Below, in pieces: positions 1-54,785 of a DNA stretch of 54,785 bases. Numbering within the stretch: the stretch's first letter is position 1; each line of letters begins with the position of its first letter. The DNA is taken from contig JBAXQK010000006.1 of the NCBI GenBank assembly GCA_037131775.1, forward strand, positions 1-54,785, in the 5' to 3' direction. The notes beneath the pieces are model-generated. The model was given only the letters and a program-made list of their open reading frames with translations. It made no database searches and was not told the DNA's origin. A program made the translations under genes and the position numbers. The DNA is from Candidatus Uhrbacteria bacterium (GTDB lineage: Bacteria; Patescibacteriota; Patescibacteriia; UBA9934; GWF2-40-263).

Positions 1-572
1 CCGCCGAACCTTGCCTTCGCCTCCGAGGCCGTCAGTCCCGCCGTCGCGACCTCGGTGTGGACGAACGCGACGCGGACCAAGGACGGATCAGCGGGCTTGC
101 CCGTGCGTCCCGCCGCCAGCACGACCGCCTCGAGCGCGTGCGTCTCGATCGTGGCGCCGGACCGTACCCTCAGCCCGTATACCGCCCCTGTGGCGTTGAT
201 TGCCTCGAGAATTTCCGCGGACGTCGCGACCTCGATCCCCAGACGGGAAAGCCGAGCGCCCGCGACAGCGGAAATCTCCCGGTCGACGCGCGGCAGTACG
301 TTCGCCTCCCGCTCCACGAGCAGGACGCGCGTCCCGAGCGACGCGAAGAGCGCCGCGATCTCGCATCCCGTCGACCCCGCGCCGATGACCGCCATCGTCT
401 TCGGCAGCCGCTTGAGCGACAGCGCGTCCCTCGCGCGCAACAAGTGAATCGTCTCGATGCCGGGAATGCCCGGCACGATCTCCTCGCGTCCGGCCGCGAC
501 CGCGCGCTCCGCCTTCGCGCGAAGGATTCTCGCGAGCGGCACGTCCAAAAAATCCATGGTGGGTTGCGACAT
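1..572 (-). CDS. Pyridine nucleotide-disulfide oxidoreductase-like protein, reduced (NAD-binding + start of dimerisation domain); runs off window start
   Basis: Not in ORF track (no stop in window). Manual translation from ATG at 572: MSQPTMDF...IPGIETIHLL...LPKTMAVIGAGSTGCEIAALFASLGTRVLLVERE...LPRVDREIS...VVLAAGRTG...VAFVHTEVATAGLTASEAK; GxGxxGxE NAD motif as in lipoamide dehydrogenase/mercuric reductase; start abuts stop of upstream gene (574). Confidence 0.75.
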   Translation of the reverse strand, partial: MSQPTMDFLDVPLARILRAKAERAVAAGREEIVPGIPGIETIHLLRARDALSLKRLPKTMAVIGAGSTGCEIAALFASLGTRVLLVEREANVLPRVDREISAVAGARLSRLGIEVATSAEILEAINATGAVYGLRVRSGATIETHALEAVVLAAGRTGKPADPSLVRVAFVHTEVATAGLTASEAKARFG

Positions 573-573
573 A

Positions 574-1578
574 CTAGCGCGATGAGAATATCCGCCTCGC
601 CTCGTTCCACAGTCCCGGATCCCCGTGCTTCTTCAGCCAGAACCACCACTCCGCGCCCCAGAGGTTCGTCTCGGAAATGCCCGTGCGCGCGGCGAAGGCG
701 ACGTTCTCGGCGAGGTCGCGCGGGGTAAAGTAGGTCGCCCACTCGGCCGGGGCATTGTTCGCGATCGGCTCGCCGAACCAGGGTTCGGCCTGCAGCTCGG
801 AAATGCCCACCTCTCCCACGAACGGACGGACGGCAAGGGCGCGAACGCGATAGACCCAGGCGGGAATCGGGTAGTGAAAATAGCCGAACGTGGGGCTCCA
901 CGTCGTGCGGTAGAGCGATATCCCGAGATCGTCGACGGGACCCGCGACGGGAAGCCATGCCTCCAGTTCCCCGCTGACCGTCGCAGCGATCGGGTGTTTG
1001 CCATCGGCTTGGCGAACGAGATCAATCTCGCGCCGCCACTCGGTCGCGTCGGGCTTCGGACACACGCCGAAGTCGAACAACGGCTCGTTCTCCACCTGCC
1101 AGCGAGAGAGCGCGGGACTGTTCTGATAGCGTGCGACGACGCCCCCAAGAAATGTCTCCAACGCCTCGTACCGCTTCGGGGCGTCTCCAGCCTCAGCCCA
1201 GTCCGGAACGAAGCACTCCGGCCACCGCGGGACCTTCATCCCAATCGCCAATGTCACCGAAGCTCCGCGTTTCTCCGCCTCGCCCATCATCCAGTCCACG
1301 TCGTCCCAATGAAACTCGCCTTGGCGGGGCTCCACGTCCGACCAGTACACCGGAATCCGAAACCGTCGCACGCCGACGTCGTCCAGCAGCGCCATAAACG
1401 TCTCCCGCGGATCCAGCCCAAGCTCCCGCGCGTGAATCGTAGAAAACGTCACGCCCAACTTCTGTCGCGCCGGCACCTCCGCCCAAACCGCCAACCCAAA
1501 CGCCACCGCGACGATCAGTAAGGCGACGACGATGCGTTTCTTTTCGTATTTCGTGACTTTCGTAATATTTTTCGTCAC
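574..1578 (-). CDS. Membrane-anchored clan GH-A glycoside hydrolase (GH5/GH42-like)
   Basis: N-terminal TM; RIPVYWSDVEP..G.F.W, QVENEP (acid/base) and ISELQAEPW (nucleophile) motifs; GTG start. Confidence 0.75.
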   Translation of the reverse strand: MTKNITKVTKYEKKRIVVALLIVAVAFGLAVWAEVPARQKLGVTFSTIHARELGLDPRETFMALLDDVGVRRFRIPVYWSDVEPRQGEFHWDDVDWMMGEAEKRGASVTLAIGMKVPRWPECFVPDWAEAGDAPKRYEALETFLGGVVARYQNSPALSRWQVENEPLFDFGVCPKPDATEWRREIDLVRQADGKHPIAATVSGELEAWLPVAGPVDDLGISLYRTTWSPTFGYFHYPIPAWVYRVRALAVRPFVGEVGISELQAEPWFGEPIANNAPAEWATYFTPRDLAENVAFAARTGISETNLWGAEWWFWLKKHGDPGLWNEARRIFSSR

Positions 1579-1585
1579 TTCGTAA
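1543..1585. repeat. Degenerate tandem ACGAA-core repeat at the gene junction (encodes MTKNITKVTKYEK)
   Basis: Minus strand TTACGAAG-TGACGAAAAATA-TTACGAAAG-TCACGAAA-TACGAAAAG; AT-rich relative to surroundings. Confidence 0.5.
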
Positions 1586-1593
1586 CCACATGG

Positions 1594-3171
1594 CTAAATT
1601 TCCTCCTTCTTTTCCCGCAGAAACGCCAGCCACCCCTCCACCATGCTGATCGCCGCCTTGAACGGCGCCTCCACGATGAAGTCGAAGAAGAAGATGAACA
1701 CGTTCACCCGCGGGGCCCGGAGAGCAACCCAGCGGCCGGCGCGGATCATCGGGAGGAACAGAATGTCCGCGATCGTTCCGACGATGCCGACGCGCGTCTC
1801 CACCACCATCAGCTCGCGGCGCGTGTTGCGGATCTTCAGGCCGAAGAAGGTGACGAGCGAGAGGAAGAAGACGAAGAAGAAGATCGAGAGTCCGTTGAAG
1901 TCGAACGAGTGGAGGATCGTCGCGATCACCGTGATCGTGAACAGGAACATCACGGCGTAAATCGCGTTGAACACGATGCCGAGCGTTCCGCGCGACCAGG
2001 GCCGGCGCATCTTGTACGTGAACCCGACGTTGTCGCCGATTCCGAGGAACGCGTGGGCCTCGTGGATGATCGCCTCCGTGTTCGCCGCCTCCGGGATGCG
2101 CGCGGTCAGTCCGATGATGCCGAGCATCGTCGGGTGGAAGATGATGTTCACGAGCAGCGGCGTAATGTTCGTGGTCTTCAGCACGAGCCGCTCGTATGGA
2201 AACTCGATAATGAGCGCGAGCGCCATCTTGGTAATGAACAGGAACAGCACGGCGCGTACGACCGAGTTGCGCAGGCGCGCCTTGAACTTGTCGTAGCGCT
2301 GCGACGCGAACAGCGAGACCCGGGAATCGATCTCGCCCACGTTGTGCGCCGTCACGTACTCGGCGAATTTCTTCGGATTTTCCTCGGCCGCGTCGCGGAT
2401 CACGTGGAACACGATGGCGTGCCGGCGCACGATCATGTACAGCGCGTCCTGGCCCGGATGCTGGATGGATCGCTCCACCTGGTCGATCATGCGCGTAAGC
2501 TCCTCGGCCGTCACGGCTTTCACGACATGCTCGCCCGACTTGGTCCAGTCGGGGTGGAACAGGGCGAACACGCGGAATCGCAGCGTCGCGAGGTTCGACT
2601 TGAGAACCGCGCGGTGAACGGCAACGTACAGCTGAAGGTCTCGATCCTGCTCGCCGATCACGTCGCTGTTCCACGACAGACGCTGCTTCAGCTCCGCGTA
2701 CGCGAAGCTGGCCACGGCCTCGTCCACGATCGGCGGGGACATCACGTACTCGACCTCGGTGGAGACGACGTCAAGCAGCCAGTCGTGCGAGCGCTGGCCT
2801 TCCTTCGTCGTGTGCGTCGCGGCGGCGAACAGCGGCTGGTACTTGTCGAGGACCGCGGCGAGCGTGCCGACCTTGGACTCGGGGACCGCCTTGTTCGGAA
2901 GGTACCGCGCCCAGATCAGCTCGCGCAGCAGGTCGGCCGCAAGCGCCGCGCTCTCCACCTCCCCGAGCTTGCGCTTCAGGATCCGGCGGATCGCGTTCCG
3001 ACGAAGCAAATGCTCCTCGTCGTATTCCAACGAGTTTCGGATCGTCTCGTATACCGACGCGGCTGCCGAGACCGTCTCGGAAACGGTCAGAAGCTCGCCC
3101 TCGGGCTTCGTCTCGGCGAGCTCGTGAGCCTTTTCGATTGCCCCGAGAAGAAATTCAAGTGGTTTGTCCAT
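1594..3171 (-). CDS. Conserved hypothetical membrane protein (helical N-terminal domain, C-terminal TM bundle)
   Basis: 525 aa ORF with strong GC3 bias, YETIRNSLEYDEEHLLRRNAIRRILKR motif, 4-5 C-terminal hydrophobic segments; operonic spacing. Confidence 0.75.
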   Translation of the reverse strand: MDKPLEFLLGAIEKAHELAETKPEGELLTVSETVSAAASVYETIRNSLEYDEEHLLRRNAIRRILKRKLGEVESAALAADLLRELIWARYLPNKAVPESKVGTLAAVLDKYQPLFAAATHTTKEGQRSHDWLLDVVSTEVEYVMSPPIVDEAVASFAYAELKQRLSWNSDVIGEQDRDLQLYVAVHRAVLKSNLATLRFRVFALFHPDWTKSGEHVVKAVTAEELTRMIDQVERSIQHPGQDALYMIVRRHAIVFHVIRDAAEENPKKFAEYVTAHNVGEIDSRVSLFASQRYDKFKARLRNSVVRAVLFLFITKMALALIIEFPYERLVLKTTNITPLLVNIIFHPTMLGIIGLTARIPEAANTEAIIHEAHAFLGIGDNVGFTYKMRRPWSRGTLGIVFNAIYAVMFLFTITVIATILHSFDFNGLSIFFFVFFLSLVTFFGLKIRNTRRELMVVETRVGIVGTIADILFLPMIRAGRWVALRAPRVNVFIFFFDFIVEAPFKAAISMVEGWLAFLREKKEEI

Positions 3172-3180
3172 AAACGGTGG

Positions 3181-4536
3181 TTACACGATCAGCGGCAACG
3201 GCTGGATCTCGCTGATTCTTCCGAGCACGATGTCCTCGATGCGGTACGTTCCGTGCGTCGGCGCCTCCACGTAGCCGCTCCAGGCCATGCGCGCCATTCC
3301 GCCGGAGCGAACCCAGTCGAACAGCCACTCGCTCGCGTAGCGCGGATCGTTCTGCGACACGCCTCCGCCCATGTACTGCAGCCAGATGCGGTTGAACTCC
3401 TCCTGGCTCCCGATCGGCGGGGCCATGACGACCGCGATGCCAAGGCCGGTATAGAACGACAGCTCGGACGGCTTCGTCCAGAGAATGTCGGTCGTCGCGA
3501 GAATCCGGTTGAACTGCTCGAAGTATTCCTCGCGCGTATCGAACGTCGGAATGTTCAGCCAGGTGCCAAGCTCTTTCTTCAGCCCGAGGCCGATCGCCGC
3601 TTCCGTGTAAAACTTCGCGACGTCCCTGCGAGTTCCCGCGACCAGGTTGAACCGGACCTCGTGCGTCGCGATCTTTCGCTTCAGGCTCTCGAGGACCTGT
3701 ACCCCGAGCTGTCTCTGAGCCCCGGCGCCTCCGACGGAATACGTGACGGTCAGCGGATGTGCCGCCTCGGAAATCTTGCATCGCATCGGCCCGAGCTCCG
3801 CCTTGAGCGTTCGCTGGTACCGCTCGTGAAAGATTCCTTCCGGGTCGAGATTGCACAGGCGCGCCGCGATCAGATCCTTGAGGATTTTCGAATCCGCTCC
3901 GCCGGTCAGTTCCTTGGGCATCGGAAAGCCCGTGAGGAAGATATTCTCGGCCGGAACTCCGTACAGCTTGAGACGTTCGACGACGCGCCCGTTCGACGCG
4001 AAGTATTTGATCCGGCTCTTCTTCGGGTCGAGCGCGCACCAGGCCCGGCTGATATCCGCGTCCGTGGTCACGCAGTAGATCTCACCCGGATAGTCGAACG
4101 CATCCGCGAAGAACGCCGTCGCGAAAAAAGTCGTGACAAGCGGAACGGGATCCTTGGCCAGGGTATCGATCAGGTGCTTTCCCCAACCCTTCGCAATCAG
4201 GCGGTACAGCGACTTAACCTGCATGTTCGGATCGGAAAGGTCGCGCCTGGGATAGAACGACGGGATCTCCTGCCAGCGGTCGAGCGCCTCAAACAGGAAC
4301 GGACCGATGACCGGCACCGGCTTCATGCGCGAGATCGCTTCGTACAGCTTGCGACTTTCCTTCCAAATCTTCTTATCGTGAGCCGGAATGCCCTTGTACT
4401 CGTTCGCCGAGATCACCTCGCCTCCGGCAAGGTCGCGCAGCGCGAAAGCCGCCCGGCTGTGGCCGTATCCCATGTTAACGTCCACCACCCACGCCTTCCG
4501 TCGCGTGTCGCCCTTGCCGTCGTGCGAATGTGTCAT
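3181..4536 (-). CDS. GT-B fold glycosyltransferase-like protein (MGDG synthase/GT28-like)
   Basis: MGYGHSRAA N-terminal motif, TGFP, VGGAG, DILWTKPSEL and PIGSQEEFN C-terminal motifs resemble UDP-sugar-dependent GT28/MGDG synthase family. Confidence 0.6.
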   Translation of the reverse strand: MTHSHDGKGDTRRKAWVVDVNMGYGHSRAAFALRDLAGGEVISANEYKGIPAHDKKIWKESRKLYEAISRMKPVPVIGPFLFEALDRWQEIPSFYPRRDLSDPNMQVKSLYRLIAKGWGKHLIDTLAKDPVPLVTTFFATAFFADAFDYPGEIYCVTTDADISRAWCALDPKKSRIKYFASNGRVVERLKLYGVPAENIFLTGFPMPKELTGGADSKILKDLIAARLCNLDPEGIFHERYQRTLKAELGPMRCKISEAAHPLTVTYSVGGAGAQRQLGVQVLESLKRKIATHEVRFNLVAGTRRDVAKFYTEAAIGLGLKKELGTWLNIPTFDTREEYFEQFNRILATTDILWTKPSELSFYTGLGIAVVMAPPIGSQEEFNRIWLQYMGGGVSQNDPRYASEWLFDWVRSGGMARMAWSGYVEAPTHGTYRIEDIVLGRISEIQPLPLIV

Positions 4537-4537
4537 A

Positions 4538-5278
4538 TCAAAAGAAGGTTCGTTCCGACGACGTCTCGACGATCTTGAACGCGGCCTCCGCGCTGTCGAC
4601 GATCACGTACAGCTTCGTGTCCTCCACGGTCGCCACGTTGAACTTCTTCACGATGATCTCGTCGATGAACTTCATCAGCGGTTCCCAAAATTCCTTCCCG
4701 ACGCACACCATCGGTACGCGCTGGGCCTTCTTCGTCTGAATGAGGACGAGCATCTCGAAGAACTCGTCCATGGTCCCGAATCCGCCCGGAAAAAAGACGT
4801 ACGCCTGGGCCGAGGCGGCCAGCATCACTTTGCGCGAAAAGAAATAGTGGAAACCCTTGCCATGCGTGATGTATGGGTTCGCGCGCTGTTCCATCGGCAG
4901 CTGAATGTTCAGGCCGACGGATACGCCGCCCTCTTCCATCGCGCCGCGATTGGCAGCTTCCATGATCCCCGGACCTCCGCCGGTGACGACCGTGAACCCG
5001 CAGTCCGCGAGCATTTTTCCAAATTTCCGAGCCTCCTTGTACCACATGTCCGTCTCTGGCAGCCGCGCCGATCCGAAGATCGTCACCTCGCGGTGAAACT
5101 CGGACAGAAACTGAAACCCCTCGACGAACTCCGCCATGATACGGAAAATGCGCCAGGTAATCTCATTGAGCGACTCGGCCGGTGACTTCCGGTCCTTTTC
5201 CTCCGAAGGAGTCAGCGGCATGCGACAGGTCCGCGGCGTTGGCGCGACGGGCTTCTTTGATTTCTTGAGGAATGGCAT
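4538..5278 (-). CDS. LOG family / TIGR00730 Rossmann-fold nucleotide-binding protein
   Basis: VTIFGSAR, TGGGPGIMEAANRGA, FPGGFGTMDEFFE motifs; ATG 5278 preceded by -10-like TATACT. Confidence 0.9.
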   Translation of the reverse strand: MPFLKKSKKPVAPTPRTCRMPLTPSEEKDRKSPAESLNEITWRIFRIMAEFVEGFQFLSEFHREVTIFGSARLPETDMWYKEARKFGKMLADCGFTVVTGGGPGIMEAANRGAMEEGGVSVGLNIQLPMEQRANPYITHGKGFHYFFSRKVMLAASAQAYVFFPGGFGTMDEFFEMLVLIQTKKAQRVPMVCVGKEFWEPLMKFIDEIIVKKFNVATVEDTKLYVIVDSAEAAFKIVETSSERTFF

Positions 5279-5293
5279 AGTACGCACAGTATA

Positions 5294-6721
5294 TCACTTT
5301 CCAACGGTCCGTAACCATTTGTCCAGGCACGCCGTCGCCAGCACGTCGTCCTCGTTATAATCGATCACATCCTGCAGGATCCGCCGATCCTTCGTCTCCA
5401 GCCATTCCTCGTACCAGAAGATGCTCTGCGCGCCACCCGCCTTCTTGCTGCGCCATTTAAAGTTCAGGAACTTGGACTTGGCGATGTCCTTGATCGAGTA
5501 GAAATAGAGCGGGAAGATTACGCTTTCGCGGACAATCGCGAGAAGGTCGACGTACTGCGAGGCGAAGTATTCGAACGCGGGCGACGATCCGTGTTCCTTT
5601 GCGAGTCGCAGGGTCTGGGCGCGCTCGTAGTCGGCGTAGTGATAGACCTTGAACGTCCCGGGCTTCAGCGTCGCGGTCCAGTCGACGAACTCACGCCACA
5701 TGCGAGCCTCGTGCTCGGGCTTTTCGGCGAGAAAATACTCGTATCTCGGTTTTCCATCTCCCTCGATCCAGAATCCAAACAGATACTGGACGTCGAGCAA
5801 CGGATCGCCCTCGATGTCGAAGTAGATCCGAATCGGGGCGTCCGGGATCGACGGCTTCTTGAGCCAGTGCAGGTTGTTCGTGGCAAGCGACTGCGCCTGG
5901 AGCTTGATTCGGTCGAGCTCGGCGGGCGAGCAGTGAGGGATCTTCGGCAGACGCGCGACGACCATCTTGGCCGCGTCCGCGACGGTCTCGATCCCGGCCT
6001 TCCGGAGCGCCGGATGCGCGCGGGCATCGAGGTCGTAGATGAGCGCGATGTCGTTCGCCTCCTCCGCGGACCGGATGCATTCCTTGAACCACGGCGAGTG
6101 CTTGCACTTGCTTGCAAGTCGCAGCGGAGGCTTCTTGCCGTTCAGGACTTCGACGATTTCCTTGGTGATTTTCTTCGCCTTGACAAGGTGTTCCGACCCG
6201 GGTGCGAACGCGATTCGCTCATGGTCGACGTTGATGATCGCCGTCTCCCTCGGACGAACTCCCTGGATTTCCTCTAGGATTTTCGCGTAAAAGGTCAGCT
6301 GGAGCTGCTGCTCCTTGTGGATGGAATGCGACGATTTGATATCCACAGGGACGTAGAAGTGCAGGCCAAGTTTGGACTTCCCTTTCCGTTTCTCTAGCAA
6401 ATCCGGCCGTCCGCGCCAAAACACCCCGTCAACCGTCGCCTCGATCGATCCCTGGTAGATCGTGGCGACGCCCTGGCGCATCAACTCGACGGTCTTCGCG
6501 AACGCCTTTGCCTGGTCTTTTGTGGAAACCTCGATGAACCCGTCCCCGATGAGACCCTTCACGTACTCCTCCTCGTGCATCACCCCCTGCTCCAACAACT
6601 TCTCCGCAAGCGCCGCCGGTTTCTCCTTGCGCGACTGGTCGCCAAAATGGTCATACCAGATCCAGTGCGGACAGGTTGCATACTGATAAAACAGCGATGG
6701 AGTGACAATCTGGAGGGACAT
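5294..6721 (-). CDS. TM0106 family RecB-like nuclease (PD-(D/E)XK + RNase H-like domain)
   Basis: GRPDLL...PVDIKSS...QLTFYA nuclease motifs; IYFDIEGDP, VYHYADYE, YSIKDIAK, DYNEDDVLAT RNase_H_2 motifs. Confidence 0.85.
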   Translation of the reverse strand: MSLQIVTPSLFYQYATCPHWIWYDHFGDQSRKEKPAALAEKLLEQGVMHEEEYVKGLIGDGFIEVSTKDQAKAFAKTVELMRQGVATIYQGSIEATVDGVFWRGRPDLLEKRKGKSKLGLHFYVPVDIKSSHSIHKEQQLQLTFYAKILEEIQGVRPRETAIINVDHERIAFAPGSEHLVKAKKITKEIVEVLNGKKPPLRLASKCKHSPWFKECIRSAEEANDIALIYDLDARAHPALRKAGIETVADAAKMVVARLPKIPHCSPAELDRIKLQAQSLATNNLHWLKKPSIPDAPIRIYFDIEGDPLLDVQYLFGFWIEGDGKPRYEYFLAEKPEHEARMWREFVDWTATLKPGTFKVYHYADYERAQTLRLAKEHGSSPAFEYFASQYVDLLAIVRESVIFPLYFYSIKDIAKSKFLNFKWRSKKAGGAQSIFWYEEWLETKDRRILQDVIDYNEDDVLATACLDKWLRTVGK

Positions 6722-6751
6722 GTGCTGGTAGTTTGTAGTTTGGCGAGACGA

Positions 6752-7264
6752 CTAAGGCTGAACCGCCCCCGTCTCGGGCTCCGCGCCAACTCGAGCCGCA
6801 AAGCTCATAAGCGTGACGTTGCCGTCCGCGTCGGCGAGCTCGGCGCCGTCCTTCGACAAAAGAATCGCATAGTAGATCTCCCCGCCACGTAGCGGCGTAC
6901 TCGTCACAACCGTCAGGTGCTCGCCTCCGCCGGCCGAAATCAAGGCCGATCGTCCAATTTCCTTCCCAGGATGTCCTCCTTCGCTGTCGTAGACCGCGAC
7001 GAAGCCCGCATCCTTCATGACGGCGAACCCAATCGCGACTTCGGACGATCCGTCGGCCTGATCCTCGACGTAGACCGCGCTCGTTCCCGCCGCAAGCATT
7101 CCTTGGAACGTCTGCTGTCGCGGCGTCGACTGGGCACCGAGAGACTGCGTGAGCGCCTGGTTCGTCCCGTCAACCCACTCATGCCGCGTCGACCACAAGA
7201 TCGTCGCCGCGACCGCGATGGCAGCGACGACGATCAGGCCCGGGATGATCCAGACACGCTTCAT
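6752..7264 (-). CDS. Small membrane-anchored hypothetical protein
   Basis: N-terminal TM, beta-rich extracellular domain (AVYVEDQ...GFVAVYD...G..IG.S); coupled to upstream ORF. Confidence 0.7.
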   Translation of the reverse strand: MKRVWIIPGLIVVAAIAVAATILWSTRHEWVDGTNQALTQSLGAQSTPRQQTFQGMLAAGTSAVYVEDQADGSSEVAIGFAVMKDAGFVAVYDSEGGHPGKEIGRSALISAGGGEHLTVVTSTPLRGGEIYYAILLSKDGAELADADGNVTLMSFAARVGAEPETGAVQP

Positions 7265-7270
7265 AGGCGA

Positions 7271-7651
7271 TTATTCGTCCTTCTTCGCGCCGCCGTCGTC
7301 CTTCTTGAACGCGACCTTGATCAGCGGGAGGTAGGTGTTCTCGTACTTGTCCTTCAGCTCGACGGACTTGTTGCTCATGATGAGGCTGAGCGCCATGTCG
7401 CTCATCAGCTCCTCGCTCGCCTTGATTTCCTCGTCGAGGTCGTCGATGCGCTGCGCGTCCTTCGGCGCGGCCTCCCTCACATTGCCCTCGATCTGCGACT
7501 TCTCGGTCTTCAGGACCAGAATCTCCTCGATGAGCTCCGCATGCCTGGGCTGATGCGTCAGTTCGTCCTTGAGCACCTGCTTGAGCTTTTTGCGCTCTTC
7601 CTTCATTTCGCGGAGTTCGTTGTGGAGTTCCTGAAGACGGGCCAAGGACAT
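7271..7651 (-). CDS. Hypothetical coiled-coil protein
   Basis: 126 aa charged helical ORF; upstream TGGTAAAAT -10-like element on minus strand near 7681-7690. Confidence 0.7.
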   Translation of the reverse strand: MSLARLQELHNELREMKEERKKLKQVLKDELTHQPRHAELIEEILVLKTEKSQIEGNVREAAPKDAQRIDDLDEEIKASEELMSDMALSLIMSNKSVELKDKYENTYLPLIKVAFKKDDGGAKKDE

Positions 7652-7702
7652 AGTGGAAATAGATCAAAAGTAACTCCGAGATTTTACCATTTTCCACACC
7701 CC

Positions 7703-7731
7703 TTGCCAACGATCCGCTACCTGTGTATAAT
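7703..7731 (+). promoter_or_regulatory. Sigma70-type promoter of rpmB
   Basis: TTGCCA (7703-7708), 17-nt spacer, TATAAT (7726-7731). Confidence 0.7.
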
Positions 7732-7749
7732 CCTCCCGAACTCAAAAAT

Positions 7750-7980
7750 ATGGCTCAAACTTGCATTGTAACCGGAAAAAAGACGACCACGGGCAACAAC
7801 GTGTCTCACTCCAATGTGAAGACGAAGCGCCGCCTGTATCCGAACCTGTCGAAGCGCCGCATTCTCAACCCGGCAACGGGAACGATGATGACGGTGTCCA
7901 TCACGGCGCGCGGCATGCGCACCCTGAAGAAGTGGCAGAGCGAGGGGAAGATGTACGATCTCACCAAGCTGAACGCCTAA
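7750..7980 (+). CDS. rpmB: 50S ribosomal protein bL28
   Basis: MAQTCIVTGKKTTTGNNVSHSNVKTKRRLYPNL signature; single Cys (non-zinc-ribbon form). Confidence 0.95.
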   Translation: MAQTCIVTGKKTTTGNNVSHSNVKTKRRLYPNLSKRRILNPATGTMMTVSITARGMRTLKKWQSEGKMYDLTKLNA

Positions 7981-7982
7981 GC

Positions 7983-8006
7983 AAAAACGCCCTTCGGGGC
8001 GTTTTT
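7983..8006. terminator. Bidirectional intrinsic terminator between convergent rpmB and hflX
   Basis: AAAAACGCCC-TTCG-GGGCGTTTTT. Confidence 0.8.
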
Positions 8007-8023
8007 TCGTATCGTCGAGACGA

Positions 8024-9112
8024 TTAGGGGAACAGGGCCTTCTCGACGCGGGCGGTCAGATCATCGATCCCCGCCCCGGTGGCGGCTGAGACGGACAGTT
8101 TCGTCGCGGCCAAACGACGCTTCAGGCGGTCGGCCTTGTTCCAGACGACGATCCGCGGGATCTTGTCCGCCCCAATCTTGCCCAGGACATCCTCGACGAC
8201 GGACATGTGCTTCACCGCGTTCTTGTCGGACGCGTCGACCACGTGAAGCAGCAAATCCGCATGGACGGCCTCGGAGAGCGTCGACGCGAACGCCTGGATG
8301 AGCTCGGGCGGAAGGTCGCGGATGAACCCGATGGTGTCCGAGATCAGCACGGTTTTCATGAGTCCCGGAAGGTACAGCGACCCGACGCGCGTGTCGAGCG
8401 TGGCGAACAGCTCGTTGGCCGCGTACTCTTTTCGACCGGTAAGCGCGTTTAAAAGGGTCGTCTTCCCCGCGTTCGTGTATCCGACGATCGCGACGGTCTT
8501 CAGCCCCTTGCGCGACCGGTTCGCGCGCTGCAGGTCGCGACTCGTCTGGTATGTCTTCAGCTTGTCCTTCACCGTCCGCTCGCGTTCCTTCAAGTGGCGC
8601 TTCATGATCTCTGTGTTCGTCTCGCCCTGTCCGAGAGTCCCGATACCGCCGCCCTGGCGAGACAACTCCATGCCCATCCCGTAGATACGCGGACCCATGT
8701 GGCTGATCGACGCAAGCTCGATCTCAAGCTTCGCCTCGGCATTGTTCGCGTGCTTGCCGAAGATCTTCAGGATCAGGTCCATCCGGTCCCACACGTGCAT
8801 CCCGGCTTTCCCAATACGCTCGGAAAGCTCGTACATCTGTCGCGGTTTCAGCCGGTCGTTGATAATCAAAAGCTTGGCCCCTACCGCCGGACCCTCGACC
8901 GCCAGCTCCTCGACCTTCCCCGGCCCGATGTACATCTTCGGGTGCGGGTGCAGGCGACGCTGGTATTTCTTCACCACGACGATCCCGCCGTATGTATTCG
9001 TCAGCTCCTCCAGCTCCGTAAGCCGCTCCAAGCTCTGCTTGGGCGTCATCCTCTGCGGGATCACGTCGATGAGGATCGTCTTTGTTTTCTGATGGTCGGG
9101 TTGGGTGGACAT
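8024..9112 (-). CDS. hflX: GTPase HflX
   Basis: DRMDLILKIFGKHA, RQGGGIGTLGQGE, VGYTNAGKTTL (G1), LFATLD (G2), DTIGF (G3), NKAD (G4); ATG 9112. Confidence 0.95.
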   Translation of the reverse strand: MSTQPDHQKTKTILIDVIPQRMTPKQSLERLTELEELTNTYGGIVVVKKYQRRLHPHPKMYIGPGKVEELAVEGPAVGAKLLIINDRLKPRQMYELSERIGKAGMHVWDRMDLILKIFGKHANNAEAKLEIELASISHMGPRIYGMGMELSRQGGGIGTLGQGETNTEIMKRHLKERERTVKDKLKTYQTSRDLQRANRSRKGLKTVAIVGYTNAGKTTLLNALTGRKEYAANELFATLDTRVGSLYLPGLMKTVLISDTIGFIRDLPPELIQAFASTLSEAVHADLLLHVVDASDKNAVKHMSVVEDVLGKIGADKIPRIVVWNKADRLKRRLAATKLSVSAATGAGIDDLTARVEKALFP

Positions 9113-9146
9113 AGTGTTCGCAGTATATCCGAACGCCAGCCAAAAC

Positions 9147-9174
9147 AAAACCGGTCCGACAAACGTCGGACCGG
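9147..9174 (-). terminator. Intrinsic terminator after HU gene
   Basis: CCGGTCCGAC-4nt-GTCGGACCGG followed on minus strand by TTTTGTTTT. Confidence 0.7.
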
Positions 9175-9188
9175 CTTGCAATCTCTCT

Positions 9189-9470
9189 TTAAAGCAACGC
9201 GTCCTTGCACTGCTTGGCGACGCGGAACTTGACGACGGTCTTGGCCGGGATCTGGATGGTCTCGCCTGTGGCCGGGTTGCGACCCTGGCGCGCGGCGCGG
9301 GCGACCTTCACCAGCTTGCCGAAGCCCGGGAGAACGAACTCTCCGGCGGTCTTGGTCTGCTTATAGGCGAGCTCGGTGAGCTTGTCCATGAACATGCCAA
9401 CGTCCTTCTTGGCCATTCCAGTTGCATCCGCAAGGGCTGCCAGCGTCTGGCTCTTTGTCATCTTTGCCAT
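9189..9470 (-). CDS. hup: HU family DNA-binding protein
   Basis: LPGFGKL...RAARQGRNPATGETIQIPAKTVVKFR signature. Confidence 0.93.
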   Translation of the reverse strand: MAKMTKSQTLAALADATGMAKKDVGMFMDKLTELAYKQTKTAGEFVLPGFGKLVKVARAARQGRNPATGETIQIPAKTVVKFRVAKQCKDALL

Positions 9471-9563
9471 AGTGTGTGATCCCGGCGGAAGTCCGCCTGT
9501 GGAAAACTTAGAGATTTACAGGGGTATCTTAGCACGGGTTCAAATATATGGCTATATCATTGG

Positions 9564-9941
9564 TCAAGAACCACTGTGGGCAAACCAGGCGCGCGCCGTT
9601 TCCAGATCTTTCGAAATCAGCGCGGTCATTTGCTCCGCACTCTCCCACGGAATGAGGTCACGCATCTTGCTTATCAGGCGCACCGACAGGAGCTTTCCGC
9701 TTAAGTCCCTGCAAATATCGATCAAATGCACCTCCAGCTTCAAATTATTGCCTGTACGCCCGTCGTTGACGCACACGAGAGACGGAAAGGTTGCCCCCTC
9801 CAGAATCGTCTCGGCCACGTACACGCCGAGGGCTGGAATGATCACCCCCTGTTCAACCGCGAGATTGGCGGTTGGGCAGCCGAGTCCCGTGGCAATGCCT
9901 TCGCCGCGTTCGACGCGTCCGGTAAGGAGAAGAGGTGACAT
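9564..9941 (-). CDS. Stand-alone riboflavin kinase domain protein
   Basis: GRVERGEG...LGCPTANL, P.LGVY, LEVHL motifs; no FMN adenylyltransferase domain. Confidence 0.8.
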   Translation of the reverse strand: MSPLLLTGRVERGEGIATGLGCPTANLAVEQGVIIPALGVYVAETILEGATFPSLVCVNDGRTGNNLKLEVHLIDICRDLSGKLLSVRLISKMRDLIPWESAEQMTALISKDLETARAWFAHSGS

Positions 9942-9956
9942 ATGGGTCAAGGATAC

Positions 9957-10466
9957 TCAATGCCGGGAATTTGGCAAGACATATTCGAGGGCTCGCTTCA
10001 GTATCGGAATCATGTCCGCGTAGCTCGACTCGGCAAGGAGATTGCCCGGAAGGACCCACTTCGCCTCGTAGGCGTGCTCCGCCGGATCGGGATGGAGCTC
10101 GGCATCGGGAGTGGTCTCGAACAGGAAATAATGGATGTCCTTGTGGATCAGCGCGTCTTTTTTTTCAAACCGGTCGCGAAACCAGATGTCGATCTTGCCG
10201 AGCGGCTCAAGCAGCCGGATCTCGGAAAGACCGAGCTCCTCGAGCGTCTCGCGCGCCGCGGCCTCCTCCATGGATTCGCCATGTTCGACGTGCCCCTTTG
10301 GGAATGCCCACTTGCCGTAGGAATCCATCATCATGGCAAACTCAAGCTTGCCGCCGGTTCGGCGAAAGATGATCCCTCCGGCCGAAACCTCACGCTCAAT
10401 GCGCCGCTGCTTTGGGCGTGCGGAGGATTTCAAGGGCCTTTTCTTTTTGCGGATCGCGTTTGGCAT
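9957..10466 (-). CDS. NUDIX hydrolase (Ap4A hydrolase-like)
   Basis: SAGGII, WAFPKGHVEHGESMEEAAARETLEELG Nudix box; overlaps the 3' end of the S41 gene by ~70 nt. Confidence 0.88.
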   Translation of the reverse strand: MPNAIRKKKRPLKSSARPKQRRIEREVSAGGIIFRRTGGKLEFAMMMDSYGKWAFPKGHVEHGESMEEAAARETLEELGLSEIRLLEPLGKIDIWFRDRFEKKDALIHKDIHYFLFETTPDAELHPDPAEHAYEAKWVLPGNLLAESSYADMIPILKRALEYVLPNSRH

Positions 10467-11649
10467 GTGCGTCTTCCTTGGTGTATTCCACCACGACGTC
10501 GGGAGTAAGACCCGTTTCGTTAATCGTGCGTCCCTTGGGCGTGTACCATGCGGCGATGGTGATCTTTACGGACGAGCCGTCGGGCAGATCTCGGAAATCC
10601 TGCACGGACCCCTTTCCAAACGTCTGCGTTCCCACCATCGTGGCGAGGCCGTAGTCCTGGAGGGCTCCGGCGACGATTTCCGAGGCCGAGGCGCTCCCGC
10701 CGTCCACGAGGACGACGGTCGGGATTCCCTCAAGCCGCGGTGCGGAGACGCCCGGAAAAGACTGGGCGTCATCCTGCTGCTTCTCAATGACGACCGTCTG
10801 GTACCCTGTCCATGCCGACGCGACGTCAATCGCCGCGGTTAGGAGCCCGCCCGGGTCCGAGCGAAGGTCAAAGACGATTCCCTTCACGTTCTTCGCAAGG
10901 ACGTCGTTCACGGCCTGGTTGAACAAGCCAGTGGTATCTCCGTTGAACTCCGCGATCGAGATCGTCGCGAACCCTTCCTTGTCGATACTCCATTTCACGG
11001 AGTCGATCTTGATGACCTGACGGGTAATCGTAAGGTCCTCGGCATGGTCGGCCCCCACGTGAACGACCGAGAGCTTGACGTCGGTTCCTTCCACCCCGCG
11101 AATGAGCGCCACAGCCTGGTCGACGGCCAGTTTTGTCGTGTCCTTCCCGTCGATCGACAGGATGATGTCGCCTTCCGCGAGACCCGCCTTTTCCGCGGGA
11201 GAATCCTTCAGCGGAGCGACGACCACGATCAACCCGTCCTTTGATCCGATCTCGGCGCCAATTCCGCTGAACGTTCCGGAAAGCATCCCCTTGAAATCCT
11301 TGGACGCCTCCGGGTCGAAATACATCGTATACGGGTCGCCCGCGGCCGCGACCATCCCCTTCATGGCGCCGTAGTACAGCGATTTGTCGGAGACCGGCTG
11401 CTTGTAGTAGTTGTCTTTCACCATGTTCCAGACATTCCAGAACTCGTTGAAATTTACGTCATCGGAAACGGAGGAAGGGACCGTTCCTTTGTCGAGCAGA
11501 TGCCCCTCGCCCTCCGGAACAGCCGCGCGCGCGCCCCGTTGCTCGCCAAAGAACCAGCCCGACGAGAAGGAGGTCCCAACGAGGACGGAGACAATGAGAA
11601 AGGCGACGACCGGCGGCTTGCGCCGGGAACACATGAGGGTCGATTGCAT
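10396..11649 (-). CDS. S41 family C-terminal processing protease (CtpA-like, PDZ)
   Basis: GDPYT, FSGIGAEI PDZ, DLRSDPGGLL, SASASEIVAGALQD, TFGKGSVQ; start chosen at ATG 11649 after TATCCT. Confidence 0.92.
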   Translation of the reverse strand: MQSTLMCSRRKPPVVAFLIVSVLVGTSFSSGWFFGEQRGARAAVPEGEGHLLDKGTVPSSVSDDVNFNEFWNVWNMVKDNYYKQPVSDKSLYYGAMKGMVAAAGDPYTMYFDPEASKDFKGMLSGTFSGIGAEIGSKDGLIVVVAPLKDSPAEKAGLAEGDIILSIDGKDTTKLAVDQAVALIRGVEGTDVKLSVVHVGADHAEDLTITRQVIKIDSVKWSIDKEGFATISIAEFNGDTTGLFNQAVNDVLAKNVKGIVFDLRSDPGGLLTAAIDVASAWTGYQTVVIEKQQDDAQSFPGVSAPRLEGIPTVVLVDGGSASASEIVAGALQDYGLATMVGTQTFGKGSVQDFRDLPDGSSVKITIAAWYTPKGRTINETGLTPDVVVEYTKEDAHAKRDPQKEKALEILRTPKAAAH

Positions 11650-11692
11650 AATGGGCCTAGGATACCCTATTTTGTGATAGAATGCCAACTGT

Positions 11693-12883
11693 ATGAAAAA
11701 GCGAACCCGACGCATTCTTTTCACTGTATTTTTAGGCGCTTTTTTGATTACCGCGCCGCTTGTCGTGCTCTATACCGCCGGATATCGGTACAACTTCGGG
11801 ACCGGCCGCGTGGTCCAAACCGGCGTGCTTTCCGTCAGTTCCATTCCAAAGGGGGCCGATATCCTGCTCGACGGGACGGACTACCGGGCAACGACCCCGT
11901 CACTGCTGAAAAATATCTTTCCCGGCGATCACGAGATCATCGCGGAAAAAGCCGGCTACTCAACCTGGAGGAAGACCCTGGCCGTCGAAAGCAAGAAGAC
12001 GACCTTCGCGGACGACATCGTGCTTTTCATGGATGGGAACCAGACGCTTATCCGCGAAACGGACCTCCGTGCCGTCAGCATGAGCCCGCAGGGCACGAAA
12101 GCCGCGTATGCGATGACGAAGGGCCAGTGGACGGAGATATGGATTGCGACCCTCTCGGCCGACGCCGACATTCTCGTCAGCCGACTTCCCGTTGGCATAG
12201 ACGCACAGATCCGTTTCGCCTGGCTCGAGGACGGCTCGATTCTCTCGACGACCGCCGTCGACCGCGGAATGACGACGGTCACCTTTGTACATACCGATTC
12301 GGGCTTCGCCGTTGCATCGGTACCCGCGTCGGATATTATGCTATCCCCGTCCGCCGACCACGTGGCCGTCTCACGCGCCCAGGGCGACTCGAACGAAATC
12401 CTTGCCTACGTCCCGTTCGGATCCTACGCGGTCGGATCCGCGCCAAACGGCATGATCCAGCTCGAGGACGTCGAGCGACATCGCCTCATCCTCATCCAGT
12501 CGACCGGCGGCGACCAGCCCATCCTGCTCAACGCGAGCGCGACGTTCTGGCAGTGGGAACCGACCGGCAACCGACTTCTCTACACGGACGGGTTCGACTT
12601 GCACGTGTACGACGCGTCCTCCCACTCCGACGAGACCATTACCCGCCTCTCCTCGCCCGTCACGTGGGTCGCATGGTATCCGGGACACTCGTACGTGCTT
12701 TATGCCCAGGACAATGCCATCTATGCCGCCGAACTCGATCGCCGCGGTGAGCGAAACGTCACGAAGCTCGTGAGCGGATCCGATCTCCGCGCATTCGAGC
12801 CCTCGTCGGACGGGCGGATGCTTTGGTTCTTCGGGACAAAAGACGGGAAGAGCGGGTTATTCTCGCGAAGACTGGAACGGTAG
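11693..12883 (+). CDS. PEGA domain membrane-anchored protein with TolB-like beta-propeller
   Basis: N-terminal TM, YTAGYRYN...TGVLSVSSIPKGADILLDG...PGDHEI...KAGY PEGA pattern; SPxG/PxGxxL propeller-like blades. Confidence 0.8.
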   Translation: MKKRTRRILFTVFLGAFLITAPLVVLYTAGYRYNFGTGRVVQTGVLSVSSIPKGADILLDGTDYRATTPSLLKNIFPGDHEIIAEKAGYSTWRKTLAVESKKTTFADDIVLFMDGNQTLIRETDLRAVSMSPQGTKAAYAMTKGQWTEIWIATLSADADILVSRLPVGIDAQIRFAWLEDGSILSTTAVDRGMTTVTFVHTDSGFAVASVPASDIMLSPSADHVAVSRAQGDSNEILAYVPFGSYAVGSAPNGMIQLEDVERHRLILIQSTGGDQPILLNASATFWQWEPTGNRLLYTDGFDLHVYDASSHSDETITRLSSPVTWVAWYPGHSYVLYAQDNAIYAAELDRRGERNVTKLVSGSDLRAFEPSSDGRMLWFFGTKDGKSGLFSRRLER

Positions 12884-12886
12884 CGT

Positions 12887-14689
12887 ATGGCCGAACCGCT
12901 GAGAAAAGAGGAAACGCTTGAACAAGCGCGCGTTCGCGTCGCGTCCGTCCGCGAGACAATCGCGGAGGAGATCCGATCGGTCGGCACGGCGATCGACGGT
13001 CAGTATCGCGGCGGAGAGGACCTGAACGTCCGTACCAAGCTCCTGCGCCATTTTTCGGAGCGCCTCGACCAGCTCCACCACCTGTTCTCAAGCCCGTTCT
13101 TCGTCCGGTGCGACGTTCGATCTGCGGACGGCGACGCGAAGACCGTCTACTTTGCAAAGTTCCCAAAGACGGACGAGTCCATCTTCTCCTGGATGGCCCC
13201 GGCGTCCCGTCTCCGATTTTCTGACATCGGTCCCGCGTCCTATGCCCTTCCGGACGGCACGGCCTGGCAGGGCGATCTCCTGCGAAAGGACCAGTTCATG
13301 ATCGTCGGCGGCAAGATCGTCTTCCTTTCGAGCGAGGCGACGACGTACGGCAGGACGCTCGTCTACCAGGAACAGCTCTCCAAGCGGAAGGCCGGCTTCA
13401 TGCTCCCCGAGATCGTCGAGAGGATGGAGCGAGCCCAGGACGACGTGATCCGGGCGCCGGAACACGGTTCCTTTCTCATCGCGGGCCCGGCAGGATCGGG
13501 AAAGACCACGCTCGCCTTCCACCGCATCGCCTACCTCCTCCAGTCGCCGGACACCGCGTCGCGCTTCCAATCGCACGACGTGATCGTGCTCGTGCAGGAC
13601 GAGGGGACGCGCGACTACTTCTGCCGACTGCTTCCCGACCTTGGGATCCACGACGTGACGGTCACGACGTTCGGACAGTGGGCGCTTGAGCGGCTCGGGC
13701 TTGGAGAGGATTATCGGTTCGTCCGTCGTCCGAACGGCGTGGATGAGGCGGTCGACGCGTATGAGGGCCGCAAGTGCGAGGCGATGCGGACGGTCACGAC
13801 GGAAGCGTCGAAGCGTGGCGACGCGTTCGCACGGCTGAAGGAGATATACGCGCCGTCGTTCTCGAAGGAGGACGAGAAGCGATTCGCGCAACAGAAAAAG
13901 GACGGTCTTCTCGATCGCTTCGATTTGTCCGTCTTGTTGCGGATCGAGCGTCAGCGCGCCGGAGCCTTTACGCGCGAGGAGGAGTACTTCGTCCAAAAGA
14001 AAAACTTCGAGGTGACGCGCAAGCGCCGCACGGTTCCGCTTACCTACTCGCTCATCGTCGTCGACGAGGCCCAGAACTATCTCCCAGAGCAAATTGTCGC
14101 CCTCCGATCCTGCGCGTCGCCGAGCACGAACGCGATTCTCTACGTGGGCGACCTCGGCCAGCAGGTGCTCGTTGGAACGCTCCGCGACTGGGGCGACGCG
14201 GGAGAGACGTTCGCGGCCGGACAGAAGGTCCAGCTTGAAAAGGTGTATCGCAACACGCGGGCGATTTTGCGGTACGTCGGCGAACTCGGGTTCGGCGTCT
14301 CGGTCCCGGACGAGCTGCGGGAAGGCGCCGAGGTCGTCGACGGGCCGTGCGCGACGGTCGAGGAGATGATCGAGCGCGTTCGCGCAGTCGTCACGAAGAC
14401 GAACGGCGAAGCGCAGGTTGGCGTGCTCGGACTGACGGACGCAGGGCTGGAACCGTTCGCCACGGCGTTCGCGGGCCAGGCGAACGTCCACGTCCTGACG
14501 GTCCACGAGGCCCAGGGCGTCGAGTTTGAGATCGTCTGCGTCGTCGGGATCCCGGAGGATTTCCTCGACGGGACGAGCGAGGAGCGCGGAAGGATCAAGC
14601 GGGACTTGGTGTACGTGGCGCTGACCCGCGCGATGGACGAGCTGCACGTGTTTGGAGCGACGACGCTCGCGGCGGTCTTTGGCGGATAG
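12887..14689 (+). CDS. SF1 UvrD-like ATPase, HelD (RNA polymerase recycling)-like
   Basis: SPFFVRCD, SWMAPASRL, QDDVIRA, GPAGSGKTTLAFHRIAYLL, VVDEAQ, VGDLGQ, YRNT, AQGVEFE, YVALTRA. Confidence 0.8.
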   Translation: MAEPLRKEETLEQARVRVASVRETIAEEIRSVGTAIDGQYRGGEDLNVRTKLLRHFSERLDQLHHLFSSPFFVRCDVRSADGDAKTVYFAKFPKTDESIFSWMAPASRLRFSDIGPASYALPDGTAWQGDLLRKDQFMIVGGKIVFLSSEATTYGRTLVYQEQLSKRKAGFMLPEIVERMERAQDDVIRAPEHGSFLIAGPAGSGKTTLAFHRIAYLLQSPDTASRFQSHDVIVLVQDEGTRDYFCRLLPDLGIHDVTVTTFGQWALERLGLGEDYRFVRRPNGVDEAVDAYEGRKCEAMRTVTTEASKRGDAFARLKEIYAPSFSKEDEKRFAQQKKDGLLDRFDLSVLLRIERQRAGAFTREEEYFVQKKNFEVTRKRRTVPLTYSLIVVDEAQNYLPEQIVALRSCASPSTNAILYVGDLGQQVLVGTLRDWGDAGETFAAGQKVQLEKVYRNTRAILRYVGELGFGVSVPDELREGAEVVDGPCATVEEMIERVRAVVTKTNGEAQVGVLGLTDAGLEPFATAFAGQANVHVLTVHEAQGVEFEIVCVVGIPEDFLDGTSEERGRIKRDLVYVALTRAMDELHVFGATTLAAVFGG

Positions 14690-14701
14690 TCCGTACAAAC
14701 G

Positions 14702-14731
14702 AAAACACGCGAGAAATTCTCGCGTGCTTTT
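14702..14731. terminator. Bidirectional terminator between convergent helicase and rmlA
   Basis: AAAA-CACGCGAGAA...TTCTCGCGTG-CTTTTT. Confidence 0.7.
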
Positions 14732-14752
14732 TATTGTCTTGAGACGACCTGT

Positions 14753-15841
14753 CTACAACTCCACGAAACTATTGTCCCCAACGATCAGCCGGTGCGCCGA
14801 CTTCGGATGCGTCCTGCGCGCGTCAACCAGCGTCGCGTTCAACCCGATCAAACTCGTCGCGATGCGCTCCGTCGTATCGATCGTGGCTCCGCCGAAAATG
14901 ACCGAGTGCTCGACCTCCGTATCGCGGATGGTCACGCCGTCGCCAATGGAGGTGTACGGGCCGACGTAGGCTCCCGATAGGACGCAGTTCGCGCCGATGG
15001 TCACCGGGCCGCGGATGAGACAGTCCGCACTCACCTTCGTTCCCGGGCCGATCGAGACCAGGCCGTGGATCTGCGCGCCCTCTTCGACGTCGCCTTCCAC
15101 CTTGAACGAGTCGCGGTCGAGCGAGTCCATGATGAGCGCGTTGCCCTCGATGAGCGCGTCGGGCGTGCCGGTGTCCTTCCACCAGCCGGTGATTTCCTCG
15201 TAACCGACCTTCTTGCCCTGCTCGATGTACCAAGTGTTGATGTCCGAGATCTCATACTCCCCGCGGGTCGACGGCTTGATCGCGTCGAACGCCTGGAAGT
15301 AATCCTCGTTGTACAGGTAGATCCCCGTGACCGCGAAGTCGCTCGGCGGATCGCACGGCTTCTCGAGGATGCGTCGCAGCGATCCGTCCGCGTTGAACTC
15401 CGGCACGCCGAAGCGCTGCGGATCCTTCACGCGCGAGAATGCGAGCATGCAGTCGAGCGACTCGTTCTCGAACCGCTCGACGAACTTGTTGATGCTTCCG
15501 AGAATGATGTTGTCGCCGAGGAAGAAGAGGAACCGATGGCCCTCGAGATGCTCCTTCGCGTTCGCCACCACGTGCGCGACGCCCCGCGCCCCGCCCTGCT
15601 GCTCGAGGTACGAGATCTTCACGTCGCCCCAGTTCGACCCGTCGCCGAACGCCTTGCTCATGGAGTCGACCTCGCCCGGGTTCACGTTGATAATGACGTC
15701 CTTGATCCCCGCCGCGACGATCTTGTCGATGACATGCCAAAGCATCGGCTTGTTTGCAAGCGGAATGAGATGCTTGTTGGTTGTCCACGTGATCGGACGC
15801 AATCGCGTCGCGTGTCCTCCGGCGGCAATGAGTGCTTTCAT
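14753..15841 (-). CDS. rmlA: Glucose-1-phosphate thymidylyltransferase, long form
   Basis: AAGGHATRLRPIT...KHLIPLANKP, LGDN, EKP..P.SDFAVTGIY, RGEYEISD, WWKDTG, C-terminal left-handed beta-helix. Confidence 0.92.
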   Translation of the reverse strand: MKALIAAGGHATRLRPITWTTNKHLIPLANKPMLWHVIDKIVAAGIKDVIINVNPGEVDSMSKAFGDGSNWGDVKISYLEQQGGARGVAHVVANAKEHLEGHRFLFFLGDNIILGSINKFVERFENESLDCMLAFSRVKDPQRFGVPEFNADGSLRRILEKPCDPPSDFAVTGIYLYNEDYFQAFDAIKPSTRGEYEISDINTWYIEQGKKVGYEEITGWWKDTGTPDALIEGNALIMDSLDRDSFKVEGDVEEGAQIHGLVSIGPGTKVSADCLIRGPVTIGANCVLSGAYVGPYTSIGDGVTIRDTEVEHSVIFGGATIDTTERIATSLIGLNATLVDARRTHPKSAHRLIVGDNSFVEL

Positions 15842-15904
15842 ATCGCATTTACCCTACCTTTTATTGGGGTTCACGTCAATATAAAAAGAGACGCCGAGTT
15901 GGCG

Positions 15905-16714
15905 TCAGATCATGAGATACTTGGGATTGATGAGCCCGTGGGCCAGGGCCTTGGTAAACGCGCCGGTCGCCCACCCGCATGGAATTCCGCCGTCACGGAC
16001 CATGTCGAGAAAGCGAGGGATCGGGATGACGACCGGTCCCATCAGCGACTCGGAAACGTCGGGGTCGACGCGTTCCGGATCGGCGACGACGTTCGTGATC
16101 GCGATGATGCGGACCTCCTGGCGCAAGAGGCCCGTGTCCGGATCGTGGATCCCGAGGTCGACCGTGCGGCTCGTGGCCGTACGCTCGACGCCCGCCTCTT
16201 CCCTTGCTTCGCGCACCGCGCAGTCGACGGCATTCTCGCCGGGCTTGCGAATGCCACGCGGAAGCTCGAGCGTCCAGCGCCGAACCGCGTGCCGGAACGA
16301 ACGCGTCAGGACGATCTCCCCGTCCACGGTAAGCGGCAGCGCGCCGGCACCCGCGTCGACGCCGGACACCCAGACGATGTTCCGGTACGTCCCGCGATTC
16401 GGGGACGCCTGCCCCTTCCGCGGCGGAAAGAGCACCTCGTACTCGGCCTCCACGTAGAAGCGGTTCGCGACGATCCCGATCAGCCGGACGATCTCGATCT
16501 CTCCCTTGCGCCAGTCGCCGACGTTCAGCGATCCGTCCGCGATCTCCGTCTCGAGCCGCGTGAGCGTCTCGTTCATCGACTTGACGGAGAACTTGGATCG
16601 AACTCCGGCGAGCGATCCGGCGGCAAGCCCGCCCATGTCTCGGATCGTGACGGACTCGGTAAGGACGGACCCCGGTCGATCGGGATGGGGTTCGCGATGG
16701 GTGACTTCGTACAT
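15905..16714 (-). CDS. NUDIX hydrolase with N-terminal extension (ADP-ribose pyrophosphatase-like)
   Basis: LELPRGIRKPGENAVDCAVREAREEAG Nudix box; ATG 16714 preceded by AGGAGG. Confidence 0.8.
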   Translation of the reverse strand: MYEVTHREPHPDRPGSVLTESVTIRDMGGLAAGSLAGVRSKFSVKSMNETLTRLETEIADGSLNVGDWRKGEIEIVRLIGIVANRFYVEAEYEVLFPPRKGQASPNRGTYRNIVWVSGVDAGAGALPLTVDGEIVLTRSFRHAVRRWTLELPRGIRKPGENAVDCAVREAREEAGVERTATSRTVDLGIHDPDTGLLRQEVRIIAITNVVADPERVDPDVSESLMGPVVIPIPRFLDMVRDGGIPCGWATGAFTKALAHGLINPKYLMI

Positions 16715-16806
16715 GCGTCCTCCTGGAATCCGTCGAGCGACGGATTGCCACGACTGCGTTGTCTCGGCTGGCCGACATGGCTTCACGCGAAACGAAAACG
16801 ATAGCA

Positions 16807-16841
16807 AAAAAAGACGCGGGGGTCAAGCCCCGCGCGTCTTT
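16807..16841 (-). terminator. Intrinsic terminator overlapping the stop of the epimerase/reductase gene
   Basis: Minus strand AAAGACGCGCGGGG-CTTGA-CCCCCGCGTC-TTTTTTT. Confidence 0.6.
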
Positions 16842-17671
16842 GCCTCGGCGTACTTCTCCATCGTGTCGCGCAGCCCCTCCGCCGTCGGGCGCATCGTGAT
16901 CCCGAACTCGGCGAGTCGCGTCGAGGCGAGGATGTTGTTCGACCGGCCCTTCGTCGCGAGGCCGAGCTTCACGAGCTCGTCGTTCTCGATCCACTCGTTC
17001 GTGTGCGCCGGGTCGACGAGTTCCTCGTAGAGTTTCAGCATGTCGCGGTGGCGCATGCTTCCCGGATTCGTCACGTGGAAGATCCCCGGAGCCTTTTTTT
17101 CCATCAGCTTGTAGAACACCTCGATCATGTCGTCCACGATGGTCACGCTGTTCTCCACGTCGATGACCTTCTTATATCCCGCCACCTTGTTGATAAGGTT
17201 GCGCGGTCCCGGAATGCGGTCGATCGGCATGCGGATGCGGGCGATCCCCACGTTCGGCAGCGTCGACAGCGCGAGGTCGGCAGCCCACTTCGATCGCGAG
17301 TACGCCGGCAGCGGATTGCCGAAATCGTCCTCGCGCCACTGCTTGTCGGCGTGCGGCGAGTCGCCGTAGAAGATGCAGCCCGAGCCCATGTGAAGGAGAT
17401 ACACGTTCGCCTCCTGGCACGCCGCCGCGAGAGCGATCGGCATCAGCGTGTTGCCCATGATCGTCTCCAGCTGATGCGAGTCGCACCAGTCCACGTTCGG
17501 CGTCCCGGTCACTCCCGCGCAGTTCAGCACCACGTCCGGCTTGTTCGCGACGATCTCGGCAAGCGCGTCGTCCTTCGACGACACGTGAACCTTCGACAGG
17601 ACCGCCTCGTCTCCCCACGCGTCCTTGCAGCGATTTCCGACGTAGCCGGCTCCGAAGATGAGAATTTTCAT
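16823..17671 (-). CDS. NDP-4-keto-6-deoxyglucose 3,5-epimerase/4-reductase (NRS/ER-UER1 type, RmlD substrate-binding family)
   Basis: GAGYVG; NCAGVTGTPNVDWCDSH, SGCIFYG, YSRSK, RIRMPI, RNLINKV, NSVT, TNPG motifs match plant NRS/ER-type enzymes; ATG 17671 coupled to rmlB stop. Confidence 0.8.
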   Translation of the reverse strand: MKILIFGAGYVGNRCKDAWGDEAVLSKVHVSSKDDALAEIVANKPDVVLNCAGVTGTPNVDWCDSHQLETIMGNTLMPIALAAACQEANVYLLHMGSGCIFYGDSPHADKQWREDDFGNPLPAYSRSKWAADLALSTLPNVGIARIRMPIDRIPGPRNLINKVAGYKKVIDVENSVTIVDDMIEVFYKLMEKKAPGIFHVTNPGSMRHRDMLKLYEELVDPAHTNEWIENDELVKLGLATKGRSNNILASTRLAEFGITMRPTAEGLRDTMEKYAEAKTRGA

Positions 17672-17672
17672 A

Positions 17673-18677
17673 TTATTTTCCGTATTGCTTTTCGTAATAT
17701 TCGAGATACTCCCCGCTCTTAATCGGCTTCCACCAATCCTCATGCGTCTTGAACCATTCGACCGTCGCCGCCAATCCCTCGTCGAACCCGATCGTCGGTT
17801 CCCATCCAAGCTCGCGGCGGATCTTCTGGCTGTTGAGCGCGTAGCGTCGATCGTGGCCGGGACGGTCCTTCACGTGTTCGATCGAGCTATCGTCCTTGCC
17901 GAGCAGTGCGAGAAGTTTCTTCGTAATCTCGATGTTCGGCAAACGGTCGCCGGTCCCGATGTTGTAACTCTCTCCGAGAACGCCGCGTCGCAACACCGCG
18001 TCGATCGCTCGCGCGTGGTCTTCCGCGTGAAGCCACTCGCGAATCTGCATGCCGTCGCCGTACACCGGGACCTTCTTTCCTTCGATCAGGTTGGTGATGA
18101 ACAGCGGGAACAGCTTTTCCGGATAGTGGTACGGGCCGTACATGTTGGCCGCGTGCGTGATGACCACCGGGGTCTGGTACGTCGACCAGTAGGACGCGAC
18201 GAGATGGTCCGCCGCCGCCTTGGCCGCGGAGTACGGGCTGCGCGGCTCGAACGGGGCCGACTCAACGGTCTCGCCCTCCATGATCGCGCCGTACACCTCG
18301 TCGGTCGAGATCTGGACGAACCTCGGGATCGAAAACTTTCGCGTCGCCTCGAGCAGGGTGTACGTCCCAAACACCGCGGTCGTCAGAAACGCCTTCGGGT
18401 CGAGAATCGAGCGGTCGACGTGCGACTCCGCGGCGTAGTTGATGATCGCGTCAAACCCGCCCTCGGACAGAATCGACTCGACGATCGCCTGGTCCGCGAT
18501 GTCGCCTTTCACGAATCGATAGCGCGAGTCATTCTCGACGTCGGCAAGATTGGCCGGGTTTCCGGCATACGTCAGCTTGTCGAGGTTCACGATGGAAACG
18601 TCGGGATACGTCGAAAGCATGTGTCGGATGAAGTTCGATCCAACGAATCCGGAGCCGCCTGTGACGAGGAGTTTCAT
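17673..18677 (-). CDS. rmlB: dTDP-glucose 4,6-dehydratase
   Basis: TGGSGFVGS, DKLTYAGN, AAESHVDRSI, ISTDEVYG, PYSAAK, DRPGHDRRYA. Confidence 0.95.
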   Translation of the reverse strand: MKLLVTGGSGFVGSNFIRHMLSTYPDVSIVNLDKLTYAGNPANLADVENDSRYRFVKGDIADQAIVESILSEGGFDAIINYAAESHVDRSILDPKAFLTTAVFGTYTLLEATRKFSIPRFVQISTDEVYGAIMEGETVESAPFEPRSPYSAAKAAADHLVASYWSTYQTPVVITHAANMYGPYHYPEKLFPLFITNLIEGKKVPVYGDGMQIREWLHAEDHARAIDAVLRRGVLGESYNIGTGDRLPNIEITKKLLALLGKDDSSIEHVKDRPGHDRRYALNSQKIRRELGWEPTIGFDEGLAATVEWFKTHEDWWKPIKSGEYLEYYEKQYGK

Positions 18678-18697
18678 AGTGCGGGCACTTTATCGAA

Positions 18698-19228
18698 TTA
18701 CAGGCCCAAGTGCAACCGGACCATGTACCAGGCCGCGATGGCGTGACTGTCCCAGATCCGGCCGTCGCGGATGGCCTCGTCGATCTCGGATTCGGACATC
18801 GAGACGACAGCCGACACTTCCCCGTCGTGCTCGCCGACCTTCTTTAGGTCCGTCGCGAAAAAGATATGCAGGGTCTCGTCGACGATCGCGGGGGCCGATC
18901 CGCACGTGCCGACCTTCACGATCGTTCCGGCCTCGTACCCGGTCTCCTCAGCCAGCTCGCGCGCCGCAGATTCCTCCGGCGTCTCGCCAGGCTCGATCCC
19001 ACCCGCGGCGACGGACATGGACATCCGGTCGTTCACGTAGCGGTACTCGTTGATCATCACGAATCGTCCGTCCTCGTCGCGCGCGACAATCAGCACGGCG
19101 CCGTCATTGCGGACGAGATGGTATTCGCCCTCGGACCCTTCGGGGGTTTTAAATCGTCGCAGGATGTGCGACCACCATGGGTTGGAGTCGAGGGTTTCCT
19201 CGGAGAGGGTTTGCCAGGATTCGAGCAT
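18698..19228 (-). CDS. NUDIX hydrolase (NudF/ADPR pyrophosphatase-like)
   Basis: AGGIEPGETPEESAARELAEETG Nudix box; EYRY motif. Confidence 0.88.
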   Translation of the reverse strand: MLESWQTLSEETLDSNPWWSHILRRFKTPEGSEGEYHLVRNDGAVLIVARDEDGRFVMINEYRYVNDRMSMSVAAGGIEPGETPEESAARELAEETGYEAGTIVKVGTCGSAPAIVDETLHIFFATDLKKVGEHDGEVSAVVSMSESEIDEAIRDGRIWDSHAIAAWYMVRLHLGL

Positions 19229-19256
19229 ATGTAAGGCTCATTTAATTACGGCGTGG

Positions 19257-19297
19257 CGACCACCCCTGACCCCTCCTCCCTATGAGGAGGGGAAACG
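19257..19297 (+). repeat. ~40-bp palindromic element, copy A (intergenic)
   Basis: CGACCACCCCTGACCCCTCCT-CCCTATG-AGGAGGGGAAACG; 39/41 identical to the copy at 23498-23538. Confidence 0.85.
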
Positions 19298-19305
19298 AGT
19301 AAAGA

Positions 19306-19653
19306 TTAGGACGAACGGACGGATGCGAGGACGACCGCCGGCGTCACGAGCGAGGCAAGGACGGCGAGGAGGCGGTACGACTCGAACCCGGCGCCGAGGG
19401 TCCAGACGATCGTCGCGAGGACGATGCCGAAGATGGCCGCGACGCCGTACTGCGCAAACGGCCAGTCGCGGTATTCGCGGACCGTCATCGTCCACCAGGC
19501 GCCGAAGACGATCGCGGCGAGGAGGAACAGGTGGACCGAGAGATAGCGCGCGACGAATCCCGGGCGCAGCGCGTCGACGATCCAAAAGGAAACGTACGAG
19601 ATCGCGCTCGTGAAGAACCCTGTCTTAGCGATGCGTTCCTGCCACGTACCCAT
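19306..19653 (-). CDS. Small 4-TM membrane protein
   Basis: 115 aa hydrophobic ORF overlapping the upstream gene end. Confidence 0.7.
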   Translation of the reverse strand: MGTWQERIAKTGFFTSAISYVSFWIVDALRPGFVARYLSVHLFLLAAIVFGAWWTMTVREYRDWPFAQYGVAAIFGIVLATIVWTLGAGFESYRLLAVLASLVTPAVVLASVRSS

Positions 19654-21061
19654 AGAGGTCGGTGAGTGAGAAAGGCTGGCGATGCATGGTCAGGTTGATC
19701 GACTTCACCGAGACCGTCCCCCCGGCGGCGCGGATACCAGGGACGGAGAAGACGAACTTCCACGCACCCTTGTCGAGGACGATCTTCGTCGCGTCGAACG
19801 TCGCGTTCGCCACGTACCAGTCGCCGATCTTTTTCGGCGAGACGTACGTCGCGTACACGTAGTCGACGCCGAGCGCGTCGAGGTTCGTCTGGTCGGTGAG
19901 GCGGACCGGGTCTGGGTTGAAGTACATCTTCCAATCGAACGCGACGTGCCCGTCGGCCGTTACCTCGAGGTCGCCGCGCTCGGTCGAGATCGGGACAACC
20001 CCGAACTGGTTGACGTCGAGCTCGAACCGCTTGTACGGCGCGTCGATCGCGAGCGGCCCCCCGGACGACAGGCCGACCGTCACGTTCTGCAGCCCCTCGA
20101 CGTGACGCGTCGCGAACGACAGGTGCTTCGCCTCGGTCCACATGGTAATCGGGGCCGTCTTGTCCTTGTACCCGACCTCGTCGCCGAGGAACAGCGTGTT
20201 CAGGAATACCATCTTCTGCTGCGTCGTCGAGATCGTCCGCCAGAACACGTCGCGGTCCGCCTGCATCTGCACCTTGTAAACGCCCTCGGGAAGACCCGGG
20301 ATCCGAAGCGCGACATGCCTCATCGCCGACCCCCGCGACGACGCCGAGACGTCCCCGTCATCCGACGCGCGCGCGTCCCCGACCGCGATTCCGTCCGCGC
20401 TCGTCACCACGAGCGTCACGGGATCCGCGCCCTCGTCGCGATTCATGTCCGTGTACCAGAAGTCATACGAAAGCGTCTCATCCTTCACGTACGTCTTGAG
20501 CTCGTGCGATCCGCGGAGGCTGACGGCGACGGCCTGCGTGTCCGTCGTCGGAACGTACCCGTCGATCGCAAATGCCTTTCCGATGTCCGCGTGATACGTC
20601 GCCACCTTCGAGACCGGCGGAGGGTTCGCGAGAAAATCATCTATGGACCTGTATGTCAGCGAACGCTGCAGCAGCACCTTCCCGTCCTTCTCAAGCCGAA
20701 TCCAGCCGAGATTGTCGATCATCGTGTTTTGAAGCGGATGCAAATCGTACGCCTGCGCCTCGACGTTCCCGAGCGCGCCGAGCTCGACGATGGGCGCCTT
20801 GTCGTTCTTGAACCAGATTTCCGCGTCGACGGAATCAAAAGCGCGATGGGGATGGACGAAGAAGAACGCGGGGTCGTCCGTGACGGTTCCGCCGGCGGTC
20901 GCGCGGCTGTCGGGCAGCAGGCGATCGACGAACGGCGACGCGTCGGCGACCTCGTGGCGAACCGAAAACGTTCCGGTGGGCACGAGCTCCTGGTTCAGCA
21001 ACCAGGCGAACAGCGCGATCGGGACGGAGACGATAAGCAGTTGGATGAGTCGGACAAGCAT
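19625..21061 (-). CDS. Membrane-anchored extracellular hypothetical protein
   Basis: Start MLVRLIQ (ATG 21061, 2 nt from upstream stop), N-terminal TM, beta-rich body. Confidence 0.75.
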   Translation of the reverse strand: MLVRLIQLLIVSVPIALFAWLLNQELVPTGTFSVRHEVADASPFVDRLLPDSRATAGGTVTDDPAFFFVHPHRAFDSVDAEIWFKNDKAPIVELGALGNVEAQAYDLHPLQNTMIDNLGWIRLEKDGKVLLQRSLTYRSIDDFLANPPPVSKVATYHADIGKAFAIDGYVPTTDTQAVAVSLRGSHELKTYVKDETLSYDFWYTDMNRDEGADPVTLVVTSADGIAVGDARASDDGDVSASSRGSAMRHVALRIPGLPEGVYKVQMQADRDVFWRTISTTQQKMVFLNTLFLGDEVGYKDKTAPITMWTEAKHLSFATRHVEGLQNVTVGLSSGGPLAIDAPYKRFELDVNQFGVVPISTERGDLEVTADGHVAFDWKMYFNPDPVRLTDQTNLDALGVDYVYATYVSPKKIGDWYVANATFDATKIVLDKGAWKFVFSVPGIRAAGGTVSVKSINLTMHRQPFSLTDLYGYVAGTHR

Positions 21062-21063
21062 AG

Positions 21064-22524
21064 TTAGGCTGCCAGTTGTACCGCGTCTCCCTGCCGCTCG
21101 GACGCGTTCGCATTTTCCCGCGTGCGCGCATCGCATCGAGCCACGAACTCCGACCATTGCTCGCGGATCGACTCCTGGAGCGCCACGTTCGGCGCGTAAT
21201 TCTCAAGCGAGACGCGATACGGAACCGTGTCGCCGGGAACGCGTACGAGATCGCGGTCGGCACGCACCTGGTTCTGGCGACGGTAGGCGCGCTCGGCCAG
21301 ATTCTTCAGCTTGTTCGACAGCCACTTGGTCACGCCGGCATCGTCGAGCGGTCCGTCGGAAACGCGAAAGAACGGCGATTCCGCATGAACGCGGTCAAGC
21401 GTTTCCATCGGCGTCTCTCCCTCGCGCACCTGTCCGATCTGCGCCCCGAGCGCGTGGAGCCGTTCCAACAGTTCCGGCCCGTTGCGCTTTGCCATGAACT
21501 TGCGCGCCAGCACCAGCCAGTAGACGCCGAGGGGAAGCTGCCTGTTGAGCGGGAGAAACTCGAACGATCCGGCCTTCCCTTCCGCCGCGAACTTAAGCAG
21601 CCGGGAAAACGCGCGGCTATTGATCAAGCGAACGCCGTCGACGTGCAGATATTCGATTCCGTACAGACCGCGATCGCCCGCGAGCGCGGAGATGGTTCCG
21701 GTGCGTGCCGCTTGCGCCGCTCGCTCGGAGTACACGAGGCCATCTTTCGTCAGGAAGCATTGGTTCAGATCGATGTCCCTTCCCGCGGCCAGATGCGCGA
21801 CGTCCGAAACGTCGTCTACCCACTCCAAGCCCGTCGCGTCCGCCCCAAGCTCCAGAGCCTCCGCCTTGATCGCGTCCTGCTCACCGGCCGGCGCCGTGGC
21901 GATGATGTCGACGTCGTTCACGGGAAACTCCGCGGCCAAGAACGCGTGCGGCGCGCCAACCAGGTTCTTCAGCATGATGCGCGGAAGCCCGCCCTTCATG
22001 ATGACCCGGTCGGTCCTTGGCATCGGAAACTCGGCCCAATCCGCTTCGCCGTCCGGCCGCACGAACACGACGGCCTGCGAACCGCGTCGCTCCATGCGAA
22101 CGTCCGGAGAAGCGGCCGTGAGCGTCTCCCAGGAAACGGCATGCATCGGCGACGCTTCCCGTACTTCCGGCGCGGTGTGCAATGCGTGCGCCATGTCGTG
22201 AATGGCATTCTGCGCCGCGGTCTGATAATCGGACGTGCGGCCCGTCGGACCGGCGCTTGCCTGGGCCCGCAGCACGACGAGCGCCTCGTCCAGCTGTCGG
22301 ACGACCGACTCGGAATATTCCTTGGGAAGCGTCGCGATCGTGGCGCGCTGCGTCGCGAAATACTTGTACAGGCGGTGCCACCAGCGCGCCGGGTTCCCCT
22401 CGCGGAGAATCCGTTCCGCCCCGGAGAGCACTTCCACGTATCGCTCGTACGCCTCGCGTCCCGCCTCGGCGCGTTCGACGTCCGTGCGGGATTCCTGCGT
22501 CGGCTGGGCATTCCATTCGTTCAT
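21064..22524 (-). CDS. Hypothetical protein with divergent Pol-beta-superfamily nucleotidyltransferase (CCA/poly(A) polymerase head-like) motifs
   Basis: MKGGLPRIML...VNDVDII...GRDIDLNQCFL resemble GGxVRD, DxD and RRDFTIN motifs. Confidence 0.55.
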   Translation of the reverse strand: MNEWNAQPTQESRTDVERAEAGREAYERYVEVLSGAERILREGNPARWWHRLYKYFATQRATIATLPKEYSESVVRQLDEALVVLRAQASAGPTGRTSDYQTAAQNAIHDMAHALHTAPEVREASPMHAVSWETLTAASPDVRMERRGSQAVVFVRPDGEADWAEFPMPRTDRVIMKGGLPRIMLKNLVGAPHAFLAAEFPVNDVDIIATAPAGEQDAIKAEALELGADATGLEWVDDVSDVAHLAAGRDIDLNQCFLTKDGLVYSERAAQAARTGTISALAGDRGLYGIEYLHVDGVRLINSRAFSRLLKFAAEGKAGSFEFLPLNRQLPLGVYWLVLARKFMAKRNGPELLERLHALGAQIGQVREGETPMETLDRVHAESPFFRVSDGPLDDAGVTKWLSNKLKNLAERAYRRQNQVRADRDLVRVPGDTVPYRVSLENYAPNVALQESIREQWSEFVARCDARTRENANASERQGDAVQLAA

Positions 22525-22528
22525 ATGC

Positions 22529-24181
22529 CTACGGGGTTTGTGAAATACGATACAGCGTCTCGATTCGGAACGTGTGGACGATGTCGATCTTCAGGCCGAG
22601 CTTCGCAAGCTTGTCGCCATTGAGATAGTCGACGTCCGTCTGTGGAAGCGTGATCCCGTAGTAGTAGAGCGGAACGCGGAGCGCGATGCGGGGCATCAGC
22701 GCGTACGTCGCCTCGTCGCGCAGCGGATAGAGCACGCGGCGGAACGGGAAGAACAGCTTGTCCGCGCGGTCGACGATGATGATCGCGTCCTTTTCCGTGC
22801 TCGCAAGGACGGCCGCGCGCGTCTCCCGCGATTCCGCGAGCCCGTTCGCGGCGGCGACGATGCCGTCCTGCGACGAGAGAAACGCGACGCGAACCGACAG
22901 CCCGAGGCAGAGCACGACCAGGATGACGACCGCCATCCGCTGCGCGAGGTCGGTGATCGCGCGGCGGGAGATCCAGCGGATCCCGAGCGCGCAGAACGGC
23001 GTCGCGAGCGCGAACGCCGGGAGCCAGTAACGCACGTGGCTGTTGCCGATGGTGACCTGCGTCGGATCGGGATTGTCGAAGAAGGTCCAGCTGCCGTACA
23101 TCAGTGCCAGATACGCGGACGCGACGATCGCGAAGGCGAGATAGGATTTTCGCGCGGCATTGTGCTCCTTGGCAAGCGACTTCCTCGGAAACGCGAGCGG
23201 GAATCCGATCAGCGCGAGAATCGTCAGCCACCAGAACAGCTCGAACCCGTAGGAAAGAAGGTTGGCCTTGACATTATGCCGCGAGAGGCCGAAGGGGAAA
23301 AATGGCGATGGAGCGACGGAGTCGTGTCGTGGCGGAGTGACGGCGGGCGCGGTCGCGACGGTCCCGCCCGCCTCGGCGTTCGCGACGACGGTGTAGCCGG
23401 TCGTGAGCGGGCTGCCGTAGGTGGCGGCGTTGAAGGCGAAGAGCGGGACGATGGCGACGGCAAAACCGACGAGGAACGCGGCGATCGATTTGCGCGACGA
23501 CCACCCCTGCCCCCTCCTCCCCATGAGGAGGGGAAACGTGGCCGCGACGGTCGCAAGGGCGAGCCAGATGGCTTCGGAGGGACGGATAAAGAGGGCAAGG
23601 CCCGCGAGGGCGCCGGCGAGGGTTGGGTCGACGATGGCGAAGCGCCGGGTGCGCGAGGGGCGAACGACGAGGACGTAGGCCGCGAGGATCAGAAGCGCGA
23701 CGAACGGGACGTTCGGCATGAACGAGCGGGCGGAGTAGTACCACCAGGCCGGATGGATCGCGAGAAGGACGGCGGACAGGAGCGCGGTCTCCCGGTCGAA
23801 AATCTTTTTGACCGTGCCGTACCAGGCAAGAACCGCGAGCGCGGCGAGCAAGGGCGTCAGGAGCGGGAGGGACCAGTATCCGGCCAGCGCGGCAATCGCC
23901 CCGAAGATCACGGGCAGGCCGATGAAGCTTCCGGGGACGAGGCGGCCGCCGACGGACACGATGCTGCGCGGATGAAGCGCATCCCCGAGAACCGCGTTCA
24001 TCGGCTCGTAGACGGACAGCGACCCGTCGCGCACGAAGGTCTTCGCGAAGAAGGCGTTCGCCGTCTCGTCGGGCGACACGTAGATTCCGCCGACGCGCAG
24101 GAGCACGAGGCACCCCAGGAACGCGAGCGCCACGAACGCGCCGATGATCCACTTGTCGAGGCGGGGATGGACGTTCTTCAT
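22529..24181 (-). CDS. GT-C family (ArnT/PMT-like) multi-TM glycosyltransferase
   Basis: First-loop SPDE acidic motif, ~11 TM segments, RYWLP motif, periplasmic C-terminal domain. Confidence 0.78.
   Translation of the reverse strand: MKNVHPRLDKWIIGAFVALAFLGCLVLLRVGGIYVSPDETANAFFAKTFVRDGSLSVYEPMNAVLGDALHPRSIVSVGGRLVPGSFIGLPVIFGAIAALAGYWSLPLLTPLLAALAVLAWYGTVKKIFDRETALLSAVLLAIHPAWWYYSARSFMPNVPFVALLILAAYVLVVRPSRTRRFAIVDPTLAGALAGLALFIRPSEAIWLALATVAATFPLLMGRRGQGWSSRKSIAAFLVGFAVAIVPLFAFNAATYGSPLTTGYTVVANAEAGGTVATAPAVTPPRHDSVAPSPFFPFGLSRHNVKANLLSYGFELFWWLTILALIGFPLAFPRKSLAKEHNAARKSYLAFAIVASAYLALMYGSWTFFDNPDPTQVTIGNSHVRYWLPAFALATPFCALGIRWISRRAITDLAQRMAVVILVVLCLGLSVRVAFLSSQDGIVAAANGLAESRETRAAVLASTEKDAIIIVDRADKLFFPFRRVLYPLRDEATYALMPRIALRVPLYYYGITLPQTDVDYLNGDKLAKLGLKIDIVHTFRIETLYRISQTP
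23498..23538 (+). repeat. ~40-bp palindromic element, copy B (in frame inside GT-C gene)
   Basis: CGACCACCCCTGCCCCCTCCT-CCCCATG-AGGAGGGGAAACG; read on minus strand as FPLLMGRRGQGWS in an inter-TM loop. Confidence 0.85.
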
Positions 24182-24759
24182 AGGCCGTAGGTGAACAGGC
24201 TCGCGACGGCAAGAACGATGGCAAGCGAGAGAATGGCGATGGAAAGCGGGATCAGGGCAGGAATTCCCGTCCAGACGGCGACCAGCAGCAGGGTGATTCC
24301 CACGATCTGCGTGACCATCTTCGCCTTTCCGATCACGTTGGCCATCACGCGGAACCCCATGCGCCTCCGCACCACGCCGCCGATCACAAGCGCCAGCTCG
24401 AGTCCCACGATCAAAAACCCGATCGTCGGGCTCAGGTATCGGATAACCACGAGGAGAATCACGGAGCTGATCAGGAGCTTGTCCGCGATCGGGTCATAAA
24501 GCGAGCCCCACTCCGTAATTTGCTTTCGCACCCGGGCCAGGGACCCGTCGAGCGCGTCCGTGAACGCGAGAAGGACGAAAAGCGGAACCCCGGTGGCAAA
24601 GTCGCCCCGATAGAGCAGCCAAAGGACAAGCGGGGTCAGCACGAACCGAAACCAGGTCACCGCGTTCGGGGTGACAAACTCCGGAACGAGACGGATCACC
24701 GTTGCCGCGAGCAGGCGGTCGTGTGGGAACAGCTTGTTTGGATCGCGTTCGAACGCCAT
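24178..24759 (-). CDS. CDP-alcohol phosphatidyltransferase (PgsA-like)
   Basis: TPNAVTWFR and TDALDGSLAR...WGSLYDPIADK (DxxDGxxAR...GxxxDxxxD) motif; GKAKM. Confidence 0.88.
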   Translation of the reverse strand: MAFERDPNKLFPHDRLLAATVIRLVPEFVTPNAVTWFRFVLTPLVLWLLYRGDFATGVPLFVLLAFTDALDGSLARVRKQITEWGSLYDPIADKLLISSVILLVVIRYLSPTIGFLIVGLELALVIGGVVRRRMGFRVMANVIGKAKMVTQIVGITLLLVAVWTGIPALIPLSIAILSLAIVLAVASLFTYGL

Positions 24760-24780
24760 AAATGGTAGGATATCCGCACT
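24760..24780. promoter_or_regulatory. Overlapping divergent -10 elements in a 21-bp intergenic gap
   Basis: Plus TGG-TAGGAT (24766-24771) 9 nt before ATG 24781; minus TATCCT (24767-24772) 7 nt before ATG 24759. Confidence 0.55.
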
Positions 24781-26934
24781 ATGCCTGGGATTCTTTCTCG
24801 CATCCACTCTATCAGTTTTACCGTCATTTTCCTAGCGCTTCTGCTTGCGAACGCCGCGCTATGGCAAAGCCCGGTCCTTGGCGCCGCGCTGCTGGCGGCG
24901 TTTCTCGTCACGTTCGGAAGCTGGATCGGACGCTTCGTGGCGCCGACCGAGCACGGGCCGACGCAGACGTGGGTTGGCGGGTGGATGCTGCTGTCGGCGG
25001 TCATGGTCGCGGGAGCCGGCGTCTACTATGTCTGGCAACTGACGACCGACGTGTCGCTCGTCATTGCGATGACGGCGGGACCGATCGCCTGGACGCTCTC
25101 GACGAAATCCAAGCTCGGTTGGTTTCAGCGTCCGCACGATGGCGTTTCCGAACCGCGCCACCGCGTCCCCGCCGCGTTCTGGATCGCGGCCTCGCTCGTC
25201 GTCGCCGGACTTGCCTCGACCGCGTGGCTCCTCATCGACGCGGCGACGACCGACGCGGTGCGAACCATCTGGGAACGCGTTCCTCCCGCCGCGCTCGTCT
25301 CGTTCGGACTCTCCGCGCTCGTCCTCGCGGGACTCCTCTTCCACGGAAAGGAGCGCGCCGTCACGATCAGCCTCACGACCGCGACGCTCGGCGTCTTTCT
25401 CCTCGCCGCCTACCTCGTCTTTCCGCTCGGCTTCGGCTTCGACCCGTTCATCCACCTGGCCACCGAGGAGCACATCGCGCGGTTCGGCACCATCACGCCG
25501 AAGCCGCTCTACTACGTCGGCCAGTACGCCCTCATCCTCTTCGCCCACCAGGCGTTCTCGATTCCGATCGCGACGCTGAACGCGCTGCTGGTCCCGCTGC
25601 TTGCCGCGCTGCTTCTCCCGCTCGCCTGGTTCAGCGCCGCGACGCATCTGCTCAAGGACAAGAACGCCGGCGCCGCCACGCTCGCCGCGATCTTCCTCGT
25701 CCCGCTCGCGAGCTTCATCCTCACCACCCCGCAGGGACTCGCGAACCTCTGGGTCCTCCTCCTCGTGCTCGCCGCGATCCCGACCCTCGTCCGCGACGAG
25801 TCCCCGCGCGTCTGGCCTCTCGCCCTCCCCGCCCTCGCCGCGCTCGTCACGCACCCGATCGCGGGCATCCCCGCGATGCTGTTCGTGATCCTGCTCGCGT
25901 CCGATCCGCGACGCAACGGCGGCCGCGTCCTCTCGCACCTCGTCTTCTGGACGACCGTCGTCGCCGGCAGCGTCGCGATTCCCCTCTCCTTCGTCGCCAA
26001 CGCGCTTCGGTCGACGGGAACGCCCGGCATCGACCCGTCGAACCTCTCAAACCTGTTCACCCTGTCCAACCTCTCGGTCTTTTTTTCCAACCGCTTCAAT
26101 CCCCTCCTCGACTTCGTCTATCTCTACGGCCTGAACGCGACCGTCCTGTTCCTCGCTCTCGCCGCCGTCGGATACTGGATCTCGCGCCGCCAGATGCGCG
26201 GGGCTCTCCGCATCCTCGTCCTCATGGCCGCGATGCTCGCCGTGAACTGGGCGATCCTCTCGACCGCGGTCGACTTCTCGTTCCTCATCGACTACGAGCG
26301 CCAGAACTTCGCCGCGCGGCTCGTCCCGATGATCCTGTTCTTCCTCGCGCCGCTTGTCATCCTCGCGGTCGGCACGTGGATCAACCGCGTGCGCCCCGGC
26401 CCGGTCTCGCTTCGCGTCGCCACCGTCGTCCTGCTCGCCGCGCTGTCGACCGCCTCGTTCTATCTCGCCTATCCGCGCAACGACGCCTACGAGGCCGGGC
26501 ACGGGTTCAACGTGAGCCAGGCGGACGTCGACGCCGTCCACGCGATCGAGAAGGACGCGGCGGGCACCCCGTACGTCGTCCTCGCGAACCAGACCGTCTC
26601 GGCCGCGGCCGTCCGGGAGCTCGGGTTCGTGCGCTACTACGGCGACCTGTTCTTCTATCCGATCCCGACCGGCGGCGACCTCTACTCGTCGTTCCTCGCG
26701 ATGAACGAGAAGCCAAGCGTCGAGACCGCGAAGGCCGCGCTCGACCTCATGAACGCACGCTGCTCGGCAAGCCCGGAGTGCACGCAGCCGCTCGCGAAGA
26801 CCGTCTATTTCGTCGTGAACCAGTACTGGTGGGAAGCGCCAAGAATCGTCGAGACGGCCAAGCAGAATGCCGCTTCGTGGTGGGCGCTCGACAACGCGGC
26901 GGTGCACGTGTTTAAATACCAGCCATATGATTGA
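24781..26934 (+). CDS. Large polytopic membrane protein (possible GT-C-like)
   Basis: 717 aa, >14 hydrophobic segments, GFGFDPFIH loop, C-terminal soluble domain (FFYPIPTGG.LY). Confidence 0.75.
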   Translation: MPGILSRIHSISFTVIFLALLLANAALWQSPVLGAALLAAFLVTFGSWIGRFVAPTEHGPTQTWVGGWMLLSAVMVAGAGVYYVWQLTTDVSLVIAMTAGPIAWTLSTKSKLGWFQRPHDGVSEPRHRVPAAFWIAASLVVAGLASTAWLLIDAATTDAVRTIWERVPPAALVSFGLSALVLAGLLFHGKERAVTISLTTATLGVFLLAAYLVFPLGFGFDPFIHLATEEHIARFGTITPKPLYYVGQYALILFAHQAFSIPIATLNALLVPLLAALLLPLAWFSAATHLLKDKNAGAATLAAIFLVPLASFILTTPQGLANLWVLLLVLAAIPTLVRDESPRVWPLALPALAALVTHPIAGIPAMLFVILLASDPRRNGGRVLSHLVFWTTVVAGSVAIPLSFVANALRSTGTPGIDPSNLSNLFTLSNLSVFFSNRFNPLLDFVYLYGLNATVLFLALAAVGYWISRRQMRGALRILVLMAAMLAVNWAILSTAVDFSFLIDYERQNFAARLVPMILFFLAPLVILAVGTWINRVRPGPVSLRVATVVLLAALSTASFYLAYPRNDAYEAGHGFNVSQADVDAVHAIEKDAAGTPYVVLANQTVSAAAVRELGFVRYYGDLFFYPIPTGGDLYSSFLAMNEKPSVETAKAALDLMNARCSASPECTQPLAKTVYFVVNQYWWEAPRIVETAKQNAASWWALDNAAVHVFKYQPYD

Positions 26935-27700
26935 AACATTCTTCGCGGTACTGTTCGGCCTCGTTACCACGTTCGGATTTCCGCTCGCCATCCTGCTCGT
27001 CGCGTCCATCAAGCAGGTCAACCAGTATGAGCGCGGCGTGAAGTTCACCATGGGAAAGTTTTCCAGCATGGTGGATCCGGGATGGCGCATCGTCTGGCCG
27101 GTGTTCCAGAGCATGCGCAAGGTCGACCTCCGTCTGAAGGCCGTGGACGTCCCGGCGCAGGACGCGATCACGAAGGACAACGTGTCCGCGAAGATCAACG
27201 CGGTGATCTACTACAAGGTGGTCGACTCGTCGAAGGCCGTGCTCGAGGTTGAGAACTTCGGCTACGCGGTGCTGCAGCTCGCGCAGACCACGATGCGAAA
27301 CATCGTCGGCGAGGTGACGCTCGACGAGCTGCTCTCGCAGCGCATGGTCATCTCCGACAAGATCGAGAAGATCGTCGACGAGGCGACGCTCGGCTGGGGC
27401 GTGGAAGTGACCGCGGTCGAGCTGAAGGACATCAACCTTCCGCCCGACATGGTGCGCACGATTGGAAAGCAGGCCGAGGCCGAGCGCGAGCGCCGCGCCG
27501 TCATCATCAGCTCCGAGGGCGAAGTCGCCGCCGCCGAGAACCTCTCGAAGGCCGCCGCCGTCCTCTCGCAGTCGCCGGGCGCCCTCCATCTCCGCACGCT
27601 GAATACGATCAACGATATCTCCTCGGACCAGTCGAACACGGTCGTGTTCACAGTCCCGCTCGAGATCTTGAAGGCGTTCGTCGGGAACAAGCAGATGTAA
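26927..27700 (+). CDS. SPFH/stomatin (slipin) family protein
   Basis: YERGVKF, VDLR, QDAITKDNV, LAQTTMR, VELKDI, QAEAERERRA, ALHLRTL; ATG 26927. Confidence 0.92.
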   Translation: MIETFFAVLFGLVTTFGFPLAILLVASIKQVNQYERGVKFTMGKFSSMVDPGWRIVWPVFQSMRKVDLRLKAVDVPAQDAITKDNVSAKINAVIYYKVVDSSKAVLEVENFGYAVLQLAQTTMRNIVGEVTLDELLSQRMVISDKIEKIVDEATLGWGVEVTAVELKDINLPPDMVRTIGKQAEAERERRAVIISSEGEVAAAENLSKAAAVLSQSPGALHLRTLNTINDISSDQSNTVVFTVPLEILKAFVGNKQM

Positions 27701-27706
27701 AATTTA

Positions 27707-27740
27707 AAAACCGCCGGTGCCATACGGTACCGGCGGTTTT
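27707..27740. terminator. Bidirectional terminator between convergent genes
   Basis: AAAACCGCCGGTGCC-ATAC-GGTACCGGCGGTTTT. Confidence 0.75.
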
Positions 27741-27742
27741 GA

Positions 27743-28930
27743 TTATGGCTTCATCAGCCCCTCCAGCCGCGCCACGTACGCCGGCAGCGAGAACCCGTCG
27801 ACGGTCTTCCGAATCTCCTCCTGCCGTTCCCAAAACTTCCCCTCCCCCGTCGCGAGCTTTCGCAGCGCCGCGCGCAAACCGTCCGCGTCGCCCGGACGGA
27901 ACAGGTACCCATTCTCGCCGTCGCGAACCAGCTCGCCGACGCCGCCAATGTTCGCCGCGACGACCGGGACGCCGGTCTTGAACGCCTCGTAGATGACCGT
28001 GGGCGAGTTCTCATAGCAGAGCGACGGGACCACGACCGCGTCGGAAATGAGGAAAAGCTTCACGAGGTTGTCGAGCGAGCAGAAGCCGTGGTAGACGACG
28101 CGCGAGTCGCGGTTCGCCCAGCCGTTCACGAACGACGTGAGCGTTCCTTCCCCGGCCACATGGAGCTCGAACGGGACGTCGAGATTGTTCAGCGCGCGCA
28201 GGAGAAACTGGATTCCCTTGTGCGTCTCAAGCTGTCCCGCGAACAGCAGCCGGAGCGGTCCCGGCTTTCGCTCGGTGCGCGGCGGGGGCTGGATGGCGGG
28301 AGCCGGGTTCGGAAGAATCTCGACGCGGCTGTCCGGGAAGAATCCGCGCGACGTATAAAAGTCGGAGAGAAACTTCGACGGGGACACGATCACGGTCGGC
28401 GATCCGACGACGCGCTGCGTCTGTCGCGCGTACCATCGCTGCGGCGGAGAGTCGTTCATCCAGCTCTTCTCCTGGCCGTAGATCATCAGCCCGCTCGGAA
28501 TCGCGAGCTGGACGTCGTGGAGCGTGTGGACATGCCGGATCCCGCGCGACCGAATCGCCTCGACGCCCCGCATGCCGAACCCCTTCAGGTTGTGCGTGAG
28601 GACGACGTCGGGTTTCTCCTTGTCGAGGACGTCGCCGAGCGCGCGCATCGGGTGGGTCGCGAACAGGTCGACCAGATGCCAGGCGAGACGGACCGGAAAC
28701 GCGTGCCGGTGGTCGTCGAGCGAGTGGTACAGGTTCATCGGACGGTAGCGGTACACGCGCTCGATGTTGGACTCGGTCATGCGCGGCGCGAACGATCCGT
28801 CCCTCTGCGTCGAGACGACAAACACGTCATGCCCCTTCGCATGCAGCTCAAGCGCGATTCGCTTGGCGATCTGCTCGGCCCCTCCGCGGACGACCGGAGG
28901 GTAGAGATTTGAGACGATTCCGATCTTCAC
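27743..28930 (-). CDS. Glycosyltransferase family 4
   Basis: GTG start overlapping upstream stop (GTGA); YPP..GGAE, HTLHD, PSLCYENSPTVIYEA, GGVGELV. Confidence 0.88.
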   Translation of the reverse strand: MKIGIVSNLYPPVVRGGAEQIAKRIALELHAKGHDVFVVSTQRDGSFAPRMTESNIERVYRYRPMNLYHSLDDHRHAFPVRLAWHLVDLFATHPMRALGDVLDKEKPDVVLTHNLKGFGMRGVEAIRSRGIRHVHTLHDVQLAIPSGLMIYGQEKSWMNDSPPQRWYARQTQRVVGSPTVIVSPSKFLSDFYTSRGFFPDSRVEILPNPAPAIQPPPRTERKPGPLRLLFAGQLETHKGIQFLLRALNNLDVPFELHVAGEGTLTSFVNGWANRDSRVVYHGFCSLDNLVKLFLISDAVVVPSLCYENSPTVIYEAFKTGVPVVAANIGGVGELVRDGENGYLFRPGDADGLRAALRKLATGEGKFWERQEEIRKTVDGFSLPAYVARLEGLMKP

Positions 28931-30027
28931 AGGCTTCGGTAGATATTTTCTAATTTGACCATCAGCGGATCCCATGCGAACTCCGCTTCGGCACGGTGCC
29001 GCGCGGAGGCTCCAAGGCGGTTCCGCAGGTCGACCTGCTCGAGCAGGACGAGCATCGCCTTGCGCAGTTCCTCGACGTTCCTCGGCGGAACGAGCAAGCC
29101 CGTCTCGCCGTTCAGCACCACGCCGCGGACACCTGGCAGATCGGACGCGACGCATGGAATTCCGCTCGCGGCCGCCTCGAGCGCCACGATGCCGAACGCC
29201 TCTGCGCGCTCCGTCGACGGGAAGCAGTGGATGTCGGCGGAGCGATAAAATCCCGGAAGCTCCTCGGCGGAGACGTTCCCGGCGAACCGGATTCGATCGC
29301 CGAGCCCGGCCGCCACAACTGCTGCCTCGTAACTAGGGCGCAGACCGCCGTCGCCGACGACGACGCAGCTCCACGCGTAGTCGCGCAATCCGCCGAGCGC
29401 GTCGATGAGGACGGGCAGCCCCTTGAAGTGGTGCGCCGCGTCGAGCCCGCCGACAAAGAGAAGGACGGGAACCTTGTTCGCCTTCTCGGAGTCGGGATGG
29501 AATCGCTCGAGATCGATTCCGAACGGCAGGACTTCGACGCGATCAAGCGCGCCGTGAACGTCCTTGAGATCCGACGACTCGGCATACTCGCGCGACGAGA
29601 CGAGAATCTTGTCCGCGCGGTTCACGAGCCAGGGAAAAATGAGCTTCCGGTGCGCCTCGTAGACCATCGCGCGGATTCCGGTCACGACCGGGTCGTGGTG
29701 ATACGTCATCACGAGCTTCTGGTCGGGCCGCAGCGCCTTGCCGACGATGGCCGGCTCCGCTCCGCCGAAGAAGGGATAGTGCAGATGGACGATGTCGAAT
29801 CCGGACAGGCGCTTAAACAACGACGGGACGACTCCGGCGTTGCCGACGTGAAGAGGCGATGGAACCCGATGGACATACTCGGGGTCGCCGTCGACGGGCT
29901 CGTACAGCGGGGTGAACACATGCACGTTGTACCCGCGCGCCCGAAGACGCTCCGTGTACTCGTGAGCCACGTGGCCGATCCCTCCGCGGTACGGGGGATA
30001 GGTGCAGACGACCTGGGCGATTTTCAT
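28927..30027 (-). CDS. Glycosyltransferase family 4
   Basis: YPPYRGGI, FVGGL...KG, EAFGIVALEAAASG (ExxxxxxxE). Confidence 0.9.
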   Translation of the reverse strand: MKIAQVVCTYPPYRGGIGHVAHEYTERLRARGYNVHVFTPLYEPVDGDPEYVHRVPSPLHVGNAGVVPSLFKRLSGFDIVHLHYPFFGGAEPAIVGKALRPDQKLVMTYHHDPVVTGIRAMVYEAHRKLIFPWLVNRADKILVSSREYAESSDLKDVHGALDRVEVLPFGIDLERFHPDSEKANKVPVLLFVGGLDAAHHFKGLPVLIDALGGLRDYAWSCVVVGDGGLRPSYEAAVVAAGLGDRIRFAGNVSAEELPGFYRSADIHCFPSTERAEAFGIVALEAAASGIPCVASDLPGVRGVVLNGETGLLVPPRNVEELRKAMLVLLEQVDLRNRLGASARHRAEAEFAWDPLMVKLENIYRSL

Positions 30028-31103
30028 ACAAGTCGCTTAAGGACGAACCAGACAGCGGACAGAATCGGATTCGCAAAATTGTCGACAACCGGGTTGCTCG
30101 TCTCTTGATGTTCGATCTTGCCCGTCCAGAGGCGAACGATTTCCTTGTCGGAAACTTTGCGGATAAGGTTCGAGAACTTTCGCTTCTCGACGATGTGCTT
30201 CCAGGTCGTCGGTCGCAGCAGGTCGAGATAGACGCACAGCTTGTCCCTGAGCCAGCCTCCCTTCGCGGCGAAGGCGAGGAGGGCGAGTTCGAGGACGACG
30301 AGCAGCGGCGACAGGACGACGAGCGTCGCGGGCCTGAGATGCGAGAAGAAGACGAGGAGGCGGGCGCGTTCCATCCAGTAGAGCTTCTTGATGGACCGGC
30401 GGAACTCGTAGTGGTGGTAGGCGACCGAGCGCGTCGCGAGCACGTTGCGATAGCCCGCGAGACGAATGCGCCAGCCGAGCTCGAGGTCGTCGTGATACAT
30501 GAAATAGAAGTCCTCGAGCAGACCGACCTCGCGAAGGACCGACGAGCGGTACAGGACCGCGGCACCGGACGCATACGCGACGTCCGTCCCGTCGAGCGAC
30601 GCGACGTCCTCGGCGGACGCGCGGCGGCCGTTGTCGCGCGCGAATCCGAATCCGAGAAAGTGGACGCTTCCGCCCGTCGCGTTCAGCACGCCCTCGTCCT
30701 GCCAGAGGCGGACGAGCGACTGGACCGCGCCGATCGTCCTGTCCGTCTCGGCCGTCGCGACGGCCTCGGTGATCGCGGCCGGGTCGAGCTTCGCGTCGCC
30801 GTTCAGCAGGTAGACGTAGTCGGTGCCCTCGAGCAGCGCGCGGTCGATGCCGAGGTTGTTCCCTCCCGCGAACCCCGTGTTCGTCGCGGACGGAAAGAAC
30901 GTGACGCGCGGCAGTTCCTTCTCGGACTTCGGGACGACGTTCTCGCGAATCCAATCCGCGGATCCGTCGCTCGACGCGTTGTCGACGACGATCAGATGGA
31001 GGGACTCCTTCGGATAGTCGAGCTGTTCGACCGACAAAAAAACGCGCTCCAAATACGCGCTTGTGTTGTACGCGAGGTAGATGATCGCGACGGTCGGCTT
31101 CAT
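30024..31103 (-). CDS. Glycosyltransferase family 2 (rhamnosyltransferase-like)
   Basis: VVDNASSDGS, NTGFAGGNN, LLNGD, GAAVL, FMYHDDLE; ATG 31103. Confidence 0.88.
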   Translation of the reverse strand: MKPTVAIIYLAYNTSAYLERVFLSVEQLDYPKESLHLIVVDNASSDGSADWIRENVVPKSEKELPRVTFFPSATNTGFAGGNNLGIDRALLEGTDYVYLLNGDAKLDPAAITEAVATAETDRTIGAVQSLVRLWQDEGVLNATGGSVHFLGFGFARDNGRRASAEDVASLDGTDVAYASGAAVLYRSSVLREVGLLEDFYFMYHDDLELGWRIRLAGYRNVLATRSVAYHHYEFRRSIKKLYWMERARLLVFFSHLRPATLVVLSPLLVVLELALLAFAAKGGWLRDKLCVYLDLLRPTTWKHIVEKRKFSNLIRKVSDKEIVRLWTGKIEHQETSNPVVDNFANPILSAVWFVLKRLV

Positions 31104-31104
31104 A

Positions 31105-31437
31105 TTATTTGGATTCCTCGACGTCCCGGAGCGCGATCTTGCGGACGAGCTTCGTGATGTCGCGCTGGGTCTCCTCCTGGCGCACGAACAGCCGAAACAC
31201 GGCGTACGCGAGAACGACGACGGAAACGTACAGCGCAAGGTCGGCGCCGCGGCCGATGCCGACGAGATGCGCGACAACGTCCGCGCTCGTCGGCCACAGG
31301 GTCACGCCGATGACGACCGCCCACAGGCCGTTCCAAACCAACAGCCAGTGCAGGCTTACCTTCTGCGCGCGAAATTGCTTCACCGTGCGCGTCGCCGCGA
31401 ACAGCGCGAACGTTACGAGGACGATTTGAAAAATCAT
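31105..31437 (-). CDS. DUF2304 family membrane protein
   Basis: 3 TM, GIGRGADL...ITKLVRKIAL pattern; follows a DPM-synthase-like GT2. Confidence 0.8.
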   Translation of the reverse strand: MIFQIVLVTFALFAATRTVKQFRAQKVSLHWLLVWNGLWAVVIGVTLWPTSADVVAHLVGIGRGADLALYVSVVVLAYAVFRLFVRQEETQRDITKLVRKIALRDVEESK

Positions 31438-32114
31438 ACGCGAGTGATCAGCTTATCCTTGAGAATGTCCTTCACGATCGCGAACGCGCGCATCGACGAC
31501 GGACTCTTCGCGAGCGTCTCGGCGGAATAGACGATCGTCACCGGGCGCTCGACATACCGGAGCCTCTTCACGACGATCAGGTCCTGAATCTGCGACGCGT
31601 GCGCCATGCCGTCGAGCGTAATCGTGATCTCCTGCGCGGCCTTGCGCGACAGGGCGCGGAACCCGCAGTGCGTGTCGGTCAGTCGAATCCCCGAGATGGC
31701 GACGGTAAACCATTGGGCGAGACGATTGACGACGCGGCGCGCCACCGGCATGTTCGACTTCTTTCCGAGGAAACGCGAACCGAGAACCACCTCCGCGGCG
31801 CCGGTCTGGATCGGCTCGACCATCGCCGGGATGTCGCATCCCTGCATCTGCCCGTCCGCGTCGAAGTGAACGACGATCTCCGCGCCCAGCCGGTTCAGCG
31901 CGTACTCCGTCGCCGTCTGCAACGCCGCTCCCTGCCCACGGTTGATCACGTGACGAAGGACGGTCGCCCCGGCGGATCGGGCCGCGTTCGCGGTATTGTC
32001 GCGCGAACAGTCGTCTACCACCACGACGCCGCTTACAAACGAAGAAGCATCGCGCACGACGGCGGCGATGCGCGATTCCTCGTTAAACGCTGGGATGATG
32101 GCGATAGTTCGCAT
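31434..32114 (-). CDS. Glycosyltransferase family 2 (polyprenol-phosphate glycosyltransferase/DPM synthase-like)
   Basis: IIPAFNE, VVDDCSRD, NRGQGAA, HFDADGQ, GSRF, DTHCGFRA; ATG 32114. Confidence 0.9.
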   Translation of the reverse strand: MRTIAIIPAFNEESRIAAVVRDASSFVSGVVVVDDCSRDNTANAARSAGATVLRHVINRGQGAALQTATEYALNRLGAEIVVHFDADGQMQGCDIPAMVEPIQTGAAEVVLGSRFLGKKSNMPVARRVVNRLAQWFTVAISGIRLTDTHCGFRALSRKAAQEITITLDGMAHASQIQDLIVVKRLRYVERPVTIVYSAETLAKSPSSMRAFAIVKDILKDKLITRV

Positions 32115-32115
32115 A

Positions 32116-32194
32116 GGAGTGATGAAGTCGTGGAGTGATGAAGTCGTGAGGTTTAAAGCACTCCATGACTCCATCACTCAATCACTCCACGACT
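32116..32194. repeat. Octamer-built imperfect inverted repeat filling the intergenic gap
   Basis: (GGAGTGATGAAGTCGT)x2 at 32116-32147 versus CACTCCAT-GACTCCAT-CACTCAAT-CACTCCAC-GACT at 32159-32194. Confidence 0.75.
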
Positions 32195-33209
32195 ATAACG
32201 TGGTCAACAGTATCTTGTTTGCCTTCACATAGTCAATCGTATGGCGCAGGCCGTCCTCAAGGCGGACGAGCGGGAGCCAGCCGAGCTCCTTTGCTCGCGC
32301 GCAACGCGGCAACGCAAGCTCGGAGAGGAACATGAGCGGCGCGGCGTGGCGGACGCCGACCTTCGTGCCGACGATCTTCAGGATGATCTCCGCGACGTCC
32401 GCGATGTCGTGGTCCACGTCGCTGCCAAGGTTCACGAGCCACTGGTCGGTCGGCGCCTTCATCAGGCGAACGAGGCCGTCCACGCAGTCGGTGACGTACA
32501 GGAGCGACGTATGGAACGGCTTGCCGCCGTACACGACGATGTCCTGCCCGTCGATGGCTGAAAGCACGAAGTCGGGAATCAGCTGGCCGTCTCCGAGCGG
32601 CATGCGCGGGCCGTACGTCCGGAAGATGCGCGCGATCTTCACCTCGAGCGCGTGCACCTGGCGGTACGTGGAAAACATCGTCTCCGAGAACCGCTTTCCC
32701 TCGTCGTAGCACCCGCGCGGCGACAGGTGGTCGTTGCCCGCGCCGACGTATTCCTCCGCCACGAACGGGTTCGCCTTGTCGCGCGTTCCGTAAACGACCG
32801 CGCTCGACGCGAACAGGATCCGCGCGCGATACTTTCGCGCCAGTTCAAGCACGCGATAGTTGCCCGTCGAGTTGGCAAGCAGCGTCTGGATCTTGTACTG
32901 GTCGAAGTCCTTCACCGAGGTCGGACAGGCAAGGTGATAGATCTCCTGGATCCCCTGGAATGGCAGCTTGAACACCGCGAGCTCCGCGTAGTTCTCCAAG
33001 TCGATCGGATCGTTGATATCGAGGCGTAGGAACTGAAAGTTGGAGTTCGGCAACAGCGAGTCGATGTTGTGCACGTTCCCCGTCGACAGGTTGTCGACGC
33101 AGATCACGCGATTCCCTTCGCGAATGAGCCGCTCGCACAAATGCGACCCAATGAACCCGGCCCCGCCGGTAACGAGAATGTTTTTCTTTTCGAATGTGAT
33201 GTCAGCCAT
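32193..33209 (-). CDS. NAD-dependent epimerase/dehydratase, UDP-glucuronate decarboxylase (UXS)-like
   Basis: TGGAGFIGSHL, IYHLACP, CYDEGKR, RIF.TYGPRM. Confidence 0.82.
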   Translation of the reverse strand: MADITFEKKNILVTGGAGFIGSHLCERLIREGNRVICVDNLSTGNVHNIDSLLPNSNFQFLRLDINDPIDLENYAELAVFKLPFQGIQEIYHLACPTSVKDFDQYKIQTLLANSTGNYRVLELARKYRARILFASSAVVYGTRDKANPFVAEEYVGAGNDHLSPRGCYDEGKRFSETMFSTYRQVHALEVKIARIFRTYGPRMPLGDGQLIPDFVLSAIDGQDIVVYGGKPFHTSLLYVTDCVDGLVRLMKAPTDQWLVNLGSDVDHDIADVAEIILKIVGTKVGVRHAAPLMFLSELALPRCARAKELGWLPLVRLEDGLRHTIDYVKANKILLTTL

Positions 33210-33245
33210 ACGGAAGGATTATACACGAAAACCGCGCGAAACCCC

Positions 33246-33295
33246 ACGGGACTAAAGTCCCTGGGAAATCGAGTTCCCAGGGACTTTAGTCCCGT
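33246..33295. repeat. REP-doublet-like hairpin (22-bp perfect inverted repeat with internally palindromic arms)
   Basis: ACGGGACTAAAGTCCCTGGGAA-ATCGAG-TTCCCAGGGACTTTAGTCCCGT. Confidence 0.8.
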
Positions 33296-33303
33296 TCGTT
33301 TCG

Positions 33304-35451
33304 TTATAGCGACCATCCAGCAACGCTCAGCCCGCGACGATCCGCCTGGTCTCCCGCGAAGAACCCGCCGAGGACCTTGCCCGTCAGGTCGAACGCGCGA
33401 ATCTGCGGGCCGCCTCCCGGACCAGGGGCCGTGACGATCTGCGCGACGCCTCCATCAAGGTTTGCAACGCTGACGCGAACGCCGCCGCGGAACAGGGAGT
33501 CGTAGGCGAAGAATGATCCCACGACCCTGCCCGTCTCCGTAAAGACGCGAACCTGGGGGCCGCCTCCCGCGTCGGTTCCCGTGACGATCTCGTCGATGCC
33601 GTCGCCATTGAGGTCGCCAGCCGAGACGTAGACGCCGCTGACGTACGTCGGCGCGTACGCGTCGAACTTCGCAAGGACGGTGCCGATCGTCGCCCCGGTC
33701 GCGGACAACACGCGGACCTCGGGACCGAATCCCGCGCCGCGCGACGCGATGATCTCGTTGTTGCCATCGCCGTCCACGTCGCCGGTCGCGACGCGGATCG
33801 AGGGAACCAGACCCGGACCACCCCCAACCCCTCCTTGACGAAGGAGGGGAGACGAAATGAGAAACGGATTCATCTCGGAAACCTGCGCTCCATCCATCAT
33901 GAACGTGCGAATCCTGCCCTGGCCCTTCGCGTCCTCGCTCACGACGATTTCCTCCGTGCCGTCGCCGTTCACGTCGCCGGTCGCGACGTTCAATCCGGTG
34001 CGACTCGCCGTCTCAAACGCAAAGAACTGCGACTTGAATTTCCCGTCCATCCCGAACACGCGAACCTGCGGCCCGCCGCCGGGAGCAGGGACGGTCACGA
34101 TGTCGTCCTTCCCGTCGCCGTCGACGTCCCCCACCGCCACGCGGACGCCGCCGAGAAAGGTCGGGGCGTACGCGTCGAATTGGGTGACGAGCGCCCCGTC
34201 ACGCGTGAAGACGCGGACAGTCGGCGGGAGACCGGGGGTCGCGGTAGCTGTGACAATGTCGTGGCTTGGAGTCGCTGTTGGTCGCGACGTTTTTCCACTC
34301 GTCCCCCCTCCTTCGTCAAGGAGGGGTTGGGGGTGGTCCGAGGCCGCCGCCGCGAACGACGGGGCGATTTGCATGGCGCGGCCGATATTCAACCGGCCCG
34401 GACCGAGCTTGCCGACCGCGTCGGTCCCCTTCTCCCTCAGCGGATCGACGGAGAGCTGGAGAATGGTTCGGATAAGCGACGGAGTGAGCGACGGGTACGC
34501 GGACTTCAAAAGCGCGACGGCTCCCGCGACGATTGGCGACGCGACCGACGTTCCGTCCCATCCGCCCTCGTAGTATGATGGAAAATCGATCCACGCGTCG
34601 TTCTGGTACATCGTCCCAAACACGTCCACGCCCGGTGCGGAAATGTCCGTGCAGTTTGATCCGTAGTTTGAAAAATCCGCCTTCGTATCCTCCTCCGTCG
34701 TCGCCGCGACCCCAATGACCCAGTCGTCGCCCCCCTCGCCAAAGCACACCGGGTATACCGGCGTATCATCGAGGTTCAGTCCCCCGTGGTTGTCGTTCCC
34801 CACTGCCGCGACCACGGAGACGCCCGCGTCAAACGCGTTATGGATATCGCTCTGAAGCGCCTTGTCCGCATCGAACCCGGTAAACGACAGGTTGATCACG
34901 TTCGCGCCATTTTTGACGGCGTACGCGATCGCCTCGCGTGCCTTCCCCGAGTCGCCCGAACCATAGTCGTCCAGAATCCGAAGCGGCATAATCCGCGTCT
35001 GCCAAGAGACGCCCGCGACCCCTTCGCCGTTGTTCCCCACCGCGCCGATGACTCCCGCCACGATCGTCCCATGCGCCACGCCGTCCACGGTGGACGCGTC
35101 GCTCACGTCCGGCTCCGGCGTATCGTCACCGTCCACGAAATCCCAGCCGTGCACGTCGTCGACGTACCCGTTCCCGTCGTCGTCGATCCCGTTTCCCGCG
35201 ATCTCCCCGGGGTTCGTCCAGATGTTTCCCGTGAGATCGGGATGATCCGGGTCCACGCCCGAATCAAGCACGGCCACGACGGTCTGCTGCGTCCCGATCC
35301 CAATGTCCCACGCCGCCGGCGCGCCGATCTTGTCGAGATACCACTGCTTGCTATAAAGCGGATCGTTCGGCACGCGCGCAAAGACGGGAGCGCAAACGAA
35401 AAGACCGAGCAGAACGGTCGCAACGATTCTACGCGGTCTTTGGTTTGTCAT
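33304..35451 (-). CDS. Secreted S8 (subtilisin-like) serine peptidase with C-terminal FG-GAP-like repeats
   Basis: Signal peptide; VAVLDSG, HGTIVAG, GTSVASP catalytic triad; repeated F.AY...F.GGV.VA.GD..GDG..EI..G.G.GGGPQVRVF. Confidence 0.9.
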   Translation of the reverse strand: MTNQRPRRIVATVLLGLFVCAPVFARVPNDPLYSKQWYLDKIGAPAAWDIGIGTQQTVVAVLDSGVDPDHPDLTGNIWTNPGEIAGNGIDDDGNGYVDDVHGWDFVDGDDTPEPDVSDASTVDGVAHGTIVAGVIGAVGNNGEGVAGVSWQTRIMPLRILDDYGSGDSGKAREAIAYAVKNGANVINLSFTGFDADKALQSDIHNAFDAGVSVVAAVGNDNHGGLNLDDTPVYPVCFGEGGDDWVIGVAATTEEDTKADFSNYGSNCTDISAPGVDVFGTMYQNDAWIDFPSYYEGGWDGTSVASPIVAGAVALLKSAYPSLTPSLIRTILQLSVDPLREKGTDAVGKLGPGRLNIGRAMQIAPSFAAAASDHPQPLLDEGGGTSGKTSRPTATPSHDIVTATATPGLPPTVRVFTRDGALVTQFDAYAPTFLGGVRVAVGDVDGDGKDDIVTVPAPGGGPQVRVFGMDGKFKSQFFAFETASRTGLNVATGDVNGDGTEEIVVSEDAKGQGRIRTFMMDGAQVSEMNPFLISSPLLRQGGVGGGPGLVPSIRVATGDVDGDGNNEIIASRGAGFGPEVRVLSATGATIGTVLAKFDAYAPTYVSGVYVSAGDLNGDGIDEIVTGTDAGGGPQVRVFTETGRVVGSFFAYDSLFRGGVRVSVANLDGGVAQIVTAPGPGGGPQIRAFDLTGKVLGGFFAGDQADRRGLSVAGWSL
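33815..33854 (+). repeat. ~40-bp palindromic element, copy D (in frame inside S8 gene)
   Basis: GGACCACCCCCAACCCCTCCT-TGACGA-AGGAGGGGAGACG; translated as SPLLRQGGVGGGP. Confidence 0.85.
34300..34339 (-). repeat. ~40-bp palindromic element, copy E (in frame inside S8 gene, opposite orientation to D)
   Basis: Reverse complement GGACCACCCCCAACCCCTCCTTGACGAAGGAGGGGGGACG (39/40 to D); translated as DHPQPLLDEGGGT in the protease/FG-GAP linker. Confidence 0.85.
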
Positions 35452-35503
35452 AACGTGCCATTTTGCAGAACACACCCCGTCATTGCGAGCTCCTCAGGCG
35501 GAA

Positions 35504-36238
35504 CTATTTTCCCTTCCCCTTTCCGCTCGCCAGTTCCGCCTTCAGCTTCGCGAGCGTCTCCGTGATTGACGTGTCCTTCGGAGAAAGCGTATGCGCCACC
35601 TCGTAGTGCGAGATTGCCTCGTCGAGCTGATCGTGACTCGCATACCAGTCGCCAAGCGCGGTCAGAAGACCGGGAGTCTGGCCGAGGTTCGCGATGGCTG
35701 CCTCGAGAATCGTTTGGATCTTCGCGTCATCCTCCGGAAAGTGCGCAAGGATGAGATCGACGAGCTTCAGGTACGTCGGCTCGTACGCCTCCAGATCAGA
35801 AACCCTTATCAGCGACGCCTTCGCGCCGACGAAATCACCCATCTCAATCTGCGCCTGAGCCAGGTTCTCGAGCGCCGGAGGATCGGTCGGGTTGGTGCGA
35901 AGGATGTCCCTGTACGTATCCGAAGCCTTCTGCAGGTCGCCCGTCTCGTAGTACAGGTTCGCCAGCTGGAGGACCAGGCTGATGTCCCGCTTCCCGTTCG
36001 CCTCGTTATCCGCGATCCGCGCCTCCAGCGGCCCGATCTTGTCCGTGAACGTCTTCATCTGCTCCGCGGACATCCCGCGATCGACGGTCGTGGTAATCGA
36101 TTGCGCGGCCGTCCCGGATTCGTTCCCAGGGACGTTGGTCCCGTTCGTCACGGCGCGATAGATCCAAACGCCGCCAAGAATGACGATGATGAGAATCGCG
36201 GCGATGATCTTGATCCACTTCGGGTTGAATTCTTTCAT
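35504..36238 (-). CDS. Membrane-anchored tetratricopeptide repeat protein
   Basis: N-terminal TM; LANLYYETGDLQKA, LAQAQIEMGD, LGDWYASHDQLDEAISHYE TPR patterns. Confidence 0.82.
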   Translation of the reverse strand: MKEFNPKWIKIIAAILIIVILGGVWIYRAVTNGTNVPGNESGTAAQSITTTVDRGMSAEQMKTFTDKIGPLEARIADNEANGKRDISLVLQLANLYYETGDLQKASDTYRDILRTNPTDPPALENLAQAQIEMGDFVGAKASLIRVSDLEAYEPTYLKLVDLILAHFPEDDAKIQTILEAAIANLGQTPGLLTALGDWYASHDQLDEAISHYEVAHTLSPKDTSITETLAKLKAELASGKGKGK

Positions 36239-36329
36239 ATCGGCTGGAAAGGTGTTTCAGAATATTCAAGGATGAGCGTATTTTAGGGGAAAAGTGGAAA
36301 AAAGACAAGCTTGGAATGATTGTTTCCGC

Positions 36330-36582
36330 AGGCGCTTCGCCCTGCACCCGACCTACTTTCTCTGTAGGGCGGACAGAGAAAGTAGGCAAAGAGAACCTTC
36401 CGCCCGGCCATCCGCTCCTACGCTAGGACGCAAAAAGCTGGCTCGCTGTGGAACTCGCTAGCGCCGCCGAACGTTTACCCCCGACGCGTCGCTTCGCTCA
36501 GACAATCCTCGCCCGGCTGATGCCGCCGCCAGCTTTTCACGCCCTGGCTGGGTCGCTCCGGCAGGGCGGCGACCGGATGGAA
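36330..36582. other. Structured intergenic element (MITE-like repeat or ncRNA candidate)
   Basis: Perfect 14-bp stem CCTACTTTCTCTGT/ACAGAGAAAGTAGG (36352-36386); long-range AAAAGCTGGC (36433-36442)/GCCAGCTTTT (36528-36537); internal AACTCGCT...CGCTTCGCTCAGACA. Confidence 0.5.
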
Positions 36583-36601
36583 GCCTTTTCTTTTTTTTAC
36601 A

Positions 36602-36642
36602 CGTTCCCCCTCCTGAAAGGCAGGAGGGGTCAGGGGTGGTCG
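36602..36642 (-). repeat. ~40-bp palindromic element, copy C (intergenic)
   Basis: Reverse complement CGACCACCCCTGACCCCTCCT-GCCTTTC-AGGAGGGGGAACG. Confidence 0.85.
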
Positions 36643-36664
36643 TCACGCGTAATACCCTTCCCCC

Positions 36665-36696
36665 AAACCAAAACCACTGCCAAGTGGCAGTGGTTT
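36665..36696 (-). terminator. Intrinsic terminator downstream of the S-layer-like gene
   Basis: AAACCACTGCCA-AG-TGGCAGTGGTTT, with TTTTGGTTT tail on minus strand. Confidence 0.65.
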
Positions 36697-36807
36697 GGAT
36701 CCTCGGCATCCGGAACTCCGGCGCGGGCGGGGGCGGTCGATTGCTCGACCGTCCCTCGGTCCCGCATTGGAGAAAAGGGATGGGCGAAGAAGGGTGATCA
36801 AGTACGA

Positions 36808-39800
36808 TTAGTACTGGATCGTTCCGCCCGTGACCGGGAGGTTCTTGACCAGGTCTCCGTAGAAAGACGTGGTGTCGGTGTCATCTTCCCAGTCGAGGGA
36901 GTTGAGACCGGCGGCAGCAGCCTCGTCCTGGTCCGGAATCTCGATGCGGATCGCATCGTCATCCGAGGCCGAGGCGCCGAGGGTGTCGACCTTCAACACG
37001 TAGGTCTTGGTTTCGCCAGCTCCGATCTCTTCGGCGCCAGCGGCGGCCGTAAGGTCGAGGTCGGCATACGCGAGCGTACCTGCGCCACACGCGTCACCAT
37101 TGGACTCATAGAAGGACCATCCGCCCACGTCAAGTTTCGTGGAAGAATCGTCAGCATCGTAGAGGGTGAACTTGCTGTCCTCGTCGAGGCTGCCACAGGC
37201 ATTGAAGGCGCTTCCAGACTCGGAAGTGACCACCTTGAAGAGAATGTCGTTGAGCGTGACATAGCCACGCGAGTCGGCCGCGACGTTGAAGCGGAACACT
37301 TCAGAGTCGCCCGCGACACCGGAGCCCGACGGGCTGCCAGAGGCGAGGGAAAGGGTCGGCTTCGTCTTGTGGAGCGTCATCTCGTTGGCGGCAATCACGT
37401 TGTCGCCCGTGTAGTCCGTGACCGTTTCGCCAGAGGCGGAACCGATGGCCTCGAAGTTGTCATCGGTCATGTCGAGCTCGATGGTGTCGCCAGCGGACGC
37501 GCCGGTCGAGGACACGGAAGCCGTGTCGATCGTGACGGTCATCGTGCGGGTCGACTCGGTCGGGACGTAGAGGTCCAGGCCGTCGAACGACACGACGCCG
37601 GCCGACAGGTATCCGGACTTCGTTTCCGTGGCGCCGGCGCTGTTCGTGTAGGAGATCTTCACGACGGAAGCGGCGTCATCGGCAGAGCCCGAGTTGTCGA
37701 GCTCAATGTGGTTCACGACGAACGGCTCGTCGGAAGCAGTGAACTTGAACTTGGACATGGCCACACCCGTGGAAGCTCCAAGGATGATGGTCGAGTTGGC
37801 CGTGGAACCGTCAAGGGAAACCGCGAGGCTGCCCATGTCGGAGAGGGTGATGGTCGTCACCGCGCCGTCGGTGTTGTCCGTTCCAACGTTGGCGTTGACA
37901 TCCTGGCCATCGCCGTCTTCCGCCACAACATCCTCGTCGTTCGCGATGCCGAACGCGAAGGCGTCGTCATCACCGCCCGTGAGGTCCGTGTTGGAGAAGT
38001 TGCACTTGAGAACGAGCTTGGACGTTTCGCCAGCGGCGACGGTCCAGCTGAAGCTCTGGAACTCAAGGTTGGCATCGCCGGAGTTGTCCGTCGGCGATTC
38101 CGGGCCGTCCACGAGGGAGCCGGATTCGCTGTCGTACAGCGAGCAGGAGGAAACGTAGTCGCCCACGTCAACGTCCGCCTCGCCGATGGAACCGTCGTCG
38201 GCACCGGTCACCGCGTAGGTGATGTCGGTCACCGTGACGTCGGACGCGTTGCCAGCCTCAAAGTTGAAGCCGGAAACGGACACGCCCGTGGAACCCTTAA
38301 CGAAGAGACCGTCGGACGGCGGGGTGGACGCGTTCACGTCGAGGGAAGCATCCACCGTCGTGAAGTTGTGGCCCGTGATGTCCGAGGACGGGGTGATGTC
38401 GGTGACGTCGTCGCCGTTCGCATCCTCGGCGGTGACGGAGCCCATGTCGATGGCGACATAGTACACGTTGCCGGCCGGGGTGTTCACGTCGACGTCGGCC
38501 GTGATCATAAGATCGACGGACTCGCCGGCCTGCATCGTCTGGTCGTCCGTGAAGGTCACGGTGTCATCGGCATCCTCATCGCCGGAAAGATCTTCCGGTC
38601 CCATCCAGACGGAACCATCGCTCTCGCGGATGGCGATGTTCTGGAGGTTGAGGTCGCCGTCGGCCTGCACGAGACCGTCGTTGCCGCCAAGACCATCGTC
38701 GGTGGAAGAGCTGACGATCACGTCCAACTCCTTCAGCGTCGTGTAGTTCTCGGCCGTAACGGTGAAGTCCATCAGGTCCTGCTCGTTCGCGTCGACCTGG
38801 ATGTCGTCAGCTGCCGGGCCGTTGAAGGCGAAGGTCAGCTGGCCGCCCTGGATCGTGGAGAACGAACAGTCGTCGCCGGAGCCGCACTGCGAGCCCGTGG
38901 CGTCGTAGCTGGTGATGTCAACGCCGAGGTTGAAGCCGTAGTCGCTGCCCACCGCAACGACGTCCGTGGCCGCCTCGATGCCGACGCCGATGTCGTCGCC
39001 GGACTGTCCGCCGATGTCAGCGGAAACGGTCAAGTTGGCGTTATCGCCGTCCTTGATGAAGAGGGAGCTCGTAAGCACGAAGGTCACGAGGTCGCCGCTC
39101 ACCGTACCGGTGGCAAGCAGGGTGCTGGCCTTCTTGAGCTTGTAGTTGGTGTGGTCGGAGGCCTGATCAACGTTGATCGTGACCTGCGAAAGCGTGGCGT
39201 CCTCGCCGTCCGGGGTCACCTTGAACTTCGCAATGTCCGCGCCCGTCTCGCCGATCGTCGGATCGGTGATGGAGCCCGTCTTTTCGACCAGGACCGTTCC
39301 GGCGTCCGTCGTGGAGAAGGTCATGGTGTTGCCCGAGATCGGGAACGAGCCGGAGACCGTCGCCGTCGACGTGACGGAGGAGGCGCTCGAGAGCGCGAAG
39401 CTCGCCGTGTCGCCGCCGACCGCGTCGGTGGAAACGTCCGAGCGCACCGTCACGTAGGTGGAGGCGCCGGAGGCGAGGGAGATTCCAAGGCCCGAGAAGG
39501 TCACGTTGCGCGTGGACGAGTTGATGGACCGGGCGTCCGTCAAGCGCATGGAGCCTTCGTACAGGTAGGAGTTGTCGAGGTCAGAGATCGAGCCGATGCC
39601 GCCGAGGTGGAAAACCATCTGGGAGACGCTGGCCGATCCGGAGGAGGCCATCAGCTTCACCTTCGTGAAGGAGACGGAAGCCGCTCCGCCCGGGACAGTC
39701 GCGGAAGCCGGGGTGTCGGAGGCGAGGGAGACCGAGAGGCCGCCCGTGACCGCCGTGCCAAGCTGGGCCGCGTCCGTGAGGGACGACTCGGCGGACGAGA

Positions 39801-40467
39801 GCTCCGTTCCAGCCGAGAGGCCGGAGAGGGTGGCGCTGGAGCCGTCGAGCACGTTGCGGGACTGGAGGCGGTTGGCAGTCATGCCAGCCGACGAAACCAG
39901 GCGCTTCGAGCTGCCGCTGACGAGGTAGGTGGATCCGCTCATGGAGACCATGGCGCCGTTGAAGGCGTTCGTGGCCGACGTGAGGGAGGTACCGACGGTG
40001 TAGTCGACGAAAAAGGTGTCGGCCACGTCATCGATCATGGTGTTCCAGTCGCTGCCGGCAAGACCGGAAGCAACGCTCTCGGACTCGATCCAGCGGATCT
40101 GGCCCTCCGGCGTGACGACGTAGGTCTTCGGGTCGCTCTGGATCTTGATCCAGCGGGAGCCCGGGCGGTACACGACGTTCCCGGCGAGCGGGATGGCCGC
40201 GAGCGCGCTGTCCGAGATGGTCTCAACGGACGAGAAGTCCGAGTACCAGGAGAAATACGTCTTCTCGTTCGGGAAGGCGTAGCGGGAGCCGTCAGAGCCG
40301 TAGTAGTACAGAGTGGAAAGGGTGGTGCCTTTGATGAGGCTGCCGGCAGAAGCGGCGTGGGCCGTCATCGGGGCGACGAAGGAAGAGATGCCAACGGACC
40401 ACAGGATGGTCGCAGCTGCGACGGCGGTGGTGAAGGCCTTCTTTCCCATGTTGAGGGAGTCGGTCAT
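36808..40467 (-). CDS. Large secreted S-layer-like surface protein
   Basis: ~1220 aa Ser/Thr/Asp/Gly-rich, signal peptide (AHA-A), LIKG...LYYYGSDGSRYAFPNEKTYFSWY domain, repeated Ig-like modules; strongly biased codon usage suggests high expression. Confidence 0.8.
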   Translation of the reverse strand: MTDSLNMGKKAFTTAVAAATILWSVGISSFVAPMTAHAASAGSLIKGTTLSTLYYYGSDGSRYAFPNEKTYFSWYSDFSSVETISDSALAAIPLAGNVVYRPGSRWIKIQSDPKTYVVTPEGQIRWIESESVASGLAGSDWNTMIDDVADTFFVDYTVGTSLTSATNAFNGAMVSMSGSTYLVSGSSKRLVSSAGMTANRLQSRNVLDGSSATLSGLSAGTELSSAESSLTDAAQLGTAVTGGLSVSLASDTPASATVPGGAASVSFTKVKLMASSGSASVSQMVFHLGGIGSISDLDNSYLYEGSMRLTDARSINSSTRNVTFSGLGISLASGASTYVTVRSDVSTDAVGGDTASFALSSASSVTSTATVSGSFPISGNTMTFSTTDAGTVLVEKTGSITDPTIGETGADIAKFKVTPDGEDATLSQVTINVDQASDHTNYKLKKASTLLATGTVSGDLVTFVLTSSLFIKDGDNANLTVSADIGGQSGDDIGVGIEAATDVVAVGSDYGFNLGVDITSYDATGSQCGSGDDCSFSTIQGGQLTFAFNGPAADDIQVDANEQDLMDFTVTAENYTTLKELDVIVSSSTDDGLGGNDGLVQADGDLNLQNIAIRESDGSVWMGPEDLSGDEDADDTVTFTDDQTMQAGESVDLMITADVDVNTPAGNVYYVAIDMGSVTAEDANGDDVTDITPSSDITGHNFTTVDASLDVNASTPPSDGLFVKGSTGVSVSGFNFEAGNASDVTVTDITYAVTGADDGSIGEADVDVGDYVSSCSLYDSESGSLVDGPESPTDNSGDANLEFQSFSWTVAAGETSKLVLKCNFSNTDLTGGDDDAFAFGIANDEDVVAEDGDGQDVNANVGTDNTDGAVTTITLSDMGSLAVSLDGSTANSTIILGASTGVAMSKFKFTASDEPFVVNHIELDNSGSADDAASVVKISYTNSAGATETKSGYLSAGVVSFDGLDLYVPTESTRTMTVTIDTASVSSTGASAGDTIELDMTDDNFEAIGSASGETVTDYTGDNVIAANEMTLHKTKPTLSLASGSPSGSGVAGDSEVFRFNVAADSRGYVTLNDILFKVVTSESGSAFNACGSLDEDSKFTLYDADDSSTKLDVGGWSFYESNGDACGAGTLAYADLDLTAAAGAEEIGAGETKTYVLKVDTLGASASDDDAIRIEIPDQDEAAAAGLNSLDWEDDTDTTSFYGDLVKNLPVTGGTIQY

Positions 40468-40611
40468 AATTATAGTAAGTATGTAGCGTTTATTCACATG
40501 CTCACAAGCGGCTTGGCAGCCTCGACTTTTCAGCTTGTTCGCGTCCTTAGCAAAGTAAGGCGGGGTGAAAGCCCTGGCTTGACGTCCGACGTTCGGGCGC
40601 CAGGCCAGAGC

Positions 40612-41661
40612 TTACGCTCCGGTGGTGATATCAATTTCAAGCTCGGTGATAATGTCCTCGGAATGCGTGACATCCGTGTCGATTTGCGCGAGCAGATCGA
40701 ACGACTTGCGGAACCCTCCGCTCGCGAACGCTTCCATGGCCTTTTGGATCTCATCCTCATGCGCGCTCGCGTCGAGCTTCGCGTCCTTGATCCTGTCGGC
40801 GAACGTGGGATTGACCGACGTTCGTTTCGCGAGCACCCCTTCGATGACCGCGAGGCGTCCAATGGAGAGAGCGATGCGCGTGTTCAGATCCTTCAGCTTT
40901 GCCTGGAAACTTTTTTGAAGCGACTCGGTGGTGACCGGCTGCTCATTCGCCTCGTTGCTCGCGACGATCGTGTTGAGCGCCTGGGCGCCGCTGCCCTGCG
41001 CCGCGGCGACCGCCCCGGCGACATCGCCCTTGTTCGCGTCGGATACCTGGGGCTCGGACTGCGCGATGGTCGCCTGGTACTCGTCGGTCTTCTGCCCGAC
41101 CACGATGGCGAGCGCGGCCGCCTGGCCCGGGTCAGAGATCTGGACATTCATCAGCTCGTCGTTGACCGAGGCGATCTCGAGCTTGAACCCGTCCACCGCC
41201 GCCTTGACCTTCTCGTCCTTTCCTTCCGCGTTCGAGCTCGTGATCGCGTTCATCTCGTCGAGTCGTCGCCCGGCGAATTCCGCGTGGAGCTTTGCGCGCT
41301 GCTCGCCCGAGGTGGAGAGCGTGATCTGCGCGTGCTCGGTGGCGAGCTTCACCGGATAGAGGACGTCGCCCGGCACGGAGTCGAACGAGGCGTTCACCGT
41401 GGCGACCCAGCTTCCGAAGATGAGCATCACCGCGGAGAAGCCGACCGACATCGGCTTGAGGAGGACATGGGAGAACTGATAGTTGAGATATTGGAGGTAG
41501 TCGACCATCGAGTACGCCGTGCGCTCGAGCTTGGCGTCCGATCCGATCTCCCGAGACAATCGAGCCCACGCTGCCGCGTCGTGCGAAACGGAAGCGGCGC
41601 CTCCCAGCTCGGGGGCGTCCTTGTGCTTCTGCAGCATCGCGATGAGTTGGTTATTCGTCAT
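40612..41661 (-). CDS. DUF5667-type membrane-anchored protein (putative anti-sigma)
   Basis: ATG 41661 overlaps sigma stop; single TM then SVPGDVLYPVKLATE...RRLDE motif. Confidence 0.75.
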   Translation of the reverse strand: MTNNQLIAMLQKHKDAPELGGAASVSHDAAAWARLSREIGSDAKLERTAYSMVDYLQYLNYQFSHVLLKPMSVGFSAVMLIFGSWVATVNASFDSVPGDVLYPVKLATEHAQITLSTSGEQRAKLHAEFAGRRLDEMNAITSSNAEGKDEKVKAAVDGFKLEIASVNDELMNVQISDPGQAAALAIVVGQKTDEYQATIAQSEPQVSDANKGDVAGAVAAAQGSGAQALNTIVASNEANEQPVTTESLQKSFQAKLKDLNTRIALSIGRLAVIEGVLAKRTSVNPTFADRIKDAKLDASAHEDEIQKAMEAFASGGFRKSFDLLAQIDTDVTHSEDIITELEIDITTGA

Positions 41662-42203
41662 AGGTGTGTTCGGAGTTCCTTGAGCGCCCGGTGAAGGGTC
41701 ACTCGCACGGCGCCGGCGGTCTTTTCCATTCGCTTGGCGATCTCGTTGAAGTCGAGCTGTTCGAAGACGCGGAGCGCGATCACTTCCTGAAAGTCTTCCG
41801 GCAGCTTGTGAAGCGCGTCCTTGATCATGCGGAGCTCCGCGTTCGCCTCGATGGCGCCGGACGACCGCTGCGTGTCCTCGAAGTCGTGTCCGGATTCCTG
41901 CATCTCGGAGAGCGACGCGTCGTTCTTTTTTCCCTTCCAGTAGTCCTTGATCGCATAGCGGGCGATGTGGAAGACCAGGCCGGAGAAGTGATCCTTGTCG
42001 GTCGAGTGCGAGGTGAGGATGAAGTTCCATGCCCGCAGGAAAACCGTGTTCAGCATGTCGTCGGCATCCTCGGTCGAGGAGAGCCGGCTGCACAGGAACG
42101 TGTACAGGGATTTCTTATACTCCAGGAACAGTTCGGCAAATGCCCGCTGGTCCTGGTGCGTCCGAATCCGGAAGAGAAGGAATTTTTCGCGTTCGCTATG
42201 CAC
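41658..42203 (-). CDS. ECF-type RNA polymerase sigma factor
   Basis: Region 2 (DADDMLNTVFLRAW...IAR..IKDYWK) and region 4 (LPEDFQEVIALR...FNEIA..M.KTAGAVRVTLHRALKEL). Confidence 0.9.
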   Translation of the reverse strand: MHSEREKFLLFRIRTHQDQRAFAELFLEYKKSLYTFLCSRLSSTEDADDMLNTVFLRAWNFILTSHSTDKDHFSGLVFHIARYAIKDYWKGKKNDASLSEMQESGHDFEDTQRSSGAIEANAELRMIKDALHKLPEDFQEVIALRVFEQLDFNEIAKRMEKTAGAVRVTLHRALKELRTHL

Positions 42204-42349
42204 AGGAATAGATGGGGTTGGAAATTTGTTACAAAAGGAGGTCAGTATAGCTTACTTTAGCCAAAAAATCAAGGGTTTGGGGTGTTTGGTGAGGTTTTAG
42301 TGGACTTTTAGGGTTGTTTTGGCTACACTGGTGTGGACAAATTTGACGA

Positions 42350-42432
42350 TTAGGCATAAGGCTGAAAGGCTTTAGGCTTAAGGGTCTACGGAAAATTCCT
42401 TTAGCCTTATGCCTTTCAGCCTTTAGCCTAAA
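42350..42432. repeat. Heptamer-built (T/GA/TAGGC core) imperfect inverted repeat, gene-less relative of the four-helix-bundle flanks
   Basis: TTAGGCATAAGGCTGAAAGGCTTTAGGCTTAAGG...CCTTTAGCCTTATGCCTTTCAGCCTTTAGCCTAA; shares TAAGGCTGAAAGGC with 47957-47988. Confidence 0.8.
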
Positions 42433-42440
42433 CCTCGCCT

Positions 42441-42734
42441 ATGCCCATCACTTCCATCATTCGTCTCTCCGTATCCGAGGCCGCCCGAATGTTTGGCGTG
42501 TCCCAGCGAACGATCCGCCGCGCGGTGGCCGATGGACAAATTACCTATGTCGTGGTCCAAGGAAGGTATAAGCTGAACTTTGAGAGCCTGCTCAAGTGGT
42601 CACAGGATACCACGACCGTCCGCAACAAGCGCGACAAAACGGGGATCGGCCAGTACGTGAACCAGTGGCGCATAAAGAACAAGCTGTTCTCCCCGAATCC
42701 GAAGTCAATTGAGGAAGCTGATAAGATCACATGA
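42441..42734 (+). CDS. Excisionase-family helix-turn-helix DNA-binding protein
   Basis: LSVSEAARMFGVSQRTIRRAV.DG.I...GRYKL HTH_17-like pattern. Confidence 0.8.
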   Translation: MPITSIIRLSVSEAARMFGVSQRTIRRAVADGQITYVVVQGRYKLNFESLLKWSQDTTTVRNKRDKTGIGQYVNQWRIKNKLFSPNPKSIEEADKIT

Positions 42735-44719
42735 AAGAGGCAAGATTCAAGAAACAAGAACCAATGAAATTTCAAACTTCAATCTTGAAAGTTTCAGGTT
42801 TTGGATTTTCAGTTTTCTTTGTTTCTTGTCTCTTGTTTCTTGCATCTTTCCCCACTGCCCTTGCGGCGAACGGCGACTTTGTGCGGACGTCGAACTATTA
42901 CCTGATGTCCGGATCCGCGCTGGAGAGCCAGGCGACCATCGCGACGCTATCTTCCTTCGACCTGATCGTCATCCCATCCGAGGCCCAAGTATACAACAAG
43001 CCGTTTTTTTCCGCCGTGCGAAAACTGAACCCCGACATCATCATCCTCGCGTACGTCCCGACCGTCTCGTGGAACAACGCCTTCTGGTCCGATCCGCTCC
43101 ACGCGCAGATGAAGCGCGGGATCCGTCCCGACTGGTGGCTGAAGGACGCGAACGGCGGGCGCGTTTCCATCTGGCCGAACACGACCGCGCTCGACCTGAA
43201 CTCGGGATGGACGGACTATCTTGCCGGGTTCGTGAAGTCGAGCGTGATGGACACGGGACTCTGGGATGGAATCTTTTACGACGAGGTGCAGGACCGCGAC
43301 GACTGGAAGAGCGGATACGCGCATCTCCTGGCCGTGACGCGATCGAAGCTTGGCAGCTCCGCGGTGATCGTCACGAACGGATCGTCCTCGGCGTCGTTCA
43401 CGCCGTACGTCAACGGCCGCATGTTCGAGACCTTCCCTTCCGCCGGCGATCCGACCTCCTCATGGACGTCGCAGGCAAAGGACTACCTTTCCCTCTCGTC
43501 GAAGGTCGGCCACGACGCGGTCATCGCCGTGAACGTGAACACGGACAATACGGGCGCGCAGACCAACTACCAGAAGATGCGCTTCGGGCTCGCCACGACG
43601 CTGCTTGGAGACGGGTACTTCGGCTACGACTTCGGCACGCAGAACCACGCGCAGCTCTGGACGTACGACGAGTACTCCGCGTCGCTCGGCGCGCCGAAGG
43701 GATCCGCGGAACAGACGTCGAACGTCTGGAAGCGCGAATACGAGCAGGGCGAGACCGTCGTCAACCCGACGAACGTCCCCCAGACCGTGAGGCTCGACGG
43801 CGAATACGAGAAGCTTCGCGGAACCCAGGATCCCGCGACAAACAACGGATCGATCGTCTCCAAGCTCACGCTCGCGCCGCAGGACGGAATCCTTCTCCTC
43901 CGGCCGCTCGAGACGATCGTCGACGCGACTTATCTCAACGGTTCATTCGCCCACGTCTTCTCCGCGACCGGCGCGACGAAGCGCAACGGGTTCTTCGCCT
44001 ACGAGCGCAAAGCGAAGGGCGGGACGCAGGTGAATTCCTACGACCTCGACGGCGACGGGAGGAACGAGACCGTCGTGGCGGACAGCACGTACGTCACGAT
44101 CTATAACGCCGACGGCACGGTCCATGCCAAGTTCGCGCCGTACACGGAATCGTTCAAGCTCGGCATCAACCTCGCGATCGGCGACCTCGAGCACGACGGG
44201 TCCGTCGAGATCGTGACGGGGACGGAGAATGGCGGCGGCCCCCAGATTCGGATCTTCAACAAAAACGGAAATCTGATCAACCCGGGGTTCTTCGCCTACG
44301 ACACGGCGTTCCGCGGCGGCGTAAACGTGGCCATCGGCGATTTGAACGGCGACCGCGTGGACGAGATCATCGCCGGCGCCGGAGTTGGAGGAGGGCCGCA
44401 GGTGCGCGTGTTCAACAAGGCGGGCAGGCTCATCAACCCCGGATTCTTCGCCTACGATCCCGCCTTCCGGGGCGGCGTGAACGTGGCGGTCGGCGACGTG
44501 GACGGAGACGGAATCGGCGATATCATCGCGGGGGCTGGAAAGGGGGGAAGCCCGGAAATTCGCACGTTCGACCGCGATGGGAAGAAGAAGGCGGACTTCT
44601 TCGCCGCGGACGCAAGCGAGCGCAACGGCGTCGAAGTCACCGCCGCGGACATCGACAAGGACGGCAGGGCGGAAATCATCGGGCTGTCGAGCGACGTGTT
44701 TACGATGTCATTCAACTGA
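42731..44719 (+). CDS. Secreted putative glycoside hydrolase (TIM-barrel) with C-terminal FG-GAP-like repeats
   Basis: Signal peptide; RKLNPDIIILAY, WDGIFYD, NGRMFE motifs; C-terminal repeats GFFAYD.AFRGGVNVA.GD..GD...EII.G.G.GGGPQVRVF. Confidence 0.75.
   Translation: MKEARFKKQEPMKFQTSILKVSGFGFSVFFVSCLLFLASFPTALAANGDFVRTSNYYLMSGSALESQATIATLSSFDLIVIPSEAQVYNKPFFSAVRKLNPDIIILAYVPTVSWNNAFWSDPLHAQMKRGIRPDWWLKDANGGRVSIWPNTTALDLNSGWTDYLAGFVKSSVMDTGLWDGIFYDEVQDRDDWKSGYAHLLAVTRSKLGSSAVIVTNGSSSASFTPYVNGRMFETFPSAGDPTSSWTSQAKDYLSLSSKVGHDAVIAVNVNTDNTGAQTNYQKMRFGLATTLLGDGYFGYDFGTQNHAQLWTYDEYSASLGAPKGSAEQTSNVWKREYEQGETVVNPTNVPQTVRLDGEYEKLRGTQDPATNNGSIVSKLTLAPQDGILLLRPLETIVDATYLNGSFAHVFSATGATKRNGFFAYERKAKGGTQVNSYDLDGDGRNETVVADSTYVTIYNADGTVHAKFAPYTESFKLGINLAIGDLEHDGSVEIVTGTENGGGPQIRIFNKNGNLINPGFFAYDTAFRGGVNVAIGDLNGDRVDEIIAGAGVGGGPQVRVFNKAGRLINPGFFAYDPAFRGGVNVAVGDVDGDGIGDIIAGAGKGGSPEIRTFDRDGKKKADFFAADASERNGVEVTAADIDKDGRAEIIGLSSDVFTMSFN
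42734..42849. repeat. Heptamer-built (CAAGAAA) imperfect inverted repeat encoding the signal peptide region
   Basis: 42734-42769 versus reverse complement of 42814-42849: 30/36 matches by manual alignment. Confidence 0.75.
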
Positions 44720-44720
44720 T

Positions 44721-46505
44721 ATGCAAATCAGACGATCAGCCCTCTCCCTCGCCTCCCACCCGGGAAAGATTCTCCTGTGGCCGCTCGTTCGGTGGTATCA
44801 GAATCGGTACGAGGGAAGGTACCGGTTCGCGCGCCTCGCGTTCTCGTTCGACCTCGTGCTCATCGGACTCGCCGCGGCCCTTGGGATCGTGGCGCTCGTC
44901 CTGTTTCTGTACAAGCCGGTCCCGTTCGCGGACAAGATCGTCTTCGCCGCCGAGGTCGCCCCGCGCGAGATCGTCTCGGGGACATCGTCGACGCTCGTGA
45001 TCCGATATGAGAACGGGACGGGCGAGGAGCTGCGCGACGCGAACCTGGTCTTTGAGTTCCCCGCGCACTTCCTTCTTCAGTCCGTCGACGACAAGTCGCT
45101 GGCGGACGACGCCGGCGTCGGGAGCAAGGTCGTCGTCGGGACGATCCCGGTCGGCGGGACCGGGTCGGTGAAGATCCGCGGGGTCATGTTCGGGCCGATT
45201 GGCGGAGAACAGACGTTTCGAAGCGTCATGACGTTCGTCCACGGCGCGAAGAGCGTCGCGGGACAGAAGGCCGACGCGCAGACGTTCTCGCCGTCGAAAT
45301 CGACGCTCCAGCTGACGCTTTCCCTCCCGGAAAAAATCCTCGCGTTCCAGCCGATGAACGGAATGCTCACGTACAAAAACACGGGAGCGATCGACTATCC
45401 GGAGGTTACCGTCGCGCCGGAGTGGCCGGCGGGATTCACGTTCGTCTCCGCCGACGAGCCGATGCGCGACGGGCTGTTCGTCATCCCCGCGCTCACGGCC
45501 GGGGCGGAGGGGACGACGCGCTTCGTCGGCAACGTCGGGAACGCAACCGAGCCGCTCGCCTTCCAATTTCGCCCGTCGTTCGCCTTCGGGACCGATTCCT
45601 ACGAGCTGGAGACGCTGACGCAGGCTGCCGAGGTCGTGCCACTGCCGATTCGAATTACCCACAGCGTCGAAAACGACACGGTGCGTCCCGGAGGTTCCGC
45701 GAACGTCACGGTGACGTACGAGAATATCGGCGACGTCGCCGTGCAGGACCTGCGCATTTTCGTCTCGAGTAACAGCCCGTTCGCGACAATGAAGACCGTC
45801 GAGGCCAACTTCAAGCAATCGCACCCCGAGCTCGCGAAGGTCGAGCCGGGACAGACCGGGACGATCACGCTTTCGATTCCGCTGAAAACGTCCGTCGAGC
45901 AGAGCGCGACGAGGGTCTATGAGAACCTCCCGTTCGCGACGACCGCCTCGGCGACGTTCGACATGGCCGAACTCAGCCAGGCGACGGTCGCGGACAGCCC
46001 GATCACAACCGTGATGACCTCCCCGCTCGTGCTCAGCTCGTTCGGCCGCTACGCGACGCCGAGCGGCGACCAGATCGGACGCGGCCCGCTGCCGCCGACC
46101 GTCGACGAGGAGACGAGCTATTGGATCTTCTGGAACATTAGAGGAACCACGAATGCGCTCCGGAACGTCCGCATCGAGGGCCAGCTCGGGGAAAACGTCG
46201 CGTTCACGGGACGCCAGACGGACTCGGTAAATGGCGGGGTCCTGGAAACGGGAAGCCAGATCGTCTGGACCGCCGATTCCCTGTCCCCGACCCTCTCCCC
46301 CGACAGCAAGATCGTCGGCGTCGCGTTCGAGGTGTCGCTCATGCCGACCGCCGACCAGATCGGGACCGCGCCGACGCTGCTGAGGAATATCCGCGTCACC
46401 GCGACCGACGCGGTGACGGGCGCGGTCGTCTCGGCGGCCGGGACCGCGATAACGACATCCCTGCCGGACGACGCGATGGCCGGAGGAATGGCAATCGTCG
46501 AATAG
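44721..46505 (+). CDS. Membrane-anchored protein with repeated Ig-like (DUF11-like) domains
   Basis: ATG 44721 one nt after upstream stop; TM ~aa 35-60; repeated YxN.G modules, GPLPP.V..ETSYWIFW. Confidence 0.78.
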   Translation: MQIRRSALSLASHPGKILLWPLVRWYQNRYEGRYRFARLAFSFDLVLIGLAAALGIVALVLFLYKPVPFADKIVFAAEVAPREIVSGTSSTLVIRYENGTGEELRDANLVFEFPAHFLLQSVDDKSLADDAGVGSKVVVGTIPVGGTGSVKIRGVMFGPIGGEQTFRSVMTFVHGAKSVAGQKADAQTFSPSKSTLQLTLSLPEKILAFQPMNGMLTYKNTGAIDYPEVTVAPEWPAGFTFVSADEPMRDGLFVIPALTAGAEGTTRFVGNVGNATEPLAFQFRPSFAFGTDSYELETLTQAAEVVPLPIRITHSVENDTVRPGGSANVTVTYENIGDVAVQDLRIFVSSNSPFATMKTVEANFKQSHPELAKVEPGQTGTITLSIPLKTSVEQSATRVYENLPFATTASATFDMAELSQATVADSPITTVMTSPLVLSSFGRYATPSGDQIGRGPLPPTVDEETSYWIFWNIRGTTNALRNVRIEGQLGENVAFTGRQTDSVNGGVLETGSQIVWTADSLSPTLSPDSKIVGVAFEVSLMPTADQIGTAPTLLRNIRVTATDAVTGAVVSAAGTAITTSLPDDAMAGGMAIVE

Positions 46506-46508
46506 ACA

Positions 46509-46539
46509 AAAGTCCCCGCCACGAAGTGGCGGGGACTTT
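46509..46539. terminator. Bidirectional terminator
   Basis: AAAGTCCCCGCCAC-GAA-GTGGCGGGGACTTT between convergent genes. Confidence 0.75.
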
Positions 46540-46542
46540 GAC

Positions 46543-46695
46543 TTATCGGTTTCGAAACCCCGCCAAAAAATTTTCCATGACCGACGGAGGCTCTCGGTCC
46601 CGCTTTGGGCGGGATTCCTTCGACGGCTTTTCCTTGTTCTCATCTTTCTTGTCCGGACCTTCCTTTGGACGATCCGTTGGTTCGTCGAGTTCCAT
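46543..46695 (-). CDS. Possible small charged protein (50 aa)
   Basis: MELDEPTDRPKEGPDKK...MENFLAGFRNR fills the gap between GT4 stop (46707) and the terminator. Confidence 0.4.
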   Translation of the reverse strand: MELDEPTDRPKEGPDKKDENKEKPSKESRPKRDREPPSVMENFLAGFRNR

Positions 46696-46706
46696 ACGCA
46701 TCCATC

Positions 46707-47954
46707 CTAGACGGACGCCAAGCGCATGGCAAGCGCGTCCTCGTACGCCTTCAGGACCCGCGCGTGATGGTTCTTGACATGAAACGTCGTTTCGGCCGCC
46801 AATCGGGCATTTCTCGCCAGTCCGAGGCGAAAATCCTCGTCGAAGGCCAGCCGCATGACCGCCTCGACCCAGCCGTGCAGGTCGTTCGGGGCCACGAGGA
46901 GGCCCGTGACGCGATCCTCCACGACCTCTGGCATTCCGCCAACGCTGCTGCCGATGACCGGCTTGCCGTGGACCATCGCCTCGAGCGTGATGAGCGGGAA
47001 GATCTCGTGGACGCGGCTCGGCGCGAGGACGGCCATGGCGCCGGCGTACAGCTCGGCAAGCAGCTCGCCCGAGCGGAACCCGACGAACTCGATGTTCGGC
47101 GACCCGTGCGCGAGCGCGTGAAGTCGGTCTTCCTCGGGCCCGGTGCCGACGATCTTGAACGGGACGTCGGGCAGCTGGCGCGCAATTTGGATGACCGTCT
47201 CGACCCCCTTCTCCTCCGAGAGGCGGCCGACGTACAGCATGTAGCCCTTGTGTCCGTAGGACGGCGCCACGGACGACGGGTCCGCCCCATAGTGGTTCGT
47301 CCGGAGCTTCGCCTCGGGAAACCCGGCGGCAATCATTTTTCGGCGGATATAGTCGGACGGGCACAGGAAGATGTCGACGGCATTGCGATAGGATCCGCGG
47401 TTGTAGTGGAACTTGAAGGCGGCGACCTGCGCGAACGATGCGGCGTAGGAATTCTTGTGGAAGCGGGAGAGCGTACCCGCGATGATTCCCGTCGACATGC
47501 CAACGCTCGGAACGGACGCGACGGGACCGCAGCCGGCGGCCCAGACGTTGTACTGCGGGGAGATCAGGTGGTGATCGTGCACGGTCATCACGACGGGGAC
47601 GCGGCGGGACTTGAGCGCGCCGAGGATCGACGGGGACAGCTGGGTGTAGATGTTGTGGACGTGCGCGATATCGGGGCGCTTGGCGTCGACGAGCTGAGAC
47701 ATCTTTTGCCTCGCCTCCGACGAGAAGAACATTCGGAGAAACGTCTTCGCGCCCGCGAGGTTCAAGCGGACGTTTTCCGTCGCGACGAACGAGGGAAAGA
47801 ACTGCGAGGTCGTCGCAGGGAGATTTTGCGGGTGCTGCATCGCGAAGGGAAGAATCTCGTGGCCTTGCGATTCAAGCCAAGCGGAAAGATCGAGCATATA
47901 CCGCTCGGCCCCGCCCTTCAGGAAGTAAAATTTATTGGCTTGGATGATTCGCAT
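46707..47954 (-). CDS. Glycosyltransferase family 4
   Basis: KGGAERY, HVHNIY, MTVHD, YVGRLSEEKG, EIFPLITLEAM. Confidence 0.9.
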   Translation of the reverse strand: MRIIQANKFYFLKGGAERYMLDLSAWLESQGHEILPFAMQHPQNLPATTSQFFPSFVATENVRLNLAGAKTFLRMFFSSEARQKMSQLVDAKRPDIAHVHNIYTQLSPSILGALKSRRVPVVMTVHDHHLISPQYNVWAAGCGPVASVPSVGMSTGIIAGTLSRFHKNSYAASFAQVAAFKFHYNRGSYRNAVDIFLCPSDYIRRKMIAAGFPEAKLRTNHYGADPSSVAPSYGHKGYMLYVGRLSEEKGVETVIQIARQLPDVPFKIVGTGPEEDRLHALAHGSPNIEFVGFRSGELLAELYAGAMAVLAPSRVHEIFPLITLEAMVHGKPVIGSSVGGMPEVVEDRVTGLLVAPNDLHGWVEAVMRLAFDEDFRLGLARNARLAAETTFHVKNHHARVLKAYEDALAMRLASV

Positions 47955-47956
47955 AG

Positions 47957-48405
47957 GGGCTTAAGGCTGAAAGGCGTAAGGCTTAAGGGATTACGATTTT
48001 ACGGGTTCCGTCTCGAGTCGATTAGAGATCAGGGTAAATAATAATCGTAGGGCTTCGTCCAGCAACTGCTCGCAAAGCAAAAAGTCCAGATGCCTGGTCG
48101 GTCGGATTTTCTTTGCGATAAATATTTGCGTCTGCAATTCGGCGGCTGACGCAAGTGCGATGTCCAGGAATCGCCGAAATTCGCGTTCTGATCCGCGCAT
48201 CTTTCCTTCCGCAATGTTTGAAGGGATGGAAACGGCGGAACGTCTCATTTGAGAGACGAGACCGTATTTTTCATTATCTGGAAAACTGGCGGTAACTTCA
48301 TAAATAGCAACAACCAAGTCCATCCCACGCTGCCACGCGATCAAATCCTGAAAACTTCTTGCCATACGCTTATCCTTAAGCCTTACGCCTTTCAGCCTTA
48401 AGCCC
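47957..48405. mobile_element. Inverted-repeat-bounded four-helix-bundle cassette (putative mobile/intervening element)
   Basis: Perfect 32-bp IR GGGCTTAAGGCTGAAAGGCGTAAGGCTTAAGG at 47957-47988 and its reverse complement at 48374-48405 enclosing one low-GC gene. Confidence 0.65.
47991..48365 (-). CDS. Four helix bundle protein (23S rRNA intervening-sequence protein family, TIGR02436-like)
   Basis: SFQDLIAWQRGMDLVVAIYEVTASFPDNEKYGLVSQMRRSAVSIPSNIAEG...F.RFL.IA..SAAELQTQ; ATG 48365. Confidence 0.93.
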   Translation of the reverse strand: MARSFQDLIAWQRGMDLVVAIYEVTASFPDNEKYGLVSQMRRSAVSIPSNIAEGKMRGSEREFRRFLDIALASAAELQTQIFIAKKIRPTRHLDFLLCEQLLDEALRLLFTLISNRLETEPVKS

Positions 48406-49839
48406 ATCTTCTCCAAGAACCACCACGAACCCCGCGTACATCCAGACGTAGAACGCCAGCGTTCGGATCTCGAAGACCGTCGAGAGGAACGCGTTCATCG
48501 CGACTCCGAGCATTGCCGCCGCGACGCCGATCGAAAGCGCCCGCGTGAACGGATCACTGCTTCGACGATAGACGCGGACGCAGTGTACGATCAGGCCGAG
48601 GTACATCCATAGGAAGAAGAAGATCCCGAGACAGCCCGTCTCGCCCCAGAGCGAGAACCAGTTGTTGTCGATGATCCCGTCGGTACCGAAGACGCCGAAC
48701 GGAAGGCCGAGCTGCTCGTACACCTTCGTATTGCCGAGCGCTACCACTGCTCCCCCGCCAAACTGGCCCGGGCCGAAGCCGAACAGCGGCGACGCGGCCA
48801 CGACGGTGAGCGGGGTCTGGACCATCCAGTAGACGCGGCCCAGGCCGTAGTATTCCCCGCGCCAGCGGGCATAGCTGAACGTCTCGTAGAATCGCTCCAC
48901 GAGCGTCTGTCCCGGAGCCTCGGTGATATAGCGGACGTTCAAGCCGGTGATGCCGACGTAGGCGACGACCGCGACGACGACGGTTATCGCGGCGAGCATG
49001 ACGCGGCGGTCGCGCTTGATCCAGACGGCGACGAAGAGAAACGCGAGAAGGAACGCGAACCAGGAGGCGCGGGAGTAAGTAAGGACGAGTGTCGGGATGG
49101 CAACGGCGAAGAGCGCGATGATCTCCGCGCGCCAGGAAGATCCTCTCTCCAAGATTGGCGCGGACCCTCGACGCTTGAAGAAGAACTCATACGCGAACCC
49201 GACCGCAAGAGCGAGGAAAAAATAGAGAAAATTCCCCAGCCGGTCATACCTTCCAAGCGTCGCGAACACGCGCGATCCCGGCTCCCAGAACTCGTCGACC
49301 CCGCCGGTAAGCGTCACCTCGCCGAGCGAATGCGCGTCGGACGGGAGAAGCGTCGCGTCGAGCGACCCGCCGGAAAGCGACTGGACGATGCCGAGGACGG
49401 ACTCGAGCCCGACGACCGCTAACAACGCGAGGGTGAGGTTTCGCACGTAGTCGCGGCTTGGCTTCAGCTGGACGGCGACGAAGAACACGAGGATGAACCG
49501 GATGATCTGCCGCGTTCCGAGAATCGCAACGGTCGGCGAGACGGCGTTGATGGCGACCGAGGCCAGGAGGATGACGAGAAAGAGGATGAACGGAAGGTCG
49601 GCCCGCGTCGACTGGAGGCGGATCGCCCCGGTGAGCGCGCGCCAGATGACGACCGCGGCGAGGACATAGATGAGGCCCTCGGAAAAAAACCGCGCGTAGA
49701 CGTACATCTCGTCGGGCGCGAGCTTGAGGAAAACGGACTCGAACGGGAGGTAGAGGGCGAGGATCGCGAGGGTGGTCAGCGGACGGAAACAGGTAAGGAT
49801 AAGAAATCCGAGGGCCGCAATGAGAAATAGCACGAACAT
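48376..49839 (-). CDS. O-antigen ligase (Wzy_C)-like polytopic membrane protein
   Basis: RVFATLG, TYSRASW, PLFGFGPGQF, IDNNW..LWGETG..G motifs; ~12 TM; last codons and stop lie within the right inverted repeat. Confidence 0.82.
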   Translation of the reverse strand: MFVLFLIAALGFLILTCFRPLTTLAILALYLPFESVFLKLAPDEMYVYARFFSEGLIYVLAAVVIWRALTGAIRLQSTRADLPFILFLVILLASVAINAVSPTVAILGTRQIIRFILVFFVAVQLKPSRDYVRNLTLALLAVVGLESVLGIVQSLSGGSLDATLLPSDAHSLGEVTLTGGVDEFWEPGSRVFATLGRYDRLGNFLYFFLALAVGFAYEFFFKRRGSAPILERGSSWRAEIIALFAVAIPTLVLTYSRASWFAFLLAFLFVAVWIKRDRRVMLAAITVVVAVVAYVGITGLNVRYITEAPGQTLVERFYETFSYARWRGEYYGLGRVYWMVQTPLTVVAASPLFGFGPGQFGGGAVVALGNTKVYEQLGLPFGVFGTDGIIDNNWFSLWGETGCLGIFFFLWMYLGLIVHCVRVYRRSSDPFTRALSIGVAAAMLGVAMNAFLSTVFEIRTLAFYVWMYAGFVVVLGEDGLKAERRKA

Positions 49840-49855
49840 ACGGAAACAGTATAAC

Positions 49856-49888
49856 AAAAAACCGGCCGATGCGCTGGTGGGCGCAGGG
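49856..49888 (-). terminator. Intrinsic terminator after MopE-repeat gene 1
   Basis: Minus strand CCGGCC-CTGCGC-CCACCA-GCGCAT-CGGCCGG-TTTTTT. Confidence 0.6.
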
Positions 49889-49907
49889 CCGGAGGAGTCC
49901 CGAGGGA

Positions 49908-51455
49908 CTAGGGGTTCGTCACGACGAGGACGCAGTGTCCGTCGGCGTCGTCGGCCGAGTAGGCGACGTTCAGGGGCAAGCCGTCCTGCCAGCCGCGGAG
50001 GCTGCCGGACGGGGTGCCGACGCTGTCGCAGCCCCAGGTGCCGTCGGAGAACGCGGCGTCGACGCGGATGTCGTCGCCGGAGCCGAGGCAGTCGGAGAGC
50101 ATGACGTCGTAGTACCAGTCATCGCCGCCGAGCGAGGTGCTCGAGACGCTGACCCCGTCGACCATCATCGGCTGCCAGTTGCCGTCGAGGGCCGCGTTGT
50201 CGCTTACCGCGCCGTCGATGGTCGCGGTGCCCGCGTCGCCGGTGAACAGCTCGATCTCGATGCTGCAGACCGCGCCGTCGTCGACGAGCGTGTTGCAGTT
50301 GTCATCGATGCCGTTCATGAGCTCGACCGCGCCGGGGTAGGTGGTGGCCGCGTTGTCGTCGCAGTCGCCGGACGTGTCGATGTAGCTGAGCGGCGCGTTG
50401 CAGCTCGTGGCGCTGAAGGACGCGTCGCCGTAGAGGTCGCCGTCGTGGTCGCGGTACCAGGTGGTCTGGTCCGTGGAGTCCGCGCCGTCGAAAGCACCGT
50501 CGCAGTTGTTGTCGATCCCGTCGCACAGCTCGGCCGCGCCCGGGTTGATGGCCCAGTCGGCGTCGTCGCAGTCGGTCGAGTCGTCGATGGTACCCACGGG
50601 CTGCGCGCAGGCCGTCGTCGGCATGGTCGCGTCGCCGTAGCCGTCGACGTCGACGTCCGCGTACCAGGTGCCCATGAGGGACGCCTCGTCGATCGGGGTC
50701 GCCGGGTCGCAGTCGTTGTCGAGGCCGTCGCAGGACTCGGGCGCCATGGGGTAGGTGTTGGCGTCCGCGTCGTCGCAGTCGGTGGCGTCGAGCACCCAGC
50801 CGGGGCCGGGCTCGCAGGCGTCCTGGGTCATGGTCGCGTCGCCGAATCCGTCGCCGTCGATGTCCGCGTAGTACGTGGACATGTCGGCGCCGTCGTCGAT
50901 CGAGCCGTCGCAGTCGTCGTCGATCCCGTTGCAGACCTCGGCGGCCAGCGGGTTGACGGTGGCATCCGCGTCGTTGCAGTCGGCGTCGGGGAGCACGTAG
51001 CCCGAGAACGCGTCGCCGCTGTAGACGATCGGGTCGAAGTTGGCCACGTCGCCGGAACCGCCGGTCATCGCGGAGATCTTCGCCGCGTTCTCGTCCGTGT
51101 CGTCGCACATCTTGACCACGTCCACGGCGCCGTCGACGTCGAAGTCGTCGAAGTAGCCGTCGCGGTCGTCGTCGAGACCGTAGTCGGTCATCGGCACCTC
51201 GCTGTCGTCGCAGTCGATGTCGCCGTCGCAGTCGTCGTCGATCCCGTTGCCGACCGTCTCACGCTCGCCGGGGTTGACGTTGACGTCGGTGTCGTCGCAG
51301 TCGACGACCGATCCGTAGCCATCGCCGTCGTTGTCGGGCCCCATGTCGCCGGAGACGAGCACGAGGTTGTCGTCGCTGGAGGCGGGGGCGACCGAGGCGT
51401 TGCAGCCGGTGAGCGCGAGCACGATGGTCAGCGGGAGGAAGAGCGTCTTGAGCAT
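49908..51455 (-). CDS. Lipoprotein with putative metal-binding (MopE-like) Cys/Asp repeats
   Basis: Start MLKTLFLPL, lipobox LALTGC; repeated DxDGDG(Y/F)G...DCDD.....PGA.E.C(D/N)G.D(N/D)DCDG units. Confidence 0.85.
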   Translation of the reverse strand: MLKTLFLPLTIVLALTGCNASVAPASSDDNLVLVSGDMGPDNDGDGYGSVVDCDDTDVNVNPGERETVGNGIDDDCDGDIDCDDSEVPMTDYGLDDDRDGYFDDFDVDGAVDVVKMCDDTDENAAKISAMTGGSGDVANFDPIVYSGDAFSGYVLPDADCNDADATVNPLAAEVCNGIDDDCDGSIDDGADMSTYYADIDGDGFGDATMTQDACEPGPGWVLDATDCDDADANTYPMAPESCDGLDNDCDPATPIDEASLMGTWYADVDVDGYGDATMPTTACAQPVGTIDDSTDCDDADWAINPGAAELCDGIDNNCDGAFDGADSTDQTTWYRDHDGDLYGDASFSATSCNAPLSYIDTSGDCDDNAATTYPGAVELMNGIDDNCNTLVDDGAVCSIEIELFTGDAGTATIDGAVSDNAALDGNWQPMMVDGVSVSSTSLGGDDWYYDVMLSDCLGSGDDIRVDAAFSDGTWGCDSVGTPSGSLRGWQDGLPLNVAYSADDADGHCVLVVTNP

Positions 51456-51531
51456 TTGTCTTTGCCTTTTGTCTGGTGGTCTCCGACGCGCAAAAGCCGG
51501 CTTATCCGGGCAGTCACGTGAAGGAGTCGGA

Positions 51532-51560
51532 ATGATGCCACAGGATCGAATCCGTGTCAA
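51532..51560 (-). promoter_or_regulatory. Sigma70-type promoter of MopE-repeat gene 1
   Basis: TTGACA (51555-51560), 17-nt spacer, CATCAT (51532-51537). Confidence 0.5.
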
Positions 51561-51575
51561 GTGATCGGTCGGGCG

Positions 51576-51608
51576 AAAGAAAAACCGACCGGCAGGGTGC
51601 CGATCGGA
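51576..51608 (-). terminator. Intrinsic terminator after MopE-repeat gene 2
   Basis: Minus strand CCGATCGGCA-CCC-TGCCGGTCGG-TTTTTCTTT. Confidence 0.7.
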
Positions 51609-51620
51609 GTGAGTGACCGC

Positions 51621-53327
51621 CTAGGTCGCGCTGCCGTCGCAGTCGTTGTCGACGCCGTCGCCGTAGACCTCCGCGCGGGAGGGGTTCGTGGTGGCGTTGG
51701 TGTCGTCGCAGTCGCTGTCCCTGGGGACGTAGCCCGCGGTGCCGCACACGCCGGTGGGCTCGTAGATCCCGCCGGTCGGGGCGCCGTACGTGTCGTTGTC
51801 GGCGTCCGGGAAGCAGGTGAGCCCGCTGTCGTCGACGATCCCGTTGCAGTCGTCGTCCACCAGGTTGGCGTAGATCTCGGTCGCGTCCGGGCTGACCGCC
51901 GCGTCCGAGTCGTCGCAGTCCGAGAAGTCGGCCACGTAGCCGTCGGGCTGGTCGCACGAGGCAAGCCAGCTGGCATAGGTGTCGTCACCGTAGCCGTCGC
52001 CGTCGAGGTCCGTGGACCATACCGTGGCATCCTCGGCGGCAACGTCGACGTCGCCGTCGCAGTCGTCGTCGATTCCGTTGCAGATCTCGTGCTCGCCCGG
52101 GTTGACCGAGGCTTCCGAGTCGTCACAGTCCGTCGCGTCGGCCACGTAGCCGATCGGCGCGTCGCACGAGACGAAGCCCGTGCTTGCGTCGCCGTACCCG
52201 TCGCCGTCGACGTCGACGTACCAGGTGGTCACGTCGCTGGCGTCGCTCTCGTCAACCGCGCCGTCGCAGTCGTTGTCGGCGCCGTCGCAGCTCTCGGGAG
52301 CGCCCGGGTAGGAGCTCGCGGACGCGTCGTCGCAGTCCAGGCCGGCACAGACGTTGAAGCCGTCGCCGTCGAGGTCAGACTCGTCGCTCGGCACCGCGCC
52401 GTCGCAGTCGTTGTCGGCGCCGTCGCAGATCTCGGTCGCGCCCGGGTTGGTCGCGCTCGACGCGTCATCGCAGTCCGTGTCGACGCTCGACGCGTTCGCC
52501 GGGCGCGTGTAGGCGCCGTCGCAGGCCTCGGCCACCATGGCCCCGGCCCCGTAGCCGTCGCCGTCGACGTCCGCGTACCAGGTCGTCTCGCCGAACGCGC
52601 CGGACTCGTCGATCGAGCCGTCGCAGTCGTTGTCGGCCTCGTCGCACACCTCTTCGGCGAGCGGGTTGACCGTGGCGTTGCTGTCGTCGCAGTCGAAGTC
52701 GGCCGTGCCGTCGCCGTCGCTGTCGCGCGCGGCCACGAGGTCGCCGGTCGTTCCGTCGCAGGTCACGTCGACGTTCGTGGACTCGTCGCCGAACCCGTCG
52801 TTGTCCGAGTCGGAGTACCAGGACTCCGAGAGGTTCTCGTCGGCCAGGCCGTCGCAGTTGTTGTCCTGCAGGTCGCACCGCTCGGCTGCGCCGGGATAGG
52901 TGTCGGCGCTGGCGTCGTCGCAGTCCGTGCCGTCGGCCACGTAGCCGTCGGGTTGGTCGCAGGCCTCCGCGCTGGTCGCGGGGTCGCCGTAGCCGTCGCC
53001 GTCCGAGTCCGGATGCCAGGTCGACGTCTCGCACGGAACGCCCGTGTCCGTGTCGCCGGTCTCGCCAGTGTCGCCGGTCTCGACGTTGATGTCGGTATCG
53101 GTATCCGCGTCGGAATCGGCATCCGCGTCCGCGTCGGTGTCCGTGTCGGCGTCGGTGTCGACCTTGTCGCACGCCACGTCCGAGTTCGGATCGCAGTCGG
53201 CCAGCCCGCTGAGGGTGTCCCCGTCGGGATTTCCGATGAAGTAGCAGCCCTGAAGGGCGAGGAGCGCGAAGAGCGCAAGTGGCATGAAAGGCGCAAGCGC
53301 CTTGAGAAGCAAAGCGATGATCCGCAT
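51621..53327 (-). CDS. Lipoprotein composed almost entirely of MopE-like Cys/Asp repeats with DTD linker
   Basis: AGGAGG SD; lipobox LALQGC; DTDADTDTDADAD linker; about eight CDGxDNDCDG-type repeats. Confidence 0.87.
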   Translation of the reverse strand: MRIIALLLKALAPFMPLALFALLALQGCYFIGNPDGDTLSGLADCDPNSDVACDKVDTDADTDTDADADADSDADTDTDINVETGDTGETGDTDTGVPCETSTWHPDSDGDGYGDPATSAEACDQPDGYVADGTDCDDASADTYPGAAERCDLQDNNCDGLADENLSESWYSDSDNDGFGDESTNVDVTCDGTTGDLVAARDSDGDGTADFDCDDSNATVNPLAEEVCDEADNDCDGSIDESGAFGETTWYADVDGDGYGAGAMVAEACDGAYTRPANASSVDTDCDDASSATNPGATEICDGADNDCDGAVPSDESDLDGDGFNVCAGLDCDDASASSYPGAPESCDGADNDCDGAVDESDASDVTTWYVDVDGDGYGDASTGFVSCDAPIGYVADATDCDDSEASVNPGEHEICNGIDDDCDGDVDVAAEDATVWSTDLDGDGYGDDTYASWLASCDQPDGYVADFSDCDDSDAAVSPDATEIYANLVDDDCNGIVDDSGLTCFPDADNDTYGAPTGGIYEPTGVCGTAGYVPRDSDCDDTNATTNPSRAEVYGDGVDNDCDGSAT

Positions 53328-53476
53328 TGGATCCTCCTAGTGTCGGTTGTTGACTACGGTCAGGCCCGCAGCCGATTGAAAGCCAATTGGTCGTGGCCTG
53401 ATTTCCTTCCCTATCAGGCAGCGATCGCTCGGTTTTCAAACGTTTTGACATGGTTTCCCAGCCAAAACGAGTGGTA

Positions 53477-53505
53477 TTAATATCATGATCCTGGAACTTT
53501 GTCAA
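53477..53505 (-). promoter_or_regulatory. Sigma70-type promoter of MopE-repeat gene 2
   Basis: TTGACA (53500-53505), 17-nt spacer, TG-A-TATTAA (53477-53482). Confidence 0.5.
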
Positions 53506-53518
53506 TAGAAACGCCAGG

Positions 53519-53580
53519 AAAAAGAAAGACGCTCCCGACAGGACGGGAGCGCAGCGAGCGGCTCTTCCCTGTCGGGAGCG
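53519..53580 (-). terminator. Terminator with duplicated arm after MopE-repeat gene 3
   Basis: CGCTCCCG/CGGGAGCG hairpin (53530-53551) followed on minus strand by TCTTTCTTTTT; an alternative 13-bp pairing 53530-53542 with 53568-53580. Confidence 0.6.
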
Positions 53581-53647
53581 CAGAGTGGTTGTCCTCTCCT
53601 TAGCCTGCCTTCGCTGCGTCCCGTCATGCGGACGCCTTTCGTGCGGG

Positions 53648-54785
53648 CTAGAACCGCAGGCCCGTCGAGCTCCGGTAGTCGATCTCGATCAGGTAGTCGT
53701 ACGTGCCCGTGGCCACGCAGATTCCCTGGGAGTCGCTACCGTCGGTGCAGAACGTGTAGTTCTGCCACCAGTAGGTCGAGGACCCGCTGGTGCTCACGAC
53801 CGACACCTGGGAGGTGCAGCTCGAGAGCCCGTCGAACGAGACGACGTAGTAGCCGGCGGCATTGCTGCCGACGCTGTCGCCGCTGAGCCCGCACCCGGTA
53901 CCCGACCCGTTCTCGTAGACTTCGGCGGTCGCCGGCATCCCGTAGATCTGGGCCTCGTCCATCAGCAGGGTCTCGTACGACCCGTCCCCATCGACGTCCC
54001 GGAAGCAGGCTTCCTGGCCGGACGAGCAGACCGCCACGTCCTGCAGCTCGGCCATGGTGGCGTCGCTGCCGTCGCAGTCCTGGTCGATCCCGTCGTCCGG
54101 GATCTCGGCCGCGCCCGGGTGGACATCGATCTCGGAGTCATCGCAATCGGAGCTGTCCGCGACGTAGCCGCTCGCCGCCGAACAGGCCCCGGTCACGAAC
54201 GTGTCCGCGTCTCCGAACGCGTCGCCGTCGGTGTCCGCATACCAGGTGCCGGTGAGGCCCTCATCGATGCTCGCGTCGCAGTCGTCGTCGATCCCGTTGC
54301 AGGTCTCGACGGCGCCCGGATTGACCGAGGGGTTCGTGTCGTCGCAGTCCTCGGACACGCCGTACCCGTCGCCATCGACGTCGGCCTCGGACGTGACCTG
54401 GTCGACGCCGTCGCAGTCCTGGTCGGTGCCGTCGTCGGCGATCTCTGGGGCGCCGGGGTAGACCGTGGCGTCCGCGTCGTCGCAGTCGCCTTCCTCGACG
54501 GTGACGCCGTCGAGGTCCGCGTCGGTCTCGACGTAGACGCACTCGGCAGTGCCCGAGGCGTCGCTGCACTCGTAGCTGCCGGCGTCCGCGCAGTCGTACG
54601 TGAGGACCGTGGATCCCTCGCACCAGCTCACGACGGTCCCGTCGCAGCTCGAGACGTACGTCCCGCAGTCCACGCCGGTGTCGACCGTGCCGGTGTCGGA
54701 CCCGCTGTCCGTTCCGCCGCTGTCCGTGTCCGCCGTGCCGGTGTCCGTGTCGGCGACGCCGGTGTCCGTGTCGGCGACGCCGGTG
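53648..54785 (-). CDS. MopE-repeat Cys/Asp-rich protein, 5' end outside window
   Basis: Frame stays open beyond the ORF-track start (54673) to the window edge (...TGVADTDTGVADTDTGTADTDSGG...); CDD..PGA.E..DDG.DQDCDG repeats. Confidence 0.82.
   Translation of the reverse strand, partial: TGVADTDTGVADTDTGTADTDSGGTDSGSDTGTVDTGVDCGTYVSSCDGTVVSWCEGSTVLTYDCADAGSYECSDASGTAECVYVETDADLDGVTVEEGDCDDADATVYPGAPEIADDGTDQDCDGVDQVTSEADVDGDGYGVSEDCDDTNPSVNPGAVETCNGIDDDCDASIDEGLTGTWYADTDGDAFGDADTFVTGACSAASGYVADSSDCDDSEIDVHPGAAEIPDDGIDQDCDGSDATMAELQDVAVCSSGQEACFRDVDGDGSYETLLMDEAQIYGMPATAEVYENGSGTGCGLSGDSVGSNAAGYYVVSFDGLSSCTSQVSVVSTSGSSTYWWQNYTFCTDGSDSQGICVATGTYDYLIEIDYRSSTGLRF
54737..54785. repeat. 21-bp tandem repeat encoding (V)ADTDTG linker
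   Basis: GCCGGTGTCCGTGTCGGCGAC twice plus a partial third copy truncated by the window end. Confidence 0.8.

Follow-up and report, generated by a model that had tools for sequence, protein, structure and literature searches.

A four-helix-bundle gene between inverted heptamer arrays at an operon junction: a probable mRNA counterpart of 23S rRNA intervening sequences

Introduction

The closest described systems to the element reported here are the intervening sequences (IVSs) of 23S rRNA. In the part of PMC4990558 available to us, the 23S IVS of Coxiella is excised by RNase III and carries tandem heptamers (GACAGAT), in variable number, before the start of S23p. Open reading frames (ORFs) annotated as 23S_rRNA_IVP also occur within insertions in the 16S and 23S genes of CPR bacteria, according to an excerpt of PMC11270868. 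PF05635 is the commonest Pfam beside the reverse transcriptases of diversity-generating retroelements (DGRs) and resembles their protein Avd, as stated in the accessible passages of PMC10053308, and 23S_rRNA_IVP genes inside cas loci were interpreted as a functional association in the portion seen of PMC3936711. Heptamer arrays, in turn, have been described before start codons (PMC4679880), and 70–75 convergent pairs of them were reported in Xanthomonas (PMC4692102), again in the available parts of both papers. PF05635/TIGR02436 as a whole is a very large family without known function, whose members are annotated as “S23 ribosomal protein”, “IVS protein”, “four helix bundle protein” or as cas-associated.

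Here we analyze a gene of this family that lies between two perfectly complementary arms in a glycosylation operon. An earlier sequence-only reading of the locus had cited the 23S IVS and Avd background, with which the parts seen of PMC4990558 and PMC10053308 agree, and had proposed an undescribed system. The latter proposal stands in part: ORF-bearing IVSs and the heptamers of the Coxiella IVS are published, while a general association was not found in print. In a search that left subscription journals and supplements aside, no literature was found that places PF05635 genes in general at stop/start junctions within inverted heptamer arrays; the text of PMC4679880 contains neither “23S” nor “four helix”, and that of PMC4692102 neither “23S” nor “intervening”. 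We found no paper that sets out family-wide rules for an IVS-like element in mRNA, and this is the new part; IVSs, the kinship with Avd and the heptamers were already known.

Results

Anatomy of the cassette

The window, meaning the whole stretch of 54,785 nucleotides that was analyzed, is contig C6 of a 1.19-Mb genome in 44 contigs (genome label G000). An O-antigen ligase gene, a four-helix-bundle (4HB) gene and a GT4 glycosyltransferase gene all lie on its minus strand, with the following features at the two junctions.

48376..49857, minus strand: upstream gene, Wzy_C (O-antigen ligase family), 493 aa, Pfam E 1.4e-11
48374..48405, minus strand: 5' arm (in gene direction), GGGCTTAAGGCTGAAAGGCGTAAGGCTTAAGG on the minus strand, ~7-nt units CNNAAGG
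47991..48365, minus strand: 124-aa four-helix-bundle gene, PF05635 / TIGR02436 by profile matches
47957..47988, minus strand: 3' arm, exact reverse complement of the 5' arm
46707..47954, minus strand: downstream gene, GT4 glycosyltransferase, 415 aa, Glycos_transf_1/Glyco_transf_4 E 2e-31 / 2e-18

The two arms of the inverted repeat (47957–47988 / 48374–48405) are 32 nt long, 100% complementary and 385 nt apart, and the 124-aa PF05635/TIGR02436 ORF is the only gene between them. Their units have the form CNNAAGG, with one 8-mer among them. The ATG of the 4HB gene (48365–48363) lies 8 nt past the 5' arm, and its stop codon (47993–47991) lies 2 nt ahead of the 3' arm. The final codons of the ligase gene and its TAA (48378–48376) lie within the 5' arm itself. 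The ATG of GT4 (47954–47952) follows the 3' arm by 2 nt, and the outer CCC of the 3' arm belongs to the CCCCTATG start context. In 200-nt windows, GC is 0.455–0.505 over the cassette, compared with 0.61–0.69 in its flanks. The coordinates and spacings bear out what the sequence-only reading had claimed, namely a perfect 32-bp inverted repeat enclosing only the 124-aa gene, a GC content lower in this gene than in GT4, and arms of which one supplies the last ligase codons and TAA and the other stops 2 nt short of the GT4 ATG. It had also claimed that transposase and target duplication are absent. In agreement, no direct repeat was read beside the 32-nt arms, neither a target duplication nor a recombinase was visible, and no transposase was found within the cassette or seen nearby. 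Among the hallmarks of MITEs and transposons, inverted repeats and dispersed cargo-less copies are present here; no direct repeat was read, and the cassette contains no transposase.

The predicted RNA fold of 481 nt across the cassette has an energy of -176.8 kcal/mol, compared with -135.3 +/- 6.4 kcal/mol for its shuffles (n=100). This corresponds to a z of -6.5, with 0/100 shuffles as good, and the 32-bp stem in the fold encloses the whole gene. At the cassette, no promoter-like site was found on the minus strand, and GT4 is followed by a terminator-like hairpin (46509–46539); hence, the three genes look like one transcription unit.

The 124-aa protein matches PF05635 with an E of 3.2e-34 and 117.8 bits (cut-off 33.8), and TIGR02436 with 111.7 bits (cut-off 24). 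Its nearest solved relative is XCC0516 (2GSC chain A, E 2.2e-23). A solved four-helix-bundle member is reportedly a pentamer, going by the title of its structure paper. Motif residues R41, R42, S46, N50, E53 and G54 are invariant in five aligned paralogs; the conserved motif of PF05635 is GxxRxxxSxxxNxxE in the part seen of PMC3936711. By analogy with Avd, the protein may bind nucleic acids. Nothing in the present evidence identifies it as a mobility factor. A search of a phage collection gave no match.

Inverted heptamer arrays around family members

We collected 80 loci of relatives from a one-genome-per-species collection, covering Patescibacteria, Acidobacteriota, Planctomycetota, Bacteroidota, Clostridia, Proteobacteria and others. 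Thirty further loci came from the genomes of 41 relatives (0.7–1.3 Mb), in 34 of which the family is present; these 30 are kin rather than independent loci, and one of them (L086) is the window genome's own copy on contig C19. By tblastn, 109 gene copies were placed in 105 of the 110 loci, with an ORF call for 107 and enough flank for 101. For each analyzable locus, the 170 nt upstream of the gene were aligned to the reverse complement of the 220 nt downstream, and windows of identical layout, moved to other positions in these loci, served as controls (n=583).

An arm score of at least 30 was reached in 68 of 101 loci compared with 2 of 583 shifted controls; with the threshold lowered to 24, the counts were 86 of 101 and 11 of 583. 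The higher threshold was passed by 47/75 loci from the many phyla and by 21/26 from the relatives; the remaining 33 of the 101 analyzable loci scored below 30. Flanking repeats of 7–8-nt units, which the earlier reading had claimed for homologs of the gene, are thus a family-wide trait. The best self-period was 7 in 52 of the 68 loci, for each arm, as against 26 of 340 random segments. The arms had a median length of 33 nt and a maximum of 142 nt. Once their register was rotated, the units shared a core n-Y-T-A-G-T-n with 4.39 bits, compared with at most 3.60 bits in 20 letter-shuffled nulls.

The first arm carried stops in all three frames in 31/68 loci (2/340 controls), as must follow when a stop-bearing unit recurs at a period not divisible by 3. 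It had more G than C in 58/68 loci. We considered a polarity of the hairpin toward the downstream gene and rejected it: an inverted repeat is identical on both strands, so that “G-rich arm first” describes the hairpin itself and not a gene-ward polarity. An upstream open frame of at least 100 codons on the same strand stopped at the first arm in 55/68 loci, compared with 60/680 random positions. Within -15 to +20 nt of the second arm, an ORF of 100 aa or more started in 46/68 loci, for which the control (272/680) is a weak one.

The same build was found in finished sequences of cultured cyanobacteria, with both arms present at three of five loci and an array on one side only at the remaining two.

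Nostoc punctiforme PCC 73102: finished plasmid sequence (pNPUN02), units GTCAGGA, both arms
Picosynechococcus PCC 7003: finished plasmid sequence, between cas10/cmr2 and cmr3, units GGAGATA, both arms
Nostoc edaphicum: finished plasmid sequence, between nrd genes, units TAGGGAG, both arms

Since finished plasmids of cultured strains share this build, it is not an artefact of metagenome bins. At two cyanobacterial loci the 4HB gene is antisense to both neighbors, and operon read-through therefore cannot express it there.

A co-variation of protein clades with repeat units had been predicted, and this prediction fared poorly. Protein clade and unit sequence correlated weakly, with a Mantel r of 0.106, and of the 33 protein pairs with at least 60% identity only 3 shared arm 6-mers, which weighs against strict unit-specific recognition of the arms by the 4HB protein.

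Turnover at orthologous junctions

The ligase–GT4 gene order is kept in 18 loci of relatives. A 4HB cassette occupies the junction in 5/18, and these cassettes are of at least two lineages. In G003, GT4 is 97% identical to that of the window, the 4HB protein is 56% identical and the arms have other units; in G004, GT4 is 73% identical, the 4HB protein 65%, and the units are related. At the same junction, palindromic arms in G006 and G001 enclose a DUF559 gene (Pfam E 3e-34 and 4e-37). The remaining 11/18 junctions measure -14 to 116 nt. The likeness between G000 and G003 stops at the conserved “VVLGE” of the ligase and returns at the GT4 ATG, and a contig from another lake metagenome, with flanks ~93% identical, has 485 other letters instead of 47956–48407, the span of the arms plus the gene. 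The unit exchanged at the ligase–GT4 junction is the arms together with the gene. Replacement at this single site could stem from homologous recombination via the flanking genes and not from activity of the element.

A second junction varies as well. Between ybaB and recR, where the window genome has another cassette, the genes are tightly spaced or overlap (-1 to 9 nt; e.g. ATGTGA, TAATG) in 21 of 30 loci. G003 and G006 are among these, and their RecR is 95–97% identical to that of the window genome; the cassette of G000 at this site is thus a recent gain. An unrelated 4HB cassette is found at ybaB–recR in G015, and a cargo-less heptamer hairpin in G022. Insertion at stop/start junctions, as the sequence-only reading had it, agrees with orthologous junctions that lack the element, at both ligase–GT4 and ybaB–recR. 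The opposite outcome that it had envisaged (vertical conservation, no empty sites and homologs without flanking repeats) does not describe these loci.

Paralogs and cargo-less hairpins in the same genome

The window genome has eight PF05635 matches (tblastn and the Pfam model). Six of them, including the window cassette, are flanked by inverted arrays of ~7-nt units, and the unit differs each time. Names of neighboring genes were taken from reading the translations.

Window cassette, ligase–GT4: units CNNAAGG
Paralog cassette between ybaB and recR: units GTGAGTA
Paralog cassette before lexA: units GGAGTGA
Paralog cassette between rpiB and rpe: units GGGCGCAT
Paralog cassette between an RNase J-like gene and trpS: units GGGRTCRAAGG
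Paralog cassette on contig C38: units of AAGAGGCAAGATTCAAG type

The six cassette proteins are 30–47% identical to each other (30–45% for the five aligned paralogs against P0001). With units that differ and proteins this far apart, there is no sign of recent transposition inside the genome. No arms were found at the other two matches: C19:2813-3124, which adjoins a tRNA and has its own terminator-like hairpin, and C26:7356-7637, a weak match that adjoins a reverse transcriptase.

A genome scan found 22 inverted repeats with periodic arms, in which cargo-less hairpins outnumber cassettes. These repeats fall into a few unit families shared with the cassettes, each with several solo members. The exception is the orphan unit family GAGTCGTT, with three hairpins and no cassette in the assembled genome. 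We had tried the rule “one paralog, one unit family”, which was only partly borne out, given the armless matches at C19:2813-3124 and on C26 and the family GAGTCGTT without a cassette. Three of the hairpins lie in the window.

42350..42431, no strand assigned: cargo-less hairpin, units GGCATAAGG CTGAAAGG CTTTAGG CTTAAGG, 14-nt loop; fold z -6.5
32116..32195, no strand assigned: cargo-less hairpin, GGAGTGA family; fold z -5.0
42731..42851, no strand assigned: hairpin of CAAGAAA-type units, family of the C38 cassette; fold z -4.8

The sequence-only reading had pointed to empty derivatives of the cassette at 42350, with analogous hairpins at 32116 and 42734. As the fold scores indicate, these hairpins are real, and there are more elsewhere in the genome. 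Hairpin 42350–42431 belongs to the family of the window cassette and is followed, after 9 nt, by the ATG of a 97-aa HTH_17 gene (42441–42734). Hairpin 32116–32195, read on the minus strand, has the stop of an epimerase gene (32193–33209) on one side and an ATG at 32114–32112 on the other. In hairpin 42731–42851, the second arm codes for what looks like a signal peptide at the start of a GHL15/FG-GAP protein. The CNNAAGG family comprises six solo hairpins, 42350–42431 being one of them. Another of the six, on contig C18, has an arm equal to that of the window cassette at 31/32 positions and sits between a stop and a dnaX-like GTG. Solo hairpins of the GGAGTGA family are 32116–32195 and those around rplJ, and the GTGAGTA family has solo hairpins too. 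One contig that joins 47989 to 48374 via 13 letters was taken as an excised form of the cassette and then rejected, since these letters, reverse-complemented, give the loop of a solo hairpin of this genome at C2:147497-147574; the contig comes from that different locus and is not an excision product.

Discussion

Proposed explanation

From the anatomy of the locus and how widely it recurs, the 7-nt period, the stop codons in every frame, the position at junctions, the gain, loss and replacement there, and the shared unit families, we read the window feature, with a probability of about 0.6, as one copy of an exchangeable, IVS-type, self-insulating mRNA stem-loop cassette that is cut by RNase III. 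The exchangeable unit is a PF05635 gene inside two inverted arrays of tandem ~7-nt units, placed exactly between the stop of one operon gene and the start of the next. By analogy, it would likely correspond, in mRNA, to the intervening sequences of 23S rRNA that carry an ORF.

The cassette, which has no promoter-like site of its own, would be transcribed within the ligase–GT4 operon. Its first arm, which is G-rich, C-poor and stop-rich, would end upstream translation in any frame, and here it gives the ligase its stop. The arms would pair as a 32-bp RNA stem, loop the gene out and bring the upstream stop beside the downstream start. Such a stem is a candidate substrate for RNase III, the gene of which is present in the genome (C12:13242-13637), and a cut there would yield three pieces: the upstream mRNA, the 4HB mRNA and a downstream mRNA with a short leader. 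Because the mRNAs would be separated in this way, insertion would cost the host operon, or an rRNA, little. The unit, together with its arms, is gained, lost and replaced at junctions, and the cargo-less hairpins may be derivatives of the cassette or its landing sites.

Alternative explanations

The cargo-less hairpins also invite the reverse order of events, in which heptamer hairpins are intercistronic RNA signals of the host, located immediately ahead of start codons and acting in processing, stability or translation, and the 4HB gene is a passenger able to persist only in hairpin loops, or encodes a trans-acting binder whose gene lies in one of its own targets. Protein and hairpins would then form a regulatory and not a mobile system. 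We regard this as unlikely. In its favor, cargo-less hairpins are the majority among the 22 repeats, every cassette unit family has several solo members, and solo hairpins precede housekeeping genes such as the dnaX-like gene and rplJ/rplL. The starts of the genome show no Shine-Dalgarno enrichment (34/158 compared with a 19% background); they show instead a CCCTATG context, and the second arm of the cassette runs into CCCTATG. In the part seen of PMC4679880, heptamer arrays directly before start codons are likewise read as possible post-transcriptional sites. However, the presence of a hairpin alternates among close relatives that have the same genes, unlike a conserved regulatory site; units vary by site and by genome, with the protein clade predicting them weakly; and the three hairpins of the orphan family GAGTCGTT have no cassette.

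A bolder version of the cassette reading, which we hold to be improbable as well, makes the 4HB protein and the heptamer hairpins a system without a transposase, in which each 4HB lineage would serve a hairpin family of its own, with one coding “master” and many cargo-less copies at stop/start junctions. The protein would mobilize its hairpins, possibly via the excised stem-loop RNA and reverse transcriptases of the cell, in a manner analogous to Avd; alternatively, it would control translation and cutting by RNase III at operon junctions, dozens of them. If this were true, one and the same element would underlie the 23S IVS, the STRR arrays of cyanobacteria and 4HB genes in cas operons.

Somewhat less probable again is an origin at the level of DNA, with the arms as hairpins or cruciforms (MITE/REP- or attC-like sites of recombination or insertion) or as products of slippage or template switching, and with an incidental RNA stem. 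Mismatches in the arms show no wobble asymmetry (70 G:T plus T:G compared with 77 A:C plus C:A), so that a DNA-level cause, the homogenization of inverted repeats, fits the complementarity equally well, and a 32/32 match is what such homogenization predicts. Arms alone, moreover, occur in unrelated contigs of three public metagenome runs, and depth was 54–65 at the arms and 13–22 beside them. The DUF559 gene, which is restriction-endonuclease-like, lies between palindromic arms at the same junction in other species, and the window genome's own DUF559 gene is flanked by arms likewise. As to the literature, heptamers are the most over-represented tandem repeats of bacteria, with polymerase slippage proposed as the cause (PMC4679880, in part), and convergent GGGAATC pairs are found in Xanthomonas (PMC4692102, in part). 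Against this origin, there is no recombinase or transposase nearby and no visible target duplication, and members of the family in rRNA are processed as RNA (available part of PMC4990558). A purely DNA-level origin would also leave the stop-rich, G-first design and the exact stop/start fit unexplained.

Chance or an assembly artefact is extremely improbable: unitigs of the public run do break at the 32-nt arms, but contigs of run X1 span each arm with its neighbors as in the window, finished plasmids of cultured strains have the same architecture, and the scores are far above those of shuffles and shifted controls.

Implications

The reading of the locus as a self-insulating cassette bears on how genes of this family are interpreted. 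If they generally are hairpin cassettes of this kind, their presence in CRISPR, nrd and glycosylation operons is uninformative on those pathways. The rRNA IVS would become a special case of a wider element, and the long-unexplained excess of heptamer repeats in bacteria would obtain a concrete partner. Since cultured cyanobacteria share the layout, the idea is directly testable there. The layout also suggests a natural way to add a gene to an operon while keeping polar effects small.

Comparison with known systems

Heptanucleotide repeats described before, namely cyanobacterial STRR, TAACTGA and the GGGAATC of Xanthomonas, resemble the arms in their 7-nt unit, their intergenic and often start-proximal position and their variable number, as far as the available parts of these publications go. 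At the cyanobacterial loci studied here, STRR-type arrays surround 4HB genes. Unlike the published repeats, the arrays here form inverted pairs that enclose a gene.

The hairpins are like MITEs and REP sequences in being short inverted-repeat elements whose cargo-less copies are dispersed intergenically, and the 4HB cassette is like the gene cassettes of integrons in being a promoter-less single-gene unit swapped at a fixed position. Unlike all of these, it was seen with no transposase, RAYT or integrase at the locus and with no visible target duplication or attC-like single site; its repeats bracket a gene, and the tandem units differ between copies.

With the Avd of DGRs, the 4HB protein shares a homologous four-helix-bundle family. 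Unlike Avd, it has no reverse transcriptase on the window contig: the two RVT_1 matches of the genome are on C2 and C26, and the only PF05635 match beside one of them is the weak, armless C26:7356-7637.

The 23S IVSs of Coxiella burnetii, Leptospira and others come closest. Like the cassette, they have a PF05635 “S23p” ORF in a loop, a long stem of complementary ends and a GC content below that of the host, and the Coxiella IVS has heptamers before the start of the ORF (PMC4990558, in the part seen). Searches of the 23S genes of the window genome (C4:49305-52371) and of four relatives gave no PF05635 match, and Rfam models matched nothing in the window or in four small low-GC contigs. The cassette differs from these IVSs in that it lies in a glycosylation operon, exactly from stop to start, and not in an rRNA gene.

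Small cassettes at the ligase-GT4 junction

The site between the Wzy_C ligase gene and the GT4 gene, which in the Uhrbacteria genome (G000) holds a PF05635 four-helix-bundle cassette, is a hot spot where small cassettes of different kinds are found. In two relatives, G006 (locus L117) and G001 (L118), a ~130-aa DUF559 (restriction-endonuclease-like) gene with palindromic arms lies at this junction, in exactly the slot of the four-helix-bundle cassette. The junction is 'empty' in G005 (L120), where it spans 26 nt and includes AAGGCCGTGGGCCT. This stretch is similar to a collapsed pair of the G004 arms AAGGCCGCGAGG and CCTCGCGGCCT and may be a scar from cassette loss.

Another cassette site of G000 is the ybaB-recR junction, whose empty form in close relatives (L146 compared with L147 and L148) is ATGTGAGAC. 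GTGAG is common to this empty junction and to the GTGAGTA units of the G000 cassette; the likeness may reflect chance, a target-site preference, or units seeded by the target.

Palindromes at DUF559 genes and elsewhere

In G006 and G001, the DUF559 genes that occupy the ligase-GT4 junction have palindromes of one type on both sides, and this type is also found in the window, within a 53-nt inverted repeat:

33814-33866 and 34288-34340, arms of the repeat, 91% complementary
33304-35475, minus strand, ORF of 723 aa, subtilase/FG-GAP, containing both arms in frame

Either arm by itself is a small palindrome (CCCCTCCTT..AAGGAGGGG), and the core of this type has 16 and 14 occurrences in the G000 genome. 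Palindromes of the same type bracket the DUF559 gene of G000 itself (contig C2, 133237-133554). The palindromes around DUF559 genes look like a second, REP-like element family linked to DUF559.

Repeats and gene starts

Heptamer hairpins, which are inverted arrays of ~7-nt units, also lie in and beside coding genes:

42731-42851, window, hairpin
42764-44719, window, GHL15/FG-GAP protein
1700-2420, contig C33 (locus L140), GGAGTGA-family hairpins on either side of rplJ (L10), upstream of rplL

The second arm of the window hairpin is read as the hydrophobic, signal-peptide-like N-terminal start of the GHL15/FG-GAP protein, and the coding region appears to have absorbed repeat sequence. The rplJ hairpins are therefore inside a highly expressed ribosomal-protein operon.

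Gene starts were collected genome-wide with a crude ORF filter. Shine-Dalgarno sequences were not enriched at the 158 unambiguous starts of G000 (34/158, versus a background of 19%). The starts had a strong CCCTATG context instead: position -1 is T in 80% of them, and positions -2, -3 and -4 are each C in ~40%. Examples in the window are:

47950-47957, start context
32110-32117, start context
42436-42443, start context

Reverse transcriptases

G000 has two reverse-transcriptase (RVT_1) genes:

150228-150836, contig C2
6482-7087, contig C26

Because the C26 gene adjoins a weak, arm-less PF05635 match (7356-7637), this gene and the match may form a DGR-type pair.
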